Below, piece by piece: positions 1-64,000 of a stretch of 64,000 nucleotides of DNA. Numbering within the stretch: the stretch's first letter is position 1; every line of letters begins with the position of its first letter. The notes under the pieces were generated by a model. That model was not told the DNA's origin. It saw nothing but the letters and a program-made list of their open reading frames with translations, and made no database searches. Source of the stretch: Alphaproteobacteria bacterium (lineage in GTDB: Bacteria > Pseudomonadota > Alphaproteobacteria > SHVV01); the NCBI GenBank assembly GCA_965261735.1, contig OZ253470.1, positions 2,464,001 to 2,528,000 on the forward strand, written 5' to 3'. The translations under genes were made by a program, and so were the position numbers.

Positions 1-4
1 GATC

Positions 5-469
5 ATGGATATCGCCGATCTGCTGAGCCTCGAGGGCATCGTCGCCAACCTCAAGGCGACCAGCAAAAAGCAGGTGTTCCAGGAGTTGGCCGCCCGGGCG
101 GCAACGCTGAGCGGCGCCGATCCGCGCCATATCTTCGATGTCCTGCTCGAGCGCGAGCGCCTCGGCACCACCGGGATCGGCCGCGGCATCGCCATCCCGC
201 ACAGCAAGGTGACGGGAATCGAGACGCTCTACGGCCTGTTCGCGCGCCTCGAGCACCCGGTCGACTTTGCGGCGATCGACGAGCAGCCGGTCGATCTCGT
301 GTTCCTGCTGCTCGCACCGCAATCGGCGGGTGCCGAGCACCTCAAGATTCTCGCCCGGATATCGCGCCTGTTGCGCGACGAGATGATGTGCGAAAAGCTG
401 CGCGGCTCTCACACCGCGGATGCGATCTACGCTCTGCTCACCGAAACCGCCTCCTCACACGCCGCCTAG
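5..469 (+). CDS. ptsN: PTS IIA-like nitrogen regulatory protein EIIA-Ntr
   Basis: ERERLGTTGIGRGIAIPH phospho-His motif; AGAEHLKILARISRLLRD. Confidence 0.95.
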   Translation: MDIADLLSLEGIVANLKATSKKQVFQELAARAATLSGADPRHIFDVLLERERLGTTGIGRGIAIPHSKVTGIETLYGLFARLEHPVDFAAIDEQPVDLVFLLLAPQSAGAEHLKILARISRLLRDEMMCEKLRGSHTADAIYALLTETASSHAA

Positions 470-1558
470 CGCGCAGAACACCAGGACCTTGTCGGCCGCC
501 GTCGTTTCCTGGGCGAGCTCGTCCATGGTGCTGCGCCGCGCGCCATCCATCACGTCGCCCTCGCCGATGCCGCGGGCGTCCATGCAGGTGCCGCACAGCA
601 GCACCTGGCCGCCGCCCGAGGTCACGCGCCTCAACATACGCTCGACGTTGTAATACCCGTTCGGCGTCTTCTGCCCCCTGCGCGCCGCGGCGACCGCATC
701 GGCCATCAGGAACACGGAGACCTGCGGTGCCGAACCGCCCTTGAGCGGCGCATGCGCGAGGCGTAGCGCGTTGTAGCAGCGCTCCGTCCCGTAGGGCGGA
801 TCGTTGAGCGGGTCGACCGCCTGCTCGAACAGGGGAATTCGGGTTTCATCCCAGAGCACCCGACCGAATGCGAAGGGCGCGTTGGCGCACGCCGCGAGGA
901 TCGGTCCCGACACCATGAGAGACGCGTTGTAGTAGCGGTGCGCCAGACGCGCCGGCGTCTTGAGGTGGATCTGGAACGCCGTCGTCGCCGCCTCCGGCAT
1001 GACGTCCCTGTGCTCCGTGACGAGCCGCTCGCGCCCGCCGATGTCGATCTTGAGCGGCCGGCCGTGGCGCTGGCGCAGCACCTCTCTGTTGAGCTCGTAA
1101 TAGCGCTTCAGGGGCGAAATATTGGCGACGGAGAGATCTTCGCCGCGTAGCGTCGGCAGCGTGCCGATCAGCACCATGTTGGCATTGAGCCCATGGGCGA
1201 CAGCATTGGAGTGGGACCAAAGATCGCTGAGCTCGGCGGTCGCCCGCCGCAGCACGTCGCCGCGGAGCTGCAGCGGGGTGGAATTCAGCTCCACGTTGAA
1301 GCGCGAACGTTTGGGCACGACGAGGGGATGGTCGAGCGCGTCGAGGAAGGCCTCGTTGATGGAGTACGGGAAAGTCCCGTGGTCCAGCAGCCAGGCCTCG
1401 ACCTCGAAGCCAATGGCGTAGCCCGTCTCCGAGAGTTCATTGCGGGCGAACAGATTGGAGGCATGCCGCGTTTCGTCGCGCAGCCGGCTCTGGAACTGGT
1501 CGAAATCGGAGGGATCGAACAGTGTTTGTTCGATTTCTTCGCCCATCGGCCGCCTCAA
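455..1558 (-). pseudogene. Chimeric ORF: N-terminal part of a glutamate-cysteine ligase (GCS2-like) protein fused to a DsrE/YchN-family domain
   Basis: IGFEVEAWL, FNVELN, FQIHL, ETRIPLFEQAV, then a switch near 810 to NDPPYGTERCYNALRLA..FLMADAV..LCGTCMDARG..ADKVLVF; GCS2 C-terminal half absent. Confidence 0.7.
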
Positions 1559-1674
1559 TGCCCGCGTCTGCTTGGCGCGGGGTCAAACGCGACGCACGCC
1601 CCCGCTTGCGTCATGGCGCCGCGCGCCGTCTTCGAGCCGGATACCCTCGGCCGGAGCGCCGATTCTCACCCAAC

Positions 1675-1890
1675 CTAGTGGACGCTGACGGGATCGAGAT
1701 CGTTCTGGATGGCGACCGCGAATGCGGCCCCGCGGCTCGCCACGACGGCGATCCGTGTGCCGTCGGCGGCGAACAGGGCATACAGCGACGACCCCTCCCA
1801 CACGACCGGCTTGACGTAGGCGAGATCGGGCGCACCCCAAGTGGCCAGCGCTTCCGGCGATATCGCGTTGATGTGGGACGTGCGCGTCAT
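1675..1890 (-). CDS. DUF1150-family small protein
   Basis: LAYVKPV..YALFAADGT..PVSVH; ATGA overlap with hsp20, its usual neighbour. Confidence 0.85.
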   Translation of the reverse strand: MTRTSHINAISPEALATWGAPDLAYVKPVVWEGSSLYALFAADGTRIAVVASRGAAFAVAIQNDLDPVSVH

Positions 1891-2387
1891 GCCTCGCCTC
1901 CTTCTGCGCGGGAATCTGGCGCGTCGCTGGCGCCCGCGTCCACCGCCACGAGCGTCGCTTTGGCCCGCTTGCTCTTGCTGCTCGCGATCTCGATGTTGCG
2001 GACGCGCGCCACCGGGCGCGGGCGTACCAGATCGACCGCAAGGAGGCCGTTATCGAGGCTCGCGCCCTGGACCTCGATCCCCTCGGCGAGCACAAAGGCA
2101 CGCTGGAACTGGCGCGCGGCGATACCGCGGTGGATGAACACGCGCTCGGCGCCCTCGTCCGCCTGCTTGCCGCGGATGATGAGCTGGTTGTCCTCGACCG
2201 TGATCGACAGATCGGCGACGCCGAAACCGGCGACCGCCACGGTGATGCGCAGCCGGTCGGGGCCGATCTGCTCGATATTGTAGGGCGGGTAGCCATCGCC
2301 GACCGATTTCGTCACGCGATCGACGGTGCGCTCGAAATGCTCGAATCCGAGCAGCAGCGGGCTATTGAAGACGGAAAGCCGCGTCAT
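1887..2387 (-). CDS. Small heat-shock protein, Hsp20/IbpA family
   Basis: GYPPYNIE, LAVAGF-like VAVAGF, FIHRGIAARQFQRAF, ASLDNGLL. Confidence 0.95.
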   Translation of the reverse strand: MTRLSVFNSPLLLGFEHFERTVDRVTKSVGDGYPPYNIEQIGPDRLRITVAVAGFGVADLSITVEDNQLIIRGKQADEGAERVFIHRGIAARQFQRAFVLAEGIEVQGASLDNGLLAVDLVRPRPVARVRNIEIASSKSKRAKATLVAVDAGASDAPDSRAEGGEA

Positions 2388-2487
2388 GGTGGCTGACCTC
2401 CTCGAGAACGAGCGAGCGCGCCGGTGGCAGCCAACTTACGGCGCTCCACCAGCGCCAACCTGCGGCAGCCCGAACGGCACCGCCGCC
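2385..2487 (-). promoter_or_regulatory. ROSE-type RNA thermometer in the hsp20 5' UTR
   Basis: CUCGCUCG-UUCU-CGAGGAG hairpin: UCGCU pairs with the AGGA Shine-Dalgarno leaving a bulged G; two further hairpins upstream. Confidence 0.7.
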
Positions 2488-2493
2488 CCATAA

Positions 2494-2521
2494 ATGTAGG
2501 CGTGGCCGCGGCTCTTTCAAG
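2494..2521 (-). promoter_or_regulatory. RpoH (sigma32)-type promoter of hsp20
   Basis: CTTGAA-N15-CCTACAT on minus strand, close to the alphaproteobacterial CTTGAA-N15/16-CCTATAT consensus. Confidence 0.75.
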
Positions 2522-2609
2522 GCGGCGCCGGCTAGCCGGCCGGGCGCCCGTGCTGCTACAAGTGGTCGGCGCAGGCGCGCCCGGCCGCGCCACCAGAGGG
2601 GAGCAAATC

Positions 2610-4118
2610 GTGGCGCTCGACGCAACCCGCAGCGACCTTCGGGTCGGCATCGTCGGTGGCGGAGCCATGGGGCGCGGCATAGCCCAGGTCGCCATCGCGG
2701 GCGGCATCGCGACGCTGATCCACGACAGTGCCCCCGGTGTCACCGAAGCGGCGCGCGACTTCATCGCACGCATGTTGCGCCGCCAGGCCGAAAAGGGGGC
2801 GATGTCCGGCGACGATGTGGAGGCGGCTTTGGCGCGGCTCGGTATCGCCGCACACCTCGACGATTTGGCCGCGTGCGACGTCGTCGTCGAGGCGGTGGTC
2901 GAGGACCTCGAGGCCAAGCGCACTCTGTTTCGTGAACTCGAACGTATCGTGGGCGCGGAGGCGGTGCTCGCGTCCAACACCTCGTCGCTCCGCATCGCCG
3001 CCATCGCCGCCGCCTGCGAGCATCGCCGCCGCGTCGCCGGCATGCACTTCTTCAATCCGGTCCCGTTGATGAAGCTGGTCGAGATCGTCAGGGCGCCCGA
3101 CACCGACCCGGCGGTGGTCGAGCAGCTCGCGGTACTCGGCCGGCGCATGGGGCGCACGGCGGTCGAGGTCGCGGACGGACCCGGCTTCCTCGTTAATCTC
3201 GGGGGGCGCGCCTTCGTCACCGAGGGCCTGCGCATCGCCCAGGAGCGCATCGCGCCACCCAGTGCCGTCGACGCCGTCATGCGCGATGCGTGGGGTTTTC
3301 GCATGGGACCCTTCGAACTCATGGACCTGACCGGTATCGACGTGAACTTCCCGGCCACCATGGCGATCTATGACGGCTACTTCCAGGAGCGGCGGATCGC
3401 CACCTCGCCACTCCACGAATCCCTGCACGCGTCGGGCCGCTTCGGGCGCAAGGCGGGGGCGGGCTACTACGCCTACGACAAGGGCGGAAGCAAGATCGCC
3501 GAGAGTCCCGACGCGCCGACCGACGCCGATCCGGCGCCGCTCGTATGCCTGGCCGAGCCCGACGATGCGCTGGCGGCGCTCGCCGATGCGGCCGGCGCCG
3601 AGATCGTTGGCGACGGGGGCACCGAGCCGATTCTCGCGGCACCGCTCGGCGAGGACTGCACCGCGCTGGCGGTGCGCGCCGGTATCGACCATCGCCGCCT
3701 CGTCGCCGTCGATTTGACGGGCGACCTCATGAAGCGCCTGACCGTGATGACGGCGCCGGGGGCCGACGCTGCGGTCCGCGCGCAAGTCGTCGCGCGCCTC
3801 GCCAACACCGGCGCGCCCGTCACCGCGATCGCCGATTCGCCGGGCTTCATCGGCCAGCGCATCGCCGCCATGGTCGCCAACCTCGGTTGCGAGATGGCGC
3901 AGCTCGGCATCGCCCGGCCCGACGACATCGACACCGCCATGAAGCTCGGGCTCAACTACCCGCTAGGCCCGCTCGAGTTGGCGCAATCCATGGGCCCGGC
4001 ACGCGTGCTGGCGATCCTCGAGCGTCTTCAGGCGATCACCGGCGACGACCGTTACCGCCCGAGCCAATGGCTACGGCGCCGGGCCATGCTCGGCCTGCCG
4101 ATCAGCGTTCCGGGCTGA
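2610..4118 (+). CDS. 3-hydroxyacyl-CoA dehydrogenase (PaaH-like)
   Basis: GIVGGGAMGRGIAQ, EAVVEDLEAK, LASNTSS, GMHFFNP; duplicated C-terminal domain; GTG at 2610 after GAGGGGAG. Confidence 0.9.
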   Translation: MALDATRSDLRVGIVGGGAMGRGIAQVAIAGGIATLIHDSAPGVTEAARDFIARMLRRQAEKGAMSGDDVEAALARLGIAAHLDDLAACDVVVEAVVEDLEAKRTLFRELERIVGAEAVLASNTSSLRIAAIAAACEHRRRVAGMHFFNPVPLMKLVEIVRAPDTDPAVVEQLAVLGRRMGRTAVEVADGPGFLVNLGGRAFVTEGLRIAQERIAPPSAVDAVMRDAWGFRMGPFELMDLTGIDVNFPATMAIYDGYFQERRIATSPLHESLHASGRFGRKAGAGYYAYDKGGSKIAESPDAPTDADPAPLVCLAEPDDALAALADAAGAEIVGDGGTEPILAAPLGEDCTALAVRAGIDHRRLVAVDLTGDLMKRLTVMTAPGADAAVRAQVVARLANTGAPVTAIADSPGFIGQRIAAMVANLGCEMAQLGIARPDDIDTAMKLGLNYPLGPLELAQSMGPARVLAILERLQAITGDDRYRPSQWLRRRAMLGLPISVPG

Positions 4119-4959
4119 GCGAGGCGAGCTCGCGGATGTAGTTGGGGAGGGCGAAGGCCGCGCAGTGAACCTCGGGGTTGTAGTAGCCCGTGGCGAGCTC
4201 GGCCGCAGCGCAGCGCGCGGCGATCGTCTTGCGCTCGGGCTTGGCCAGCTCGAGCGCGTCGCTGGCCCAGCCGAACGCCATGGCGCCGCCGTAATAGGCG
4301 GGAACAGGTGCGAGGAAAAAGCCGCTGTGGGCGAACAGCTCGGCGAACAGCCGGTGGCATCCGACGACTTCCTCGGGCTGAAAGAACGGAACCCCCGTCT
4401 GCGCCGCGATGAGCCCCGACTCCGCCAACGCGCGGCGGCAGTTCTCGTAGAAGGGGCGCTCGAACAGCGCCGTCGCCGGGCCGATCGGATCCGGTGAATC
4501 GACGATAATGAGGTCGAAGGCGTCGGCCGCGTCGGCGACGAACTCGGCGCCATCGCCGATGACCAGCATGGTACGCGGATCCTCGAAGGCACCACCGCAA
4601 ATCCCGCCCAGATGCTCGCGGCAGACATCGACGACGTTTTGGTCGATCTCGACCATCGTCACCGCCTCGACGCCGTGCTTGAGCAGTTCCTCGAGCATGC
4701 CGCCGTCGCCGCCGCCGATGATCAGAGCGCGCGAGACGTGGCCGTGGCCGAGCGCCGGCACGTGGGTGAGCATCTCGTGATAGATGAACTCGTCGCGCTC
4801 GGTGGTCTGGACGATTCCGTCGAGCACCAGAACGCGCCCGAAATGGGCGTTCTCGAACACCTCGATGGTCTGAAAGGCGCTCTCGCCCCGGTAGATCGTC
4901 TTGCTGATTTCGAGAGCCTGCTTGGCGGAGTCGTGCAGACGCTCCCGAAACCAGGTCAC
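4102..4959 (-). CDS. speE: Spermidine synthase (polyamine aminopropyltransferase)
   Basis: LDGIVQTTERDEFIYHEM, IIGGGDGG, DLIIVDSPDP; GTG overlaps the speD stop. Confidence 0.95.
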   Translation of the reverse strand: MTWFRERLHDSAKQALEISKTIYRGESAFQTIEVFENAHFGRVLVLDGIVQTTERDEFIYHEMLTHVPALGHGHVSRALIIGGGDGGMLEELLKHGVEAVTMVEIDQNVVDVCREHLGGICGGAFEDPRTMLVIGDGAEFVADAADAFDLIIVDSPDPIGPATALFERPFYENCRRALAESGLIAAQTGVPFFQPEEVVGCHRLFAELFAHSGFFLAPVPAYYGGAMAFGWASDALELAKPERKTIAARCAAAELATGYYNPEVHCAAFALPNYIRELASLSPER

Positions 4960-5381
4960 GGGCGCAGGCCCCGCCGGTGCTTGGTGAGACGGACGTCGGT
5001 GGGGCGAAAATGGGCGCGTAAAACGGGCACCGCCTTCTCGGCATCGCACGCGCCACATACGAAGATGTCGATCGCGGCGTAGCCGGTCTCGGGCCAGGTG
5101 TGGATGCTCATGTGCGATTCGGCGAGGATGGCGACCCCGGAGACACCGCCCGTGGAGGAGTACTGGTGGAGGTCGACCTTGAGGAGCGTGGCACCCGCGG
5201 CGGCGACCGACTCGGTGAGCGCGGCCTCGATGGCGCGCACGTCGTCGAGGCCGACTCCGCCCCACATGTCGAGCAGCAGATGGGTGCCCGCGAAGCGCAC
5301 GCCATCCTCCTCGACGTAGTACGGGCTCGTCGCTTCGGCCTCGGACCAACGCGTGTCTTCAACCACAGCTTCGTGCGCCAT
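4956..5381 (-). CDS. speD: S-adenosylmethionine decarboxylase proenzyme
   Basis: LAESHMSIHTWPE self-cleavage motif; AAIDIFVCG. Confidence 0.95.
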   Translation of the reverse strand: MAHEAVVEDTRWSEAEATSPYYVEEDGVRFAGTHLLLDMWGGVGLDDVRAIEAALTESVAAAGATLLKVDLHQYSSTGGVSGVAILAESHMSIHTWPETGYAAIDIFVCGACDAEKAVPVLRAHFRPTDVRLTKHRRGLRP

Positions 5382-5541
5382 GGCCGGCCTCCCTGCCTAT
5401 TTATGGTGACGCGCTCGGGCTGCGTTGTTTGGCGTAAAACAGCCGAAAATGCAAGACTCTTGCGCGGCCACCGGGCGCTGCCTGGAACGGCCCGCGGTGC
5501 GCCGGGCGCAGGCGCACGGGGGCACCGCCACGAGGGAGGGA

Positions 5542-7062
5542 ATGATGGCACCGCGCCCACCGACGCCGGCGAGAATCGCGGCGATGGCCTCCGAGCTCGG
5601 CCTCGCGCTCGAGCCCGCGGACATCGCCTTCTTCGGCGAGCTGATCGCCGCGAGCGTGACCCGAAGCTACGGCGCGCTCGACGCGCTGCCCGACGACATG
5701 CCGCAGGTCACGTACCCGCGCACACCCGGCTACCGCCCGGACGCGAACGAGGACCCGCTCCATGCCTGGTCCGTAAAGACGCGCATCAAGGGCGCGGCCG
5801 CGGGCAAGCTCGCGGGGCGCACCGTCGCGCTCAAGGACAATGTGTGCCTCGCCGGCGTGCCGATGATGTGCGGCGCCTCGACGCTGGAAGGCTACGTGCC
5901 CGACATCGATGCCACCATCGTCACCCGCATGCTCGACGAGGGCGCAGAGATCGCCGGCAAGGCCCATTGCGAGTACTTCTGCTTCTCGGGCAGCAGCCAC
6001 ACGAATGCGACCGGGCCGACCCACAATCCCTATCGACACGGCGTTTCCGCGGGCGGATCGTCATCGGGCTCGGCGGCGCTGGTCGCGGCCGGCGAGGTCG
6101 ATCTCGCGATCGGCGGCGATCAGGCGGGCTCGATCCGCAACCCGGCCTCCTTCTGCGGCATCTACGGCATGAAGGCGACCTGGGGGCTGGTGCCCTACAC
6201 CGGCGTGATGCCGGTCGACATCACCCTCGATCACGTCGGCCCGATGACCGCGACGACGGCCGACAACGCGCTCCTGCTCGAGGTCATTGCCGGCGCCGAC
6301 GGCCTCGACCCGCGCCAGTACGCGCCCCGCGTCGCTGCCTACACCGAGGCTTTGGGGCGCGGCGTCGAGGGCCTTAAGGTCGGCATCGTCAAGGAGGGCT
6401 TTGCCCATTCCCATTCGGAGCCGGCGGTCGATGCCAAGGTGCGCGCCGCGGCCAAGCGGCTTCGCGAGCTCGGCGCCCGAGTGGCGGACGTGTCGATCCC
6501 CATGCACACACTCGGGGTCAGCATCTGGATCCCGATCGGTATCGACGGCACGGTCGAAATGATGATGAAGGGCAACGCCTACGGCACCAACTGGCGCGGC
6601 CTCTACGTCAGGAGCCTGATGAGCGCCCACAGCCGCTGGCGCGAGCGTGCCGACGAGCTGCCCGATGGCCTCAAGCTCGGGCTCCTGACAGGCCACTACA
6701 TGCACACCGAATATGGCGGGCGTTACTACGCCAAGGCGCAGAACCTCGCGCGCAGGTTGACTGCCGCTTACGATGCGGCGCTCGCGCGCCACGACATCCT
6801 GGTGATGCCGACGGTGCCGACCAAGGCGCCGCCGCTGCCCGGGCCGGAGGCCTCGCGGATCGAGATGATGGCGCCGGGGCTCGGCAACATCACCAACGCC
6901 GCGCCCTTCAACGTGACCGGCCACCCCTCGCTGTCAGTGCCCTGCGGCATGGTCGATGGATTGCCGGTCGGCATGATGCTCACCGGCCGCCACTGGGACG
7001 AGGAGACGCTCTACCGAGCGAGCGACGCCTTCGAGCGGGGGTTCGACTGGAAGACGCTGTGA
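5542..7062 (+). CDS. Amidase-signature family protein
   Basis: ALKDN, GGSSSGS, GGDQAGSIRNPASFCG; ATG at 5542 after GGGAGG. Confidence 0.92.
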   Translation: MMAPRPPTPARIAAMASELGLALEPADIAFFGELIAASVTRSYGALDALPDDMPQVTYPRTPGYRPDANEDPLHAWSVKTRIKGAAAGKLAGRTVALKDNVCLAGVPMMCGASTLEGYVPDIDATIVTRMLDEGAEIAGKAHCEYFCFSGSSHTNATGPTHNPYRHGVSAGGSSSGSAALVAAGEVDLAIGGDQAGSIRNPASFCGIYGMKATWGLVPYTGVMPVDITLDHVGPMTATTADNALLLEVIAGADGLDPRQYAPRVAAYTEALGRGVEGLKVGIVKEGFAHSHSEPAVDAKVRAAAKRLRELGARVADVSIPMHTLGVSIWIPIGIDGTVEMMMKGNAYGTNWRGLYVRSLMSAHSRWRERADELPDGLKLGLLTGHYMHTEYGGRYYAKAQNLARRLTAAYDAALARHDILVMPTVPTKAPPLPGPEASRIEMMAPGLGNITNAAPFNVTGHPSLSVPCGMVDGLPVGMMLTGRHWDEETLYRASDAFERGFDWKTL

Positions 7063-7224
7063 GGGCACACAAAACCGTGTCATCGCAGGGTCTTGCAACG
7101 GCTCGCGGCGCTCCCCATATCGCGTTTTAACGAGGTCAACAGGCGCCGCAAACAGCCGGCGCAGCGAGTGGGAAGGGGCGTTGTCCGTATGGGACCGCCA
7201 CGAGGGTTCTGGAGGAGATTGGGG

Positions 7225-7443
7225 ATGTTTAGGCGCGAGATAATGGCGGCTTGGGTTGTCGGTGGCGGTCTCTGGCTCACGGGCATGATGGGCCTGATGA
7301 TCTTGCCCGGCCCGGCCGATGCTGTTCAGCGTGCCACGGCCAACGGGCCCTCATACTTCGTCCCCACGGGGACCCTGTCGTCCTACCAGCCGCTCTCGGG
7401 CAAATACACCGTCTTCACGCGCAGCCTGCGCCCGGCCTCCTAG
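7225..7443 (+). CDS. Small hypothetical protein with an N-terminal hydrophobic segment
   Basis: GGAGGAG RBS; 72 aa; its TAG stop is the IS630 target site. Confidence 0.45.
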   Translation: MFRREIMAAWVVGGGLWLTGMMGLMILPGPADAVQRATANGPSYFVPTGTLSSYQPLSGKYTVFTRSLRPAS

Positions 7444-8522
7444 TGGATTGATTCCAACGTTTGGAACCCTCTGTTTCGTGCGGCGATGATATGATCGGGG
7501 TCGGCTTTCCAGATGAAGGGTTTTGGGTTTGCGTCATTGTATTCGCGGACAAATCGGTTGATGGCGGCCTGAAGGTCGACGACGGATTGGAAGACGCCGT
7601 ATTTGAGCCTGCGCCGCGTTAGTTTGGCGAAGAAGCCCTCGACGGCATTGAGCCACGAGCACGAGGTTGGCGTGAAGTGGAAGGTCCAGCGTGGATGGCG
7701 GGCGAGCCAGGCGCGGACCTTGTCCTTCTTGTGCGCGGCGTAGTTGTCGAGGATGACGTGGACGGCCTTGTCCGTCGGCACCTCGCGCTCGATGCGGTTG
7801 AGGAAGCGGATGAACTCCTGATGGCGGTGGCGCTGCATGTTCTGTGCGATGACCGTACCGTCCAGCACGTTGAGCGCGGCGAACAGCGTCGTCGTGCCAT
7901 GCCGTTTGTAATCATAGGTCATCGTACCGGCGCGGCCCTTCTTCATCGGCAAGCCGGGTTGGGTGCGGTCGAGCGCCTGGATCTGTGATTTCTCATCAAC
8001 CGACAGCACCACGGCATGGGCCGGCGGATCGACATACAAGCCGACGATATCTGTGAGCTTCTCGGCGAAGGCGGGATCATTGGAGAGCTTGAAGTGCCGC
8101 CAGCGGTGCGGGCTGAGGCCATGGGCCTTCCAGATCGATTGGACCGTCGACGCCGCGACGCCAGCAACCTTCGCCATCGCGCGCAGCGTCCAGTGGGTCG
8201 CCTCGTGCGGCGGCGCTTGCTGGGTCAGGCGGACGATCTCGGCGACGCGCTCCGGCGGGATCGGCGCTTTGCCAGGCGGACGGGACCTGTCGCGAAGCAA
8301 GCCGTTGACACCCTCGTGCATGAACCGCTCCTGCCAGCGCCAGACACAGGTCTTGGACTTGCCGGTCTCGGCCATGATCGACGAGTTCCCGAGCCCCTCG
8401 TCGCTCTTCAGGATGATCCGCGCCCGCCAGACATGTTTCTGCGAGCTCTTCGGGTCCGCGACGATAGCTTGCAATCGCTGACGGTCGCCAGACGTGACAG
8501 TAAAATGGATGCCGGTGCGCAT
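7440..8522 (-). CDS. IS630-family transposase
   Basis: SVDEKSQIQALDR, DYKRHGTTTLFAAL, ILDNYAAHK, SWLNAVE. Confidence 0.95.
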   Translation of the reverse strand: MRTGIHFTVTSGDRQRLQAIVADPKSSQKHVWRARIILKSDEGLGNSSIMAETGKSKTCVWRWQERFMHEGVNGLLRDRSRPPGKAPIPPERVAEIVRLTQQAPPHEATHWTLRAMAKVAGVAASTVQSIWKAHGLSPHRWRHFKLSNDPAFAEKLTDIVGLYVDPPAHAVVLSVDEKSQIQALDRTQPGLPMKKGRAGTMTYDYKRHGTTTLFAALNVLDGTVIAQNMQRHRHQEFIRFLNRIEREVPTDKAVHVILDNYAAHKKDKVRAWLARHPRWTFHFTPTSCSWLNAVEGFFAKLTRRRLKYGVFQSVVDLQAAINRFVREYNDANPKPFIWKADPDHIIAARNRGFQTLESIH

Positions 8523-8591
8523 AGCACAGACTCGCATGACACCGCACAATACGGAATCTCAAATCGGACTCTTTCGTTCCGATCAATCCAC
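7443..8591 (-). mobile_element. IS630-family insertion sequence, apparently intact
   Basis: Inverted ends TAGTGGATTGAT / ATCAATCCACTA; TA duplicated at 7441-7442 and 8592-8593 in CTAG context. Confidence 0.92.
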
Positions 8592-8800
8592 TAGGACACC
8601 CCCCAGCGCCCATTATCGCCGGAGGGCCACTCGGCCCTTCGGGCGCGCCTGACATGGCGCTTGCGGCCCGCGCTTGGCGCCGCTGAGCGATCTTGCGGGT
8701 CTAGCCTTCCGTCATTCCGTAAACGATTGGGAATCCGCTTCCCGGTTCGCCTCTGACTATGGGGAAGGCGTCATCCGCGGCAACAGCTGTGCTCGGTGGA

Positions 8801-8971
8801 TCACTTTTTCATCAGGTGCCGGCCGGTGAGGTCACCCGAGAGTACGGCCACGCCAAACAAGATGAGCAAGACCGGCACGAGGGGCCACGGCACCTGGAAG
8901 AGGGTCCCTAGGCCGCCGAGCAGGAACGCGATCCCGAGAGGAATCCAAAACCTCTCGATTCTCAAGCTCAT
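8801..8971 (-). CDS. Small two-helix membrane protein (hypothetical)
   Basis: MSLRIERFWIPLGIAFLLGGLG..WPLVPVLLILFGVAVL; start uncertain. Confidence 0.4.
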   Translation of the reverse strand: MSLRIERFWIPLGIAFLLGGLGTLFQVPWPLVPVLLILFGVAVLSGDLTGRHLMKK

Positions 8972-9185
8972 ATAACCTTCGGGTTGCTGCTTCAACGAGG
9001 ATGATGACGCCGACGCCGAGCAGGCCCCATCCCCAGCCAAAGTCGGCCAGCAACGCCGACCCAGAAGAAGAAAACGCCCCAACCGGCTGCGTCTGTAATG
9101 CCCCTGTTCGCCTTCCTTAGGGGCGTTTGGCGCCGTACGGCTTTGTGACGCCGCTATCGCTCGGAGCGACCGCCGCTAACGCCCC

Positions 9186-9587
9186 CTAGTCGCGCCAGGG
9201 ATCGTAGGTGCCGAAGTTCCAGATGTGGCCCTCGGAATCGCGGCAGGTATAGGCGCGCCCGCCGTGCGGCTGATCCTCGATATCGTAGAGGATCTCGGCG
9301 CCGGCGGCCTTCGCTTGCGTGCAGTGGGCGTCGGCATCGGCGATGACGACATAGGGCGCCTGCGTGACGCCGCCGGCGTCGGCGGGATGCCGGATCAGTT
9401 GGTCGTAAGCGTCTTCGCGGGCCGATCCCAGCATGATCATGCCCTTGCCGAGCACGAGCTGGGCATGGGCGATCGTATCGCCGTCCCCGGGCACGACGAG
9501 GTGGCGCTCGAACCCGAACGCCCGACACAGCCAGTCGATGGCGGCGGGCGCATCGCGGTAGCGCAGAGCCGGGATCATTGTGGCCAT
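9186..9587 (-). CDS. VOC/glyoxalase/bleomycin-resistance family protein
   Basis: PALRYRDAPAAIDWLCRAFGF, RDSEGHIWNFGTYDPW. Confidence 0.9.
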   Translation of the reverse strand: MATMIPALRYRDAPAAIDWLCRAFGFERHLVVPGDGDTIAHAQLVLGKGMIMLGSAREDAYDQLIRHPADAGGVTQAPYVVIADADAHCTQAKAAGAEILYDIEDQPHGGRAYTCRDSEGHIWNFGTYDPWRD

Positions 9588-9604
9588 CGCCCGCAGCTCC
9601 GCGC

Positions 9605-10330
9605 CTAGTAGTACTGCCAGACGTTGTACATGTTGTAGTACACCTCGGCGGTGTGCAGGACCGTGAAGCGGATGCGGTCCTGGGTATAGGCGGTCGTGGC
9701 CCAGCGCGCGAAGGCGTCGGGCCCGAGGCTGCCGTGCTCCTCCTCGACGTGCGAGGCGTGCACCGCGACCGACATCAGCGCCTCGTCGCTGATGTCGTAG
9801 TTCTTCTTCAGCCCCTCGTAGACGCGGCCGAGGACGAACGGGTTGAGCCGCTCGGCGGTGAACGAGAGCGCGGCGATCGACTCGACCACCGGGCGGCAGG
9901 TCACGACGACCTCGAACCAGTGGCGCAGCGCCCAGGTCTCCGGCTTGACCTCATCGGCGGCGCGGCGCGCCTCGTCCCAGCCGAGCTCGTCGAGGAAGCG
10001 CCAGTTGAGCTGTATGTGGCCACCCGTCTGCGAGTAGGTGCCCGACAGCTCCTCGACCATGTTCTCGAAGATACCCTCGCTCAGGTGGTCGTCCTGGCAG
10101 CGTGACCACATGATCCCGTAGAGCTTGTTCGTGGGGTGCGCCCACTGCGTGATCTGGTTGCGCCAGCCGGCGATCTGATCGATCGTCGCCTCGCCGCGCT
10201 CGACGGCGAGCACGAAGGGGTGCTCGGTGCGGTCGCGCCCGGGTTGGTGGATGGCCGCGTCGAGCTCCTTGACGAACGCTTCGGTACTCAGCACCTCGCC
10301 GGTCGTTCTGAACTGGGGCATCGGCAACAT
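9605..10330 (-). CDS. Heme-oxygenase-like fold protein (TenA/PqqC/CADD-like, iron-containing redox enzyme)
   Basis: HPFV near N-terminus, ENMVEELSG..GHIQL, AERLNP, VHASHVEEEHG. Confidence 0.7.
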   Translation of the reverse strand: MLPMPQFRTTGEVLSTEAFVKELDAAIHQPGRDRTEHPFVLAVERGEATIDQIAGWRNQITQWAHPTNKLYGIMWSRCQDDHLSEGIFENMVEELSGTYSQTGGHIQLNWRFLDELGWDEARRAADEVKPETWALRHWFEVVVTCRPVVESIAALSFTAERLNPFVLGRVYEGLKKNYDISDEALMSVAVHASHVEEEHGSLGPDAFARWATTAYTQDRIRFTVLHTAEVYYNMYNVWQYY

Positions 10331-10490
10331 GGTGGACTCCCTCGCTCACTCGCCCTCACGGGATTTTGTTCGCCATCTTACTGTGGCCCCCCGGGGTCGA
10401 ACAAGCCATCGGCCGGGGTCGCGGGTGCTTGGTGTTGGGGCCCCGAAGCGGTATGTAGGGGCAGACGCCCCTCAACCTTCGAGGTCAGCC

Positions 10491-11405
10491 ATGATCGCCT
10501 TCCCGACGCGCCGCATCGGCCACGCCAATTTCTATGTCAGCGAGCTCGTGCGGACGATGGATTTCTACATGAACGTGTGCGGCTTCGAGCAGACCGCGCG
10601 CGAGACCCACAACGGCGCCGGTTTCCTCTCGAACGGCAACACCAACCATGACCTCGGCGTCGCGGTCCGCGATCATCCGGTGGGGCTCAACCATTTCGGC
10701 TGGGAGATGGCGAGCGAGGCCGATCTGGTGGGCGCCTACAAGCGCGCCCTGAATCAAGGCGAGACCCTGCGCCACATCGACATGGGCACCGGGCGCTCGG
10801 TCTACGCCACCGACGACGACGGCTTGCTGCATCAGTTCTTTGCCAGCCAAATGCGCGATTGGCGCAAGGTCTTCACGGGCGGCGAGGTCGAGCTCCATGC
10901 CAATCCGCCGTGGGATCCGCTGGGCCAGCTGCCGAGCACCGAGGAGAAGTTCGATCTCAGCATCGACATCCGGCGCGTCGAATCGGCCCCGCTGCACCCG
11001 ATGCGCATCACCCATGCCGTGATGGTGGCGCCCGACCTCGACCGCTCGATCAGCTTCTACACCGACGTCGCCGGGCTCAGGGTGGTGGGGCGCCTCGACG
11101 ATGGCGCCGGAGCCTACCTCGCCGGCTCGGCCGCGCGCCACGACGTGGTGGTTCTGGCCGAGCGCGATTCGCTCACGCGGGGGCTGCATCACGCCGCCTT
11201 CGAAGTCTGGCCGGAGGACGATCTCGGCGCGGCGGCGAACGCGCTCGCGGGGCTCGGCGTGCCGGTCGCCCTCGAACTCGACCTGCCCTACAAGCGCAGC
11301 CTCTTCATCCACGACCCCGACGACATCCGCCTCGAGTTCTACCAGCACCGCGCGCCGCCGGCGCCGTCCGGCCTGCGCGGCGAGGCCCTGGCCGACGCGG
11401 CTTAG
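10491..11405 (+). CDS. Two-domain VOC protein, catechol 2,3-dioxygenase-like
   Basis: RRIGHANF, NHFGWE, RITHAV, LHHAAFEV, DPDDIRLEF. Confidence 0.8.
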   Translation: MIAFPTRRIGHANFYVSELVRTMDFYMNVCGFEQTARETHNGAGFLSNGNTNHDLGVAVRDHPVGLNHFGWEMASEADLVGAYKRALNQGETLRHIDMGTGRSVYATDDDGLLHQFFASQMRDWRKVFTGGEVELHANPPWDPLGQLPSTEEKFDLSIDIRRVESAPLHPMRITHAVMVAPDLDRSISFYTDVAGLRVVGRLDDGAGAYLAGSAARHDVVVLAERDSLTRGLHHAAFEVWPEDDLGAAANALAGLGVPVALELDLPYKRSLFIHDPDDIRLEFYQHRAPPAPSGLRGEALADAA

Positions 11406-11472
11406 TATGTCGTAAGCGCCGACGGCGGCGGCGCGAGCAGCACGAGGAACGGCGTTTCTTTGGGCCCAAGGG

Positions 11473-11558
11473 ATGAAGGTTTATGGAGATCTCGCATCGG
11501 GCAACTGTTTGAAGGTCAAGTACACGGCCGATTTCCTGGGTATTCCCTACGATTGGAT
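11473..11558 (+). pseudogene. 5' remnant of a glutathione S-transferase gene cut by IS1595
   Basis: Hand translation MKVYGDLASGNCLKVKYTADFLGIPYDW ends at the IS left end; not in the ORF track. Confidence 0.75.
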
Positions 11559-12663
11559 CTTGCCTATCCGGTTTACACCCACACCCACTAGGGCTAGAAT
11601 GGGCGCAACCCGGATATAGGGGAGCGCGCCATGGATGTTCTCGACCGCGTCGGTCTCCCATTCCCGCATTCGCTACCCGAGTTCCAGCGACTTTTCCCCG
11701 ATGATGCGGCCTGCGCCGCCTACCTGGAGAAAGCCCGCTGGGGAGACGGCTTTGCCTGCCCGCACTGCGGCACGGCGGGAGAGCCGTTCCACTTTGAAAA
11801 CCGCCCTGGCGTCCTGCGCTGCCGCAAGTGCCGCCAGAACACCGGGCTGACGGTGGGAACAGTGATGGAGCGTAGCCACACTCCGCTGAACGTCTGGTTC
11901 TGGGCCGCTTATCTGGTCGCCAGTCAGACGCCCGGCATGTCCGCCGTGCAGTTTCAGCGGTAACTTGGTCTTTCGCGCTACGAGACGGCCTTTCAAATTC
12001 TCCACAAGCTCCGCTCGGGCATGGTGCGGCCCAACCAAGACAGGATCGGTGGACAGCCCAAGAACCATGTTGAGGTGGACGAAACCTGGGTTGGCGGGCG
12101 AACGCGTGGGGAAGGCCGTGGTGTTCACCACAAGGTTCCCGTCTCCTGTGCCATCGAGGTGCGTCATCGAAAGCCGGGCACCAAGCTCGACAACCGGAAA
12201 GACGGACGCTATGCCGGACGCGTTCGGCTCGCCGTCGTGCTCGACCGTAGCGCCGAGTCGCTCTGTGGGTTCGTCGAGAGCACCGTCGCGCCGCGATCGC
12301 TGATCGTTACTGACGATTGGAGCGGCTATGCTGGCCTCGGTAAGCGCGGCTATGAGCACTTCGCTGTTGCCGAGTGTGGTGATCCAGAGGTTGCCGAGCA
12401 ATACCTGCCGATCATCCATCTGGTTTTCGCCAACCTGAAGACGTGGCTGATCGGTATCCACCACGGCGTTAGCCACCAGCACCTACAAGCCTACCTCAAC
12501 GAGTTCACCTTCCGCTTCAACAGGCGGTTCTACCCGTTCAACGCCTTCCGCTCATTGCTCGGCATCGCGGGCGACACCTCTGCTCCAACCTATGCCGAGC
12601 TTTACTCGGGAGAGTGGCGGCACCCTACATGTAGCGGTCATGGGCGTTAACCGGATAGGAAAG
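11559..12663 (+). mobile_element. IS1595-family element A, full-length copy
   Basis: Inverted ends CTTGCCTATCCGGTT / AACCGGATAGGAAAG; near-identical partial copies at 26739 and 34922; no target duplication. Confidence 0.88.
11631..12650 (+). pseudogene. IS1595-family transposase with a nonsense codon
   Basis: CPHCG/CRKC zinc ribbon, VEVDETWVGG, VTDDW, YLNEFTFRFNRR; in-frame TAA at 11961-11963 with both halves in the same frame. Confidence 0.88.
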
Positions 12664-12686
12664 CGTCCTTCATGCGTCGTGCGATT

Positions 12687-12971
12687 TCAGTGCCATAGGC
12701 CGACAGCAGCATCCGACCAGAAGCTCTCCAGATAGTGCCGCAGGTCGTCCAACCCATCGCGCTTGATGGAATACAGACGGCGATTACCCCGTGGCTCCAT
12801 ACCGACCAATCTCGCCGACTCGAGCACCCTGAGGTGTTGCGATACGGCGGGCCTGCTTACGGGCTCGCCTTCCGCCAACTCACCCACGGTCCTGGGCTGC
12901 TCGCGCAACGCCTCGAATATGTGCCGACGGGTTGGATCTGCTAGTGCCGTAAACGCTTCTGCGTAAGCCAT
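12687..12971 (-). CDS. ArsR/SmtB-family regulator, 3' end probably frameshifted
   Basis: ALADPTRR, SRPAVSQHLRVL; a shifted frame gives LSAYGTEIARRMKD running into the IS end. Confidence 0.8.
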   Translation of the reverse strand: MAYAEAFTALADPTRRHIFEALREQPRTVGELAEGEPVSRPAVSQHLRVLESARLVGMEPRGNRRLYSIKRDGLDDLRHYLESFWSDAAVGLWH

Positions 12972-13052
12972 GACTAACCGTAAGCTACGACTTACTCACC
13001 TGTCAAGCAGCGGCTGGCCGCCGAAGACAACGAGGTGGCTCTGAGACAAAAA

Positions 13053-13082
13053 CATTGACCGATCGATTTAAGTATCTATATT
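13053..13082 (+). promoter_or_regulatory. tetR promoter (TTGACC-N16-TATATT) overlapped by a putative operator
   Basis: TTGACCGATCGATTTA imperfect palindrome; ATG lies 6 nt after the -10 box, no RBS. Confidence 0.65.
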
Positions 13083-13088
13083 GGCTTC

Positions 13089-13682
13089 ATGGCGAGGGGA
13101 CCTGACAAGCAATTCGACCCTGAGATCGCCCTCGAGAGGGCGATGCAGCTCTTCTGGGCGAAGGGGTATGCCGCGACCAGCTTGAACGAGCTCCTGGCAA
13201 CGATGGAGATCGGCCGGAAGAGCCTGTACGACACGTTCGACAATAAGCGGGCGCTCTTCATCAGGGCGCTCTACCGCTACTCGCATACGATCGTGAGCGA
13301 GATCGATAGCGGGCTCAACAACACGGATAGACCAGCGCTGGAGAACGTGCGGGCGGTGATGCGCGACATCGCCGCAAAGAATTCCAAGCCGATGAGCCCG
13401 GGCTGCCTGCTCGGCGTCAGCATGGCGCAGTTCCGCACGGATGATGCGGAAATGGCTGGCGTTCTCCGCAAGCACATGCAGCGTGTCGAACGCGCTTACT
13501 ACAAAGCGTTCGCCAAGGCCCAAGCCGAGGGCGACCTGAAGCCGAGCACGAATGTGCGCAACCTCGCGCGGCTCTTCATGGGCGCCTACCAAGGGTTGGT
13601 CCTGATTGGGCGTGTGACCCAGACGCGGGACGTGCCGCACGGCATCGTGGACGGTGCGCTTGCCGTTCTCGAGGCGGCGTAG
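13089..13682 (+). CDS. TetR/AcrR-family regulator (NemR/ComR-like)
   Basis: ALERAMQLFWAKGYAATS..SLYDTFDNK, GCLL. Confidence 0.92.
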   Translation: MARGPDKQFDPEIALERAMQLFWAKGYAATSLNELLATMEIGRKSLYDTFDNKRALFIRALYRYSHTIVSEIDSGLNNTDRPALENVRAVMRDIAAKNSKPMSPGCLLGVSMAQFRTDDAEMAGVLRKHMQRVERAYYKAFAKAQAEGDLKPSTNVRNLARLFMGAYQGLVLIGRVTQTRDVPHGIVDGALAVLEAA

Positions 13683-13696
13683 TTTTTTTTGTCGAA

Positions 13697-13717
13697 ACAT
13701 AGATCGATCGGTCAATG
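13697..13717. promoter_or_regulatory. Second putative TetR operator, upstream of the CMD gene
   Basis: ACATAGATCGATCGGTCAATG is a 19/21 reverse-complement match to 13053-13073. Confidence 0.7.
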
Positions 13718-13757
13718 AAAGACCAAGTAAACGCTAACCCGAAGAAAGGAGCATCCC

Positions 13758-14324
13758 ATGACGACGTTCACCATCCATACCCTCGACTCCGCACCGGCCG
13801 AGAGCAAAGAGCAGCTCGAAAGCACCCAGCAGCGTGTCGGGCGTATCCCAAATCTCTACGGCGTGCTGGCCGAAGCCCCGATCGCCGTCGAAGCCTACGA
13901 CAAGCTCGCCAGCTCGTTGATGCGATCGAGCTTCACCCCGATCGAGCGCCACGTCGTGTGGTTCACGATTAACGCGTATCACGACTGCCACTACTGCATG
14001 GCGGCGCACACGTTTCTCGCCAAGGGCGAGAAGGTGCCCGAGGACGTGATCGAAACCGCCCGCGCGGTTGGCTCCTATGAGGACCCGACTCTGGAGGCCC
14101 TACGGGTCTTCACGCTGAACCTGGTCGAAAACCGCGGCTGGGTCTCGCCGGAGGCCCTCGACGCGTTCCTCGCCGCCGGATTCACGAAACAGAAGGTGCT
14201 CGAAATCGTCGTGGTCATCGCCCACAAGGTCCTCTCGAACTACACCAATCACATCGTGGACACCCCCGTGGACGATGCGTTTGCGCGGTTCACGTGGACC
14301 AAGCCCGTACCGAACGCCGCATAG
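13758..14324 (+). CDS. Carboxymuconolactone decarboxylase/AhpD-like protein
   Basis: GRIPNLYGVLAEAP, CHYCMAAH, KVLSNYTNH; AAGGAG RBS. Confidence 0.9.
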   Translation: MTTFTIHTLDSAPAESKEQLESTQQRVGRIPNLYGVLAEAPIAVEAYDKLASSLMRSSFTPIERHVVWFTINAYHDCHYCMAAHTFLAKGEKVPEDVIETARAVGSYEDPTLEALRVFTLNLVENRGWVSPEALDAFLAAGFTKQKVLEIVVVIAHKVLSNYTNHIVDTPVDDAFARFTWTKPVPNAA

Positions 14325-14402
14325 GCGCTATCACCTTTTTGTCGTTCCAGGCATGACGGGCAACCGACCGGCGGACAAACGGTCGGTGTGCTCACAGCTC
14401 TC

Positions 14403-15453
14403 GGCAAAAGCCTTCCTGCTTATCCCTGAAAGTCATCCGGCGATGAGGAGGCGATAGGGCATGGGCTGGTTTCGTGCGGCGCTATGGACGAAACGCGGGA
14501 TCATTGTCTGGAGTTGATAGCGCCGGTTGTAGCGCCAGGCGAAGCTGGCGAGATAGCGTCCGGCATGGTCGGGGCCGAGCTTGCGATAAGTCCCGGTGAT
14601 CGCGCTCTTGATGTTGCCGAGCGTCGTGTTCACCCATTTGAACGATGCCATGCGGGCCGCCTGGCGGCCCGACCCGGTGCGGATCGCCTGGTGGCTGCAG
14701 GCGGCTTCTTCGAGTGCGCTCCAGCAGCCCAGGCGGTCCGTCACAACCGCCGCGCCGGGGGCCAGCCAGTGCTTGGCGCCGCGCGCGATCTCGCGCTTGC
14801 GGAAGCCCTTGACCGGCGCCAGCTTCAGCTTGCGCGGGCGCCCCTCGGGACTGGTCGAGACCGCCGCCACGAAGGGCGTTTTGCCCGCCGCGCCGCGGCC
14901 CCGCTTGCCGCCGGAGCGCACCCCGCCGAGATAGGCGTCGTCCATCTCGACCCGCCCCGTAAGCGCCGTCTCCCCCTCGCGCCGCGCCATCACCGCCATG
15001 ATCTTGTGCTTCACGGCCCAGGCCGTCGGCTGCTTGACCCCGAGACGGCGGCCGAGTTCCACCGACGAGATGCCGTTCTTCGCCGTCACGATCAGGTGGA
15101 TGGCGGCAAACCAGACTGTCAGCGGCAGCTTGGTCGCGTGGAAGATCGTGCCCGCCGTGGGCGATGTCTGCTTCTTGCACCGGTTGCATTGATAGAGACC
15201 CCGACCCGCCAACACGCAATGCTCCCGATGGCCGCAGCAGGGGCAGACGAAGCCGCCCGGCCAGCGCAGCCGGACCAGCGCCGCGCGGCACTGCTCCTTG
15301 GTGCCGAAGGCCTCCCGAAACGCCTCGTCGTTCAGACCACGCACGCGCGATGCAACCTTGAACCCCATAACCGTGACCCCCTCATACAGAACATATTGAG
15401 AACATACATCCCCATAGGCGGAGTGTCGCGGATAAGCAGGAAAGCCTTTTGCC
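14403..15453 (-). mobile_element. IS1595-family element B
   Basis: Inverted ends GGCAAAAGCCTTCCTGCTTATCC / GGATAAGCAGGAAAGCCTTTTGCC; no clear target duplication. Confidence 0.85.
14433..15368 (-). CDS. IS1595-family transposase
   Basis: RWPGGFVCPCCG, TAGTIFHATKLPL, VEMDDAYLGG, KRGRGAAGKTPFVAAV, FAWRYNRR. Confidence 0.93.
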   Translation of the reverse strand: MGFKVASRVRGLNDEAFREAFGTKEQCRAALVRLRWPGGFVCPCCGHREHCVLAGRGLYQCNRCKKQTSPTAGTIFHATKLPLTVWFAAIHLIVTAKNGISSVELGRRLGVKQPTAWAVKHKIMAVMARREGETALTGRVEMDDAYLGGVRSGGKRGRGAAGKTPFVAAVSTSPEGRPRKLKLAPVKGFRKREIARGAKHWLAPGAAVVTDRLGCWSALEEAACSHQAIRTGSGRQAARMASFKWVNTTLGNIKSAITGTYRKLGPDHAGRYLASFAWRYNRRYQLQTMIPRFVHSAARNQPMPYRLLIAG

Positions 15454-15497
15454 CTCGGTTCACCCGCCCCCACCGAGGGTTGGGGTGGGCGAAGCGC

Positions 15498-15953
15498 TCA
15501 GGCGCGCGGCTTCTGGATGAGCTCGATGGCGAGGCCGTCGGCGTTGCGTAAGTAGACGATGCGGCCACCCTTGTTGGGGCCGGCGTCGGTGATGGCGACG
15601 GTCCCGAGCGGTGCGAAGCCGGCGTTCGCCGATGCGGCGATCGCGGCGTCGATGTCGTCGACGTCGAAGGCGATGTGGGTGGCCCCGGTATCGCACGGGC
15701 GGGCCGCGATCCGGCTACGGTCGGCGGGCGCCGCGTACTCGATGAGCTCGATCCGGTGGCCGGGCGCATCGACGAAGGCGACCGTGATCTCGGCGCCTTC
15801 GATTCCCGTCACGTCGCGCACCACGTTGGGCCCGCGCGGCAGCTTGGGCGTTGCCGCAAAGCCGAGGACGTCGCGGAAGTAGGCGAGCGTCGCGTCGAGG
15901 TCGGAGACGGTGAAGCTCGTGTGATTGGTGCCCAGAATCTTGAAATCGCTCAT
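15498..15953 (-). CDS. VOC family protein (lactoylglutathione lyase/methylmalonyl-CoA epimerase-like)
   Basis: NHTSFTVSDLD, IELIEY, HIAFDVDDID, DGLAIELIQ. Confidence 0.88.
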   Translation of the reverse strand: MSDFKILGTNHTSFTVSDLDATLAYFRDVLGFAATPKLPRGPNVVRDVTGIEGAEITVAFVDAPGHRIELIEYAAPADRSRIAARPCDTGATHIAFDVDDIDAAIAASANAGFAPLGTVAITDAGPNKGGRIVYLRNADGLAIELIQKPRA

Positions 15954-16040
15954 CGCTCGCCCTCCGGCTTGCCTGGCGCGGGGTTTGCCGCCATCATCGC
16001 GCGGCCAGATCACATCAGGGATAGTTGCGGAGGTAAAGTC

Positions 16041-16844
16041 ATGAGCGAAGCCGCGAGCGCCACCCGCAAGCCTTCGGGCTATGCCGCCCACCCAGGCTAC
16101 CGCATCGACTTCGAGCCCAGCCCGCGCCGCGTGCGCGTCCTGTTCGCCGGCGAGACGATCGTCGATGCGCGCCAGCCCATGCTGTTGCACGAGAGCCACC
16201 ACATACCGGTCTACTACTTCAACCAGGCCGACATGCGCATGGATCTGCTAAGCCCGACGTCCCACACGACGCACTGCACGTTCAAGGGCGACGCCGCCTA
16301 CTGGACGCTCCGGGTCGGCGCCAAGGTCGCCGAGAACGCGGTGTGGGGCTATCCCGATCCCTATGACGAGGTGGCCGAGATCAAGGATCACGTGGCGCTG
16401 TACTGGGACCAGATGGATGCCTGGTACGAGGAGGACGAGGAGGTCTTCGTGCACGTGCGCGATCCCTACAAGCGCATCGACGTGATCGACTCCTCGCGCC
16501 CCGTCGCCGTCGTGCTCGGCGGCGAGACGGTGGCCGAGACGCGGCGCGCCCGCTTCCTGTTCGAGACCGGCCTGCCGACTCGCTACTACATTCCGCGCAA
16601 GGACGTGCGCACCGAGTTGCTCGAGGCGAGCACCAACCAGACGCGCTGCCCCTACAAGGGAATCGCCTCCTACCACAACGTTCGCGTCGGCGATTCGCTC
16701 TACGAGGATATCGTGTGGACCTACCCCGACCCGATCCCCGAGTGCCCAAAGATCAAGGACTACCTGTGCTTTTTCACCGAGAAGGTCGACGCCATTCTGG
16801 TCGAGGGCGAGCCGGTGCCCAACGTCAAAACGCCGTGGTCGTAG
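16041..16844 (+). CDS. Tandem DUF427-domain protein
   Basis: Two repeats: THCTFKGDAAYW and TRCPYKGIASY; RDPYKRID linker. Confidence 0.9.
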   Translation: MSEAASATRKPSGYAAHPGYRIDFEPSPRRVRVLFAGETIVDARQPMLLHESHHIPVYYFNQADMRMDLLSPTSHTTHCTFKGDAAYWTLRVGAKVAENAVWGYPDPYDEVAEIKDHVALYWDQMDAWYEEDEEVFVHVRDPYKRIDVIDSSRPVAVVLGGETVAETRRARFLFETGLPTRYYIPRKDVRTELLEASTNQTRCPYKGIASYHNVRVGDSLYEDIVWTYPDPIPECPKIKDYLCFFTEKVDAILVEGEPVPNVKTPWS

Positions 16845-16848
16845 CGAC

Positions 16849-17754
16849 TCAGGGCGCAGGGGCGGTAGGCGCCCGCGCCTCGCGGCTCGCGAGGTAGGTC
16901 GCGCCGGCGACGATCATCGCACCGCCGACCCACGTCCAGGGATCGGGCGTCTCGGCGAAGGCGATGTAGGCGACGAGGGTCGCCCACAGCAGCTGGGTGT
17001 ATTCGATCGGCATCAGCGCCGACACCTCGTCGGCTATCCGTACCGCCTGCGTCATCGCCAGATGCGACACGCTGCCGAGGCCGCCGAGGACCGCGAGCCA
17101 CATCCACTGCGCGAGCGTCGGCGTTTGCCACACGACGAGCGTGGGCGCGAGCGACATCAGGGTGAGGAGGAGCGAGAAGTAGGCGACGATCGTGACGCTC
17201 GAATCGGTCCGCCCTAGAACGCGCACGATTAGCTTGGTCACCGCGAACAGCGCCGCGGCCGCGAGTACGTACAGCATGCCGAAATCGAAGGCCTCGAACC
17301 CCGGCCTCGCGATGAGGACGACGCCGAGGAAACCGACGGCGATGCCGCCCCAGCGCCACAGCCGGCTCGATTCGCCGAACACGAGGATCGCGCCGATGGT
17401 GACGAAGAGGGGCTGCGAGAAGTTGAGCGCGGTCGTATCGGCCAGCGGAATGCGGCGCAGGCCGTAGATCAGCGACATCAACGCGACGAGCTGGATGACG
17501 GCCCGCAGTACGTGGAGCCCGTGCTGGTGGCTGCGCACCTGATGCCATTTCAGGCTCAAGAGCCAGGGCATCAGGACCGCGAAGCCGATGGCATAGCGAA
17601 AGAACGCGATCTCGATGGCCGGGAGGTCGCCGATGAGGCGCACCGCGCTGTTCATGCCGACGACGCAGGGCGCGGCACATGCGATCCACAGGATGCCGCG
17701 CACGTTCGCCCGCTTTGGGGCGAGCGCCGCGGCCGCGCCGAACAGGCCAGCCAT
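16849..17754 (-). CDS. DMT/EamA-family transporter
   Basis: About ten hydrophobic segments; IPLADTTALNFSQPLF, PIEYTQLLWA. Confidence 0.9.
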   Translation of the reverse strand: MAGLFGAAAALAPKRANVRGILWIACAAPCVVGMNSAVRLIGDLPAIEIAFFRYAIGFAVLMPWLLSLKWHQVRSHQHGLHVLRAVIQLVALMSLIYGLRRIPLADTTALNFSQPLFVTIGAILVFGESSRLWRWGGIAVGFLGVVLIARPGFEAFDFGMLYVLAAAALFAVTKLIVRVLGRTDSSVTIVAYFSLLLTLMSLAPTLVVWQTPTLAQWMWLAVLGGLGSVSHLAMTQAVRIADEVSALMPIEYTQLLWATLVAYIAFAETPDPWTWVGGAMIVAGATYLASREARAPTAPAP

Positions 17755-17803
17755 CAGGAGCCGTCAGAAGCGGGCGCGCTGGCGGGCGCTTGCGGCACCG
17801 CGC

Positions 17804-19009
17804 TCAGATCACGCCATCGCGTTCGAGTTCGTCGAGCTCGTCGTCCGATAGCCCGAGCAGGCCGGTGTAGACCTCGCGATTGGCGTTGCCGAGCTCGGGC
17901 CCGAGCGCCTCGATCCGCCCCGGCGTTTCCGACAAGCGCGGCATCACCGAGGGCACGACGATGGGACCCAGGCCCGGCACCTCGACGCTGGCGAGGTTGC
18001 CGCGCGCCGCGAACTGGGGATCCTCGAAAATGTCGGCGATGGTGTTGAGCGGCCCGCACGGCACCTCGCCGGCGATGCACCGGTCCATCACCTCGTCGCG
18101 GCTCAGCGTCGCCGTCCACTCCTCGACGATGGCCTCGACCGTCTCGCGCGCCTCCACACGCTTGCCGACCTCGCCGTACGCGTCCGGCGCCGCGAGGTCG
18201 GGCCGGCCCATGACCTCGGCCAAGCGGGCGAACATCTTGTCCGAGGTGCAGGCGATCGACACCCATTGATCGTCCGCCGTGCGGTAGTTGCTGTGCGGGC
18301 ACACGTTGGAGGAGCCGCGGCCGAGCCGGCCGCGCACCTTGCCCGTGTAGGCGTAGGCCGGCGCGATCTCGTCGAGCACCCGGAACGCGGCCTCGTAGAG
18401 ACCGATATCGATGGATTGGCCGCGGCCGGTCGCGGCGCGCGCGCGCAGCGCGATCATGACGCCGACCGTGCCGTAGAGCCCGGAGATATAGTCCGCGAGC
18501 GAGGTCGAGCCCGGCGTCACCGGCACGTCGCCCGGCATGCCGGCGAGGTGGGCGATACCGCCGACAGCGTGGGCGATTCGGGCAAAGCCGGGCCGGTCAC
18601 GGTAGGGGCCGTCCTGGCCGTAGCCGGTGACTCGCAACATGACGAGGCCCGGGTTGAGCTCTGCCAGGTCGTCGTAGCCGAGGCCCCATTTCTCGAGTGT
18701 GCCGGGACGGAAGTTCTCGCACACGACGTCCGACTCGGCGGCCAGGCGGCGGAAGAGCTCGGCGCCCTTGGGTTTCTGGAGGTCGAGCGTGATCGACTTC
18801 TTGTTGCGCGATTCGCTGAGCCAGGCCAGGGTGTCGCCGCGCGGCGTGGGCGTGCCGAAGCGCCGCATGGCGTCGCCGCCGCCCGGTTTTTCGACCTTGA
18901 TCACGTCGGCGCCGAATTCCGCCAGCATCGTCGCGCAGTAGGGCGCGGCGATGAAGGTCGCGCAATCGAGCACGCGCAGGTCCGAGAGCGGTAAGTCGGG
19001 TGCCGCCAT
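17804..19009 (-). CDS. Class III CoA-transferase (CaiB/BaiF)
   Basis: AEFGADVIKVE, RNKKSITLDL, ENFRPGTLEKWGLG, TGYGQDGPY. Confidence 0.93.
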   Translation of the reverse strand: MAAPDLPLSDLRVLDCATFIAAPYCATMLAEFGADVIKVEKPGGGDAMRRFGTPTPRGDTLAWLSESRNKKSITLDLQKPKGAELFRRLAAESDVVCENFRPGTLEKWGLGYDDLAELNPGLVMLRVTGYGQDGPYRDRPGFARIAHAVGGIAHLAGMPGDVPVTPGSTSLADYISGLYGTVGVMIALRARAATGRGQSIDIGLYEAAFRVLDEIAPAYAYTGKVRGRLGRGSSNVCPHSNYRTADDQWVSIACTSDKMFARLAEVMGRPDLAAPDAYGEVGKRVEARETVEAIVEEWTATLSRDEVMDRCIAGEVPCGPLNTIADIFEDPQFAARGNLASVEVPGLGPIVVPSVMPRLSETPGRIEALGPELGNANREVYTGLLGLSDDELDELERDGVI

Positions 19010-19081
19010 GTCTCTCCTTCCGGTGCCGAGGGCACGGCGCCCGCGCGGTGGTGGTGCGGCGGACGAGGGCGGTGATGGGCC

Positions 19082-19777
19082 CTAGTTTCGCTTGCGCTCG
19101 AACAGCGCCAGCACCTCGTCCTTGGTCATGACGTCACCGAACTGCTGGATAAACGTCTCCAGCGTCGCCAGATGCTCGCGGTCGGTGAGCGCGGCGCAGC
19201 AGTCGGACACGAGGACCGCGTTGAAGTCCAGCATCATTGCGTCGCGACCGGTCGACTCGACGCACACGTTGGTCTTGGTGCCGGCGAGGATCAGCGTCTC
19301 GATGCCGAAGCCGCGGAGCAGGCGCTCGATCTGCGAGGCGCCGCTGGTGAAGGCGCTATAGCGGTTCTTGGAAACGCGCAGGTCGGCCGGGTCAACCTCG
19401 AGTTCGCGCCAGATCAGGGTGCCGTGCGCGCCCGGCTCCATGTTGTCGAGGATCGCCGCGATCTTTTCGGGGTCGCCGACGATGTGGTCGAAAAAGCCGC
19501 GCCAATCGGTGGCCAGCCCGTCGCGGCGGTTGGCGTGAGTGACCCAGATGACGCGGACGCCGAGGCCGCGCACCGCGCGCGCGAGTTCGTTGATGCCGGG
19601 CACGACCTCGCGCGCCATCGGCACCTCCGCGGGCGCGCCTGGCTCGACAAAGGTGTTCTGCATGTCGACCACCACGAGCGCGCAGCGCGCCGGGTCGAGC
19701 GCATCAAACAAGTGGACGCGACCGCGCCGCGCCAACACTCGGTTGAGGATGTCTTGGCCGATATCCACGGCATGCAT
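19082..19777 (-). CDS. Isochorismatase-family cysteine hydrolase
   Basis: VVVDMQN, KNRYSAF, GTKTNVCVESTGRDA. Confidence 0.92.
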   Translation of the reverse strand: MHAVDIGQDILNRVLARRGRVHLFDALDPARCALVVVDMQNTFVEPGAPAEVPMAREVVPGINELARAVRGLGVRVIWVTHANRRDGLATDWRGFFDHIVGDPEKIAAILDNMEPGAHGTLIWRELEVDPADLRVSKNRYSAFTSGASQIERLLRGFGIETLILAGTKTNVCVESTGRDAMMLDFNAVLVSDCCAALTDREHLATLETFIQQFGDVMTKDEVLALFERKRN

Positions 19778-20668
19778 GAGCCCGCCTCCCCGCTACGCGA
19801 TTGTTGCCGATGGCGCGCCGGCAAGGCAAGCCGCATCGCCGGGCCAGCGCCGCGTGCTCAACGACGGATTGGCACCGCCTATGCCGCGGAGATCGTCAGC
19901 CCACGCCTTGGACGAATTCGGGAGAGCTCAGCCGTCGGCTACGGCCTTTAGCACTGCCGCTACCTCGCTCGGCGGCAGGCCCGCAGGGGCCTCGCTAGAG
20001 ACGGCGAGGAGGCGCGCCGGCAACTGATTGCCGCGGACCTGCGACCACGCGCGACCGAGCCGGAGTTCGGCAGGAGAAGGCACGACATCGACACCCAGTG
20101 CGAGCGCAACATAGAGGTGCCGGACCCGTTTGCTCTCCCTTAGCAGCACCTTAGTGTGTCGGACGTGGAAACATTCATTGTCCGTGCACGCTTTGAGCGC
20201 CTGATTGGTTGCCGGCATCCAGGCGCCATCGCCGGTCAGATTGACGCTGCCACCAGTGACCTTATCGCGCCGCCCGGTGGCTGTGGCGAGAAAGACATCG
20301 ATGACGCCGAGCGGGCCGCTGTACGACGCCAAGGTCGAGGAGGCGGCGCCGTGCGCGGTAGGTGCCCAATCCGTGTCATGAGGGTACCGCTGCCATCCCG
20401 CGAGGTTCGCCGGGAGAAGCGCGCTCACGGTGGCTTCCGCGACCGGCGGTTGGTCGTCGAGTACGTAAGGAGCCATCGCCGGTAGAGCTGCCGCGAGCAG
20501 CGCGTAAACCACGACCTGTGGTCGTCCTCTGCCGAGCCCCCGCCTAAGGCGCTGTGGCGTCTCGGCGCTTCTTTCCGGCTTCAACACTGCGACAAGCGCC
20601 ATCAACAGAAGAATGGTCGCCGCAAGTGCGGCCCATTGGAAATAGCTGTGAGTGAGTTCGAGCTGTGT

Positions 20669-22062
20669 GGTTGTGTCTCGAAAGTGGTGGAAATTGGTTT
20701 TGGCGCCTCTCCGAGCGGGTTGAGTTTTGCGGCGGTCAGGCTGCGCGGTCAAGGGTTTCGTCGGCGATTAGCTGATCGAGGGTTTCCCATCCATCGACTT
20801 TGCGCATCTGGATTTGGCCGGAAGCGAGGAGTGCCCAGAGGAGCATCGGCACTGTTTCGGGACACGGCAGCACGGTCTGTGTTTTGATCCGGCGCTTGAA
20901 CTCCTCGTTGAGACGCTCAATGGCGTTGGTCGTTCGGGCTGATTTCCATTGGCTCTTGGACAGGCGCGTGAAGGTAAAGAGCTTGTCGCCCGCTTCTGCG
21001 AGGCTGTCCGCGACGGCCCTGCATTTCAGCCGCCACTTGCGGACAAACGCCTTGCGGCGGGTTTCCACCTCGGAGGCAGTGTCGGCATAGATCATATCGC
21101 GGTAATCTTCGCTCAGCTCGTCATGCATGTGTTTGGGAGCATGACCCAGAAGGTTGCGGTGCTTGTGCACGGTGCAGCGTTGAACGGGAAGGTCATCGCC
21201 CCAAAGCGCCGACAGAGCCGCCTCCAGTCCCGGCGCGCCATCGACGATGACAAACCCGGGCCGTTTCAGTCCACGCGCATCAAGGTCGTCGAGGAACTGG
21301 CGCCACGCCGCCTGGCTTTCTCCGCCCATATTCCCGATCGAAAGCAAGACCTTCTGGCCATCCCGGCGCACCCCTATAGCCGCGAGAACCGAGATGTTGG
21401 TGGCCTTGCGGTCCAGTCGGGTCTTGATCACAGTGCCGTCAAGGATCAGCCGAACGATATCCTCATCCGCGAGGCCACGGCTGCACCAGGCGTCCCAATC
21501 GACCTTCACCTTGCGCCACGCCCGGCTCACAACGTCCTTGCTCACAGCACCCCGGAAGAGCCCGAACAGCGCGCGTTTCACCCGCCGCGTGTTGGTTCCG
21601 GACAGATACACCGAAGCGATCAGCGCCTCGGCCTTTCTGGTCAGCCGCTGGTAGCGCGGCAGCGCCCGCGAACGCCATTCCGACGCCCGACCGTCTTCCT
21701 CAACGATCCGCGCACGCGGCACGCTCACCCTCTCGGTCCCGAATGTCCCCGTCAGTTGCCGCTCCCGGTGCCCGTTCCGATACCCTTGCCGAAGCGCGTC
21801 CTCTCGACCGTATCGGCAGCGCCCGAGAAACTGCGCAAGTTCCTCCTCAAAAACGGCCTCGATCGTGGATCTGATGTTCTCCCGCAGCCGGTCCTCGAGC
21901 GGATCATAGCCGGCGTCATTGGCCAGTAGCGAAAGCGCGGAAGTCTCGGTAGTGTTCTTCATGGCGTGATCTCCTTGGCGGTGCTAGCCGCCGATTGGGT
22001 GGTTGTCTTGTCACCCGGAGATTACGCCATCCTCAAATTTCCACCACTTTCGAGACACAGCC
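20669..22062 (-). mobile_element. IS256-family insertion sequence, intact
   Basis: 27-bp inverted ends GG(T/C)TGTGTCTCGAAAGTGGTGGAAATT; 9-bp duplication GAGCTGTGT at 20660-20668 and 22063-22071. Confidence 0.96.
20736..21962 (-). CDS. IS256-family transposase
   Basis: GYRNGHRER, LILDG, IVDGAPGL, QRCTVHK, TTNAIERLNEEFKRR. Confidence 0.96.
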   Translation of the reverse strand: MKNTTETSALSLLANDAGYDPLEDRLRENIRSTIEAVFEEELAQFLGRCRYGREDALRQGYRNGHRERQLTGTFGTERVSVPRARIVEEDGRASEWRSRALPRYQRLTRKAEALIASVYLSGTNTRRVKRALFGLFRGAVSKDVVSRAWRKVKVDWDAWCSRGLADEDIVRLILDGTVIKTRLDRKATNISVLAAIGVRRDGQKVLLSIGNMGGESQAAWRQFLDDLDARGLKRPGFVIVDGAPGLEAALSALWGDDLPVQRCTVHKHRNLLGHAPKHMHDELSEDYRDMIYADTASEVETRRKAFVRKWRLKCRAVADSLAEAGDKLFTFTRLSKSQWKSARTTNAIERLNEEFKRRIKTQTVLPCPETVPMLLWALLASGQIQMRKVDGWETLDQLIADETLDRAA

Positions 22063-22835
22063 GAGCTGTGTTCCGTGGACATAGTCGGTCGCAACGATTG
22101 CCACGACCCGTATGGCGTTCGCCAAAATGCCGAGGACGCCACCGGCGAGGGTAAGCGCGATGATTCGGCCCTCGCTGCGATAGAGGAGTAGCGCGAACGT
22201 GAGGCCGAGGAACAGGCCAACAAGAACGAACGGCAGACCCGCACAGGAATCCACGACGACGTAGCGTTGCCCGTCGAAGTAAAGCGAGAAGCCCTCTCTC
22301 GCGAACGGGAGCCCCGACACGTACGCGAACCCTTCAATGAAGGCGACGGTCAGCCTCCGGAGCGGGAGGAGAAGGAATTCTCCGGTCGGGATCACGAACG
22401 CCAGCAGCGCCAGGAAGGGCAAGAGACGCCGGAACACCTGCCATCCGACGGCGGCCATGACGATCGCGGCAACGGACCCAACGAGCGCAACCTGGCGCCC
22501 TTCCGAGACGTTCAACACGTCGGCGGCGAGCCAGAGAAGGGCAGCCAACGTCGCTGCCGCGACGCCAATCAGGTTTGCCGCGGGCGACGTCGCGGCCAGG
22601 CGCCTCCGGCTGTACCACAGCACACAGCCGAGCGTCGGCAGGACGGCCCAACCGTACTGGTAGGTGGTACTGCTGGCCCACGTTCCGCCGATCTCGATGA
22701 CCGTGGGGGCATGAGCGCCGAGCACGCCAGCGATGCCGAGGGTGACGGCGACCAACGCCGGAAACCAGGGATGCCGCACGAGTGAGCGTGCGTCCCAGCC
22801 GGCGAGCACGGCGCCATCGTGGCGCGCGGCGATAC

Positions 22836-23684
22836 TCATGATGCGATCTGTCTTCCACCGCCCGGCGCGGTGAGGGGCGCAGGCGGTCGCCCTTGTCTGG
22901 GCAAGAAGGGCAAACACAGCACCCGGTCGAGGCGGGCGGAGCGGTTGTCGCGAAAGGCCTCGAGGCCCAGGACTCGCGCACGATCGGCGTTCTCGTTCGA
23001 GCCGCAATACGTTTCGAACATCCGGTCCCACAGCGAAAGCACGATGCCAAAGTTGCTATCGGTTTCGCGCTGTTCTGCGGAATGGTGAACCAGGTGGACG
23101 GCGGGCGTTATCAGCGCCGTCCGGAGCGCTCGGTCAAGCGCGTCCGGTAGTCGGATGTTGGCGTGGGTCAAAACGGAAAATACGCCGGCAATCAGCATGT
23201 ACACCCCAACCGCCACGGGCGGGACGCCGCCCACGAAGACCACCAACAGAAAGCCGCCCGCGCCCACCAGGATCTCGAGCGGATGGTGGCGTTCCGACGT
23301 CGTGAAATCGACATCAACGTCGGCGTGGTGAACCACATGGAATCGCCAGAGGATCGGGACCACATGTAACAACCTGTGCTCAGCGTACTTCCAGACGTCG
23401 AGCAACAGTACGCCGAGGACGATCGTCACCGCCGCCGGTAGCGAGCCGACCGACAGGAGACCGAATCCCTCGTGCGCCGCCGCGTACGCCACCGCAAGCC
23501 CCGAGACCGGCACGATTAGCCGGATACAAAGCTGTCCGATCAGAAAAAGCCCGATGTTGGTGAGCCAGCGTCGGCCCAGGCTTATCGTCGACTGGCGCCA
23601 CGGGGCCACGGTCTCTGCGACCGCGAACGTCACGATAGCGCCGTAGAATGCCAGCATGGCAAGCAACGTCAGCACTTCGGCCAT
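22836..23684 (-). CDS. Sterol desaturase/fatty-acid hydroxylase family membrane protein
   Basis: His boxes HRLLH, HVVHH, HAN, HLVHHS; SNFGIVLSLWDRMF; stop overlaps the exosortase ATG. Confidence 0.92.
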   Translation of the reverse strand: MAEVLTLLAMLAFYGAIVTFAVAETVAPWRQSTISLGRRWLTNIGLFLIGQLCIRLIVPVSGLAVAYAAAHEGFGLLSVGSLPAAVTIVLGVLLLDVWKYAEHRLLHVVPILWRFHVVHHADVDVDFTTSERHHPLEILVGAGGFLLVVFVGGVPPVAVGVYMLIAGVFSVLTHANIRLPDALDRALRTALITPAVHLVHHSAEQRETDSNFGIVLSLWDRMFETYCGSNENADRARVLGLEAFRDNRSARLDRVLCLPFLPRQGRPPAPLTAPGGGRQIAS

Positions 23685-23764
23685 CGCGCCCTCGTGACCC
23701 CCCTACGAAGGACGAATACCGCTTTTGTGAGCGCTATCGTGCCTCGGATGCGGAGCTAGCCGAA

Positions 23765-23972
23765 CTACCGTTTGCGGCGAATGAGCCAAGCCCCGCCAAT
23801 GACGCTTGCAGCGACCAGGGCGATGAGACCGCCTCCCGCAATTGGCAGCGACGTACCGAGGGGGGGCGCTGAGCGACTGACCCAGCGGGACTGCGTTGCC
23901 GGCCAAGGCGGCCGATATCGTGGTCGCGAGCACGGCCGCGGCCGATCCGCATGAAACGACGAAGCGATGCAT
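23765..23972 (-). pseudogene. 68-aa secreted micro-protein with a C-terminal sorting signal (putative exosortase substrate), frameshifted in a C7 run
   Basis: GGAGG RBS; signal peptide ending AALA; removing one base at 23860-23866 joins it to PLGTSLPIAGGGLIALVAASVIGGAWLIRRKR-stop. Confidence 0.75.
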
Positions 23973-24138
23973 CTTGGACCTCCATCTTCTCGCTGCTTGA
24001 GTGCCTTTGCACTCGTACCCGGTTTGCTTAGCATGGCCGTGACGTGGCGTATGTGATGGGCGTTACACCGCGCCCGGGCCGGAGGACGGCGAGACGGCGG
24101 CCACAATGGGCCGATAGGGCAGCCGTACAGCGCCCGCC

Positions 24139-24537
24139 CTAGTGCATGGAGTCCTCATACTCCTCCTCGGGTACGGGCTGGGTCGTGGGGCCGGCTTGGT
24201 GGTGGACCATTTTCCAGCGCCCGCCCTCGAGCACGAAGATGTTGGTGGCGATCAGGAAGCCGCTGCCGATGTGCTCGTGGCAGATGACGAATGCGCACGC
24301 GCCCTGGAGCAACGCGCGCGCATTGTGGCAGGTAATGGCGGGGGCGCCGCCGCCGCCGAGAATCCGCCGCCAGCTCGCCATCACCTGGTCGCGCCCGGTC
24401 AGCGCGTTCCAGCCGGGATGGATGCAGGCGACGGGGGCCTCCGCGGCCCAGACCGCGTCCATCGCCGCCGAGTCGCGATCGGCGAAGGCCCGGTAGAACG
24501 CCTCGTTGGCAAACAGAACCGCCTCGTGCTCGGCCAT
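24139..24537 (-). CDS. NTF2/SnoaL-like protein
   Basis: ANEAFYRAF, CIHPGW, ATNIF..WKMVHHQA. Confidence 0.88.
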   Translation of the reverse strand: MAEHEAVLFANEAFYRAFADRDSAAMDAVWAAEAPVACIHPGWNALTGRDQVMASWRRILGGGGAPAITCHNARALLQGACAFVICHEHIGSGFLIATNIFVLEGGRWKMVHHQAGPTTQPVPEEEYEDSMH

Positions 24538-24668
24538 GCCGGCCCCTCCGTCGCCCGCCCCGCGGTAGCGGCATCCCACTTCGTCCGAGCTGGCGTTGTG
24601 CGCGGATGGTACGCGCGCGCGGCCCTGCCCTCAAGCATGGCCCGCGCCGGCCGCCTCCACTTAAAAGC

Positions 24669-24699
24669 TTGACAGTAGACACAAGATTTTGGGTATATA
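24669..24699 (+). promoter_or_regulatory. Possible sigma70 promoter in an AT-rich patch
   Basis: Perfect TTGACA at 24669; TATATA 19 nt later (spacing non-optimal). Confidence 0.4.
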
Positions 24700-24761
24700 C
24701 CGCGTGGCGCTACTAAACATGCCATTGTTAGGTAGCGTAAACGATGAATTGGGGGATTCAA

Positions 24762-25001
24762 ATGCCAGATTGGCTGGATCGGATTAAGAGGGGCGTCGGC
24801 TCGTTGACCGAGCTGGTGCTCTTGTTGGCTGCCTTGGCGATTGTGTTCCAGGTGTTGATCGGCCAAGGGAACATGTGGATCTTTGCCGACGTGATCGGGC
24901 ACCTAATGGACATCATCACCCAGATTGGTGATCGAGGCATCGTTGGCTTGATCGCGGTTGCCGTCGTGCTGTGGCTATTCAGCAGACGAACCATGTCCTA
25001 A
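24762..25001 (+). CDS. Small membrane protein, paralogue 1
   Basis: MPDWL..QVLIG..NMW..GIVGLIAVAVVLWLF; aligns end to end with 25257-25496. Confidence 0.8.
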   Translation: MPDWLDRIKRGVGSLTELVLLLAALAIVFQVLIGQGNMWIFADVIGHLMDIITQIGDRGIVGLIAVAVVLWLFSRRTMS

Positions 25002-25008
25002 GCGTTTT

Positions 25009-25079
25009 CCTCAGCCATCGGAGCAACTCAGAATGGTTGGCTATACCTCTCCCGATCGTTCTGGGTTCTCCGGCTGAGG
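25009..25079 (+). other. Long RNA hairpin between the paralogues
   Basis: Helices of 8, 4 and 16 bp; the 16-bp helix has four G-U pairs and no mismatches on the + strand. Confidence 0.6.
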
Positions 25080-25256
25080 TTTCTGCGTAGCGGCCGCCCC
25101 TCTTATTCGTGGGGCGAGTCTAGGTCGGGTTTCATCGGTTACTTTCCGGCCGGCGCCGTCGCAAGGACGTGTTCAGGGTCCGTGGTGCCCTACTTGGGTC
25201 CCCGGTTCGGCGTTATGCACGCCATGGCGGCGTCGACTTGAGATCGGGAGAATTGC

Positions 25257-25496
25257 ATGCCTGACTGGCTCGGCGGGTTTAGGAAAGGGATCGGTTGGAC
25301 GATCGAGATCATCGTTTTGGTGGTGGCTCTCATCGTCGTCCTTCAGATTCTCATCGGCCCGGAAAACATGTGGGTGCTCGCACCCGTCGTCACCAACCTC
25401 ATCGACTTGTTCAACCAGCTCGGCGGAGCCGGTGTGGTCGGCTTGATCGCACTCGCCGCCGTGATCTGGGCCTTCGGTCGGCGGCCCGCAAGCTAA
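25257..25496 (+). CDS. Small membrane protein, paralogue 2
   Basis: MPDWL..QILIG..NMW..GVVGLIALAAVIWAF; GGGAG RBS. Confidence 0.8.
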   Translation: MPDWLGGFRKGIGWTIEIIVLVVALIVVLQILIGPENMWVLAPVVTNLIDLFNQLGGAGVVGLIALAAVIWAFGRRPAS

Positions 25497-25501
25497 CGCG
25501 A

Positions 25502-25533
25502 ATCGCTCGCCGTCCCTGAGGGCGGCGAGCGAT
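25502..25533 (+). terminator. Stem-loop after paralogue 2
   Basis: ATCGCTCGCCGTCC-CTGA-GGGCGGCGAGCGAT, 14-bp stem, no U tract. Confidence 0.45.
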
Positions 25534-25747
25534 AGCGGGCGGCTTCCGCGGCCCGAACCCGTTCTGATTCTCCTGTGGCTAGGCTGGCCGTCGCCAGTCC
25601 GCGAACCGCGTTCTTAGCGTTCGCGACCGACCGCGCGCCCGTTCGGCCCTGGCCATGTTCAACCGATACCCTCGGCTTGGTGGCATGCCACCAAGCGGCC
25701 CTCGAGCGCGCGCAGCTCCGGCCGCACCTCGCGGCACAGCTCGCTCG

Positions 25748-26738
25748 CGCTTGGCCTGAATCAACAGATCGTCGAAGGGCTTGTGGCACCACTGCGCCCG
25801 GTTCGAGCCACCGACCGCGTCGCAGCCGAGCAGCACATGTAGGAAGTTGTCGGGATCGCCGTTGTCGCCGGTCCACCCCAGCAGAACGGTCTGGTGCTCG
25901 CCGTCCTTGGAGCGCTTCAGGTACTCCGGCCAGTCGAAGGTGACGATCTTGGCCTTGACGCCCACTTTGGCGAAGTCGGCCTGGATGAGCTCGGCCATAC
26001 GCCGTGCGTTGGGGTTGTAGGGCCGCTGCACCGGCATCGCCCAGATGTCGGTCTCGAAACCGCCACCCAGACCCGCCTCGGTAAGCAGCTGCTTGGCCTT
26101 GGCCGGATCGTAATCGTAGTCGTTGATGGCATTGTTGTAAGACCACATGGTCGGCGGGATCGGCTTCTTGGCCGCCTTCCCGGCACCCTGGAAGACCGCC
26201 TCGATGATGGCCTGTTTGTTGATGGCGTGGTTGAGCGCCCGGCGCACGCGAGCGTCCGTGTACGGCGCCTTCTGGGTGTTGAACGCGAGATAGCCGACGT
26301 TGAGCCCTTCCTGCTCCATCAGGTTGAGGTCGGGGTCCTTGCGCATGGCCGCGATGTCGGCCGGGTTGGGATAAGGCATCACGTGGCACTCGCCGGCCTT
26401 GAGCTTGGCGTAGCGTACCGAGGGATCGGGCGTGATCGCGAACACCAGGTCGTCGATCGGGGCCTTACCGCGCCAATAGCTGGGGTTGGCCTTGTAGCGG
26501 ATGACCGCGTCCTTCTGGTAGTTGACGAGCTGGAAGGGACCGGTGCCGACGGGTTCGAGGTCGACCTTGTTCGGCGTGCCGGCCGCCATCATCTTGTCCG
26601 CGTACTCCGACGAATGGATCGACGCGAAGTCCATGGCCAGATTGGCGATGAAGGGCGCCTCCGGCGCGTTCAAGACGATGCGCACGGTGTAGTCGTCGGA
26701 CTTGTCGACGCTCTTGATGAGGGCCGGCATGCTCATGG
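25748..26738 (-). pseudogene. dppA: Internal fragment of a dipeptide ABC substrate-binding protein gene
   Basis: FIANLAMDFASI, PVGTGPFQL, WAMPVQRPYNPNARRMAELIQ, GWTGDNGDPDNF; 5' end replaced by IS1595, similarity lost after QAKR. Confidence 0.85.
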
Positions 26739-27068
26739 CTTGCCTATCCGGTTTACACCCACACCCACTAGGGCTAGAATGGGTGCAACCCGGATATAGG
26801 GGAGCGCGCCATGGATGTTCTCGACCGCGCCGATCTCCCATTCCCGCATTCGCTACCCGAGTTCCAGCGACTTTTCCCCGATGATGCGGCCTGCGCCGCC
26901 TACCTGGAGAAAGCCCGCTGGGGAGACGGCTTTGCCTGCCCGCACTGCGGCACGGCGGGAGAGCCGTTCCACTTTGAAAACCGCCCTGGCGTCCTGCGCT
27001 GCCGCAAGTGCCGCCAGAACACCGGGCTGACGGTGGGAACAGTGATGGAGCGTAGCCACACTCCGCTG
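26739..27068 (+). mobile_element. IS1595 element A, 5' fragment
   Basis: Near-identical to 11559-11888, then similarity stops. Confidence 0.9.
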
Positions 27069-27242
27069 CCGGCATTGTCTCCAAGAAAATGGGGTAAGGG
27101 GGCGGTGCCACGGCTTTCAGAACAGGAGGAAGTGGCAGAAACTAGCAAAGATCAGAAGTGGTTCGGACAGCCCAAGGAGGCTTGACCTCCTTCGCTCCAC
27201 TCACGAGAGCTACCGCAGGGTCAGCCCGCCACACCGATCAGG

Positions 27243-27884
27243 TCAGCGAAGGAGGTGCCAGTTGCCGCTCTCGTCGCGGCAGGCATAGACGGGTGACCAT
27301 CCGTCCTCGAGCACGCGGCATTCCGTATGAGCGCTGCCACGTTGGCGCGGCGTCACCCTCGCGGAGCCCGAATGGACGTAGTCGACCGCACCGGCAGGTT
27401 CCGGCGCGCGGACCACCGGGCGCGGCTGGACCACCACCGGGCGCGGCGGCTGGATCACCACCTGTCTCGGTGGCAGCACGATGGGGGCGTACGCCTGCGG
27501 CTGCTGCCACCCGTGATGATAGCGGTCGTGATGCCGGCGGTGGCGCGGTGCCGGCCACGCATGGTGGTAGCCCCGGTTCCCATACCAGCCGTGATGCTGC
27601 CGATGCACCGGGCGATGATGCACCCGCGGCGTGTGATGCTGCTCCGCCAAGTGACGGCCATAGAGGCTGCCCAGCAAGGCGCCGGCGCCGATGGCCGCCA
27701 GCCTGCCTCTGCCTTTGCCGATCTGCGAGCCGATGGCGCCGCCGATGCCGCCGCCCAGCACCATGCCGTTCCACGAGCGCTGGTGATCGGCCTGAACAGA
27801 CGTCGATGCCACGGTCGAGGCGAGCGCAACGGCGGCCGCGAACGCGATCCCACCGCCCAGGTAGCGTCTCCAACTCCTCATCAT
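27243..27884 (-). CDS. Secreted glycine-zipper 2TM protein with a His-rich, Pro-rich linker
   Basis: Signal peptide; GGGIGGAIGSQIGKGRGRLAAIGAGALLGS; C-terminal ACRDESGNW resembling 17-kDa surface antigens. Confidence 0.75.
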   Translation of the reverse strand: MMRSWRRYLGGGIAFAAAVALASTVASTSVQADHQRSWNGMVLGGGIGGAIGSQIGKGRGRLAAIGAGALLGSLYGRHLAEQHHTPRVHHRPVHRQHHGWYGNRGYHHAWPAPRHRRHHDRYHHGWQQPQAYAPIVLPPRQVVIQPPRPVVVQPRPVVRAPEPAGAVDYVHSGSARVTPRQRGSAHTECRVLEDGWSPVYACRDESGNWHLLR

Positions 27885-27934
27885 CGTCTTCCTCCGCTTG
27901 CGTTCCCAAGCCGACGAAATGCACTCACAGGGCT

Positions 27935-29290
27935 TTACAGGCGATTGAGGTAGTCGGGCAAGCCGTCGCCGTCCTCGTCCTGGAAGCTGGGCCCCTGGTC
28001 GACCCGCCTGACCCCGCCCCCGGTATCGACGGTCCTCCGGCGGAGAACCATGCCGCGAGAAAGCTCCGCACTCCCGGAAATAAGCTCCGCTACGCTATAT
28101 TTTGGTTTCACATCAACGATTTGCGCAATGCCGACGGACATCTCGATGCGGTCGAGGGGCTCACCCGTATCCGGATCGATCAACTGTTCGCCGAGCACGA
28201 ATACCTCGAACAGGTCGCCCGCGGCGACCGTTTTCCCGCCCCGATTCACGACAAATTGACCGGGTGCCACCACCGCCGTCACCTTCGGCGGATAGATGTT
28301 CTCCGTCAACTCGTCTACCATCGCGGCCGCCACACCCTGCAGCACTGCCGCAGCAGCCGCCTCGGGGTGAATCCTCGCGGGAAACACCCGATCCATCGCG
28401 ATGGACGATGACCATTTGACCTGCCGCGTGGCGGTCGCCAGCACCGTGAATCGGATCTCGGCAAGGCCGACGAGCCGGTTTTTCCGCTCGCCGGTGATCT
28501 CGATCGTCTTGGACTGGTTTTCGACGACCACGCGGTCAATCACGCCATAGAGCAGATAGTCGGCACCCAATACCTTGCCGAGCCGCGCGCGCTCGCCGGG
28601 GCCGGCGTCACTCGACTGCAGAAGCTGCTTCTCGGCCTCATACACATCCGGACGGCTCCGATCGAGCACGCCGAAGCGGCGCCCCTGGGTCAGCAGCGCC
28701 TCGACACTTCCCCGGAACTCGTCCTGGAGATTCCACACATTCTGGACGTCCACGTCGATGCCGACTCGAACGACCCGACCATCGATCCTCTGCAGCCGGC
28801 CGCCGCCGACACCATAGAGGTGAACTTCCTCCATCGGGAAGTCGAGCACTGCGATGCGCCGCCGTTCCATGGGCGGGCCCGGCACCTTGTAGACCGAGTA
28901 GTGGACCCTGAGCGTTGCGCGCGCGCCGCTGCCGTCGCCGGAGATGTCCAGCACGTCGTAGCCCTCGATCTCGCACTCCTGCTTCGCGGTGCTGGCCTGG
29001 ATGCTGCGGTTGATCCAGTCGATCATCCGCACGCCGTCGTCGTCCTCGATCTGCGTCGACTTCACGTCCAGGGTGGAGCTGATGCGGACGCCGCAGATCT
29101 GGAAGGTCGCCTCCTGCAACGCACTCAGGGTGGCAGCCATGTCGTCGGCGCCACTCCCGGCGATCTCGCGCTCCACCCGTTCGCTCTGCGCGTTGGCGGT
29201 GGCGAGAACGAGGACGGACAACGCAAAGACCGCGGCGCTCCCCACCGCCACCAGACGAAGATTCAGGTATCGTCGAGCGAATCCGCTCAT
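27935..29290 (-). CDS. Periplasmic CsgG/HfaB-like protein
   Basis: Signal peptide; RRRIAVLDF, LTQGRRFGVLDR, LGKVLGADYLLYG, DPDTGEPL beta domain. Confidence 0.75.
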   Translation of the reverse strand: MSGFARRYLNLRLVAVGSAAVFALSVLVLATANAQSERVEREIAGSGADDMAATLSALQEATFQICGVRISSTLDVKSTQIEDDDGVRMIDWINRSIQASTAKQECEIEGYDVLDISGDGSGARATLRVHYSVYKVPGPPMERRRIAVLDFPMEEVHLYGVGGGRLQRIDGRVVRVGIDVDVQNVWNLQDEFRGSVEALLTQGRRFGVLDRSRPDVYEAEKQLLQSSDAGPGERARLGKVLGADYLLYGVIDRVVVENQSKTIEITGERKNRLVGLAEIRFTVLATATRQVKWSSSIAMDRVFPARIHPEAAAAAVLQGVAAAMVDELTENIYPPKVTAVVAPGQFVVNRGGKTVAAGDLFEVFVLGEQLIDPDTGEPLDRIEMSVGIAQIVDVKPKYSVAELISGSAELSRGMVLRRRTVDTGGGVRRVDQGPSFQDEDGDGLPDYLNRL

Positions 29291-29321
29291 GGCCTTCTCC
29301 CGCCGGCACCCGCCGGCTCGT

Positions 29322-30686
29322 TCAGAAATCCGCCGGGTCCATGAGGTCGCGGCTCTCGGCGGTCCCGCTTGAGACGCTTGTCTTCTGCACCGTCTTCTCC
29401 GCCGGCGGCTGGTGCTTGGGCTTCTTCCCCAGCCCCGCCCGGACCCGGTCTTCCTGGGCCGGCGACCACGAGACCACCACGCCGACCAGCTCATGACCCT
29501 CCAGGTCGGGGTGCGTGCCGGACCACTCCCGCCGAACCTCCAAGCCGGTGAGGCTCACCGTAGAGTTCACCTGCGCCTCTTCCACCACCCTGTCGATGAT
29601 CTTGACCGTCTCTTCGTCGCTCACCGTGCCGTCTGGCGAGACGAGACTGAATTCCTCGGCCTCGGTGCCCTGCTCGCTCACCTTGGTAAAGCGCGTGCTC
29701 GCATTCACGAAGGTCGTCAGGTGCGCGTTGGCGTCGCTCAATGCCTGCTCCATGGCGAAGGCACGGCGCCGGGCCTTCTTGCGTTTGTCGAGGCCTTCGG
29801 GCGACCACGCCCACTGGCCGAACGCGACGATGGTCGGATATCCGTGCTCGTCCCACCAGACGCGGGGGCCGAACTCGTTGACGAGCTCATCGTCGGAGAG
29901 GGCGCCGACCTGATCGGCGATGGGCGTCCGCGCCCGATCGCCGTCCGGCCGCATCGGCCTCCCGGCCGCGACCCGACCGGCCAGCTGCCGCATGTTGGAT
30001 GACACCGCTGCCACCACACCGATCGCCGAGTTGCCTTCGTCGTCGAAGGCCTCGAAGGTCTTGATCGGCATCAGGCCCGCCGCGGACCCGAATGCCTCGA
30101 CAGTCACCTGCCGCACCAGTCGCTCATGGAATGCGACCTTCTTTTGGGGCGGAGTCAGCCTTGCGATCTCGTCCGGGCTCGTGCCGGTCTCCGCGAGCGC
30201 CTTGTCCAGCTTGCGCTCTGCGAGAACCACCGCCTTGGTCGCCACGCGCGAAATCAATTGGTTCGTCGACTCGCCCGTCCGGTAGACGAACTCGCTCTCG
30301 TCGAGATCCTCTTCGAAGTAGTTCCGCAGCAGCCTGCTCGTCGTTCTCGTGCGGATACGCGTGACGTATTCGTTCATCGCCTCGACGAAGGCCTGGGTGT
30401 AGGCGAGGGAGCGGGACTTGCCCCATCGCTTCTCGTCGGTTCCGAGAGAAGCGGTCACGACGCTATCGACGAGAGCGATCTCGCCATCTTCGAAGCGTGC
30501 CTGGAAGCTGCGTCCGACGGGATCGGTCGTCTTCCACTCGTCGATCATGCTCCAGACACGACCGGCGGCGTCCCAGTCCTCCGCCGCGTCGTCCTGCGCC
30601 CCGACGCCGCCGGCAAGCGAGAGCGGGACCGCCAGCGCCAGCGCAGCCAGCAGGGGCCGCCAGGAACGTCCCGCGAGACCGCCCAT
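29322..30686 (-). CDS. Secreted protein of unknown function in the lipoprotein operon
   Basis: Signal peptide; WGKSRSLAY, FGPRVWWDEHGYPTIVAFGQW, VGVVVSWSP. Confidence 0.75.
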   Translation of the reverse strand: MGGLAGRSWRPLLAALALAVPLSLAGGVGAQDDAAEDWDAAGRVWSMIDEWKTTDPVGRSFQARFEDGEIALVDSVVTASLGTDEKRWGKSRSLAYTQAFVEAMNEYVTRIRTRTTSRLLRNYFEEDLDESEFVYRTGESTNQLISRVATKAVVLAERKLDKALAETGTSPDEIARLTPPQKKVAFHERLVRQVTVEAFGSAAGLMPIKTFEAFDDEGNSAIGVVAAVSSNMRQLAGRVAAGRPMRPDGDRARTPIADQVGALSDDELVNEFGPRVWWDEHGYPTIVAFGQWAWSPEGLDKRKKARRRAFAMEQALSDANAHLTTFVNASTRFTKVSEQGTEAEEFSLVSPDGTVSDEETVKIIDRVVEEAQVNSTVSLTGLEVRREWSGTHPDLEGHELVGVVVSWSPAQEDRVRAGLGKKPKHQPPAEKTVQKTSVSSGTAESRDLMDPADF

Positions 30687-30712
30687 GCCTCCCTCCTCAG
30701 TCCTGCGAAGGC

Positions 30713-31372
30713 TCACGATTCCCAGGAGAACGAGCTGTTACTGCCCAGCTTGGCGATCACCTCCTCGAACTCCCAGTAGGCGAGCCCGGTCTCGATGTTG
30801 GTCGCGGTGAGCTGGAAGTAGTAGTCGACCTGCTGCTTGCCGCCGACCCGGTTGGTGCGCTGGATGATCTTGCCCGAGAGGCTGAGGTCGGGCGCCACCA
30901 TGGTGCCGCGCTTGGCCACCGTATCCTGGTTGAACAGGTCCGACTCTTCGAGCTCCCGCACCTGGGCGCTCATGCTGTCCTCCGGCCCGCCCGCGGCGAC
31001 CGCCGTCGTGGTGACCACGCGCCCGCTGTACAGCAGGGCGATGCGGATCTTCTTGACCAGTTGATCGGTGTCGATGTTCAGCGTCGTGTCGTTGATGATA
31101 CGGCTGATCGCCATGATCCAGGGCGCATTGGTGCCGGGCTTTTGCGACAACGGGCTGCTCAGGAACGAATCGACCGCCTGCTTGGCGGAATATTCGAAGT
31201 CGCGGTAGTCCAGGCCGAAGGTGGTGTCCCCACCGGTCGCCGGCCGCGAGGAATAGGCGGGGTCGGTCAGGCTCACGACCTTCGTGCCGCCGCAGCCGAT
31301 CGGGCCCGCCACCGCCACGACACAGATGGTCAGGGTCACCAGGAAGCGCTTGCCAACGGCCATAGCGTTCAT
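30713..31372 (-). CDS. LpoB/YcfM-like lipoprotein
   Basis: Lipobox-like PIGC; GLDYRDF, INDTTLNIDTDQLVKKIR, LSGKI, YYFQLT..TGLAYWE. Confidence 0.8.
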   Translation of the reverse strand: MNAMAVGKRFLVTLTICVVAVAGPIGCGGTKVVSLTDPAYSSRPATGGDTTFGLDYRDFEYSAKQAVDSFLSSPLSQKPGTNAPWIMAISRIINDTTLNIDTDQLVKKIRIALLYSGRVVTTTAVAAGGPEDSMSAQVRELEESDLFNQDTVAKRGTMVAPDLSLSGKIIQRTNRVGGKQQVDYYFQLTATNIETGLAYWEFEEVIAKLGSNSSFSWES

Positions 31373-31383
31373 GACGTCACTCC

Positions 31384-33453
31384 TCAGCGTGTGTTTCGTT
31401 GGTTGTGCGTCGTCTCGCCCGTGCCGAACGCACGGGAAACCGACGACAACTCCAGGTGAAGGTCGCCAATGTCGTCTCGGGGTGCGGTGCCGTGGAAACG
31501 CGCGTACGTCCCCGGCAAGGCATGCACCACCTGCCAGCCCGAGAGAATGCTGTCGACGGGGACGCCGCCTGCGTCCAGCCAGGTGAAGCGGTACATGGCC
31601 GAGAGCTTGTGGCTGGAGTGGTTGTAGAACTCGCCCACCACCCGCGCGAAGCCGCCGGCGTTGAGCGACTGGGTGAAGCTCAACTGCCGCAGCCCCTTGT
31701 TCTTCAAGGTCCTGTCCACCGAGACATGCGGTTTCCACCAGTCGGGGCTGGCGGAGGTATGCTTGGCGGTCGCATGGGCGACGACCAGCTCCTCGGATTC
31801 GGCCAGGGTGTCGTGCCCGTTCGTGGTATCGGTGCTGCTCGCGCGAACAGTCTCCGCCGCCGGCTCCAATTCCATGGCCGCGAGACGAATGTCCATGGCC
31901 GCGAGACGAATGGCGACATCTTCCGGAACCGTATCGATCGCCGCCACGGACCGCACCACCATGTCGCCCGAGCCGCTGGACGTTGCCCCGTCGCTGCTGA
32001 GCGCAGCGACATGGACGGCGGCTGGCGCGCTGGCGCTGACAGTCTTCACCGTGACAATCACGAACGCCGCCGACGGTAGCTGGACATCCGCGATCTCGCT
32101 GCCGCTACCTGCCGTGATCAGGATCCTGTCGTCGGCCGGCCAAGGTAGGCTTGCCACGTTGATCGACTGCGGCAGCGCCCGCCACATGCGCGTGTCGGCC
32201 TGCGTCGTTGCGGCCGCGGCCATGGTCGTGCCGACCTTCAGCAGCGCGCCGAGCAACGCATTACCCGTTTCATCAGCCGCCTGATGCACAGCAATCTGGG
32301 CGACTACCTTCACCACTGCAGACGCGACCGCCTTGGCGATGATCGCATCGTACCCGGCGCGAAACTCCGTCGCCGCGTAGCGGTCGACGTTCAATAGGGG
32401 CTCAGTGCGGTAATTTGCGCCGCCGGCCTCCACAATCAGTGAGCCGACCCCGGTAGTCCCGGTTACGAACTCCGGCACAGCGATACCCGCGTAGAGTTGC
32501 CCGGTCGGCATGAATACGGGGAGATCGACGCGAAACTCATCAAGACGAGGGCCAATCCCGTCCTCGTGAACGATCCACACTCGGCGGGGTGCCCCGGTAG
32601 TGCTGCCGGCTGCCTCCTCGGCCACACGGAAATCTTCCTTCACGTGGCTGTTACGTTCGCCGTTGAGCACGACAGCATTGCGGAACAAGTCAGATGCCCG
32701 GTTTGCTTCACCTGTCGCCAGCCGGAACGCACCGTGGAGCCAGTCCGTGAAGGGATTTCTCAAGTCCCTGTATTCACCCAGCGCCCGCACAGCCGCCAAG
32801 CGTTTGCCGAGTTCGCCGTCGGGCTTCGTGGCCTCTGCGAGGGTCTGATCGACCTGCTGCGACTGCTCCTCGCTATCCGCCGCCTCCTCCGGATCCTCCT
32901 CGGCCAAGGCCCGCACCTTCGAAGCAAGTTGATGGACCGCGTTGGCCTGTCGTTGGTCCGCCCGGTTGAGCTCCACCCGCGCGCGCGCCTCGTCCCCCAT
33001 ATCGAGGGCATTCATCGCCTTATAGGTGTTGATAAGCACGCCATCGTAGATGTTGCCGTGATAGGACGAGATTAAATCGCTTCCGACGATAGTCAGGCCT
33101 TCTTCGAGGAACTCACCAACGTCGGAGATCTCGTCCGCTTTCCACAGGAGCTTCGCCTCGGCCCTGTCGAAGGCAGTCTGCGAGGCGTCGTACGATCCCG
33201 CCGCTCTCAGTGCGGAGCCCACCTGGAGCGAGGTAAGCAGGTTCTCCTCGTCATAGTCGAGCCCGTCTTCGCCGCCGAGCATCGCCGCTGCCCCCGCATA
33301 GTCACCTTGCGAGTAGGGATTCTGGAAGCTGCTGGTTCTTTCGAGATCCGCGGCTCCCGTGCACCCTGCGGCAAGCAGCAGGAGTCCGAGGAGCCCAAAG
33401 CAGGCCGACAGCCGCGCCGACCGAGCTAAAGGAGACAGGAGCACGCGCAACAT
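31384..33453 (-). CDS. COG3014-like lipoprotein fused to a C-terminal YcfL/DUF1425-like domain
   Basis: LAAGC lipobox; NTYKAMN..ARVELNRA..RQ, ADTRMWRALP; C-terminal YRFTWLDAGG..WQ. Confidence 0.75.
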   Translation of the reverse strand: MLRVLLSPLARSARLSACFGLLGLLLLAAGCTGAADLERTSSFQNPYSQGDYAGAAAMLGGEDGLDYDEENLLTSLQVGSALRAAGSYDASQTAFDRAEAKLLWKADEISDVGEFLEEGLTIVGSDLISSYHGNIYDGVLINTYKAMNALDMGDEARARVELNRADQRQANAVHQLASKVRALAEEDPEEAADSEEQSQQVDQTLAEATKPDGELGKRLAAVRALGEYRDLRNPFTDWLHGAFRLATGEANRASDLFRNAVVLNGERNSHVKEDFRVAEEAAGSTTGAPRRVWIVHEDGIGPRLDEFRVDLPVFMPTGQLYAGIAVPEFVTGTTGVGSLIVEAGGANYRTEPLLNVDRYAATEFRAGYDAIIAKAVASAVVKVVAQIAVHQAADETGNALLGALLKVGTTMAAAATTQADTRMWRALPQSINVASLPWPADDRILITAGSGSEIADVQLPSAAFVIVTVKTVSASAPAAVHVAALSSDGATSSGSGDMVVRSVAAIDTVPEDVAIRLAAMDIRLAAMELEPAAETVRASSTDTTNGHDTLAESEELVVAHATAKHTSASPDWWKPHVSVDRTLKNKGLRQLSFTQSLNAGGFARVVGEFYNHSSHKLSAMYRFTWLDAGGVPVDSILSGWQVVHALPGTYARFHGTAPRDDIGDLHLELSSVSRAFGTGETTHNQRNTR
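31871..31912. repeat. 21-bp tandem duplication in the fusion linker
   Basis: TCCATGGCCGCGAGACGAATG twice (IRLAAMD/IRLAAME). Confidence 0.9.
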
Positions 33454-33477
33454 CTGTAACCTCCCATTTTACCTTAT

Positions 33478-34921
33478 CCGGGATTCCCCGGATTGCTTCT
33501 CCCAACCGCCGACAGTGATAGCAGAATGGGCATCCGACCGCGAATCCGGCCCTGAGCCGTCATGATAGGCTGTAGTCCGCACTTGATCGGGCTGATTTGG
33601 TGATGAGAAGCCCGACCCGGTGACCACTCCGCATTGGGAGGGCGCACTTCGACCTGCGCAGCACACACCTGTCCTGTCGGGCGGCCGGGATTGCCACTGG
33701 ATGGGCCGTTGTCACGGCGGCACAGGGGCCGGCCGCAGCCCATCGATGAGGCGGAGGATTTTTCGGAACAGCTCCCTCGGCACCGCAACCTCCGCCAGTT
33801 GGAAAGTGACGTACCGGCCGTGGCTCACGACCTTGGCACCAATCTTGATCAGCTTCTCCCTGAGCGTGGTCAGAGACCAGTGCTCCACCGCCTTCGGCAA
33901 GGCCAGCGTCCGCATGAAGTTGCCGAGGTTGTAAGCCAGGGCGTGAAGCTGAAGCCGGACCTCGTTGTTGCGGAATTTCTGGCACGACAGGCGCGTCCAC
34001 CGGATGGCATTCTTGCCTTCCTTGATATGCTGTTCCGCTGTGCCCCGCTGGTTGTAAAAGGCCACCACGCGTTCGGCGGGTCGGGTCAGGTTGGTGACGA
34101 TGAAGCCGACCCGGGGAACCAGTTCCCCGGGATGCCATTCAACCCTGGCGACCACCCGGCGCTTCCGGTTCCACGAGGCGGCCTGATAGCTGAAGCTGGC
34201 ATGGAAACGGCGCACATGGTTGGGCGGGCGACCGACGGGACGCGTGAGCAGGTGAGCGATGCTTGCTTGAAGAACCGCGTTGGCCTTGAGACGGATCGCG
34301 TACTTGTAACCCTCGGCTTCCAGGAACTCATAGAGGTCCGGCGAGGCGAAGGCCGCATCGCCTCGGAAGTAGCGCCGCACCTTCCAATCCCGATAACGGG
34401 CAACCACGGGTTCCAGAACGTCGTGCCAGCCATGGGCGCTATGGACGTTGCCGGGGCGCAAGGCGCACCGCTCCAGATCGCCAAACTGGTTGAACACAAA
34501 CAGCGGATGATAGCAGGAACACCCGAAGTGCCCGTTGTAGGCCGTGCCCTCTTGATCGCCGTGGGTTGGGCTCACACTGGAATCCATGTCGAGGATGATC
34601 ACCCTCGGCGGGTGCCGCGCATGCACGCGGTCGATCCATTGGCCTGACAAACCAGCAAGGGCGGTGAGGTTCTCGTCGGTGGCAAGGAACTCGGTCTCGA
34701 AGCGCCCCATCTGACTGGTCGATGCAGCAGCCTTGGCCACGGCGCGACCGCCGACGATCCAGCGCATCGCCGGATCACGACCCAGGCGGTCGGCGTCGTT
34801 CACGTCCTCGTAGCCGCCAAGGCGGCCGAAGACGGACTGCCGGAACAAGCCCTTCATCGCGTGCTGGCCATTCTTGCCCGTGCGCGGATCAACGAGTTCA
34901 TCGCCGACCATTAGGGTCAAG
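33478..34921 (-). mobile_element. IS1380-family element, 5'-truncated
   Basis: End CCGGGATTCCCCGGAT at 33478; the other end is replaced by an IS1595 fragment. Confidence 0.8.
33712..34920 (-). pseudogene. IS1380-family transposase lacking its N-terminus
   Basis: GYEDVNDA, LDMDSS, CYHPLF, LRPGNVHSA, RGDAAF, YNQRGTAEQHIKEGK. Confidence 0.9.
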
Positions 34922-35334
34922 CTTGCCTATCCGGTTAACGCCCATGAACGCTACATGTAGGGTGCCGCCACTCTCCCGAGTAAAGCTCGGCATAGGTTGG
35001 AGCAGAGGTGTCGCCCGCGATGCCGAGCAATGAGCGGAAGGCGTTGAACGGGTAGAACCGCCTGTTGAAGCGGAAGGTGAACTCGTTGAGGTAGGCTTGT
35101 AGGTGCTGGTGGCTAACGCCGTGGTGGATACCGATCAGCCACGTCTTCAGGTTGGCGAAAACCAGATGGATGATCGGCAGGTATTGCTCGGCAACCTCTG
35201 GATCACCACACTCGGCAACAGCGAAGTGCTCATAGCCGCGCTTACCGAGGCCAGCATAGCCGCTCCAATCGTCAGTAACGATCAGCGATCCCGGCGCGAC
35301 GGTGCTCTCGCACGAACCCACAGAGCGACTCGGC
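34922..35334 (-). mobile_element. IS1595 element A, 3' fragment in inverted orientation
   Basis: Reverse complement of about 12252-12663 with a few differences. Confidence 0.9.
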
Positions 35335-35376
35335 AGGCAAGGAACGAACTGGCCCAACGTTGTGCGTAGCAAGTGT

Positions 35377-36105
35377 TCATGCCTCTTCCCTGTCCTGCTC
35401 TCGCCAGCGTTCCAGCATGGCCTGCCCAGGCGCGACGCTACCTTCCTTTTCTATCCACAGGTCCTTAACCCTCCCGAAGGAGAGGTGCCCGCCTTCTTCC
35501 TTCGGCAATACACGCGCGACGGCATCACAAGGCGTCTCGTCCTCTGATGCATCGTTGCGCGTTGGGTGCCTGCCGGTCAGGTAGGCGAGAGTTGCAACGG
35601 TGTGGATGATGTATCTGTCGCGCAACCAGTTCTGCCCCGGCCTCCCTCCCCCTCGCGGCGGCGGCTCCTGAAACCGGGATGCTGCTGACCACTCGCGGAG
35701 CTCTCGCGGGATAGGCTCGCCGGTCCGATCGAACATCGCCAAGAGAGATCGGAGGATACGCTGCCCCTCCTTCCCCGGATCGCCATCGCACCCGGCGTGT
35801 TCAATGCGCGATGTACAATTCAGGCACAGGCCGTTGCGGTAGTATTCAAATAGAAACTTGACGAAACTTGCTTCCCAAACCTCAGCCTGCGTCAGCGCGT
35901 CGCCAAACACCGGGTGGTTCACATTGTCAAGCGGGCGGCCATCGCTCCTGCCGAACAGGCGAGAGCGCGCCTCCTTCACCATTCCGTCGAAGTCGAGGTC
36001 GTCACTAAGGGAGCCGGCCCGGAAGGGCGGTTTCCCCGTACCCAGGAGTTCCAGGTCGCGCAGGTCGGCGCTTGTGGTGCCCGTCGGGATACTTGTCAGC
36101 AACAT
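35377..36105 (-). CDS. Hypothetical protein downstream of the integrase (5' end uncertain, possibly frameshifted)
   Basis: 242-aa open frame; an alternative frame begins MNSSE.. at the integrase stop. Confidence 0.45.
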   Translation of the reverse strand: MLLTSIPTGTTSADLRDLELLGTGKPPFRAGSLSDDLDFDGMVKEARSRLFGRSDGRPLDNVNHPVFGDALTQAEVWEASFVKFLFEYYRNGLCLNCTSRIEHAGCDGDPGKEGQRILRSLLAMFDRTGEPIPRELREWSAASRFQEPPPRGGGRPGQNWLRDRYIIHTVATLAYLTGRHPTRNDASEDETPCDAVARVLPKEEGGHLSFGRVKDLWIEKEGSVAPGQAMLERWREQDREEA

Positions 36106-36200
36106 TCTTCATCACCGCTTTGCTATCTTCAAACTGGCGGAGGAAGGCGTCGTGCTTCTCTTGCTGAGCCTCCGTGTGCGGCTGACAGGGACATTCCGAG

Positions 36201-37391
36201 CTATTCATGCGCCCGGACCATCGGCACGACACGCCCAGTGCCCCCTTCCAGGTAGCCCGCCCACTGGTCCATGAGCCCACGGCGGCGTTCGAACAGATCG
36301 GAGCGCGCATAGGCCGCCTCAACGGCGTTGCCGACGGAGTGGGCAAGGCTCAACTCCATGACGGCGTGCTTCGCATTCGTGCATTCAGCGGCGAAGTCGC
36401 GAAACGAGCTGCGGAAACCGTGGACCGTCGCCCGGTCAGCGACCCCGATCCTGCGCAACAGCGCGGTGAGGGTCATGTCGCTCAGCGGCCGGCCGGGCAG
36501 GGAAGGTGACGGGAACACCAGACCGCTTCCGTCGTCGATGGCGCGTACCTCTTCAAGAATTTCCAGTGCGCACCCGCACAGGGGAACGCGATGTTCGGCG
36601 TTCGCCTTCATGCGGGACGCCGGCACCGTCCAGGTGGCCGCGTCCATGTCGATTTCGCTCCAGGCGGCACCCCGCGCCTCGCCGCTCCGCACGGCCGTCA
36701 AGATCAGAAACTCAAGGCACCACTTGGCCGCCAGGGACGCTTGAGACTGTCGTACCGCCTCGACTAACCCTCCGACTTCCTGATAGGGCAACGCCCGCAG
36801 GTGGTTCTTGACCTTCGGCATCGCCGGCAGCGCGCCGTCGATGACCTCGCCTGCCGCGTTGTGCTCGACGAAGCGGTGAGCCTGGGCCCACTTGAGGATG
36901 GTACGGACACGCTGGCGAACCCGGCGCGCGGTCTCCGGCGTGGTCCCCCAGATCGGCGTCAGGACGCGAAGCACGTCCTCCTGGTTGATGGTGTCCACCG
37001 GCATGTTGCCAAGGACCGGGTAGGCGTGGCGTTCGAGCGACTGGAGCCAAGTCACCGTGTGCTTGCCGTTGCGCCAGCGCGGGCGGTTTGCTTCGAAGAC
37101 CCGTTCGGCCGCCTCGTGAAAGGTCGGAACGGAGGTCCGGCGCTTCTCGGCGAGCGGATCGCCGCCCGATGCGATCAGCGCTCGGTTGCGCGCTGCCGCC
37201 TCACGCGCTTGGGCGAGCCCCACATCGGGGAAACGCCCGAGACCGATATCGCGTCGCCGACCCCCATACTTGATGCGCTGTATCCAGGAGCGCGCGTCAC
37301 CACGTCCGATCTTCAGATAGAGCCCGACGCCATCGCCGTACATTCCGGGCGCCTTTAGCGTCCGCAAGCGCGTCGCCGTCAGCTTTCCCAT
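36201..37391 (-). CDS. P4-like tyrosine integrase with an arm-binding domain
   Basis: GMYGDGVGLYL, GLGRFPDVGLAQAR, LTAVRSGE, RMK, HGFRSSFRD, LAH, AY. Confidence 0.95.
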   Translation of the reverse strand: MGKLTATRLRTLKAPGMYGDGVGLYLKIGRGDARSWIQRIKYGGRRRDIGLGRFPDVGLAQAREAAARNRALIASGGDPLAEKRRTSVPTFHEAAERVFEANRPRWRNGKHTVTWLQSLERHAYPVLGNMPVDTINQEDVLRVLTPIWGTTPETARRVRQRVRTILKWAQAHRFVEHNAAGEVIDGALPAMPKVKNHLRALPYQEVGGLVEAVRQSQASLAAKWCLEFLILTAVRSGEARGAAWSEIDMDAATWTVPASRMKANAEHRVPLCGCALEILEEVRAIDDGSGLVFPSPSLPGRPLSDMTLTALLRRIGVADRATVHGFRSSFRDFAAECTNAKHAVMELSLAHSVGNAVEAAYARSDLFERRRGLMDQWAGYLEGGTGRVVPMVRAHE

Positions 37392-37412
37392 CGCGCCATC
37401 CCCTCACTCCCA

Positions 37413-37469
37413 ACATGTATCCCCACACGGATGCTGAGAAGACATGTATCCCCACACGGATGCTGAGAA
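37413..37469. repeat. 28-bp tandem direct repeat between integrase and tRNA
   Basis: ACATGTATCCCCACACGGATGCTGAGAA at 37413-37440 and 37442-37469. Confidence 0.9.
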
Positions 37470-37569
37470 AATAAGAGAATGTGCCGGAAGGTTCAAGAAC
37501 AAATATCCCTGTAATTCAAAGTCTTAAGTGAATTCCCCGGACACCTGAGGAATGTCCGGGGAGGGGGAT

Positions 37570-37645
37570 TGGTGGAGCCGAGGGGAATCGAACCCCTGAC
37601 CTCGACATTGCGAACGTCGCGCTCTCCCAACTGAGCTACGGCCCC
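37570..37645 (-). tRNA. tRNA-Ala(CGC)
   Basis: 76-nt cloverleaf GGGGCCG..TTCGCAA loop..TTCGATT..CGGCTCCACCA; G3-U70 pair. Confidence 0.97.
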
Positions 37646-37832
37646 ATGGGGCGCCGCGGCAAGATCGCGCCGCGGGCGGGGGCGATCATCGTGCCGCGCA
37701 CCAGGGCTGTCAAGGCGACCGCGCGCGCGGGTGCGGAGGGCACGCGAGCGCCGCTTTGACCCTGGCCCGTGCGCGGCCCGTGATGTAGGGTACGCGCGCG
37801 AAACCTCCCGTCCTGAGCCGCGGACGCCCGCG

Positions 37833-38108
37833 ATGCACCCTATCTTCGAAGTCCTGTTCATCGTCATCGACCTCTACACCTGGGTTCTCATCCTGGCGGT
37901 GATCTCGAGCTGGCTGATCGCGTTCAGCGTGATCAACCGCAGCAACCAGCTCGTCCACATGATCACCGACCTCCTGTTCCGCATCACCGAGCCGGCGCTG
38001 GCGCCGATTCGCCGCCGCCTGCCCCACCTCGGCGGTATCGACATCTCACCCTTCGTGCTCATCCTCGGGCTCTATTTCCTCAAGCGGCTGATCGTCTACT
38101 ACGCCTGA
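37833..38108 (+). CDS. yggT: YggT-family membrane protein
   Basis: SWLIAFSVIN, RITEPALAPIRRRLPHLGGIDISP. Confidence 0.92.
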   Translation: MHPIFEVLFIVIDLYTWVLILAVISSWLIAFSVINRSNQLVHMITDLLFRITEPALAPIRRRLPHLGGIDISPFVLILGLYFLKRLIVYYA

Positions 38109-38154
38109 GCCTCGGGCCCCCGAAACCTCGCCCTTTGCCGCCGTCGCCGGTGGC

Positions 38155-38451
38155 GTGCGCATTTGGTTGCGCGTGATCCCGAAGTCGGCGCACGCCGGCG
38201 TGGACGGCATCGTGAGCGATGCGCGCGGCGCGGCCCTCAAGGTGCGCGTCACGTCGGCGCCCGAGAGGGGCCGTGCCAATGCCGCGCTGCTCAAGCTGCT
38301 CGCGCGCGAGTGGGGGCGTGCGGCAAGCCGGCTCGCTGTGGTCGCCGGCGCGGGCGCGCGGCGCAAGACCGTGCTCGCCGCGGGCGATGCGGAGGCGCTG
38401 TTGCGAAGCTTGCGCGCTTGGGCTAAACGGCATCATGGGCAGCGAGGCTGA
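38155..38451 (+). CDS. DUF167 (YggU) family protein
   Basis: [25 protein letters not shown]; lies between yggT and folD; start uncertain. Confidence 0.85.
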
Positions 38452-39364
38452 GGGCGGCGCGCGCCTCATCGACGGCAAGGCCATGGCGGCCGAGATGCGC
38501 GCCCGGCTGGCGGCCCGGGTCAGCGAACTCAAGGCGCGCCACGGCCTCACGCCCGGGCTCGCCGTGGTGCTCGTAGGCGATGATCCGGCGAGCGCCATCT
38601 ACGTGCGCAACAAGGGTAAGGCGGCAGCGGGCGCCGGCATGGCGGCGGCGGACACGCGCCTGCCGGCGGACGCCAGCGAAGAGGCCGTACTCGCCGAGGT
38701 CGCACGCCTCAGCGCGGATACACATGTGCATGGTATCCTCGTGCAGCTGCCCCTGCCGGCGCACATCGACGCCGCCCGCGTCGTCGCCGCCATCGACCCC
38801 GACAAGGACGTCGACGGCCTGCACGTCGTCAGTGCCGGCCGCCTCGCCACCGGCCAGCCGGGCTTGGTGCCGTGCACGCCGACGGGCTGCCTGCTCATGA
38901 TCCGCGCCCATGCCGGGCCGCTTCCGGGCCGGCGGGCACTGGTCGTCGGGCGCTCGAACCTGGTCGGCAAGCCGCTGGCGGCGCTGCTGCTCGGCGAGCA
39001 CTGCACCGTCACCATCGCCCATTCGCGGACCCGTGAGCTCGCCGCCGAGTGCCGCCGCGCCGACATCCTGGTCGCCGCCATCGGGCGGCCCGAGCTCGTG
39101 CGCGGCGATTGGATCAAGCCCGGGGCCGTGGTCATCGACGTTGGCATCAACCGGGTGGCCGCGAGCGCGGCGGGCCGCCTCGTGGGCGACGTCGCCTTCG
39201 CCGAGGCGCGCGCCGTGGCCGCAGCCATCACCCCGGTGCCGGGGGGCGTGGGCCCGATGACCATCGCCTGCCTGCTGGAGAACACGTTCACCGCCGCCTG
39301 CGCGCAGAACCGCATCGAGCCGCCGGCCGCACCTACCGCACCTGCCGCACCCCCGCAGTCGTAG
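38435..39364 (+). CDS. folD: Methylenetetrahydrofolate dehydrogenase/cyclohydrolase
   Basis: [36 protein letters not shown]. Confidence 0.97.
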
Positions 39365-39395
39365 GCTCGCTGCCGCCCTTGCGCCGTGGTGAGAA

Positions 39396-39407
39396 ATGTA
39401 TATACAT
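39396..39407. promoter_or_regulatory. Putative MarR operator palindrome
   Basis: Perfect ATGTATATACAT in an AT-rich patch upstream of the MarR gene. Confidence 0.5.
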
Positions 39408-39519
39408 GTATTGTGGCGCCGGGCACTTCGACAGGGGTGGCGGTGGGCAAGAAATGGGAGGCCGCGAGGCGGCCACCGGTCGGGGCGTGCGCGCCCGTGA
39501 AGAGGAGGTTGGCAACGAT

Positions 39520-40020
39520 ATGAGGCGAAAACGGGACGGCGAGCCGAGCGCCACCGGGCCGGGTCGCGCCGCGGCGCCGCTATCGTCGCAGGTCGCCGAG
39601 GTGAAACGGATTTGCGTGTGCGCGCACCTGCGCGGCACCGCGCGCGCGGTCACCCAGGTGTTCGATGCCGCGCTGCAGCCGACCGGCCTGCGGGCGACTC
39701 AGCTCACGGTTCTGATCGCCGTCGCGGCCGCCCCCGGCGCGCCCATGAGCAGCCTCGCCGAGGCGCTAGTGATGGACCGCACCACGCTCACGCGCAACCT
39801 TCGGCCACTCGAGAGGCAGGGCCTGATCCGCATCGCCCCGGGCCGCGACCGGCGCAGCCGCGAGGTCACGCTGACCCGGAACGGCGGCGCTCTTCTGCGC
39901 CGGGCGCTGCCGTTGTGGGAGCGGGCGCAGGCGCGCATCGTGGGCGGCCTTGGAGATGAGCGCTGGCGCGGCATGCTCACTGACCTGTCAGCGACCGTGG
40001 CGCTCACGGGCGAGGCCTAG
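39520..40020 (+). CDS. MarR-family regulator
   Basis: CVCAHLR, MDRTTLTRNLRPL, DRRSR; GAGGAGG RBS. Confidence 0.92.
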   Translation: MRRKRDGEPSATGPGRAAAPLSSQVAEVKRICVCAHLRGTARAVTQVFDAALQPTGLRATQLTVLIAVAAAPGAPMSSLAEALVMDRTTLTRNLRPLERQGLIRIAPGRDRRSREVTLTRNGGALLRRALPLWERAQARIVGGLGDERWRGMLTDLSATVALTGEA

Positions 40021-40254
40021 GGGCATTCGACCGTGAGCGCCGCCACGCGACATCGAATGAGCGCAAAGCAACGGTTGGACCCAACTCGCATTTGCACTTC
40101 GTCGGCCCCCCCGTCCGCCCTAGAATAGCCCCACACGATCGCGCCTCGAGGAAACCGAGGGCCGACCCGGTTCGCCCCTCGACCGCGTGGCGCGATCCTC
40201 CGCGCGGTCCCGTCTTCGGGCGGCGCTAAGGCGGAGACTGTAGGGGGACCCGAT

Positions 40255-40668
40255 ATGTCGACCGAACTGCTTTATCTCTTTCTGACGTCGATCTTGCTCG
40301 CGATGATGTGGATTCCGCACATCACCCTGCAGGTACGCCATTACGGACTGCTGCAGCCGGAGGACTACGTCACGCTGCGCGATGGCGCGGCGGCGCCCAA
40401 CTGGGTCAAGCGCGCCGACCGCGCGCACGTCAATCTGGTTGAGCAGTTCGGCGCCTTTGCGGGCCTCGTCGTGGTCGGGCAGCTCGTGCAAGTGTCGACG
40501 GCGCTGACGGCCGGCGCGGCGGCGGTCTTTTTCTGGGCCCGCATCGTCCATGCCGTCGTGATCATCAGTGGCTTCAAGCATTTCATGGCGCGGACGATGA
40601 TCTTCACGGTCGCCTGGATCGCGCTGCTGGTGTACGCATGGGAGATTGCAGCAGCGAAGCTCTTTTGA
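40255..40668 (+). CDS. MAPEG-family membrane protein
   Basis: WVKRADRAHVNLVE, FFWARIVH. Confidence 0.88.
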   Translation: MSTELLYLFLTSILLAMMWIPHITLQVRHYGLLQPEDYVTLRDGAAAPNWVKRADRAHVNLVEQFGAFAGLVVVGQLVQVSTALTAGAAAVFFWARIVHAVVIISGFKHFMARTMIFTVAWIALLVYAWEIAAAKLF

Positions 40669-40765
40669 AGCCGCGCTCCCGAAGCTCCTCACGGCCCCGG
40701 CCCAGGGTCGGGCCTCACGAGCCGAGAGCCCGGACGCCGTTGGCCCTCGTTTCGGCGTACGTGTC

Positions 40766-41992
40766 CTAGAGCGGGGCGCCGCTCAGCAGGCGCGGTAGCT
40801 TGCCGGTGTTGCCGCCGGCGTGGCGCATGAAGAAGCGTTTCACCGGGGCGAGGCGATCGACCGCCGCGAGGCCGGCGCCGCGGGCTACCTTGAGCGGCGC
40901 GATGTCGTTGGAGAACAGGCGGTTGAGGCCGTCGGTCACGGCCAACAGCACGACGTTGTCGAAGCGGCGCCAGCGCTGGTAGCGCTCGAGCACGTCGAGC
41001 GCGCCGATGTCGAGGCCGAGGCGCGCCGCCTCGATCACCACCTCGGCGAGCGCGGCGGCATCGCGCAAGCCCATGTTGAGGCCCTGCCCGGCGATCGGGT
41101 GGAGCCCGTGCGCGGCATCGCCGATGAGGGCTAGTCTTGGTGCGATATAGCTCTCGGCGTGGTGCAGCGCCAGTGGATAGCTCCAGCGCGGCCCGACGAC
41201 GCGCATGAGCCCGAGGAAGTCGCCGAAGCGGCGCGCGACCTCGGCGCGGAAGGCGGGCGCATCGAGCGCCATGAGGTCCGGGACCAGCGCCTTGTCCTCC
41301 GTCCACACCAGCGACGAGCGTTGACCGGTGAGCGGGAGAATGGCGAACGGGCCGGCCGTGAAGAAGCGCTCGTGCGCGATACCGCGGTGCGGCTCCGCGT
41401 GCGATACGGTGCACACGATCCCCGCCTGGCCGTAGGTCCAGCCGAGCGCCGCAATGCCGGCCGCGGCGCGGGTCGGCGAGTTCCTGCCATCGGCGCCCAC
41501 GGCCAGCCGAGCGCGCACAACGGCGCCGCCCTTGAGCCGGGCCGTGACCGCGCCGGGTCCGCGCTCGAGCGCCGAGACGGCGGCGGGCGCGCGCAGTGTG
41601 AGCCCCGGGACCCCGCGCACAGCGCGATAGAGCGCGCGGCGGATGTGGCGGTTCTCGACCATGAAGCCGATGGGCGAGTCGCCGATTTCGCGGTGATCGT
41701 AGTGCAGGAACACGGGTCGGTCGCCCTCCGACACCCGGATGTCGAGAATGGACTCCGCCTCGGCCGCCATGCCCGGCCACACGCCGATCGCCTCGAGCGC
41801 CCGTTTGGAGCTCTCGGCGAGGGCCGAGGCGCGCCCGTCGAAGGGGAGCGCGCTTGCGACCTCGGGCGCCTCGCGGTCGACGACCGTCACGCCAAACCCG
41901 GTACGCGCGGCGGCGATGGCGAAGACGAGGCCAACCATGCCGCCGCCGACGACCAGGATGTCAGCATAGGGGATTCGCGGGCGCGCGGTCAT
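40766..41992 (-). CDS. UbiH/UbiL/COQ6-family FAD-dependent hydroxylase
   Basis: VVGGGMVG, GADGRNS, GPFAILP, IGDAAHGLHPIAGQGLNMGLRD. Confidence 0.92.
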   Translation of the reverse strand: MTARPRIPYADILVVGGGMVGLVFAIAAARTGFGVTVVDREAPEVASALPFDGRASALAESSKRALEAIGVWPGMAAEAESILDIRVSEGDRPVFLHYDHREIGDSPIGFMVENRHIRRALYRAVRGVPGLTLRAPAAVSALERGPGAVTARLKGGAVVRARLAVGADGRNSPTRAAAGIAALGWTYGQAGIVCTVSHAEPHRGIAHERFFTAGPFAILPLTGQRSSLVWTEDKALVPDLMALDAPAFRAEVARRFGDFLGLMRVVGPRWSYPLALHHAESYIAPRLALIGDAAHGLHPIAGQGLNMGLRDAAALAEVVIEAARLGLDIGALDVLERYQRWRRFDNVVLLAVTDGLNRLFSNDIAPLKVARGAGLAAVDRLAPVKRFFMRHAGGNTGKLPRLLSGAPL

Positions 41993-42055
41993 CGCGCCAC
42001 CATGTCGGCCGGCCGCGGCGTTGTCCAGCCTCACCGGTTTGACTAGAGTGCGCCG

Positions 42056-43450
42056 ATGGACAAGCCCTGGCACGAGATGACCGCGCTCGAGCTCGGCGCC
42101 GCGGTTGCGGTTGGCACGATCGATGCGCTGGCGCTTACCGAGCACTTCCTCGACCGCATCGCGCGCATGGACGAGGACCACGCGATCTACATCCGCGCCA
42201 CCGCCGAGCGCGCCCTCGCCGAAGCCGGCGCCGCCGGCGAAAGAGCGCGCCAGGGCCTTTCGCGCGGGCCGCTCGACGGCGTGCCGATCTCGTGGAAGGA
42301 CCTCTTCGATGCCGCCGGCACGGTGACGACCAACGGCTCGCCCCTGTTCGCCGACAGCGTCGCGGCGCTCGATGCCAAGGTGCTGGTGCGGGCAACCCAC
42401 GCCGGCATGGTCTGCCTCGGCAAGACCACGATGTCCGAATTCGCCTATTCCGGCCTCGGCATCAACCCGACGATGGGGATGCCGGTCAACTGTTTCGACA
42501 ACGAGACCAGGCGGTCCCCGGGAGGTTCGTCATCGGGCGCCGCGGCCTCGGTCGCGAACGGCCTTGCGGCGGCCGCGATCGGCAGCGACACCGGCGGCTC
42601 GGTGCGCATCCCTGCGGCTTGGCACGGTCTCGTCGGGCTCAAGACGACCTACGGTGCCCTACCGCTCGAGGGGATGGTGCCGCTATGGCCGAGCGTCGAT
42701 ACGGTGGGGCCGCTCACCCGTGACGTCGCCGACGCGGCCGCCCTGTTCGCCGTGCTCGCCGCGAGACCCGCGCTGGACCTGAATGGCGCGAGCCTCGCGG
42801 GCGTGCCTCTCCTGGTACCGACGAACATGGTGTGGGACGAGGCCGAGGCGGGCGTGGTCGAGGCCATCGAGGACGCGATCGGGCGGCTCGAGGGGGCGGG
42901 CGCCGTCGTGACACGCGCAGAAATTCCGGAGTTTCACGCCGTCGGCGAAGCGAGCGCGGCGATCGGCAAGCTGATGAGCGGCGAGGTCTACGGCTTGTGG
43001 AGGGAGGCGCTCGAGGCCCACCCCGATCGCGTCTTCCCGCCGACCCTCGCGCGTTTCCGGGGCGGGCGCGACCAGGCGGCGCCCGACAGCTCCGCCATGC
43101 GCCAGCGCCTCGCCGGCCTCGCCCGCGACTACCTGGCGCGCACGGCCCCCTATGCGGTCGTGCTCGCGCCGACCTCGGTCATCACGCCGCCCGCCATCGC
43201 CGATGTCGAGGACGGTGGCGAGACCTACGCGGCCACCAACATCCGGACCCTGAAGAACACGCGCATCGGCAACCTCTTCGGCCTGTGCGCCCTCACCCTG
43301 CCGTGCGGCTCCGCGGACGGTCTGCCGGTCGGCCTGATGCTCTACGGCGCACCCGGGTGCGATGCGGAGCTGCTCCGCCTTGCGGCCGCGGCGGAGACGG
43401 CGCTAGCCGCCGCGGCACCCGAGCCCGCATTTCCGCACCCCGCCACATGA
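42056..43450 (+). CDS. Amidase-signature family protein
   Basis: PLDGVPISWKDLFD, GGSSSG, GSDTGGSVRIPA. Confidence 0.92.
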   Translation: MDKPWHEMTALELGAAVAVGTIDALALTEHFLDRIARMDEDHAIYIRATAERALAEAGAAGERARQGLSRGPLDGVPISWKDLFDAAGTVTTNGSPLFADSVAALDAKVLVRATHAGMVCLGKTTMSEFAYSGLGINPTMGMPVNCFDNETRRSPGGSSSGAAASVANGLAAAAIGSDTGGSVRIPAAWHGLVGLKTTYGALPLEGMVPLWPSVDTVGPLTRDVADAAALFAVLAARPALDLNGASLAGVPLLVPTNMVWDEAEAGVVEAIEDAIGRLEGAGAVVTRAEIPEFHAVGEASAAIGKLMSGEVYGLWREALEAHPDRVFPPTLARFRGGRDQAAPDSSAMRQRLAGLARDYLARTAPYAVVLAPTSVITPPAIADVEDGGETYAATNIRTLKNTRIGNLFGLCALTLPCGSADGLPVGLMLYGAPGCDAELLRLAAAAETALAAAAPEPAFPHPAT

Positions 43451-43572
43451 TGTAGTTGATAGGTACACAAGGGCTACCCCTTGTATCGGCGGGCGCGCGC
43501 GGATAGATTTGTTTGTGTTTTGTACGCGCTTTCTCTCTCAAAGCCCGGTGCGCGGCGAGGCTCGAGGGCCCT

Positions 43573-44778
43573 ATGTACAACCAGCGCCTCGACGTTCTCG
43601 GCGAGGGCCCGTTCAGGCGTCTGGCGGCGCTGCTCGACGGCATCACACCCGTGAGCGAAGGGCAGCCGGTGCTGATGTCGCTCGGCGAGCCGCGCCATCC
43701 CTTCCCCGACTTCGTGGGTGAGGTGCTGAACGCGAACCGCTATCTCTACGACCGCTATCCGCCAGCCAACGGCACCGCCGCGTTTCGCGCCGCCGTCGCG
43801 GCATGGCTCGGCGAGCGCTACGGCTTGCCCGAGGGCATGATCGACCCCGAGCGCCATGTCGTCGCGCTGGCCGGGACGCGCGAGGGGCTGTTCATGCTGG
43901 CGCCGCTCGTGGTGCCGGAAGCGAAGTCGAACCGCCGGCCGCTCGTGTTAATGCCGAATCCCTTCTATCACTGCTACGCTGGAGCCGCCGTGGCCGCGGG
44001 CGCGGAGCCCATATATCTGCCGGCGACCCGGGAGACCGGGTTCCTGCCCGATTTCACCCAGTTGAGTGAGGAGGCCCTGGCGGCGACGGCGCTCGTCTAT
44101 TTGTGCTCGCCGGCCAACCCGCGGGGTGCGGTCGCCAGCCTCGACTACTTAGCCGATCTCTTCGCCCGTGCCCGAGCCTACGATTTCGTCGTCGCCGTCG
44201 ACGAGTGCTACGCCGAAATCTACGACCGCGAGCCGCCCCCCGGAGCGCTGGAAGCGTGCGCGCGCGACGGCGATGTGGCCAACGTTGTCGCCTTCCACTC
44301 CCTGTCGAAGCGCTCGAGCGTGCCCGGCCTGCGCTCCGGCTTCGCGGCCGGCGATCCCGACCTCATGGCGCGCTTTCGTGAGCTCCGCGCCTATGGCTCG
44401 GCGACCACGCCGCGGCCCGTCTACGAGGCCGCCACCGCATTGTGGCGCGACTCCGCCCATGTCGAGGCCAATCGCGCCCTCTACCGCGAGAAGTTCGACA
44501 TCGCCGAGCGTATTCTCGACGGCCGCTTCGATTTCTATCGGCCACCGGGCGGATTCTTCCTGTGGCTCGACGTCGGCGACGACACGGCCGCGGCGCGCAC
44601 GCTGTGGCGCGAGGCGGCGATCCGCGTCCTGCCCGGCAGCTACCTTGCGCGCGAGGTCGCGGGCGGCACCAATCCCGGTGCGGGCTATGTCCGTATCGCG
44701 CTGGTCGCCGACAACGAGGAAATCGCCACCGCCCTCACCGAGGTCGGGCGCGTCCTCGACGGTCGTAACCGGACATGA
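43573..44778 (+). CDS. Class I/II PLP aminotransferase (DapC-like)
   Basis: [30 protein letters not shown]; upstream of ftsK. Confidence 0.9.
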
Positions 44779-47156
44779 ACCAGCCCTCGAGCACGACTCG
44801 GCCGACCTTTCTGCCGCGCTCGCTCGTCTACTTCATGCGTCGCCGGGTCACCGAGCTCGCCGCGCTCGCGCTCTTCCTGGTGGCGGTGCTGCTCGCCCTC
44901 GCGCTCGCCAGCTACGCCCCTGGCGACCCCAGCTTCAACAACGCCGCCGGCGGTCCGGCCGCCAACCTGATCGGCCGCCCGGGGGCCTTCGCCGCCGACT
45001 TCCTATTGCAGACACTTGGCCTCGCAGGGGCCCTACCTTCGCTGGTGCTGGCAGGCTGGGCGTGGCGCATCGGCAGCCATCGGGGCCTGCGCCGCGTGTG
45101 GCTGCTGGTCGCGCTCATGCCGCTGGTCTTGATCGCGGGCGCCACTTTCGCGGCCAGCCTGGATGCGTTCGAGGCATGGCCGCTGGCGACCGGCAGCGGC
45201 GGCTGGCTCGGCCACTTCCTGCTGCTCCAGTTGGTGCAGCTCGGCCACGCGGCCGGCGTCGTGCTTGCGCCATCGCTGCTGACCCTCGCGCTCGCGCTCA
45301 TCAATGTGCCGCTGCTCGTCTACGGCTTGGGCCTCGGCCGTGCCGACTGGCGCGGCCTGGCGCGCGGCGGCCTATGGCTCAGCCGAGGGCTCTGGCGCGG
45401 TGTCGCCGGCGCGACGGGAGCGCTGGTCCGGCGCCGCCGTCACAGCACACCTCGGCGCGGCACCGGCGGCGGCGCCCGGCGCGACCCGGACGTAGTCGCC
45501 CGACGCGCGTCCGACCCCGACGCAGACGGGCTTCGCGCCGTCGCCGAGGATGCCCTCGTCGAGCGCCGCGAGGGCGCCCAGCCGCGGGTCGAAAAGCGCG
45601 CGGCGCGGCCCAAGGCGGGCAAGCGCGCCGTGGCCGAGACGCAGCCGACGCTCGATCTCGTGCCCGGCGAGTACCGGCTGCCACCGCTCAGCCTGCTCGC
45701 GCTGCCGGGGAGCCGCATGCGCCAAGCCACGCTCCATGAGGACGCGTTGGCGCAGAACGCCCGACTGCTCGAAGCGGTGCTCGAGGATTTCGGTGTCACC
45801 GGCGAGGTCACGCGGGTGCGGCCGGGACCGGTGGTGACGCTCTATGAGCTCGAGCCCGCGCGCGGTACCAAGACCTCGCGCGTGATCGGCCTCGCCGACG
45901 ACATCGCCCGCTCGATGATCGCCATCTCGGTGCGTGCCGCCGTCGTGCCGGGCAAGAACGCCATCGGAATCGAGCTCCCCAACGCCACGCGCGAGAAGGT
46001 CTACCTGCGCGAGCTGCTGGCCAGCACCGACTACGAGAATTCCACGGCCAAGCTCACGCTGGCGCTCGGCAAGGACATCGCCGGCGCACCGGTGATCGCC
46101 GATCTCGCACGCATGCCCCACCTCCTGATCGCCGGCACCACCGGTTCGGGCAAGTCGGTCGCGGTCAACACGATGATCCTATCGCTGCTCTATCGGCTGC
46201 CGCCGAACGAGTGCAAGCTGGTGCTGATCGACCCCAAGATGCTCGAGCTGTCGGCCTATGACGGTATCCCGCACCTGCTCACGCCGGTGGTGGTGGATCC
46301 GGGTAAAGCGGTGGTGGCGCTGAAATGGACGGTGCGTGAGATGGAGGAGCGCTACCGCGCCATGTCCCGGCTCGGCGTGCGCAATATCACCAGCTTCAAT
46401 CAGCGGCTGGCCGATGCCCGGGCCCGCGGCGAAGACCTCAAGAGGACGGTGCAGACCGGATTCGATGCCGAGACCGACGCCCCCGTGTTCGAGGACGAGC
46501 AGCTCGACCTCGAGCCGATGCCCTACATCATCGTCGTCGTCGACGAGATGGCCGATCTCATGATGCTCGCCGGCAAGGAGATCGAGGGCACGATCCAACG
46601 CCTGTCGCAGATGGCACGCGCTTCCGGAATCCACATTATCATGGCGACCCAGCGGCCCTCGGTCGATGTCATCACCGGCACCATCAAGGCCAACTTCCCG
46701 ACGCGTGTGAGTTTTCAGGTGACCTCGAAGGTGGACAGCCGCACCATCCTCGGCGAACAGGGGGCCGAGCAACTCTTGGGGTCGGGCGACATGCTCTATA
46801 TGCAGACGGGCGGGCGCATCACGCGGGTCCACGGTCCCTACGTCTCCGAGGAGGAGGTCGAAGCCGTGGTGGCATCTCTCAAGCGCCAGGGCGAGCCGAC
46901 CTATCTCGAGGCCGTGACGCAGGCGCCCGAGGACCTCGATCCGCTCGATACCGGGCCGGCGGACGAGCTCTACGACCGGGCCGTGGCCCTGGTGTGCCGC
47001 GAGCGCAAGGCGTCGACGAGCTTTATTCAGCGCCATCTACAGATCGGCTACAACCGGGCCGCGCGGATCGTCGAGCGCATGGAGCAGGAAAACGTCGTGA
47101 CGCCGGCCAATCATGCCGGCAAGCGCGAGGTCCTGGCGCACGACACGTTCGAGTAG
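44775..47156 (+). CDS. ftsK: DNA translocase FtsK
   Basis: N-terminal TM region; [30 protein letters not shown], gamma domain IGYNRAARI. Confidence 0.97.
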
Positions 47157-47161
47157 CCGCC

Positions 47162-47800
47162 GTGGCGAGGGGACCCGAGTTCACGCGCAACTGCGCCATC
47201 GCCGTGGTTGCCGGCGTGCTGGTGTGGGCGTCGCCTCCCGCGGCGGCCCTGACACCGGAGGACGATGCCGACCTCGGGCGGGTCGAGAGCTACCTCAACT
47301 CCATCGAAACGCTGCAGGGGCGCTTCCTGCAGGTCGCCGAGGACGGCGCGCAGGCGCACGGCCGCTTCTTCCTCAAGCGCCCCCGGCGCCTGCGCTTCGA
47401 GTATGCGCCGCCAACCCCGGTCCTGATCGTAGGCGATGGGATTTGGCTCGTGTTCCACGACAAGGAGATCGGCCAGGTGAACCGCCTTCCGCTGTCGTCG
47501 ACGCCGGTGGGCCTGCTCGTCGAGGACGTGATCTCCTTTACCGGGCGCGTCGCAGTCACGGCCGTGGAGCGCCGGCCGGGCCAGCTGCGGGTGACGATAC
47601 GCGACCGCGACAATCCGGGCCAGGGCGAGTTGCGCCTCGTCTTCAGCGACCCGCCGCTCGAGCTGCGGCAGTGGCACGTCATCGACGCACAGGGCCTGAC
47701 CACGCGCGTGTCCCTGTTCGAGGTGCTGGCCAATGCGCCGCTGGAAGCGGGTTTGTTCGTGTTCCGCGACCCCCCGACCCCGGACCAGCGGGCCGACTGA
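47162..47800 (+). CDS. lolA: Outer-membrane lipoprotein carrier LolA
   Basis: YLNSIETLQGRFLQ, KRPRRLRFEY, LRQW..DAQG; follows ftsK. Confidence 0.88.
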   Translation: MARGPEFTRNCAIAVVAGVLVWASPPAAALTPEDDADLGRVESYLNSIETLQGRFLQVAEDGAQAHGRFFLKRPRRLRFEYAPPTPVLIVGDGIWLVFHDKEIGQVNRLPLSSTPVGLLVEDVISFTGRVAVTAVERRPGQLRVTIRDRDNPGQGELRLVFSDPPLELRQWHVIDAQGLTTRVSLFEVLANAPLEAGLFVFRDPPTPDQRAD

Positions 47801-47803
47801 GGC

Positions 47804-48841
47804 ATGCGACATCGAATCACGATCCGCCAGGCGGGCGCGGCGATCGAGGTGGCGGGCGACGAGTTCGTCCTCGAGCGCGCGTTAGCCGAGGGGCTCGCCT
47901 TCCCTCATCTGTGCCGCACCGGGCTGTGCGGCACCTGTAAGGCGATGGTGCTGGCCGGGGCCTTCGACCTGGCCGACCACGATCGCGCCGCGCTCACCGA
48001 CGAGGAAGAATCGCTGGGCCGCATCCTGGCCTGCCGGGCGCGGCCGCGCGGCGACGGCGAGATCGCCTACGTGCTGCGCGACGGCGTGCCGGCGCACGCG
48101 GTCGGCACGCTCGCCGGGCGCATCGTCGACCTCGAGCCCGCGACCCACGACATCACCATCATGCGGCTCGAAGTCGAGGCGGGCGGGCCGATGGCGTTCG
48201 CGCCCGGCCAGTATGCGAGCCTGGCATTCCCCGGCGCCCCGGCGCGCGACTTCTCCATGGCCAACCGGCCCGGCGAGCCGGCGCTCGAGTTCCATCTCCG
48301 GCGCGTCCCCGGCGGGGCGCTCGGGGACTACCTCGCGCGCCATCTCCGGCTCGGCGACCGGATCGGCCTGGAGGGGCCGTTCGGCACCGCATTCCTGCGC
48401 GAGAATCACTGCGGCCCGATTGTGGCGGCGGCCGGGAGCACCGGCCTCGCGCCCATCAAGTCCATCGTCGACACGGCGCTCTGCCTGGGCCGCGAACGTG
48501 ACATCCACATCTATCTCGGAGTTCGCGACGAGCCCGACGTCTACCTTGAGCCGCATTTCGCCGAGCTGGCGCGGCGCCACGACGGCGTGACCTTCGACAT
48601 CGTTCTGTCCGAGCCGGCGCGGCCGACGCGGCGCCGCACGGGACTGGTCGCCGACGCAGTGTCCGAGGACCTCGATCGCCCGCATGGGTGGAGCGCCTAT
48701 GTGGCCGGGCCGCCGGTCATGGTGGCGGCGACGGTCGCGGCGCTCGAGCGATGCGGCATCGCCCCCGGCCACTGCTACGCGGATCCCTTCTACTCGGAGG
48801 CGGAAAAGGCGGGCGCCGTCAACGTGGCGCCGTACGCATGA
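47804..48841 (+). CDS. 2Fe-2S ferredoxin/FAD/NAD(P)H reductase
   Basis: CRTGLCGTC..LAC, RDFSMAN, GPFG, GSTGLAP, AGPPVMV. Confidence 0.9.
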   Translation: MRHRITIRQAGAAIEVAGDEFVLERALAEGLAFPHLCRTGLCGTCKAMVLAGAFDLADHDRAALTDEEESLGRILACRARPRGDGEIAYVLRDGVPAHAVGTLAGRIVDLEPATHDITIMRLEVEAGGPMAFAPGQYASLAFPGAPARDFSMANRPGEPALEFHLRRVPGGALGDYLARHLRLGDRIGLEGPFGTAFLRENHCGPIVAAAGSTGLAPIKSIVDTALCLGRERDIHIYLGVRDEPDVYLEPHFAELARRHDGVTFDIVLSEPARPTRRRTGLVADAVSEDLDRPHGWSAYVAGPPVMVAATVAALERCGIAPGHCYADPFYSEAEKAGAVNVAPYA

Positions 48842-49425
48842 GCGACGACGACCCCGATGAGATGCCCGACCTCGATGATTTCGCCAACCTCATCGCCGTC
48901 GCCCGCTTCGCGCGTCGAATCGAGCACGTTCCCTGGTTCGAGGCCGTTGGCCAACCGCACGACGATTCGATTCGTGCCGAGGCCGAGGCCTACCTTGGGG
49001 CGCTCGGATTTCCCGACACCTTCATCGCCGACGTCGCCGGATGGGGCGAGGCCGAGATCGTCGCCGAAAACCCGAACTGGAACCCCCAGTGGTGGGAGGC
49101 CGAGGAGCAGCTCCGCGCCGCGCTCACGACCGATGCGTTGACCCTGGTGGCGGAATCGGAGCTCGCCGCTGCGATGACGCACGTCGCCGCCGTTGCCGCC
49201 GAGGTCGTGCCCGCGGGCGCCGAGGCCGCGGCGGCGCGCGCCGGAATGGCCGACGAGGAACTGATCCGGGCTGCCACGGGCGCCGCCACGCAGGCGTGCC
49301 ACCACGCGGCTCTGGTGTTGGCCGCGGCGGCCGAGCCCGACCACCCGCTGGCGCTGAAGTTCCACCTGTTCGAGGTCGGCCGCTGGCCCCTCGGCATTAC
49401 CGGCACGACATTTCACCTGTTCTAG
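48838..49425 (+). CDS. Hypothetical protein
   Basis: ATGA-coupled to the reductase; WWEAEEQLR, KFHLFEVGRWPLGI. Confidence 0.75.
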   Translation: MSDDDPDEMPDLDDFANLIAVARFARRIEHVPWFEAVGQPHDDSIRAEAEAYLGALGFPDTFIADVAGWGEAEIVAENPNWNPQWWEAEEQLRAALTTDALTLVAESELAAAMTHVAAVAAEVVPAGAEAAAARAGMADEELIRAATGAATQACHHAALVLAAAAEPDHPLALKFHLFEVGRWPLGITGTTFHLF

Positions 49426-49438
49426 CGGCGCCAAACGC

Positions 49439-50248
49439 ATGCCAGCCGCCACGGACAAGCTACGAATCGCGACCTGGAACATCAACTCGATCCGTCTGCG
49501 GCTGGCCGGCCTGCGCCGCGTCACCAAGGCCTTCGCGCCGGACGTGATCTGCCTCCAGGAGATCAAGGTGGCGAACGAGCTTTTCCCGCACGCGGCGGTG
49601 CGCGCCATGGGATACGCCCATGTCGCGGTCCACGGCCAGAAGAGCTATCACGGTGTGGCCATTCTCTCGCGCCTGCCGCTCACCGATATCGCGACACGCC
49701 AGTGGTGCGGGGTCGAAGATTGCCGCCACGTCCAGGCGCGCTTGCCCCACGGCATCGTGGTGCACAACTTTTATGTCCCCTCCGGCGGCGACGTCCCGGA
49801 CCCGCAGCACAACCCGAAGTTCGCCCCCAAGCTGAGGTTCCTGAGCAAGACGGCGGCGTGGTTCGAGGCCGAGCCGGTCGGCGACAAGTCGATCCTTGTC
49901 GGCGATCTCAACATCGCGCCGCTCGAGACCGACGTGTGGTCGCACAAGCAGCTCACGGGGGTCGTCTCGCATACGCCGATGGAAGTCGCGCACCTGGCGC
50001 GCCTGCAGTCGGCCTCGGCATGGATCGATGCGGTCCGCCACTTCGTACCGGCGAGCGAGCGCCTCTATACCTGGTGGAGCTATCGTGCCCGCGACTGGGC
50101 CGCCTCGGATCGCGGCCGCCGGCTCGATCATGTGTGGGCGACTCCGACGCTGGGGCCGGCGCTACGCGGCGCGCAGGTGATCCGCGAGGCGCGCGGCTGG
50201 CCCAAGGCCTCGGACCACGTCCCCGTCGTCGTCGACCTTGGCGTCTAG
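49439..50248 (+). CDS. xth: Exodeoxyribonuclease III
   Basis: ATWNINSIR, LQEIK, GDLNIAP, YTWWSYR, RLDH, SDHVP. Confidence 0.95.
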   Translation: MPAATDKLRIATWNINSIRLRLAGLRRVTKAFAPDVICLQEIKVANELFPHAAVRAMGYAHVAVHGQKSYHGVAILSRLPLTDIATRQWCGVEDCRHVQARLPHGIVVHNFYVPSGGDVPDPQHNPKFAPKLRFLSKTAAWFEAEPVGDKSILVGDLNIAPLETDVWSHKQLTGVVSHTPMEVAHLARLQSASAWIDAVRHFVPASERLYTWWSYRARDWAASDRGRRLDHVWATPTLGPALRGAQVIREARGWPKASDHVPVVVDLGV

Positions 50249-50781
50249 GGCGCGATGGTGTCGGCGCGGTACATGAAGTAGCGCTCGGGGGCGACGCCCT
50301 CGGGCAACGCCACCTCGCTCAGCGCAGATGCCGACAGCGGCTGGTCGGCGACGATGACGCCGCCACTGGCCATCAGGGGCGCAAGCACCGGGCCGAGCCA
50401 GGCGGCAAGCTCGCCGGTCGCCTCACGATCGCCGCTGCCGATGTCGCAGTGCGCGAGCGCGGCGGGCGCGCCGGTCCGCGCCAGCGCGGCCGGTAGGGTT
50501 TCAGAGAAATCGCCGAGGATGAAATGGCTGGAATCGGGCGTGCTGTCGGGATGGGCGGCGCGGTGGCGGTCGAAGACGAAGATCGCCCGATCGGGGCACA
50601 GGGCGCGCAGATGATCGTAGGTGCGGCCGTTGCCGAGCCCTAGTTCGAGCACCGGTCCCGGCAGCTCGCGGACGAGCGCGGCCGCCGCGTCGAGGCAGAC
50701 GCGCTGGGCCCGCAAACGTGCGATGAAGCTGTCGAGGCGGCTGCGCCGCCGTGGCGCGCGATGGCCCGCGGAAACCGTCAC
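50245..50781 (-). CDS. Class I SAM-dependent methyltransferase-like protein
   Basis: SRLDSFIARLRAQR, VLELGLGNGRTYDHLR, LAHCDIGSG; start approximate. Confidence 0.82.
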   Translation of the reverse strand: MTVSAGHRAPRRRSRLDSFIARLRAQRVCLDAAAALVRELPGPVLELGLGNGRTYDHLRALCPDRAIFVFDRHRAAHPDSTPDSSHFILGDFSETLPAALARTGAPAALAHCDIGSGDREATGELAAWLGPVLAPLMASGGVIVADQPLSASALSEVALPEGVAPERYFMYRADTIAP

Positions 50782-50786
50782 CAGCG

Positions 50787-51236
50787 CTAGTTGTTGGCCG
50801 CCGATTTCATCAACTGCGAGGTCATCTTCTCCAGGCGCAGCGCCAGCACACGCATGATCTCGACCGCCATCTGCGGAAACTCGCCGACCAGCCGGAAGAA
50901 CAGATCCTTGGAGATCTTGAGCGCGGTCAGTTCGCCCTGCGCCTTGACCGTGGCCGTGCGCGGCACGTCGCATAGGATCGCGATCTCGCCGACGAAATCG
51001 TTCTTGCCGGCGTTGGCCACGGTCAGCGGCCCGTTGGGCGTGTTGACGATAACATCGGCATTGCCGTCAATGATGATGTAGGCGGCGTCGCCGATGTCGC
51101 CCTGGACCATCAGGTCCTGGCCGGGATGAAATGTCAGCCGCTCGCTCGTGAACGCCAGCAGCTTCAGCTTGGAGGGCTCGATCCGCGCAAACAGCGGGAT
51201 GTTTCGCAGTAGTTCGACTTCCTCGGTGAGGCTCAA
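50787..51236 (-). CDS. Stand-alone cyclic-nucleotide-binding domain protein
   Basis: QGDIGDAAYII, GEIAILCDVPRTATV phosphate-binding cassette. Confidence 0.92.
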   Translation of the reverse strand: MSLTEEVELLRNIPLFARIEPSKLKLLAFTSERLTFHPGQDLMVQGDIGDAAYIIIDGNADVIVNTPNGPLTVANAGKNDFVGEIAILCDVPRTATVKAQGELTALKISKDLFFRLVGEFPQMAVEIMRVLALRLEKMTSQLMKSAANN

Positions 51237-51255
51237 GGCAGTTCTCCCGGCAGCC

Positions 51256-53886
51256 CTATTCGGCCGCCAACATCTCGTTCAGATGCGTGCCGTCATGGTT
51301 GAGCTCGGCAAAGGTCCCCTGTTCGATGACCTTGCCTCCCCTCATGACGAGCACCTTGTCAAAGTCTTGGGCGAGATCGGCACGGTGAAGCGACCACACG
51401 AGGCCTCGGCCCGCGAATTCCTGGCGCAGGTTCGTCATTATCTTACCCTGGGACGCGCTATCCAGGGCCGCGGTCGCCTCGGACACGATGAGAATGTCGG
51501 GCCGCTTGAGCACGGCCCGAGCGATCGACAGCTTTTGCCGCTGCGCCCCGGACAGGCGCGAACCGGCGATGCCGACGTTATAGCCGAGTCCGACTTCGAT
51601 CACCGTGTCACGCAATCCCTGCTCCCGCACCACCTCGGAGACGAACTCGCCGACGCGCTCGCTCGAATGCGCCTGACCATAGGCGATCTTACCGAACAAG
51701 ATGTTATCTTGGATGTTGGCGACGCTGTTGTACTCCTCGGGATCGAACACCTCGACCGCGTCCTTGAGGTCTTCGGGCAGGTCGCGGTGGAAGGCCTCGC
51801 GTGCCTCCAGGAGCTTGGGCCGGATGTTCTCGTCGATAAGGCCCAGGCGGTGGCGCGCAGGAATGAGCATGAAGGGGAGGGAGAGCAGCTTGGTCCGGTC
51901 CTCCGGGCCCAACGTGTCGAGGTGATCGCGGTCGACGCGCGTCATCATCGCCTGCACGTCCGGCAGATCGTCGGAACTGATAAAGCTGAACTGCTGGAAG
52001 AGCTCGTGGTCCGGCGGCAGGTCGGCAAACAGCTCGACCATCGTCGCCGCCACCTGATAGCCGATGGACAGCAAGTCGGCGGTGAGCCCGACCTTGTCGA
52101 GGACGGACAGCACGTAGGCGTTCTCGGCCAACCGCTCGACGTTGAACACGTCCTTCACGGGGTGGCCGAACAGTAGGTTCTCGCCGACGGTCGCGTTGGT
52201 GTTGTACTGGGTGCGGTCGAAGGGCTCGATAAGCGCGGCGATCAAGGGTTCCTTGATGCGCTCGCGCAACGCCACTCGTGCGCGCAGGACCGCCGCGGCG
52301 AGTTCGGACTGGCTCTTGGGATCCACCGTGCCGCGCAGGCCCAGGCGGTAGACGTCCTCGTCGAGCCCGACGAGCTTGAGCACCTTGAGGCCGTAGGCCC
52401 GGAGCTCCTCCGGGCCTGCGGCACCGACCGAGCCATAGTCGATCCAGTCGGCCTCGATGTCGGCGGTCGAGTTGCCGGACCGCTCGGCCTCGTCGGCGAA
52501 GTCGCTGCCTGAGTCATTGTCGGCGCCGTCGGGTGGGCGGTGCTTGAGGCCGTAGAAGAGGTTGTCGCCGAGGGAGGCGGCGAAAACGAAGCCGTCCTGG
52601 CCGACGTAGGAAATGCGCCGCCCGGTGACGGCTTCGGGAAGTTCGCCTAGATCCGTGCCGTTGACGGTGATGCGGCCCTTGCTCGGCTCCAGGAGCCGCG
52701 CCATCAGTAAAGCAAGGTCCTCTTTGCCGCTGCCGCTGGAGCCGACCAGGGCGATGTGCTCGTCGAGCTTGAGCTTGACCGAGACGGCGTCGAGAACGTT
52801 CATGTCCTGATCGTCGGTGAGCGTCAGATTGGCGGTGGCAAGCTCCCCGGTAAGCCGCTCGACATCCGCCTCACCGGGCGCCTGGTACGATTCGTCCCGC
52901 ATGCCCGGCGGCGCGAACTGGCTCACTACCTGGTCGTACTTGATGCGCGCGTCCTCCATCATCTGGTAGTAGCGAAGCAGCTCCTTCCAGGGCGCCGCCA
53001 GATCCTTATGGGCGGCGATCGCGGCCATCAGCGTACCGATCTCGAGCTGACCGTCGATGACCAGGTAGCCACCGATCGAATAGAAGAAGAACGGCCCGAG
53101 TTGTTGGATGAAGTTGTTGAGAAACTTGATAACGAACTTTTGCCGATAGATCTCGTAGCGGACGTCGAAGATATTGCCGAGTCGGTGCGAGAACTCGGCG
53201 CGCGCCAGGTTCGACGTGTCGTGGGCATGGATCTCCTGCACCCCCTGGACCGTCTCGCCGATACGGTCCGACAAACGCCGCACCAGCTGCACGCGCTGTT
53301 TGCCGAGCTGGTTCACGCGCATCTGCAACTTGGGAATGATGTAGAGCTGCAGCGGATAGAGCGCCACGGCGGCGGCCGCCATCACCGGGTTCTGGACGAA
53401 AAGAAAAGCGAGAATGATCATCAATTGCCCGCCCTGGAAGGCGGGCAGCGAGTAGGCGTCGCCGACGAACCCGCCGAGCGGTTCGACCTCCTGGGTGATC
53501 ATCGGAATGATCTCACCCTGCGACATCTTGCGGAACGTCGGCAGCGGGAAGCGCAGCACCCGGCTGTAGAGGTCGTAGCGCAGCCGTCTGAGCATGCGCT
53601 CGCCGGTCAACCCCTTGTAAACATTGATGATGTACTTGAAAGCCTGGTTGATCACCACCAGCGCGAGGAATAGCCCGCACATGACGAAAAGGTAGGTCGT
53701 CTGGCTGAGGTCGTTACCGAAGAGGGAATAGGGCTCGGCGCGCCCCAGGATGGCGCCGTTGACGATGGCCTTGGGCACTTCATAGAAGGCGTAAAGGAAG
53801 GGAAACGAGACCGCGGCGAAGATCGTCAAAGTGACCTGCTGGCGCAGGCTGTAGCGCAAGATGTACTTAAATATACCCGGTTCCAT
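51256..53886 (-). CDS. ABC exporter-type fusion (TMD plus NBD with a large insertion)
   Basis: N-terminal membrane domain; GSSGSGKE, LSGAQRQK, ILIVSEAT. Confidence 0.88.
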   Translation of the reverse strand: MEPGIFKYILRYSLRQQVTLTIFAAVSFPFLYAFYEVPKAIVNGAILGRAEPYSLFGNDLSQTTYLFVMCGLFLALVVINQAFKYIINVYKGLTGERMLRRLRYDLYSRVLRFPLPTFRKMSQGEIIPMITQEVEPLGGFVGDAYSLPAFQGGQLMIILAFLFVQNPVMAAAAVALYPLQLYIIPKLQMRVNQLGKQRVQLVRRLSDRIGETVQGVQEIHAHDTSNLARAEFSHRLGNIFDVRYEIYRQKFVIKFLNNFIQQLGPFFFYSIGGYLVIDGQLEIGTLMAAIAAHKDLAAPWKELLRYYQMMEDARIKYDQVVSQFAPPGMRDESYQAPGEADVERLTGELATANLTLTDDQDMNVLDAVSVKLKLDEHIALVGSSGSGKEDLALLMARLLEPSKGRITVNGTDLGELPEAVTGRRISYVGQDGFVFAASLGDNLFYGLKHRPPDGADNDSGSDFADEAERSGNSTADIEADWIDYGSVGAAGPEELRAYGLKVLKLVGLDEDVYRLGLRGTVDPKSQSELAAAVLRARVALRERIKEPLIAALIEPFDRTQYNTNATVGENLLFGHPVKDVFNVERLAENAYVLSVLDKVGLTADLLSIGYQVAATMVELFADLPPDHELFQQFSFISSDDLPDVQAMMTRVDRDHLDTLGPEDRTKLLSLPFMLIPARHRLGLIDENIRPKLLEAREAFHRDLPEDLKDAVEVFDPEEYNSVANIQDNILFGKIAYGQAHSSERVGEFVSEVVREQGLRDTVIEVGLGYNVGIAGSRLSGAQRQKLSIARAVLKRPDILIVSEATAALDSASQGKIMTNLRQEFAGRGLVWSLHRADLAQDFDKVLVMRGGKVIEQGTFAELNHDGTHLNEMLAAE

Positions 53887-54041
53887 GCGTTCGCCCTGTA
53901 CTGGCCACCGGCGCCCCCAAAAAGCCGTGATCTCGGGGCCGGCCGGCGCAACTGTAGACCAGCCGGCGAGGTCGGTAAACGCCGCGGTAGCGCCACAAAA
54001 ACCTATTTCGCGGCCCTGGGCCCTGTGCGATAGTGGCGCCC

Positions 54042-55298
54042 ATGTCCGACGACGGGGGAAAACGGCGCGCGGCGCGCGGCGCCGAGGGTGCGCGTGTTCT
54101 CATTTACAGCCACGACACGTTCGGTCTCGGCCATCTGAGCCGCTGTCGCACCATCGCCCACTCCCTGGTCGAGAACAACAAGCACCTCTCGGTGCTCATC
54201 CTCTCCGGCTCGCCCATCATCGGCAGCTTCCCGTTTCGCGCCCGCGTCGATTTCGTGCGCATCCCGGGGGTGATCAAGCTGCGCGACGGCGAATATACGG
54301 CGCTCGGGCTGCACATCGACATCGGCAACACGCTCGAGATGCGCTCCTCGATCATCCAGCGCACGGCCGAGACCTTCGGGCCCGACGTGTTCATCGTCGA
54401 CAAGGAGCCGTTGGGCCTGCGCGGCGAGGTCCACGAGACGCTGCGCGAGCTCAAGGAACGCGGCCGCACCCACATCGTCCTGGGGCTGCGCGACGTGCTC
54501 GACGAACCCACGCTCCTGGTCCCCGAGTGGCAGCGCAAGAATGCGGTTCCGGCACTCAGCGACTACTACGACGAAATCTGGATCTATGGTCTGCCGCAGA
54601 TCTGGGAGCCGCTCGCCTACTTCGATTTACCCAAGGACGTGCTACGCAAGATCGCCTATACCGGTTATCTGCGGCGCTCGGCCTCGGGCACGCCGCCGAC
54701 GACGCCCGTTTCGGAGATCACGCGCGGGCCCTATCTGCTGGTGACGACGGGCGGCGGCGGCGACGGCGAGGGGCTGATCGAGTGGGTGCTGCGCGCTTAC
54801 GAAACCGACCCCATGCTGCCGTACCCGGCGCTGCTGATGCTGGGGCCCTTCATGGTTCCCGAGCTGCAGGAGGGTTTCAAGGAGCGCGCCGCCCGCCTCA
54901 GCCGGGTCGAGGCGATCACGTTCGACCCGAACATGGAGAACCTGGAGCGCGATGCCGCCGGCATCGTCTCGATGGGTGGCTACAACACCTTTTGCGAAAT
55001 CCTGTCGCACGACCAGAGGGCGGTCATCGTTCCGCGCACGGTGCCGCGGCGCGAGCAGTATATCCGGGCCTCGCGGGCGCACGAACTCGGCCTCGCCCGC
55101 ATGCTCGAAGACGACGGAAACTACCAGCCCGAGGTCATGGCCGAGGCGCTCAGGGCTCTGCCCCGCCAGCGCCGGCCGAGCGAGGTCGTGGTCTCCGGGC
55201 TGTTGGAGGGCCTCGTCAACGTCAACCGGCTGGTCGAGCCCTGGATCACGCGGCGGGCGGAAAGCGACGACACCACGGTCATTCCGCACCGCGCCTGA
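54042..55298 (+). CDS. Predicted glycosyltransferase (COG4671-like)
   Basis: YSHDTFGLGHL, GLRDVLD, GGGGDG, SMGGYNT, EQYIRA. Confidence 0.88.
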   Translation: MSDDGGKRRAARGAEGARVLIYSHDTFGLGHLSRCRTIAHSLVENNKHLSVLILSGSPIIGSFPFRARVDFVRIPGVIKLRDGEYTALGLHIDIGNTLEMRSSIIQRTAETFGPDVFIVDKEPLGLRGEVHETLRELKERGRTHIVLGLRDVLDEPTLLVPEWQRKNAVPALSDYYDEIWIYGLPQIWEPLAYFDLPKDVLRKIAYTGYLRRSASGTPPTTPVSEITRGPYLLVTTGGGGDGEGLIEWVLRAYETDPMLPYPALLMLGPFMVPELQEGFKERAARLSRVEAITFDPNMENLERDAAGIVSMGGYNTFCEILSHDQRAVIVPRTVPRREQYIRASRAHELGLARMLEDDGNYQPEVMAEALRALPRQRRPSEVVVSGLLEGLVNVNRLVEPWITRRAESDDTTVIPHRA

Positions 55299-55308
55299 GG
55301 GCCATTCC

Positions 55309-56535
55309 TTGACCGCGACGGTCGCCTTCGTGCTCAAGGGCTATCCGCGCCTGTCGGAGACGTTCATCTCGCAGGAAATCCTTGCCCTCGAGCGGCGCGG
55401 GCTCGATATCGCCATCGTCTCGCTGCGCCGGCCCACGGACCGCAAGGTCCATCCGCTCCACGGCCACATCAAGGCGAGCGTGCTGTACCTGCCGGAATAC
55501 CTGCACCAGGAGCCGCTTCGCGTGTGGCGGGCGTGGCGCCAGGCGCGGCGGCGGCGCGGCTATCGCGCGGCGCGCGCGGCGTGGTGGCGCGACCTTGCGC
55601 GAGATCCGACGCCGAACCGCGTGCGCCGCTTCGGTCAGGCGCTGGTTCTGAGCCACGAGCTTCCCGCCAAGGTCGACCGGCTGCACGCCCATTTCATCCA
55701 CACGCCGGCCTCGGTCGCACGCTATTGCAGCCTTCTCACCGGGTTGGCGTGGTCATGCTCGGCCCACGCCAAGGACATCTGGACGCTGGCCGACTGGGAG
55801 AAGACCGAAAAGCTCGAGGCCTGCGCCTGGGCGGTCACCTGCAGCGCCGCCAACCACAGCCACCTGACGCGCCTCGCACCGCCGGGGCAGGTCGAGCTCG
55901 TCTATCACGGGCTCGACGAAGCGCGCTTCCCGGCCCGCAACGAGCCGCTGTCCGCGCGCGACGGCGGCCGGGCCGAGGAGCCCGTCATGCTGCTTTCGGT
56001 CGGGCGCGCCGTTGAGAAAAAGGGTTATGACACTCTGCTTGCGGCGCTGGCGCTGGTGCCGGCCGAGCTGTGCTGGCGGCTCGTCCATGTCGGCGGCGGC
56101 CCGCTGTCGCGCCGCCTCCGGCGCACGGCCGAGGCGGCGCGGCTCAGCGCGCGCATCACCTGGCTTGGGCCTCAGGGCCACGACGAGGTGCTCCGCCAAT
56201 ACCGCGCCGCCGATCTGTTCATCCACCCGAGCCGGATCGCTCGCGACGGCGACCGCGACGGACTGCCCAACGTGTTGCTAGAGGCGGCCTCGCAGTCGCT
56301 CGCATGCATTGCCTCGCGGGTCTCGGGGATACCGGAGCTCGTCGATGACGGCGTTACGGGGCGCCTCGTCGCGCCCGACGATCCGGCGGTCCTCGCGGCT
56401 GCGATCGCGGAGCTGATCCGCGATCCGGCGCGGCGCCGGGCGCTCGGCGAAGCCGGCTATGCGCGCGTGCGCGAGGGCTTTACCCTGACCGCCGGCATCG
56501 ATCGCCTGGCATTGAAATTCGGCCTCGGCACCTGA
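55309..56535 (+). CDS. GT4 glycosyltransferase
   Basis: KGYPRLSETFI, HAHF, AHAKDI, GRAVEKKG, DGLPNVLLEA. Confidence 0.92.
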   Translation: MTATVAFVLKGYPRLSETFISQEILALERRGLDIAIVSLRRPTDRKVHPLHGHIKASVLYLPEYLHQEPLRVWRAWRQARRRRGYRAARAAWWRDLARDPTPNRVRRFGQALVLSHELPAKVDRLHAHFIHTPASVARYCSLLTGLAWSCSAHAKDIWTLADWEKTEKLEACAWAVTCSAANHSHLTRLAPPGQVELVYHGLDEARFPARNEPLSARDGGRAEEPVMLLSVGRAVEKKGYDTLLAALALVPAELCWRLVHVGGGPLSRRLRRTAEAARLSARITWLGPQGHDEVLRQYRAADLFIHPSRIARDGDRDGLPNVLLEAASQSLACIASRVSGIPELVDDGVTGRLVAPDDPAVLAAAIAELIRDPARRRALGEAGYARVREGFTLTAGIDRLALKFGLGT

Positions 56536-56541
56536 GGTTTC

Positions 56542-57708
56542 ATGCGGATCGCCTTCTATGCGCCCCTCAAGCCGCCCTCGCACGAGGTGCCCTCGGGCGA
56601 TCGTCGCATGGCGCGGCTCTTGATGACCGCGCTGCGCGGTGCCGGCCACGAGGTCGCCGTCGCCTCGGGCTTTCGTAGCTTCCAGCGCGAGGCTGATCCC
56701 GACCATCAGGACAAACTCGTGGCGGCCGGCGAATCCGAGGCCGAACGCCTCATCGCCCGCTACGCGGCCCTCGACGAGGATCGACGCCCGCACGCGTGGT
56801 TCACCTACCACTTGTACTACAAGGCGCCGGACTGGCTCGGCCCGAGGGTCGCCGATGCCCTCGCCATCCCTTACATCGTCGCCGAGCCCTCCAATGCGCC
56901 CAAACGCGCGCGCGGACCGTGGCGCATCGGACATCGCGCCGCGGCCCAGGCGATCTCGCGCGCCGACGCGGTGATCTGCCTCACCTACCACGACATGGAG
57001 TGCGTGGCACCGATTGTGGAGCCGGCGGACAAGCTGTCCTATCTGCCGCCCTTCCTCGATGCCGGCCCGTTCGCCGCGGCCGCGCTCCATCGCGAGGCGT
57101 CGCGCCGGGAGCTGGCGGCCGAACTCGAACTCGATGCCGCGGCGCCGTGGCTGCTCGCGGTGGCGATGATGCGCCCCGGCGACAAGCTCGCCTCCTATGT
57201 CGAGTTGGCCGCGGCCCTGGCCGAGCTTGGTAGCCGCGAGTGGCGCCTGCTGGTCATCGGTGAGGGCGAGGCGCGCGAGGCGGTCGAAGCGGCGTTTGCC
57301 GGGCTCGGCGAGGCACGGGTCAGGTTCGCCGGCGCCCGCCCCGCCGCCTCGCTACCGCCCATCTACGCGGCCTCCGACCTCTTCGTCTGGCCGGCGGTCG
57401 GCGAGGCTTATGGCATGGCCCTGCTCGAGGCGCAGGCGGCCGGCGTGCCCGTCGTCGCAGGAAGGGAGCGCGGCGTGCCGGACGTCGTTACCGAAGGAAC
57501 CACCGGACTCCTCGCGCCGCCCCACGATCCCGCGGCGCTGGCGGCGCTGATCGCGCGCGTGCTCGACGATGCCGCGTTGCGCGGGCGCCTCGGCGAGGCG
57601 GCGGCCGCCATCGTCGCGCGCGAGCGCAGCGTCGAGCGCGCGGGCGCGCTCCTCGAGCAAGCGCTGACCCGGGCCGGCGAGGGCCTTGCCGCCCGCACCA
57701 GCTCGTGA
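56542..57708 (+). CDS. GT4 glycosyltransferase
   Basis: FYAPLKPP..SGDRRMAR, TYHLYYKAPDWLG, EAYGMALLEAQAAG. Confidence 0.92.
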   Translation: MRIAFYAPLKPPSHEVPSGDRRMARLLMTALRGAGHEVAVASGFRSFQREADPDHQDKLVAAGESEAERLIARYAALDEDRRPHAWFTYHLYYKAPDWLGPRVADALAIPYIVAEPSNAPKRARGPWRIGHRAAAQAISRADAVICLTYHDMECVAPIVEPADKLSYLPPFLDAGPFAAAALHREASRRELAAELELDAAAPWLLAVAMMRPGDKLASYVELAAALAELGSREWRLLVIGEGEAREAVEAAFAGLGEARVRFAGARPAASLPPIYAASDLFVWPAVGEAYGMALLEAQAAGVPVVAGRERGVPDVVTEGTTGLLAPPHDPAALAALIARVLDDAALRGRLGEAAAAIVARERSVERAGALLEQALTRAGEGLAARTSS

Positions 57709-58310
57709 CGCGCCTCAGCCTCATTCGCCACGGCGATACGGCGTGGAACGAGGCGCGGCGCCTTCAAGGCTGCACCGACATTCCGCTCAGCCCGAGAGGT
57801 CGGGCGCGGCTGGCCGGGTGCGCGGTCACGACCGAGCTTCGGAGTGCGCGTTGGATTTCCAGCCCGCTGCGGCGCGCCGTCGAGACAGCGCGGCTCCTCG
57901 CGGGCACGAACGCAGCTATCGAGCCTCGCCTGATCGAAATGGACTGGGGCGAGTGGGAGGGGCGAACGCTGGCCGAGCTACGCACCGACCTCGGCGCCGA
58001 GATGGCGGCCAACGAGGCCCGTGGACTCGATTTCACCCCGACGGGCGGCGAAAGCCCGAGGCAGGTGCAGGCGCGGCTGCGGCCTTGGCTCGCCGATGTG
58101 GCCGCGCATGGCGAGGCCACCGTGGCGGTCACGCACAAGGGCGTGATTCGCGCGATCCTCGCCCTGGCGGCGAACTGGGACATGATGGGTAAGCCGCCCG
58201 TCAAGTTCGACTGGCGGGCCGCGCACGCCTTCTCGCTCGACGGCGACGGCAACCCGGCCATCGAGCGCGTCAACCTCGCCCTCGGCGCGGCCCGCGAGGG
58301 CCGGGAATGA
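57705..58310 (+). CDS. Histidine phosphatase family protein
   Basis: LIRHG, SSPLRRAVET, EMDWGEWEG, GGES, VTHKG. Confidence 0.92.
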   Translation: MTRLSLIRHGDTAWNEARRLQGCTDIPLSPRGRARLAGCAVTTELRSARWISSPLRRAVETARLLAGTNAAIEPRLIEMDWGEWEGRTLAELRTDLGAEMAANEARGLDFTPTGGESPRQVQARLRPWLADVAAHGEATVAVTHKGVIRAILALAANWDMMGKPPVKFDWRAAHAFSLDGDGNPAIERVNLALGAAREGRE

Positions 58311-59467
58311 GCCGCCGGCGTGCCCTCTTCTATGTCCAGCATCTACTCGGCATCGGCCATCTCAAGCGCGCGGCGATACTCGCGCGCGCGTTCGTCGCCG
58401 CGGGGCTCGACGTCACGGTGGTGTCGGGCGGCTACGAGGTGCCGGGCCTTGACCTCGGCGGCGCGGACCTCGTGCAGCTGCCGCCGGTGCGCGCCACCGA
58501 CCTCCGTTTCAACGAGCTCGTGGACGAGGGCGGCGCGCCGATCGACGACGCCTGGCGCGACAGGCGGCGCGCCCTGCTGCTCGCGGCCTGGCAAGAGGTG
58601 CAGCCGCACGTGCTGCTGCTCGAGCTTTTCCCGTTCGGACGTCGGCAGATGCGCTTCGAGCTGATGCCGCTGCTGGATGCGGCGACCGCGGCGGCCCGAC
58701 GGCCGGTTATTGTGTCGTCCGTCCGCGATATCCTGGTCGCCCGCACCAAACCAGGCCGGAACGAGGAGATGCGCGACCTCGTGGAGACCCATTTCGATCA
58801 CGTGTTGGTTCATGGCGATCCGCGCTTCGTCCCGTTCGCGGAGACCTTCGGCTATGCCGATCGGATCGCTACCAAGTGCCACTACACGGGCTATGTCGTC
58901 GATCGGAGCGAGGTACAGCAAGGGCCCGGAAGCCCCGGCTTCGGCGAGGTCGTCGTCTCGGCGGGTGGCGGCGCGGTGGGCGAGGCGCTGCTGAGAGCGG
59001 CCATGGCCGCGCGGGCGCGCACGCGCCTCAAGGACGCGGTGTGGCGGGTGCTGGTCGGAACCAAGGTGCCCGAGCCGACGTTTCGATCGCTTCGCGCGGC
59101 GGCTGCGGCCGGCATTGTCGTCGAGCGCGCGCGCCCGGATTTCACCACGCTGCTCGCCAACGCCGTCCTCTCGATCAGCCAAGGCGGCTACAATACGGTT
59201 TTGGAGGTGCTGCACGCAGGTGTGCGCGCCGTCGTCGTCCCCTATTCGGGCGGCATCGAGACCGAGCAGCCGCTGCGGGCGGCGCGCCTTGCTCGGCGCG
59301 GGGGAATCACCCTCGTCGCCGAGGCTGAACTCGGGCCCGAAGCCCTCGCCGGGGCCGTGGAGCGGGCGATGGACTCAGCACCCGGCAGCCTCGCCGGGAT
59401 CGATACCGACGGCGCCGCGCAAAGCGCTCGCCTGGTCAGCACGTGGGCGGCAGCGGTCGGGTGGTAG
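58307..59467 (+). CDS. Predicted glycosyltransferase (COG4671-like), second paralogue
   Basis: YVQHLLGIGHL, ELFPFGRR, SVRDIL, SQGGYNT. Confidence 0.88.
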   Translation: MSRRRALFYVQHLLGIGHLKRAAILARAFVAAGLDVTVVSGGYEVPGLDLGGADLVQLPPVRATDLRFNELVDEGGAPIDDAWRDRRRALLLAAWQEVQPHVLLLELFPFGRRQMRFELMPLLDAATAAARRPVIVSSVRDILVARTKPGRNEEMRDLVETHFDHVLVHGDPRFVPFAETFGYADRIATKCHYTGYVVDRSEVQQGPGSPGFGEVVVSAGGGAVGEALLRAAMAARARTRLKDAVWRVLVGTKVPEPTFRSLRAAAAAGIVVERARPDFTTLLANAVLSISQGGYNTVLEVLHAGVRAVVVPYSGGIETEQPLRAARLARRGGITLVAEAELGPEALAGAVERAMDSAPGSLAGIDTDGAAQSARLVSTWAAAVGW

Positions 59468-60225
59468 GTTGGCGCGCCTTGAGCGGCGAGCTCGACGCCT
59501 GGGCCGCGGCGGGGCGCACGGCCACCCTGTGGTGGCGCGACGACGACGCGGTGGCGCCGACGCGCGCGCTCGATACGCTGATCGCGCATGGTGAGCGCCA
59601 TGGTGTGCCGCTATGCCTGGCCGTGATCCCGGCTCGGGCCGAGCCCGCCTTGGCGACACGCATCGCCGAATCCGCTCAAGTCGCCGTCGCCGTTCACGGC
59701 TACGACCACTTCAATCGCGCGGCGCCGGGCGAGCGCAAGTGCGAGTTGTGCCCGAGTCGCGATCCTGAGGAGGCCGCGGCCGAGCTCAGCGCGGGCCGCG
59801 CGCGGCTCACCGAGCTGTTTGGCGAGCAAGCGATAGCGCTGCTCGTGCCACCGTGGAACCGCATCGCCGCCGCGGTCGTGCCGCACTTGCCGGCGGTTGG
59901 TTTTGCCGGCCTGTCGGCGCTAGGCCCGCGCGCCAGCGCGCTGCCGGCGCCGGGCCTGGTCGCGGTCAACACTCACGCCGACATCATCGATTGGAAGGTG
60001 CGCCGATTTATCGGCACGGCGACGGCGAGCGAGCGCCTCGTGCGTCATCTCCAATCCCGGCGCCTCGGCACGGCGGACGCCGACGAGCCCACGGGCCTCC
60101 TGACCCACCACTTGGTTCACGATGGCGCCGCGTGGGCCTTTCTCGAGCACCTGTTTGCGCTCACCCGCGAGCACGGCGCAACACGCTGGATATCGGCCGC
60201 ACAAATCTTTAACGTTCCATCGTGA
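59461..60225 (+). CDS. Polysaccharide deacetylase-like protein
   Basis: WWRDDDA, VHGYDH, VPPWNRI, GLLTHHL; start approximate. Confidence 0.85.
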   Translation: MVGWRALSGELDAWAAAGRTATLWWRDDDAVAPTRALDTLIAHGERHGVPLCLAVIPARAEPALATRIAESAQVAVAVHGYDHFNRAAPGERKCELCPSRDPEEAAAELSAGRARLTELFGEQAIALLVPPWNRIAAAVVPHLPAVGFAGLSALGPRASALPAPGLVAVNTHADIIDWKVRRFIGTATASERLVRHLQSRRLGTADADEPTGLLTHHLVHDGAAWAFLEHLFALTREHGATRWISAAQIFNVPS

Positions 60226-60728
60226 CCGATTTGCGCTACCCCTTGGCCGCTCTCCGGGCCGATTACGGGCGCGCCGCGGTCGGCTTCGCGCTGACCGCGG
60301 GGCCACTCGCGTTCGCTTTTCCTTCACCGGCGGTGCGTTATGTTCTGATCGTGCTCGCGGGGCTGTTCGGGCTTTTCGCGCTGCGCACCGTGAGACGCCA
60401 GCTGACCCGTTTCGAGCTTTCCGAGGCAGGTCTTCGCGCGATCGGACCGCTCGGGTCGTCGCTGCACTGGGAAGACCTTCGCAGCGTCGAGCTGCGCTAC
60501 TTTTCGACGCGTCGCGACCGATCGGGAGGGTGGATGCAACTGCGAGTTAGAGGACGGGGACGCGCCTTGGCCCTCGATTCCGCGCTCGCCGGGTTCGATA
60601 CGATCGTGCGCTACGCCTTGGCCGAGGCGCAGGCGCGCGACGTCGTGGTGAGCCAAACGACCCACACCAATCTCTCGGCCTTGCCGAACCTGGAGCACGA
60701 TACCCCGGCACGGCTCGGAGGGCGGTGA
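60222..60728 (+). CDS. Hypothetical two-TM membrane protein
   Basis: GTGA-coupled; two hydrophobic segments; LRYFSTRRDRSGGWMQL. Confidence 0.7.
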   Translation: MTDLRYPLAALRADYGRAAVGFALTAGPLAFAFPSPAVRYVLIVLAGLFGLFALRTVRRQLTRFELSEAGLRAIGPLGSSLHWEDLRSVELRYFSTRRDRSGGWMQLRVRGRGRALALDSALAGFDTIVRYALAEAQARDVVVSQTTHTNLSALPNLEHDTPARLGGR

Positions 60729-60729
60729 A

Positions 60730-62619
60730 ATGGGCAACGTGCTGGTGGTTCGCGACCTCAAGGTCTGCTTCGAGCTCGCTGGCGGCCCGCTCACCGCGGT
60801 CGACGGTGTCTCGTTCCGCATCCCCGAAGGCCGGACCGTCGCTCTCGTTGGCGAATCGGGCTCGGGCAAGTCCGTCGTCGCGCAGTCGATCATGGGCATT
60901 CTACCGACCGCCGCATCCATCGCCGGCGGCGAGATTCTGTTCATGGACCCCGAAGGGGAGGGGCGCAAGCAGAACATCGCCGAGCTCGAGCGCGGCAGCA
61001 GGGCACTACGCAGCCTTCAGGGCGGGCGCATCTCTATTATTTTCCAGGAACCGATGACGTCGCTATCCCCGCTGCATACCATCGGCAATCAGATCGGCGA
61101 GGCCTTTCATCTGCACACGCAGGCGAGCAAGAGCGCGGGCACCGACGCGACCCGGGACATGCTGCGACTGGTCGGCTTCCCCGATCCGGACACGGCGCTC
61201 AGGACCTACCCGTTCGAGCTGTCGGGCGGCCTGCGCCAGCGCGCGATGATCGCCATGGCACTCGTGTGCCGGCCGGCAATCCTGATCGCGGATGAGCCGA
61301 CCACCGCGCTCGACGTCACGATCCAGGCCCAAATCCTCAAGCTGATGCAGGATCTGCAAACCGAGCTCGGCATGGCGATCCTGATGATCACGCACGACCT
61401 CGGCGTCGTTGCCAACATGGCCGAGGAAATCGTCGTCATGTACCACGGCAAGGTGGTGGAGCATGGTCGCCGGGACGACATCTTTCGCCGCTCGCGCCAT
61501 CCCTACCTGAGCGCGCTGCTCCATGCGGTGCCGCGCTTCAACATGAAGCGCGGCGAGCGGCTGGTGCCGATTCGCGAGATCAAGTCCGAAGGGGGACGCC
61601 TGCTCGCGGCCAAGGAACCGTGGCCCGACGGGAGCGACAACGGCACCCCGCTGCTGCAGGTCAAGAACCTGTGCAAGGCGTTTACCATCCGTAAGAAGGA
61701 GTGGTTTGGCGGCCGCGCCGGGGCTACGGCGACCGCCGTCAACGACGTATCCTTCGAAATCCATCGTGGCGAGTGCATGGCTCTCGTCGGCGAATCGGGC
61801 TGCGGCAAGACGACCACAAGTAAGATGTTGATGCGCGCGATTGGCGCCGACTCCGGGGAGATCGTCTTTAACGACCGCGGCCGCCCCATCGACGTGCTAG
61901 GCCTCAACGAAACTGAACTCAAGGACTACCGCCGCAGGGTCCAGTACATCTTCCAGGACCCCTTCGGCTCGCTCAACCCGCGCATGACCGTGCTCGACAT
62001 CGTGAACGAGCCCTTCGTCATCCACGGCATTGGCGACGAGGCGGAGCGCATCGAGCGCGTGCGTGAGCTCATGACACTGGTCGGGCTCGACCTGCGCCAC
62101 CTGCGGCGCTATCCCCACAGCTTCTCGGGCGGCCAGCGACAGCGCATCGGCATTGCGCGGGCGCTCGCTCTCCAGCCGGAGCTCCTCATTTGCGACGAGC
62201 CGGTGTCCGCGCTCGACGTTTCGATACAGGCCCAAATTCTTAATCTTCTCAAAGACTTGCAGTCCAAACTCGGTCTCACTTATCTGTTCATTTCGCATAA
62301 CCTGGCGGTGGTCGACTATATCTGCGACCGCATTGCCGTCATGTGTGCGGGCCGCGTCGTCGAGCTGGCGCCACGCGCGGCCTTCTTTACCAAGCCCATA
62401 CACCCCTACTCGAAGGCGCTGCTCGCCGCGGTGCCCGAGCCCAATCCTGAGGCGCGACTCGATTTGAGCGCGCTCATGGCGGGGCGCGCCTCGGACCCGG
62501 CGGCGTGGCCCGCGCCCTTCACGGTCGATGGCGGGCGGGAACCGGGTCTGGTCCATGTCGGCGACGGTCACTACGTGCGGGCCGCCGAAAACAGCTCGTT
62601 GAGGGAACTCGCATCATGA
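60730..62619 (+). CDS. Peptide/nickel-type ABC ATP-binding protein with two NBDs
   Basis: [21 protein letters not shown] and [21 protein letters not shown]. Confidence 0.95.
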
Positions 62620-64000
62620 GCCGCACGCTTGCCATTGCTTTACCGAAGGCCCTCGCTGTCGCGGCGATCCTCGCCGGGCTGGCACTACCCTTGCCGTTAG
62701 CCGCTGCACCGTTTGTCGAAACGCCGATGCTGAAAGAGGCGATCGCGGCGGGGACGTTGCCGCCAATAGCCGAGCGCCTGCCCAACTCGCCGCGCGTCGT
62801 GGCGCTGACGAAGGGCAAGACGGTCGGCAAACACGGCGGCGAGCTTCGCACCCTTGTGGGCCGCGCCAAGGACGTCCGCCTTCTGGTGGTTTACGGCTAC
62901 GCCCGCCTCGTCGCCTACAGCGATCAGTTCGAGCTCGAGCCCGACATCCTCGAGTCCTTCGAGGTCGAGCACGGCCGAATCTTCACCTTCCGGCTCCGGC
63001 CCGGCCACAAATGGTCGGACGGGCACCCGTTGACCACCGAGGATTTCCGCTACTTCTGGGAGGACGTGGCCGGCAACGAGGAGCTCTCACCAGGCGGTCC
63101 CCCGCACGTCATGCTGGTCGACGGCGAGCGCCCGGTGTTCGAGGTCATCGACGAGACCACGGTCCGTTACACCTGGAGCCAGCCCAACCCCTACTTCCTT
63201 TCGGCGCTCGCCGGTGCCACTCCGCTCTTCGTCTATCGCCCGGCGCATTACCTCAAGCAGTTCCACATGCGCTACGCCGGGGAGCAGAAGATCGCCGACA
63301 TGGTCGAGGCCGAGGGCCAGCGCGACTGGGTGGCGCTGCACTTTCGCAAGGACCAGCTCTACAAGTTCGCCAATGTCGACATGCCGACGTTGCAGCCGTG
63401 GCGCAACACGACACGGCCGCCGGCGAATCGCTTCATCGGCGAGCGCAACCCCTTCTTCCACCGCGTCGACGAGCGCGGGCAGCAGCTCCCCTACATCGAC
63501 CGGGTGATCCTCGTCCAGGCCAACTCGAAGCTGATCCCCGCCAAGGCCGGCTCGGGCGAGGTCGATCTTCAAGCGCGCCACGTGTTCTTCAGCAACTACA
63601 CCTTCCTCAAGTCGAATGAGGAGCGCAACGACTTCACCACCCGTCTGTGGAGCGAGGCCAAAGGGTCGCACTTCACGCTCTACCCCAATCTCAACATCAG
63701 CGATCCGGAGTGGCGCCGCGTTTTTCGCGATGTGCGTTTCAGGCGAGCGATATCGCTGGCCATAGACCGTACGCTCATCAACGAGGTGCTGTTCTTCGGC
63801 CTGGCGCTGGAAAGCAACAATACGGTCCTGCCGCAGAGCCCGCTGTTCCGCGAGGAGTACCGGGTTACCTGGACCGAGTTCGACATCGACAAGGCGAACG
63901 CGATTCTCGACGAGATGGGCCTCGAACGCGGGAGCGACGGGATCCGCCAGCTGCCGGATGGACGTCCGCTCAACATCATCGTCGAAACCGCGGGTGAGAA
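62616..64000 (+). CDS. Family-5 ABC substrate-binding protein (runs off the window end)
   Basis: ATG at 62616; hand translation gives a signal peptide, LPPIAERLP, GKHGG, KWSDGHP, ERNPFFHRVD..QLPYID; no stop before 64000. Confidence 0.9.
   Translation, partial: MSRTLAIALPKALAVAAILAGLALPLPLAAAPFVETPMLKEAIAAGTLPPIAERLPNSPRVVALTKGKTVGKHGGELRTLVGRAKDVRLLVVYGYARLVAYSDQFELEPDILESFEVEHGRIFTFRLRPGHKWSDGHPLTTEDFRYFWEDVAGNEELSPGGPPHVMLVDGERPVFEVIDETTVRYTWSQPNPYFLSALAGATPLFVYRPAHYLKQFHMRYAGEQKIADMVEAEGQRDWVALHFRKDQLYKFANVDMPTLQPWRNTTRPPANRFIGERNPFFHRVDERGQQLPYIDRVILVQANSKLIPAKAGSGEVDLQARHVFFSNYTFLKSNEERNDFTTRLWSEAKGSHFTLYPNLNISDPEWRRVFRDVRFRRAISLAIDRTLINEVLFFGLALESNNTVLPQSPLFREEYRVTWTEFDIDKANAILDEMGLERGSDGIRQLPDGRPLNIIVETAGE

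What the first reader, a model, noticed from the sequence alone, without database searches (positions are those of the whole stretch)
19928..23972. Exosortase + lipid desaturase + 68-aa micro-substrate with an unfamiliar sorting signal
Seen: three co-oriented genes. The first is missed by the ORF track. Once one base is removed it reads MHRFVVSCGSAAAVLATTISAALA-GNAVPLGQSLSAPLGTSLPIAGGGLIALVAASVIGGAWLIRRKR: signal peptide, about 17-19 residues with a PLG(Q/T)SL repeat, a TM helix and a basic tail. Next is a His-box desaturase, whose stop overlaps the ATG of an exosortase retaining Cys/Arg/His. Known: exosortases process motif+TM+basic tails, and small dedicated substrates exist (VPEID-CTERM with XrtE). 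I do not recognise the LPIAGGG motif or the coupling to a desaturase. Inference: a dedicated unit making a short membrane- or lipid-anchored peptide, with the desaturase tailoring the lipid.
Basis: partly seen in the sequence, partly recalled or inferred. Interest (0 to 1): 0.8.

Follow-up and report, generated by a model that had tools for sequence, protein, structure and literature searches.

The report
Exosortase, lipid hydroxylase and micro-peptide cassette
A small three-gene unit (a tiny secreted peptide with an unnamed sorting tail, a membrane di-iron hydroxylase, and an exosortase) recurs in many proteobacteria, sometimes with the two enzymes fused; in this genome it is broken by a mobile element and a frameshift.

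Summary
On the minus strand lie a 68-aa peptide gene (frameshifted in a C7 run), an intact FA_hydroxylase-superfamily gene, and an exosortase-EpsI gene split by a 1395-bp IS256-family element. Near-identical DNA in three other public runs carries the IS-free joint and one C fewer, so intact alleles exist.

The trio is a conserved unit. All 8 related genome loci and 3 metagenome loci have hydroxylase, exosortase and an upstream peptide. Two further loci end too early to show the exosortase. In one clade the two enzymes form a single ORF, and 120 of 120 listed database clusters carry both domains. Hydroxylase and exosortase each form a separate branch from stand-alone relatives and from true XrtA.

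The peptides are a signal peptide, in-register x-x-[LV]-G tetrads, [LV]-P-[IVF]-x-x-G-G, a TM helix and a basic tail. No NCBIfam or Pfam model reaches its cut-off for peptide or enzyme subfamily.

Each cassette genome has one peptide gene. However, this genome and its nearest relative have no other exosortase yet hold 9-18 PEP-CTERM proteins. Substrate status, lipid attachment and the hydroxylase's target are inferred, not shown. I rate it a new variant of a known kind.

The parts
23765..23972 (-). Micro-peptide gene, frameshifted. It encodes a signal peptide, x-x-L-G/S tetrads, LPIAGGG, a TM helix and RRKR. The extra C lies in the run at 23860-23866.
   Evidence: Intact 68-aa P0011. One base fewer at 23860 in runs X5, X7 and X8. 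The peptide family profile hits both halves.
22836..23684 (-). Intact 282-aa di-iron FA_hydroxylase-superfamily membrane enzyme. Its stop overlaps the exosortase start.
   Evidence: PF04116 at 101.6 bits. OlsE model at 69.5 bits against a cut-off of 475. His boxes invariant. Falls in the cassette clade, SH-aLRT 99.
22063..22839 (-). Exosortase, N-terminal 259 codons (Cys and Arg regions), ending at the IS insertion. 22063-22070 is one copy of the target duplication.
   Evidence: PF09721 at 129.2 bits. XrtA model at 149.5 bits against a cut-off of 208. Aligned to intact P0001.
20668..22062 (-). IS256-family insertion sequence (1395 bp) with transposase at 21962..20736, imperfect terminal inverted repeats and the 8-bp duplication GAGCTGTG at 20660-20667 and 22063-22070.
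   Evidence: NF033543 at 270.2 bits against a cut-off of 150. Ends read. IS-free joint in runs X5, X7 and X8. 38 near-full copies in the genome.
19928..20667 (-). Exosortase C-terminal part: the His region, the last TM helices and the EpsI/DUF3485 domain. 20660-20667 is the second copy of the target duplication.
   Evidence: PF11984 at 36.3 bits. Aligned to P0001 residues about 257-502.

Best explanation
This is a decayed copy of a conserved, so far unnamed exosortase system made of three parts.

(a) A 62-87-aa pre-peptide. It has a Sec signal peptide ending A-x-A|G. Its mature part consists only of in-register x-x-[LV]-G tetrads, i.e. a GxxxG zipper. It ends in a tripartite sorting tail: [LV]-P-[IVF]-x-x-G-G, a TM helix and a basic cluster.
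(b) A membrane di-iron hydroxylase of the FA_hydroxylase superfamily.
(c) An XrtA-like exosortase fused to an EpsI domain.

Proposed working, all inferred:
1. The peptide is exported and held in the inner membrane by its C-terminal helix.
2. The exosortase (Cys/Arg/His) cuts at or next to the LP motif. By analogy with archaeosortase A, it passes the roughly 15-45-residue peptide to a membrane acceptor.
3. The hydroxylase, always co-translated with or fused to the exosortase, prepares or modifies that lipid or amino-lipid partner.

In this strain the system is off. An IS256-family element splits the exosortase between its Arg and His, and a +1 C frameshifts the peptide. Sister strains carry the intact form.
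For: Shown:
- Synteny. 8 of 8 genome loci found with the exosortase profile have the hydroxylase directly upstream and a small ORF with the same architecture upstream of that.
- Reverse scan. Among 80 metagenome loci found with the hydroxylase profile, 3 have an exosortase, and all 3 also have the peptide. Two more have the peptide but under 400 bases of room downstream.
- Fusion. Single ORFs of 760-797 aa carry both enzyme domains in L034, L035, L037, L042 and L052. In the protein database, 226 clusters match at E<=1e-20, and all 120 listed carry PF04116 and PF09721.
- Coupling. The unfused loci have overlapping stop and start codons: ATGA, GTGA or TGATG.
- Separate clades. The 14 cassette hydroxylases form one split from 75 stand-alone relatives (SH-aLRT 99). 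The 16 cassette-type exosortase rows form one split from 10 XrtA-like rows, which include the co-resident XrtAs (SH-aLRT 100).
- Peptide number. There is one strong peptide match per genome in 5 of 5 cassette genomes and in the window's genome, always beside the cassette.
- Motif. P is present in 26 of 26 tails and G at +5 in 25 of 26. In 26 of 27 peptides the tetrads run in register up to the LP.
- Intact alleles exist: P0001, P0011, and the IS-free and C6 contigs in 3 runs from other studies.
- Complex prediction. Exosortase residues 1-300 against the peptide's mature part plus tail gave 'weak support': score 0.45, best of 3 controls 0.01. The mark was reached by 116 of 157 solved complexes and 2 of 215 mismatched pairs. 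At 0.60 or under it was reached by only 18 of the 157 and by both mismatches. The runs agree in at least 47% of contacts and partner pLDDT is at least 57.
- Protein-atlas lead. The nearest named cluster is small VPEID-CTERM proteins (0.92).

From the literature (passages read):
- Exosortases and archaeosortases carry Cys/Arg/His, and ArtA is needed for C-terminal cleavage and lipid attachment (10.1101/2023.06.07.544157).
[quoted passage not shown] 2011, seen only as cited in PMC7293339).
- OlsE hydroxylates C4 of the ornithine headgroup of ornithine lipid (PMC12971839).
Against: - No experiment or read-out here shows cleavage, transfer or any lipid product.
- The peptide's status as substrate rests on synteny, architecture and a weak complex score.
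- The window's genome and G061 have no other exosortase yet hold 9 and 18 PEP-CTERM hits at E<=0.01. Five same-family genomes without an exosortase hold 3, 0, 0, 0 and 1. In these two genomes, then, the enzyme may also serve ordinary PEP-CTERM proteins and is not strictly dedicated.
- The hydroxylase family is mostly stand-alone. 75 of 80 metagenome loci lack exosortase and peptide, and 54 of those have at least 800 bases downstream. 169 of 401 sampled genomes of G065's class have a stand-alone relative (the tally includes the unpublished genomes G104 and G206). Its substrate therefore need not have anything to do with sorting.
- By established knowledge of this superfamily (recalled, not tested here), the di-iron site faces the cytoplasm, while exosortase chemistry is thought to occur at the outer face. 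Direct hand-over is not obvious.
- Both trees are quick searches with SH-aLRT only. The careful search did not finish.
- The contexts of the 226 fused clusters were not seen.
Confidence: 0.65

Rival explanations
1. This is an ordinary PEP-CTERM exosortase, a divergent XrtA. Its real clients are the PEP-CTERM proteins scattered over the genome. The small upstream protein is an accessory single-pass membrane subunit or regulator and is not cleaved.
For: XrtA is the best-scoring model (149.5-152.1 bits). The window's genome and G061 have no other exosortase but hold 9-10 and 18 PEP-CTERM tails. Exosortase-free relatives have 0-3. The tail lacks P-E-P, and the PEP-CTERM model does not hit it at E<=10.
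Against: 4 of 5 other cassette genomes carry a true XrtA (297-352 bits) beside the cassette type (132-183 bits). G064 has the cassette but 0 PEP-CTERM hits. The cassette type is a separate branch. The small protein has the full tripartite sorting architecture, with an invariant Pro abutting the helix. It always sits next to the enzyme.
Confidence: 0.2
2. The hydroxylase acts on the peptide or on the peptide-lipid conjugate, for example by hydroxylating a residue next to the membrane, rather than on a free membrane lipid. On this reading the cassette is a small ribosomal-peptide maturation unit.
For: The nearest named relative, OlsE, hydroxylates an amino-acid moiety (ornithine C4) of a lipid, not an acyl chain. 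The match covers nearly the full length, profile positions 36-290 of 293 in several homologues. The enzyme is fused to the peptide-processing enzyme.
Against: Scores against OlsE are 69-85 bits against a cut-off of 475. Of 17 stand-alone relatives examined, 6 sit beside lipid-metabolism genes: VTT/DedA in 3, PLD-like in 2, and CDP-alcohol phosphatidyltransferase with a lipase in 1. To my knowledge (recalled), no member of the superfamily is known to act on a plain peptide.
Confidence: 0.15
3. In this genome the region is only gene wreckage. The frameshift or the IS junction could be an assembly error, and the unit has no present function.
For: There are two lesions in one cassette. The genome holds 38 copies of the same IS, 37 of them at 100% identity. 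The frameshift lies in a homopolymer.
Against: Contigs of run X1 (share of words 1.00, possibly the source sample, so not independent) show the same C7 run and both IS junctions. That the copy is inactive here does not touch the conserved unit seen elsewhere. The hydroxylase gene is still intact.
Confidence: 0.85

Closest known systems
Exosortase A (XrtA) with PEP-CTERM proteins
   Same: Same enzyme family (PF09721; Cys/Arg/His). XrtA is the best-scoring subfamily model. An EpsI domain is attached. The substrate plan is tripartite: motif, TM helix, basic cluster.
   Different: It scores below the XrtA cut-off (130-183 against 208) and forms a separate branch from co-resident XrtAs. The motif is [LV]-P-[IVF]-x-x-G-G, not P-E-P. 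There is one tiny client beside the enzyme rather than many scattered proteins. It is not in an EPS locus and its flanks differ in every genome. It is always coupled or fused to a di-iron hydroxylase.
XrtE with small VPEID-CTERM proteins (recalled from Haft's work; that paper is not held in the library)
   Same: The idea of a specialised exosortase with very small dedicated clients encoded nearby. The protein-atlas features place the peptide next to VPEID-CTERM clusters (0.92).
   Different: No XrtE or VPEID-CTERM model appears among the NCBIfam hits at E<=0.1-1. The partner enzyme here is a hydroxylase.
Archaeosortase A (ArtA) with PGF-CTERM
   Same: A homologous enzyme for which C-terminal cleavage and attachment of a lipid have been shown (passages of 10.1101/2023.06.07.544157). 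It is the model for the proposed peptide-to-lipid transfer.
   Different: ArtA is archaeal and acts on large S-layer glycoproteins. It has no hydroxylase partner. No product is known for the present system.
OlsE, ornithine-lipid headgroup hydroxylase
   Same: [quoted passage not shown] It is the only NCBIfam model that aligns over most of the length.
   Different: The match is 69-85 bits against a cut-off of 475, so this is not an OlsE orthologue. The cassette enzymes are a clade of their own.
[quoted passage not shown]
   Same: A precedent for a genetic link between exosortase systems and amino-lipid chemistry.
   Different: It involves a different enzyme family. It has no fusion and no dedicated micro-peptide.

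Membership tests
Exosortase/archaeosortase family | Match to PF09721 and to the TIGR04178 signature above their cut-offs | tested here: met
   PF09721 at 129.2 bits against 25.7. TIGR04178 at 27.7 bits for the window piece and 38.0 for intact P0001, against 23.
Exosortase/archaeosortase family | Conserved Cys, Arg and His | tested here: met
   C199, R244 and H263 are invariant in alignment A2. All three are present in the window's two pieces.
Exosortase A (XrtA, TIGR03109) | Score at or above the curated cut-off of 208 bits | tested here: not met
   149.5 bits (window piece), 152.1 (P0001) and 111.7-183 for the clade. True XrtAs in the same genomes score 297-352.
Exosortase A (XrtA, TIGR03109) | Cognate clients carry PEP-CTERM (TIGR02595) | tested here: inconclusive
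   The adjacent peptide is not hit at E<=10. However, 10 PEP-CTERM tails over the cut-off lie elsewhere in this genome, whose only exosortase is this one.
XrtD/VPLPA-CTERM, XrtW, XrtV, XrtB and other named exosortase subfamilies | Score above the subfamily cut-off | tested here: not met
   XrtW at 68-84 bits against 425. XrtD at 52-64 against 400. XrtV at 49 against 313. XrtB at 39-40 against 275. The VPLPA-CTERM model does not hit the peptide.
GVDTG-CTERM sorting domain (NF058571) | Score at or above 29 bits | tested here: not met
   15.8-18.2 bits. 4 of 9 peptides match weakly, best E 0.013.
EpsI domain | Match to PF11984 / TIGR02914 | tested here: inconclusive
   PF11984 at 36.3 bits against 26.1, met. 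TIGR02914 at 25.3 and 21.3 bits against 42.8, not met for this copy; it is met in P0005 and P0006.
FA_hydroxylase superfamily (PF04116) | Pfam match above the cut-off and histidine boxes | tested here: met
   101.6 bits against 31. H103, H107, H116, H119, H120, H133, H134, H174, H200 and H201 are invariant in 9 of 9 sequences.
OlsE (NF052566) | Score at or above 475 bits | tested here: not met
   69.5 bits; homologues 77-85.
IS256 family | Transposase model above the cut-off, terminal inverted repeats and an 8-bp target duplication | tested here: met
   NF033543 at 270.2 bits against 150. Inverted repeats and the GAGCTGTG duplication read. Clean excision joint in other runs.

The most novel reading that the evidence does not exclude
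The hydroxylase-exosortase pair (or fusion) is a two-enzyme machine that makes a lipid-linked GxxxG-zipper micro-peptide. The exosortase transfers the x-x-L-G repeat peptide from its LP motif onto a lipid or amino-lipid that the hydroxylase has just hydroxylated. If so, this would be the first bacterial exosortase system in which the acceptor is genetically pinned to the enzyme. It would also give the smallest natural substrate on which exosortase chemistry could be solved.
Probability: 0.25. Interest if true: 0.85.

Novelty: new variant of a known kind. Interest (0 to 1): 0.66.

Why it matters
What exosortases attach their clients to is still unknown in bacteria. The passages read say that even a one-step transpeptidation is unproven.

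Most systems have dozens of large, glycosylated clients and sit in big EPS loci. This unit differs in three ways:
- It is self-contained, with two or three genes.
- It has a single client whose mature part is only about 15-45 residues.
- It has an obligatory, often fused, lipid-type hydroxylase.

That makes the product directly accessible to mass spectrometry, and the hydroxylase points to where the acceptor should be sought.

The three families (peptide tail, hydroxylase clade, exosortase clade) are currently annotated only generically, as 'archaeosortase/exosortase family protein', 'sterol desaturase family protein' or hypothetical. They could be given models of their own.

Tried and rejected
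- Distant exosortase homologues. The 6 loci from the 61-genome relatives search (25-33% identity, L003-L008) showed no hydroxylase within about 1.5 kb, 0 of 6. The link is therefore specific to the cassette clade.
- Conserved flanks. Pfam on 62 ORFs of the 8 genome loci shows different neighbours in every locus, so there is no further conserved partner.
- Lipobox in the signal peptide. V-V-S-C at residues 5-8 comes too early and is not conserved in homologues. Rejected.
- Promoter and terminator scan. 0 promoter-like sites, and terminator-like sites at the level of the shuffles. Uninformative.
- Base composition. No clear island signal.
- Solved structures. No PDB relative by sequence for the hydroxylase or the exosortase profile at E<=0.01.
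- Structure model and fold search. The AlphaFold2 model of a fused protein has mean pLDDT 77.1 and pTM 0.73; the exosortase part scores about 85-96 and the hydroxylase part 42-88. Its Foldseek search of the PDB gave nothing at E<=0.001, and the top rows have TM 0.03-0.12, i.e. chance. No interface could be read from that output.
- Hydroxylase-exosortase complex. The job was never run because the queue was full. The single job went to exosortase plus peptide instead.
- Class-wide search with a fused protein. Only the centre genome, 1 of 401, had the fusion, so this gave no extra loci.
- Papers not held. Craig et al. 2011 is not held, and Haft's 2012 archaeosortase/exosortase paper appears only as a citation. 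What I say of XrtE/VPEID-CTERM is recalled.
- Literature searches. 'exosortase' with 'sterol desaturase' gave 0 papers. With 'fatty acid hydroxylase' it gave 0. With 'VPEID-CTERM' it gave 0. With 'desaturase' it gave 5 papers, each with 1-5 mentions; I read one of them in passages and the two terms were unconnected. No supplements were read.


Full report
WHAT IS IN THE WINDOW

Everything lies on the minus strand.

The peptide gene starts at an ATG at 23972, preceded by GGAGG. It opens a reading frame for a clean signal peptide, MHRFVVSCGSAAAVLATTISAALA. After ...PLGQSLSAPP the frame is lost. The neighbouring frame continues ...PLGTSLPIAGGGLIALVAASVIGGAWLIRRKR and stops at 23765. The break is a run of seven C (plus-strand G, 23860-23866).

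Next comes an intact 282-aa gene, 23684..22836. It matches PF04116 (FA_hydroxylase) at 101.6 bits against a cut-off of 31. Its only NCBIfam relative of note is the ornithine-lipid hydroxylase OlsE, at 69.5 bits against a cut-off of 475.

The hydroxylase TGA overlaps the ATG of an exosortase (ATGA, 22839-22836). The exosortase runs to 22063, with PF09721 at 129.2 bits. There it enters a 1395-bp IS256-family element (20668-22062). The transposase scores 270.2 bits against a cut-off of 150. The element has imperfect terminal inverted repeats and the 8-bp duplication GAGCTGTG. The gene resumes after the element and ends at 19928 with an EpsI/DUF3485 domain (PF11984, 36.3 bits).

THE LESIONS ARE REAL, AND INTACT ALLELES EXIST

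A 502-aa database protein, P0001, is 99% identical and joins the two exosortase pieces as ...HGTQL|ELTHSYFQW. A 68-aa protein, P0011, differs from the read-through peptide by one residue. Its row shows '-' for sources.

I laid public contigs on 19800-24100. Runs X5, X7 and X8, from three other studies, each hold a contig that skips 20658->22062 (1403 bases, i.e. the IS plus one duplication copy). The same contigs lack one base at 23860. Run X1 holds all sampled words and may be the source sample, so it is not independent. It shows both IS junctions and no deletion.

The genome holds 38 near-full copies of this IS, 37 of them at 100% identity. The exosortase hit is therefore one event of a recent IS burst.

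THE TRIO IS A CONSERVED UNIT

The 'longer' protein search with the exosortase N part returned 7 proteins at E<=1e-10. With a profile of five of them, the genome collection gave 8 loci in alpha-, beta- and gammaproteobacterial MAGs. That scan works through two peptide patterns and so sees only part of the family. The results were:
- 8 of 8 loci have the hydroxylase directly upstream, at 45-72% identity.
- 8 of 8 have a 65-87-aa ORF upstream of that, with an SD-like purine-rich stretch upstream by eye, a signal peptide, a Gly/Leu-rich middle and the same tail.
- The flanking genes differ in every locus, so the unit is self-contained.

More distant exosortases from 61 relatives (25-33% identity) had no hydroxylase nearby, 0 of 6. 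None of the 7 same-family genomes has the exosortase.

THE REVERSE TEST

A hydroxylase profile found at least 596 relatives in metagenome contigs, and the best 80 were kept.
- Three of the 80 have an exosortase downstream, and all three also have the peptide.
- Two more have the peptide, but their contigs end within 400 bases.
- 75 have neither, and by my count 54 of those have at least 800 bases downstream.

In a quick ML tree, the 14 cassette-linked hydroxylases form one split from the 75 others (SH-aLRT 99; the careful search was unfinished). The label came from the neighbouring genes, not from the tree.

Stand-alone relatives are common. 169 of 401 sampled genomes of G065's class have one (the tally includes the unpublished genomes G104 and G206). 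Of 17 stand-alone loci examined, 6 sit beside lipid genes: VTT/DedA in 3, PLD-like in 2, and CDP-alcohol phosphatidyltransferase with a lipase in 1.

FUSIONS

In L034, L035, L037, L042 and L052, hydroxylase, exosortase and the C-terminal domain form one ORF of 760-797 aa. In L040 and L043 the frame runs on to the contig end.

A search with the L034 protein found 226 clusters at E<=1e-20. All 120 listed carry PF04116 and PF09721. Where a source names them, the names are generic only, including records from Polaromonas, Rhodoferax ferrireducens, Undibacterium, Pseudohaliea and Ca. Competibacter. Their contexts were not seen.

The unfused loci have overlapping stop and start codons.

The fused group forms a starred clade in the exosortase tree. 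In the hydroxylase tree it falls inside a starred clade together with L040 and L043.

A SEPARATE EXOSORTASE BRANCH

The clade scores 111.7-183 bits on the XrtA model, whose cut-off is 208. It scores below every other named subfamily cut-off as well.

In 4 of 5 cassette genomes a true XrtA (297-352 bits) is also present.

In a quick tree, 16 cassette-type rows separate from 10 XrtA-like rows (SH-aLRT 100). Four of the 16 rows (P0002, P0004, P0005, P0006) were labelled by similarity. P0004 is identical to the L030 row, and P0002 and P0006 lie close to L029 and L033. The context of P0005 was not seen.

THE PEPTIDE FAMILY

The peptide profile found 22 clusters in 5.8 billion proteins. None carries a meaningful name.

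In 26 of 27 peptides the part between the signal-peptide site (A-x-A-G) and the tail is an unbroken, in-register run of 2-10 tetrads x-x-[LVIMAF]-[G/S/P]. The last tetrad is x-x-[LV]-P. The tail reads [LV]-P-[IVFL]-[GA]-x-G-G, then the helix and a basic cluster. P is present in 26 of 26 tails and G at +5 in 25 of 26.

No NCBIfam or Pfam model reaches its cut-off on it. The best is GVDTG-CTERM at 15.8-18.2 bits against a cut-off of 29.

Each of 5 cassette genomes, and the window's genome, has exactly one strong match, beside the cassette. L037 has two tandem copies.

Protein-atlas features place the peptide next to unnamed 66-71-aa clusters and to VPEID-CTERM proteins (0.92). This is a lead only.

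The complex prediction of exosortase 1-300 with the mature peptide plus tail gave weak support:
- Score 0.45, best of 3 controls 0.01.
- The mark was reached by 116 of 157 solved complexes and 2 of 215 mismatches.
- At 0.60 or under it was reached by only 18 of the 157 and by both mismatches.
- The runs agree in at least 47% of contacts, and partner pLDDT is at least 57.

WHAT SPEAKS AGAINST A STRICTLY DEDICATED SYSTEM

The window's genome has only this exosortase. It nevertheless has 10 canonical PEP-CTERM tails over the cut-off, 9 of them at E<=0.01.

G061, the nearest cassette relative, likewise has only the cassette type and 18 PEP-CTERM hits. Five same-family genomes without an exosortase have 3, 0, 0, 0 and 1. 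In this lineage the enzyme may therefore serve PEP-CTERM proteins too, or an XrtA was lost.

G061's copy is also broken. An IS630-family element (281.8 bits) sits in the EpsI part, and the hydroxylase N-terminus is out of frame.

MECHANISM

Shown: the genetic unit, its conservation, the fusions and the architecture.

Inferred: export, cleavage at the LP motif by the Cys/Arg/His enzyme, transfer to a membrane acceptor, and a role of the hydroxylase on that acceptor or on the conjugate. The transfer step is by analogy with ArtA, for which cleavage and lipid attachment are reported in the passages read.

OlsE, the nearest named relative, hydroxylates the amino-acid headgroup of an amino-lipid. 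N-acyl amino acid synthases have been linked to exosortase loci (cited in PMC7293339). Both point towards amino-lipid chemistry, but neither is a test.

VERDICT

This is a new variant of a known kind: an unnamed exosortase subfamily with its own micro-substrate tail and an obligatory hydroxylase partner. In this strain it is present as a twice-broken copy.

Noticed in passing
window 20668-22062 and the whole genome: The IS256-family element that splits the exosortase has 38 near-full-length copies in the 5.03-Mb genome, 37 of them at 100% identity. This points to a recent IS burst. In the laid runs its word depth is 40-150 times that of the flanks.
   Followed up: partly
L029 7122-8323 (genome G061): The closest cassette relative is also broken. 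An IS630-family element (transposase 281.8 bits) sits in the EpsI part of the exosortase. The hydroxylase N-terminus is out of frame. It is a long-contig MAG, so assembly errors are possible for the frameshift.
   Followed up: partly
genome G000, e.g. C1:4245543-4246610, 1495866-1496951, 1058174-1059403: Ten canonical PEP-CTERM tails (PEP, helix, RRRR) lie in a genome whose only exosortase is the broken cassette-type one. Several sit in open frames of only 64-101 aa.
   Followed up: partly
window 24744-25001 (+) and 25257-25496 (+): Two tandem, clearly paralogous small ORFs (85 and 79 aa) encode two-helix membrane proteins just beyond the cassette. The only family hit is a weak DUF347 match, below its cut-off.
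   Followed up: no
L037 about 2800-3323: One metagenome locus carries two tandem copies of the micro-peptide gene upstream of a fused hydroxylase-exosortase. Their tails are LPLASVG... and LPIASVT....
   Followed up: no
L066, L100, L104, L084 (metagenome loci): Stand-alone relatives of the hydroxylase repeatedly sit between an ArsR-rhodanese regulator gene and a VTT/DedA(-rhodanese) membrane protein gene. This may be a separate conserved module.
   Followed up: no
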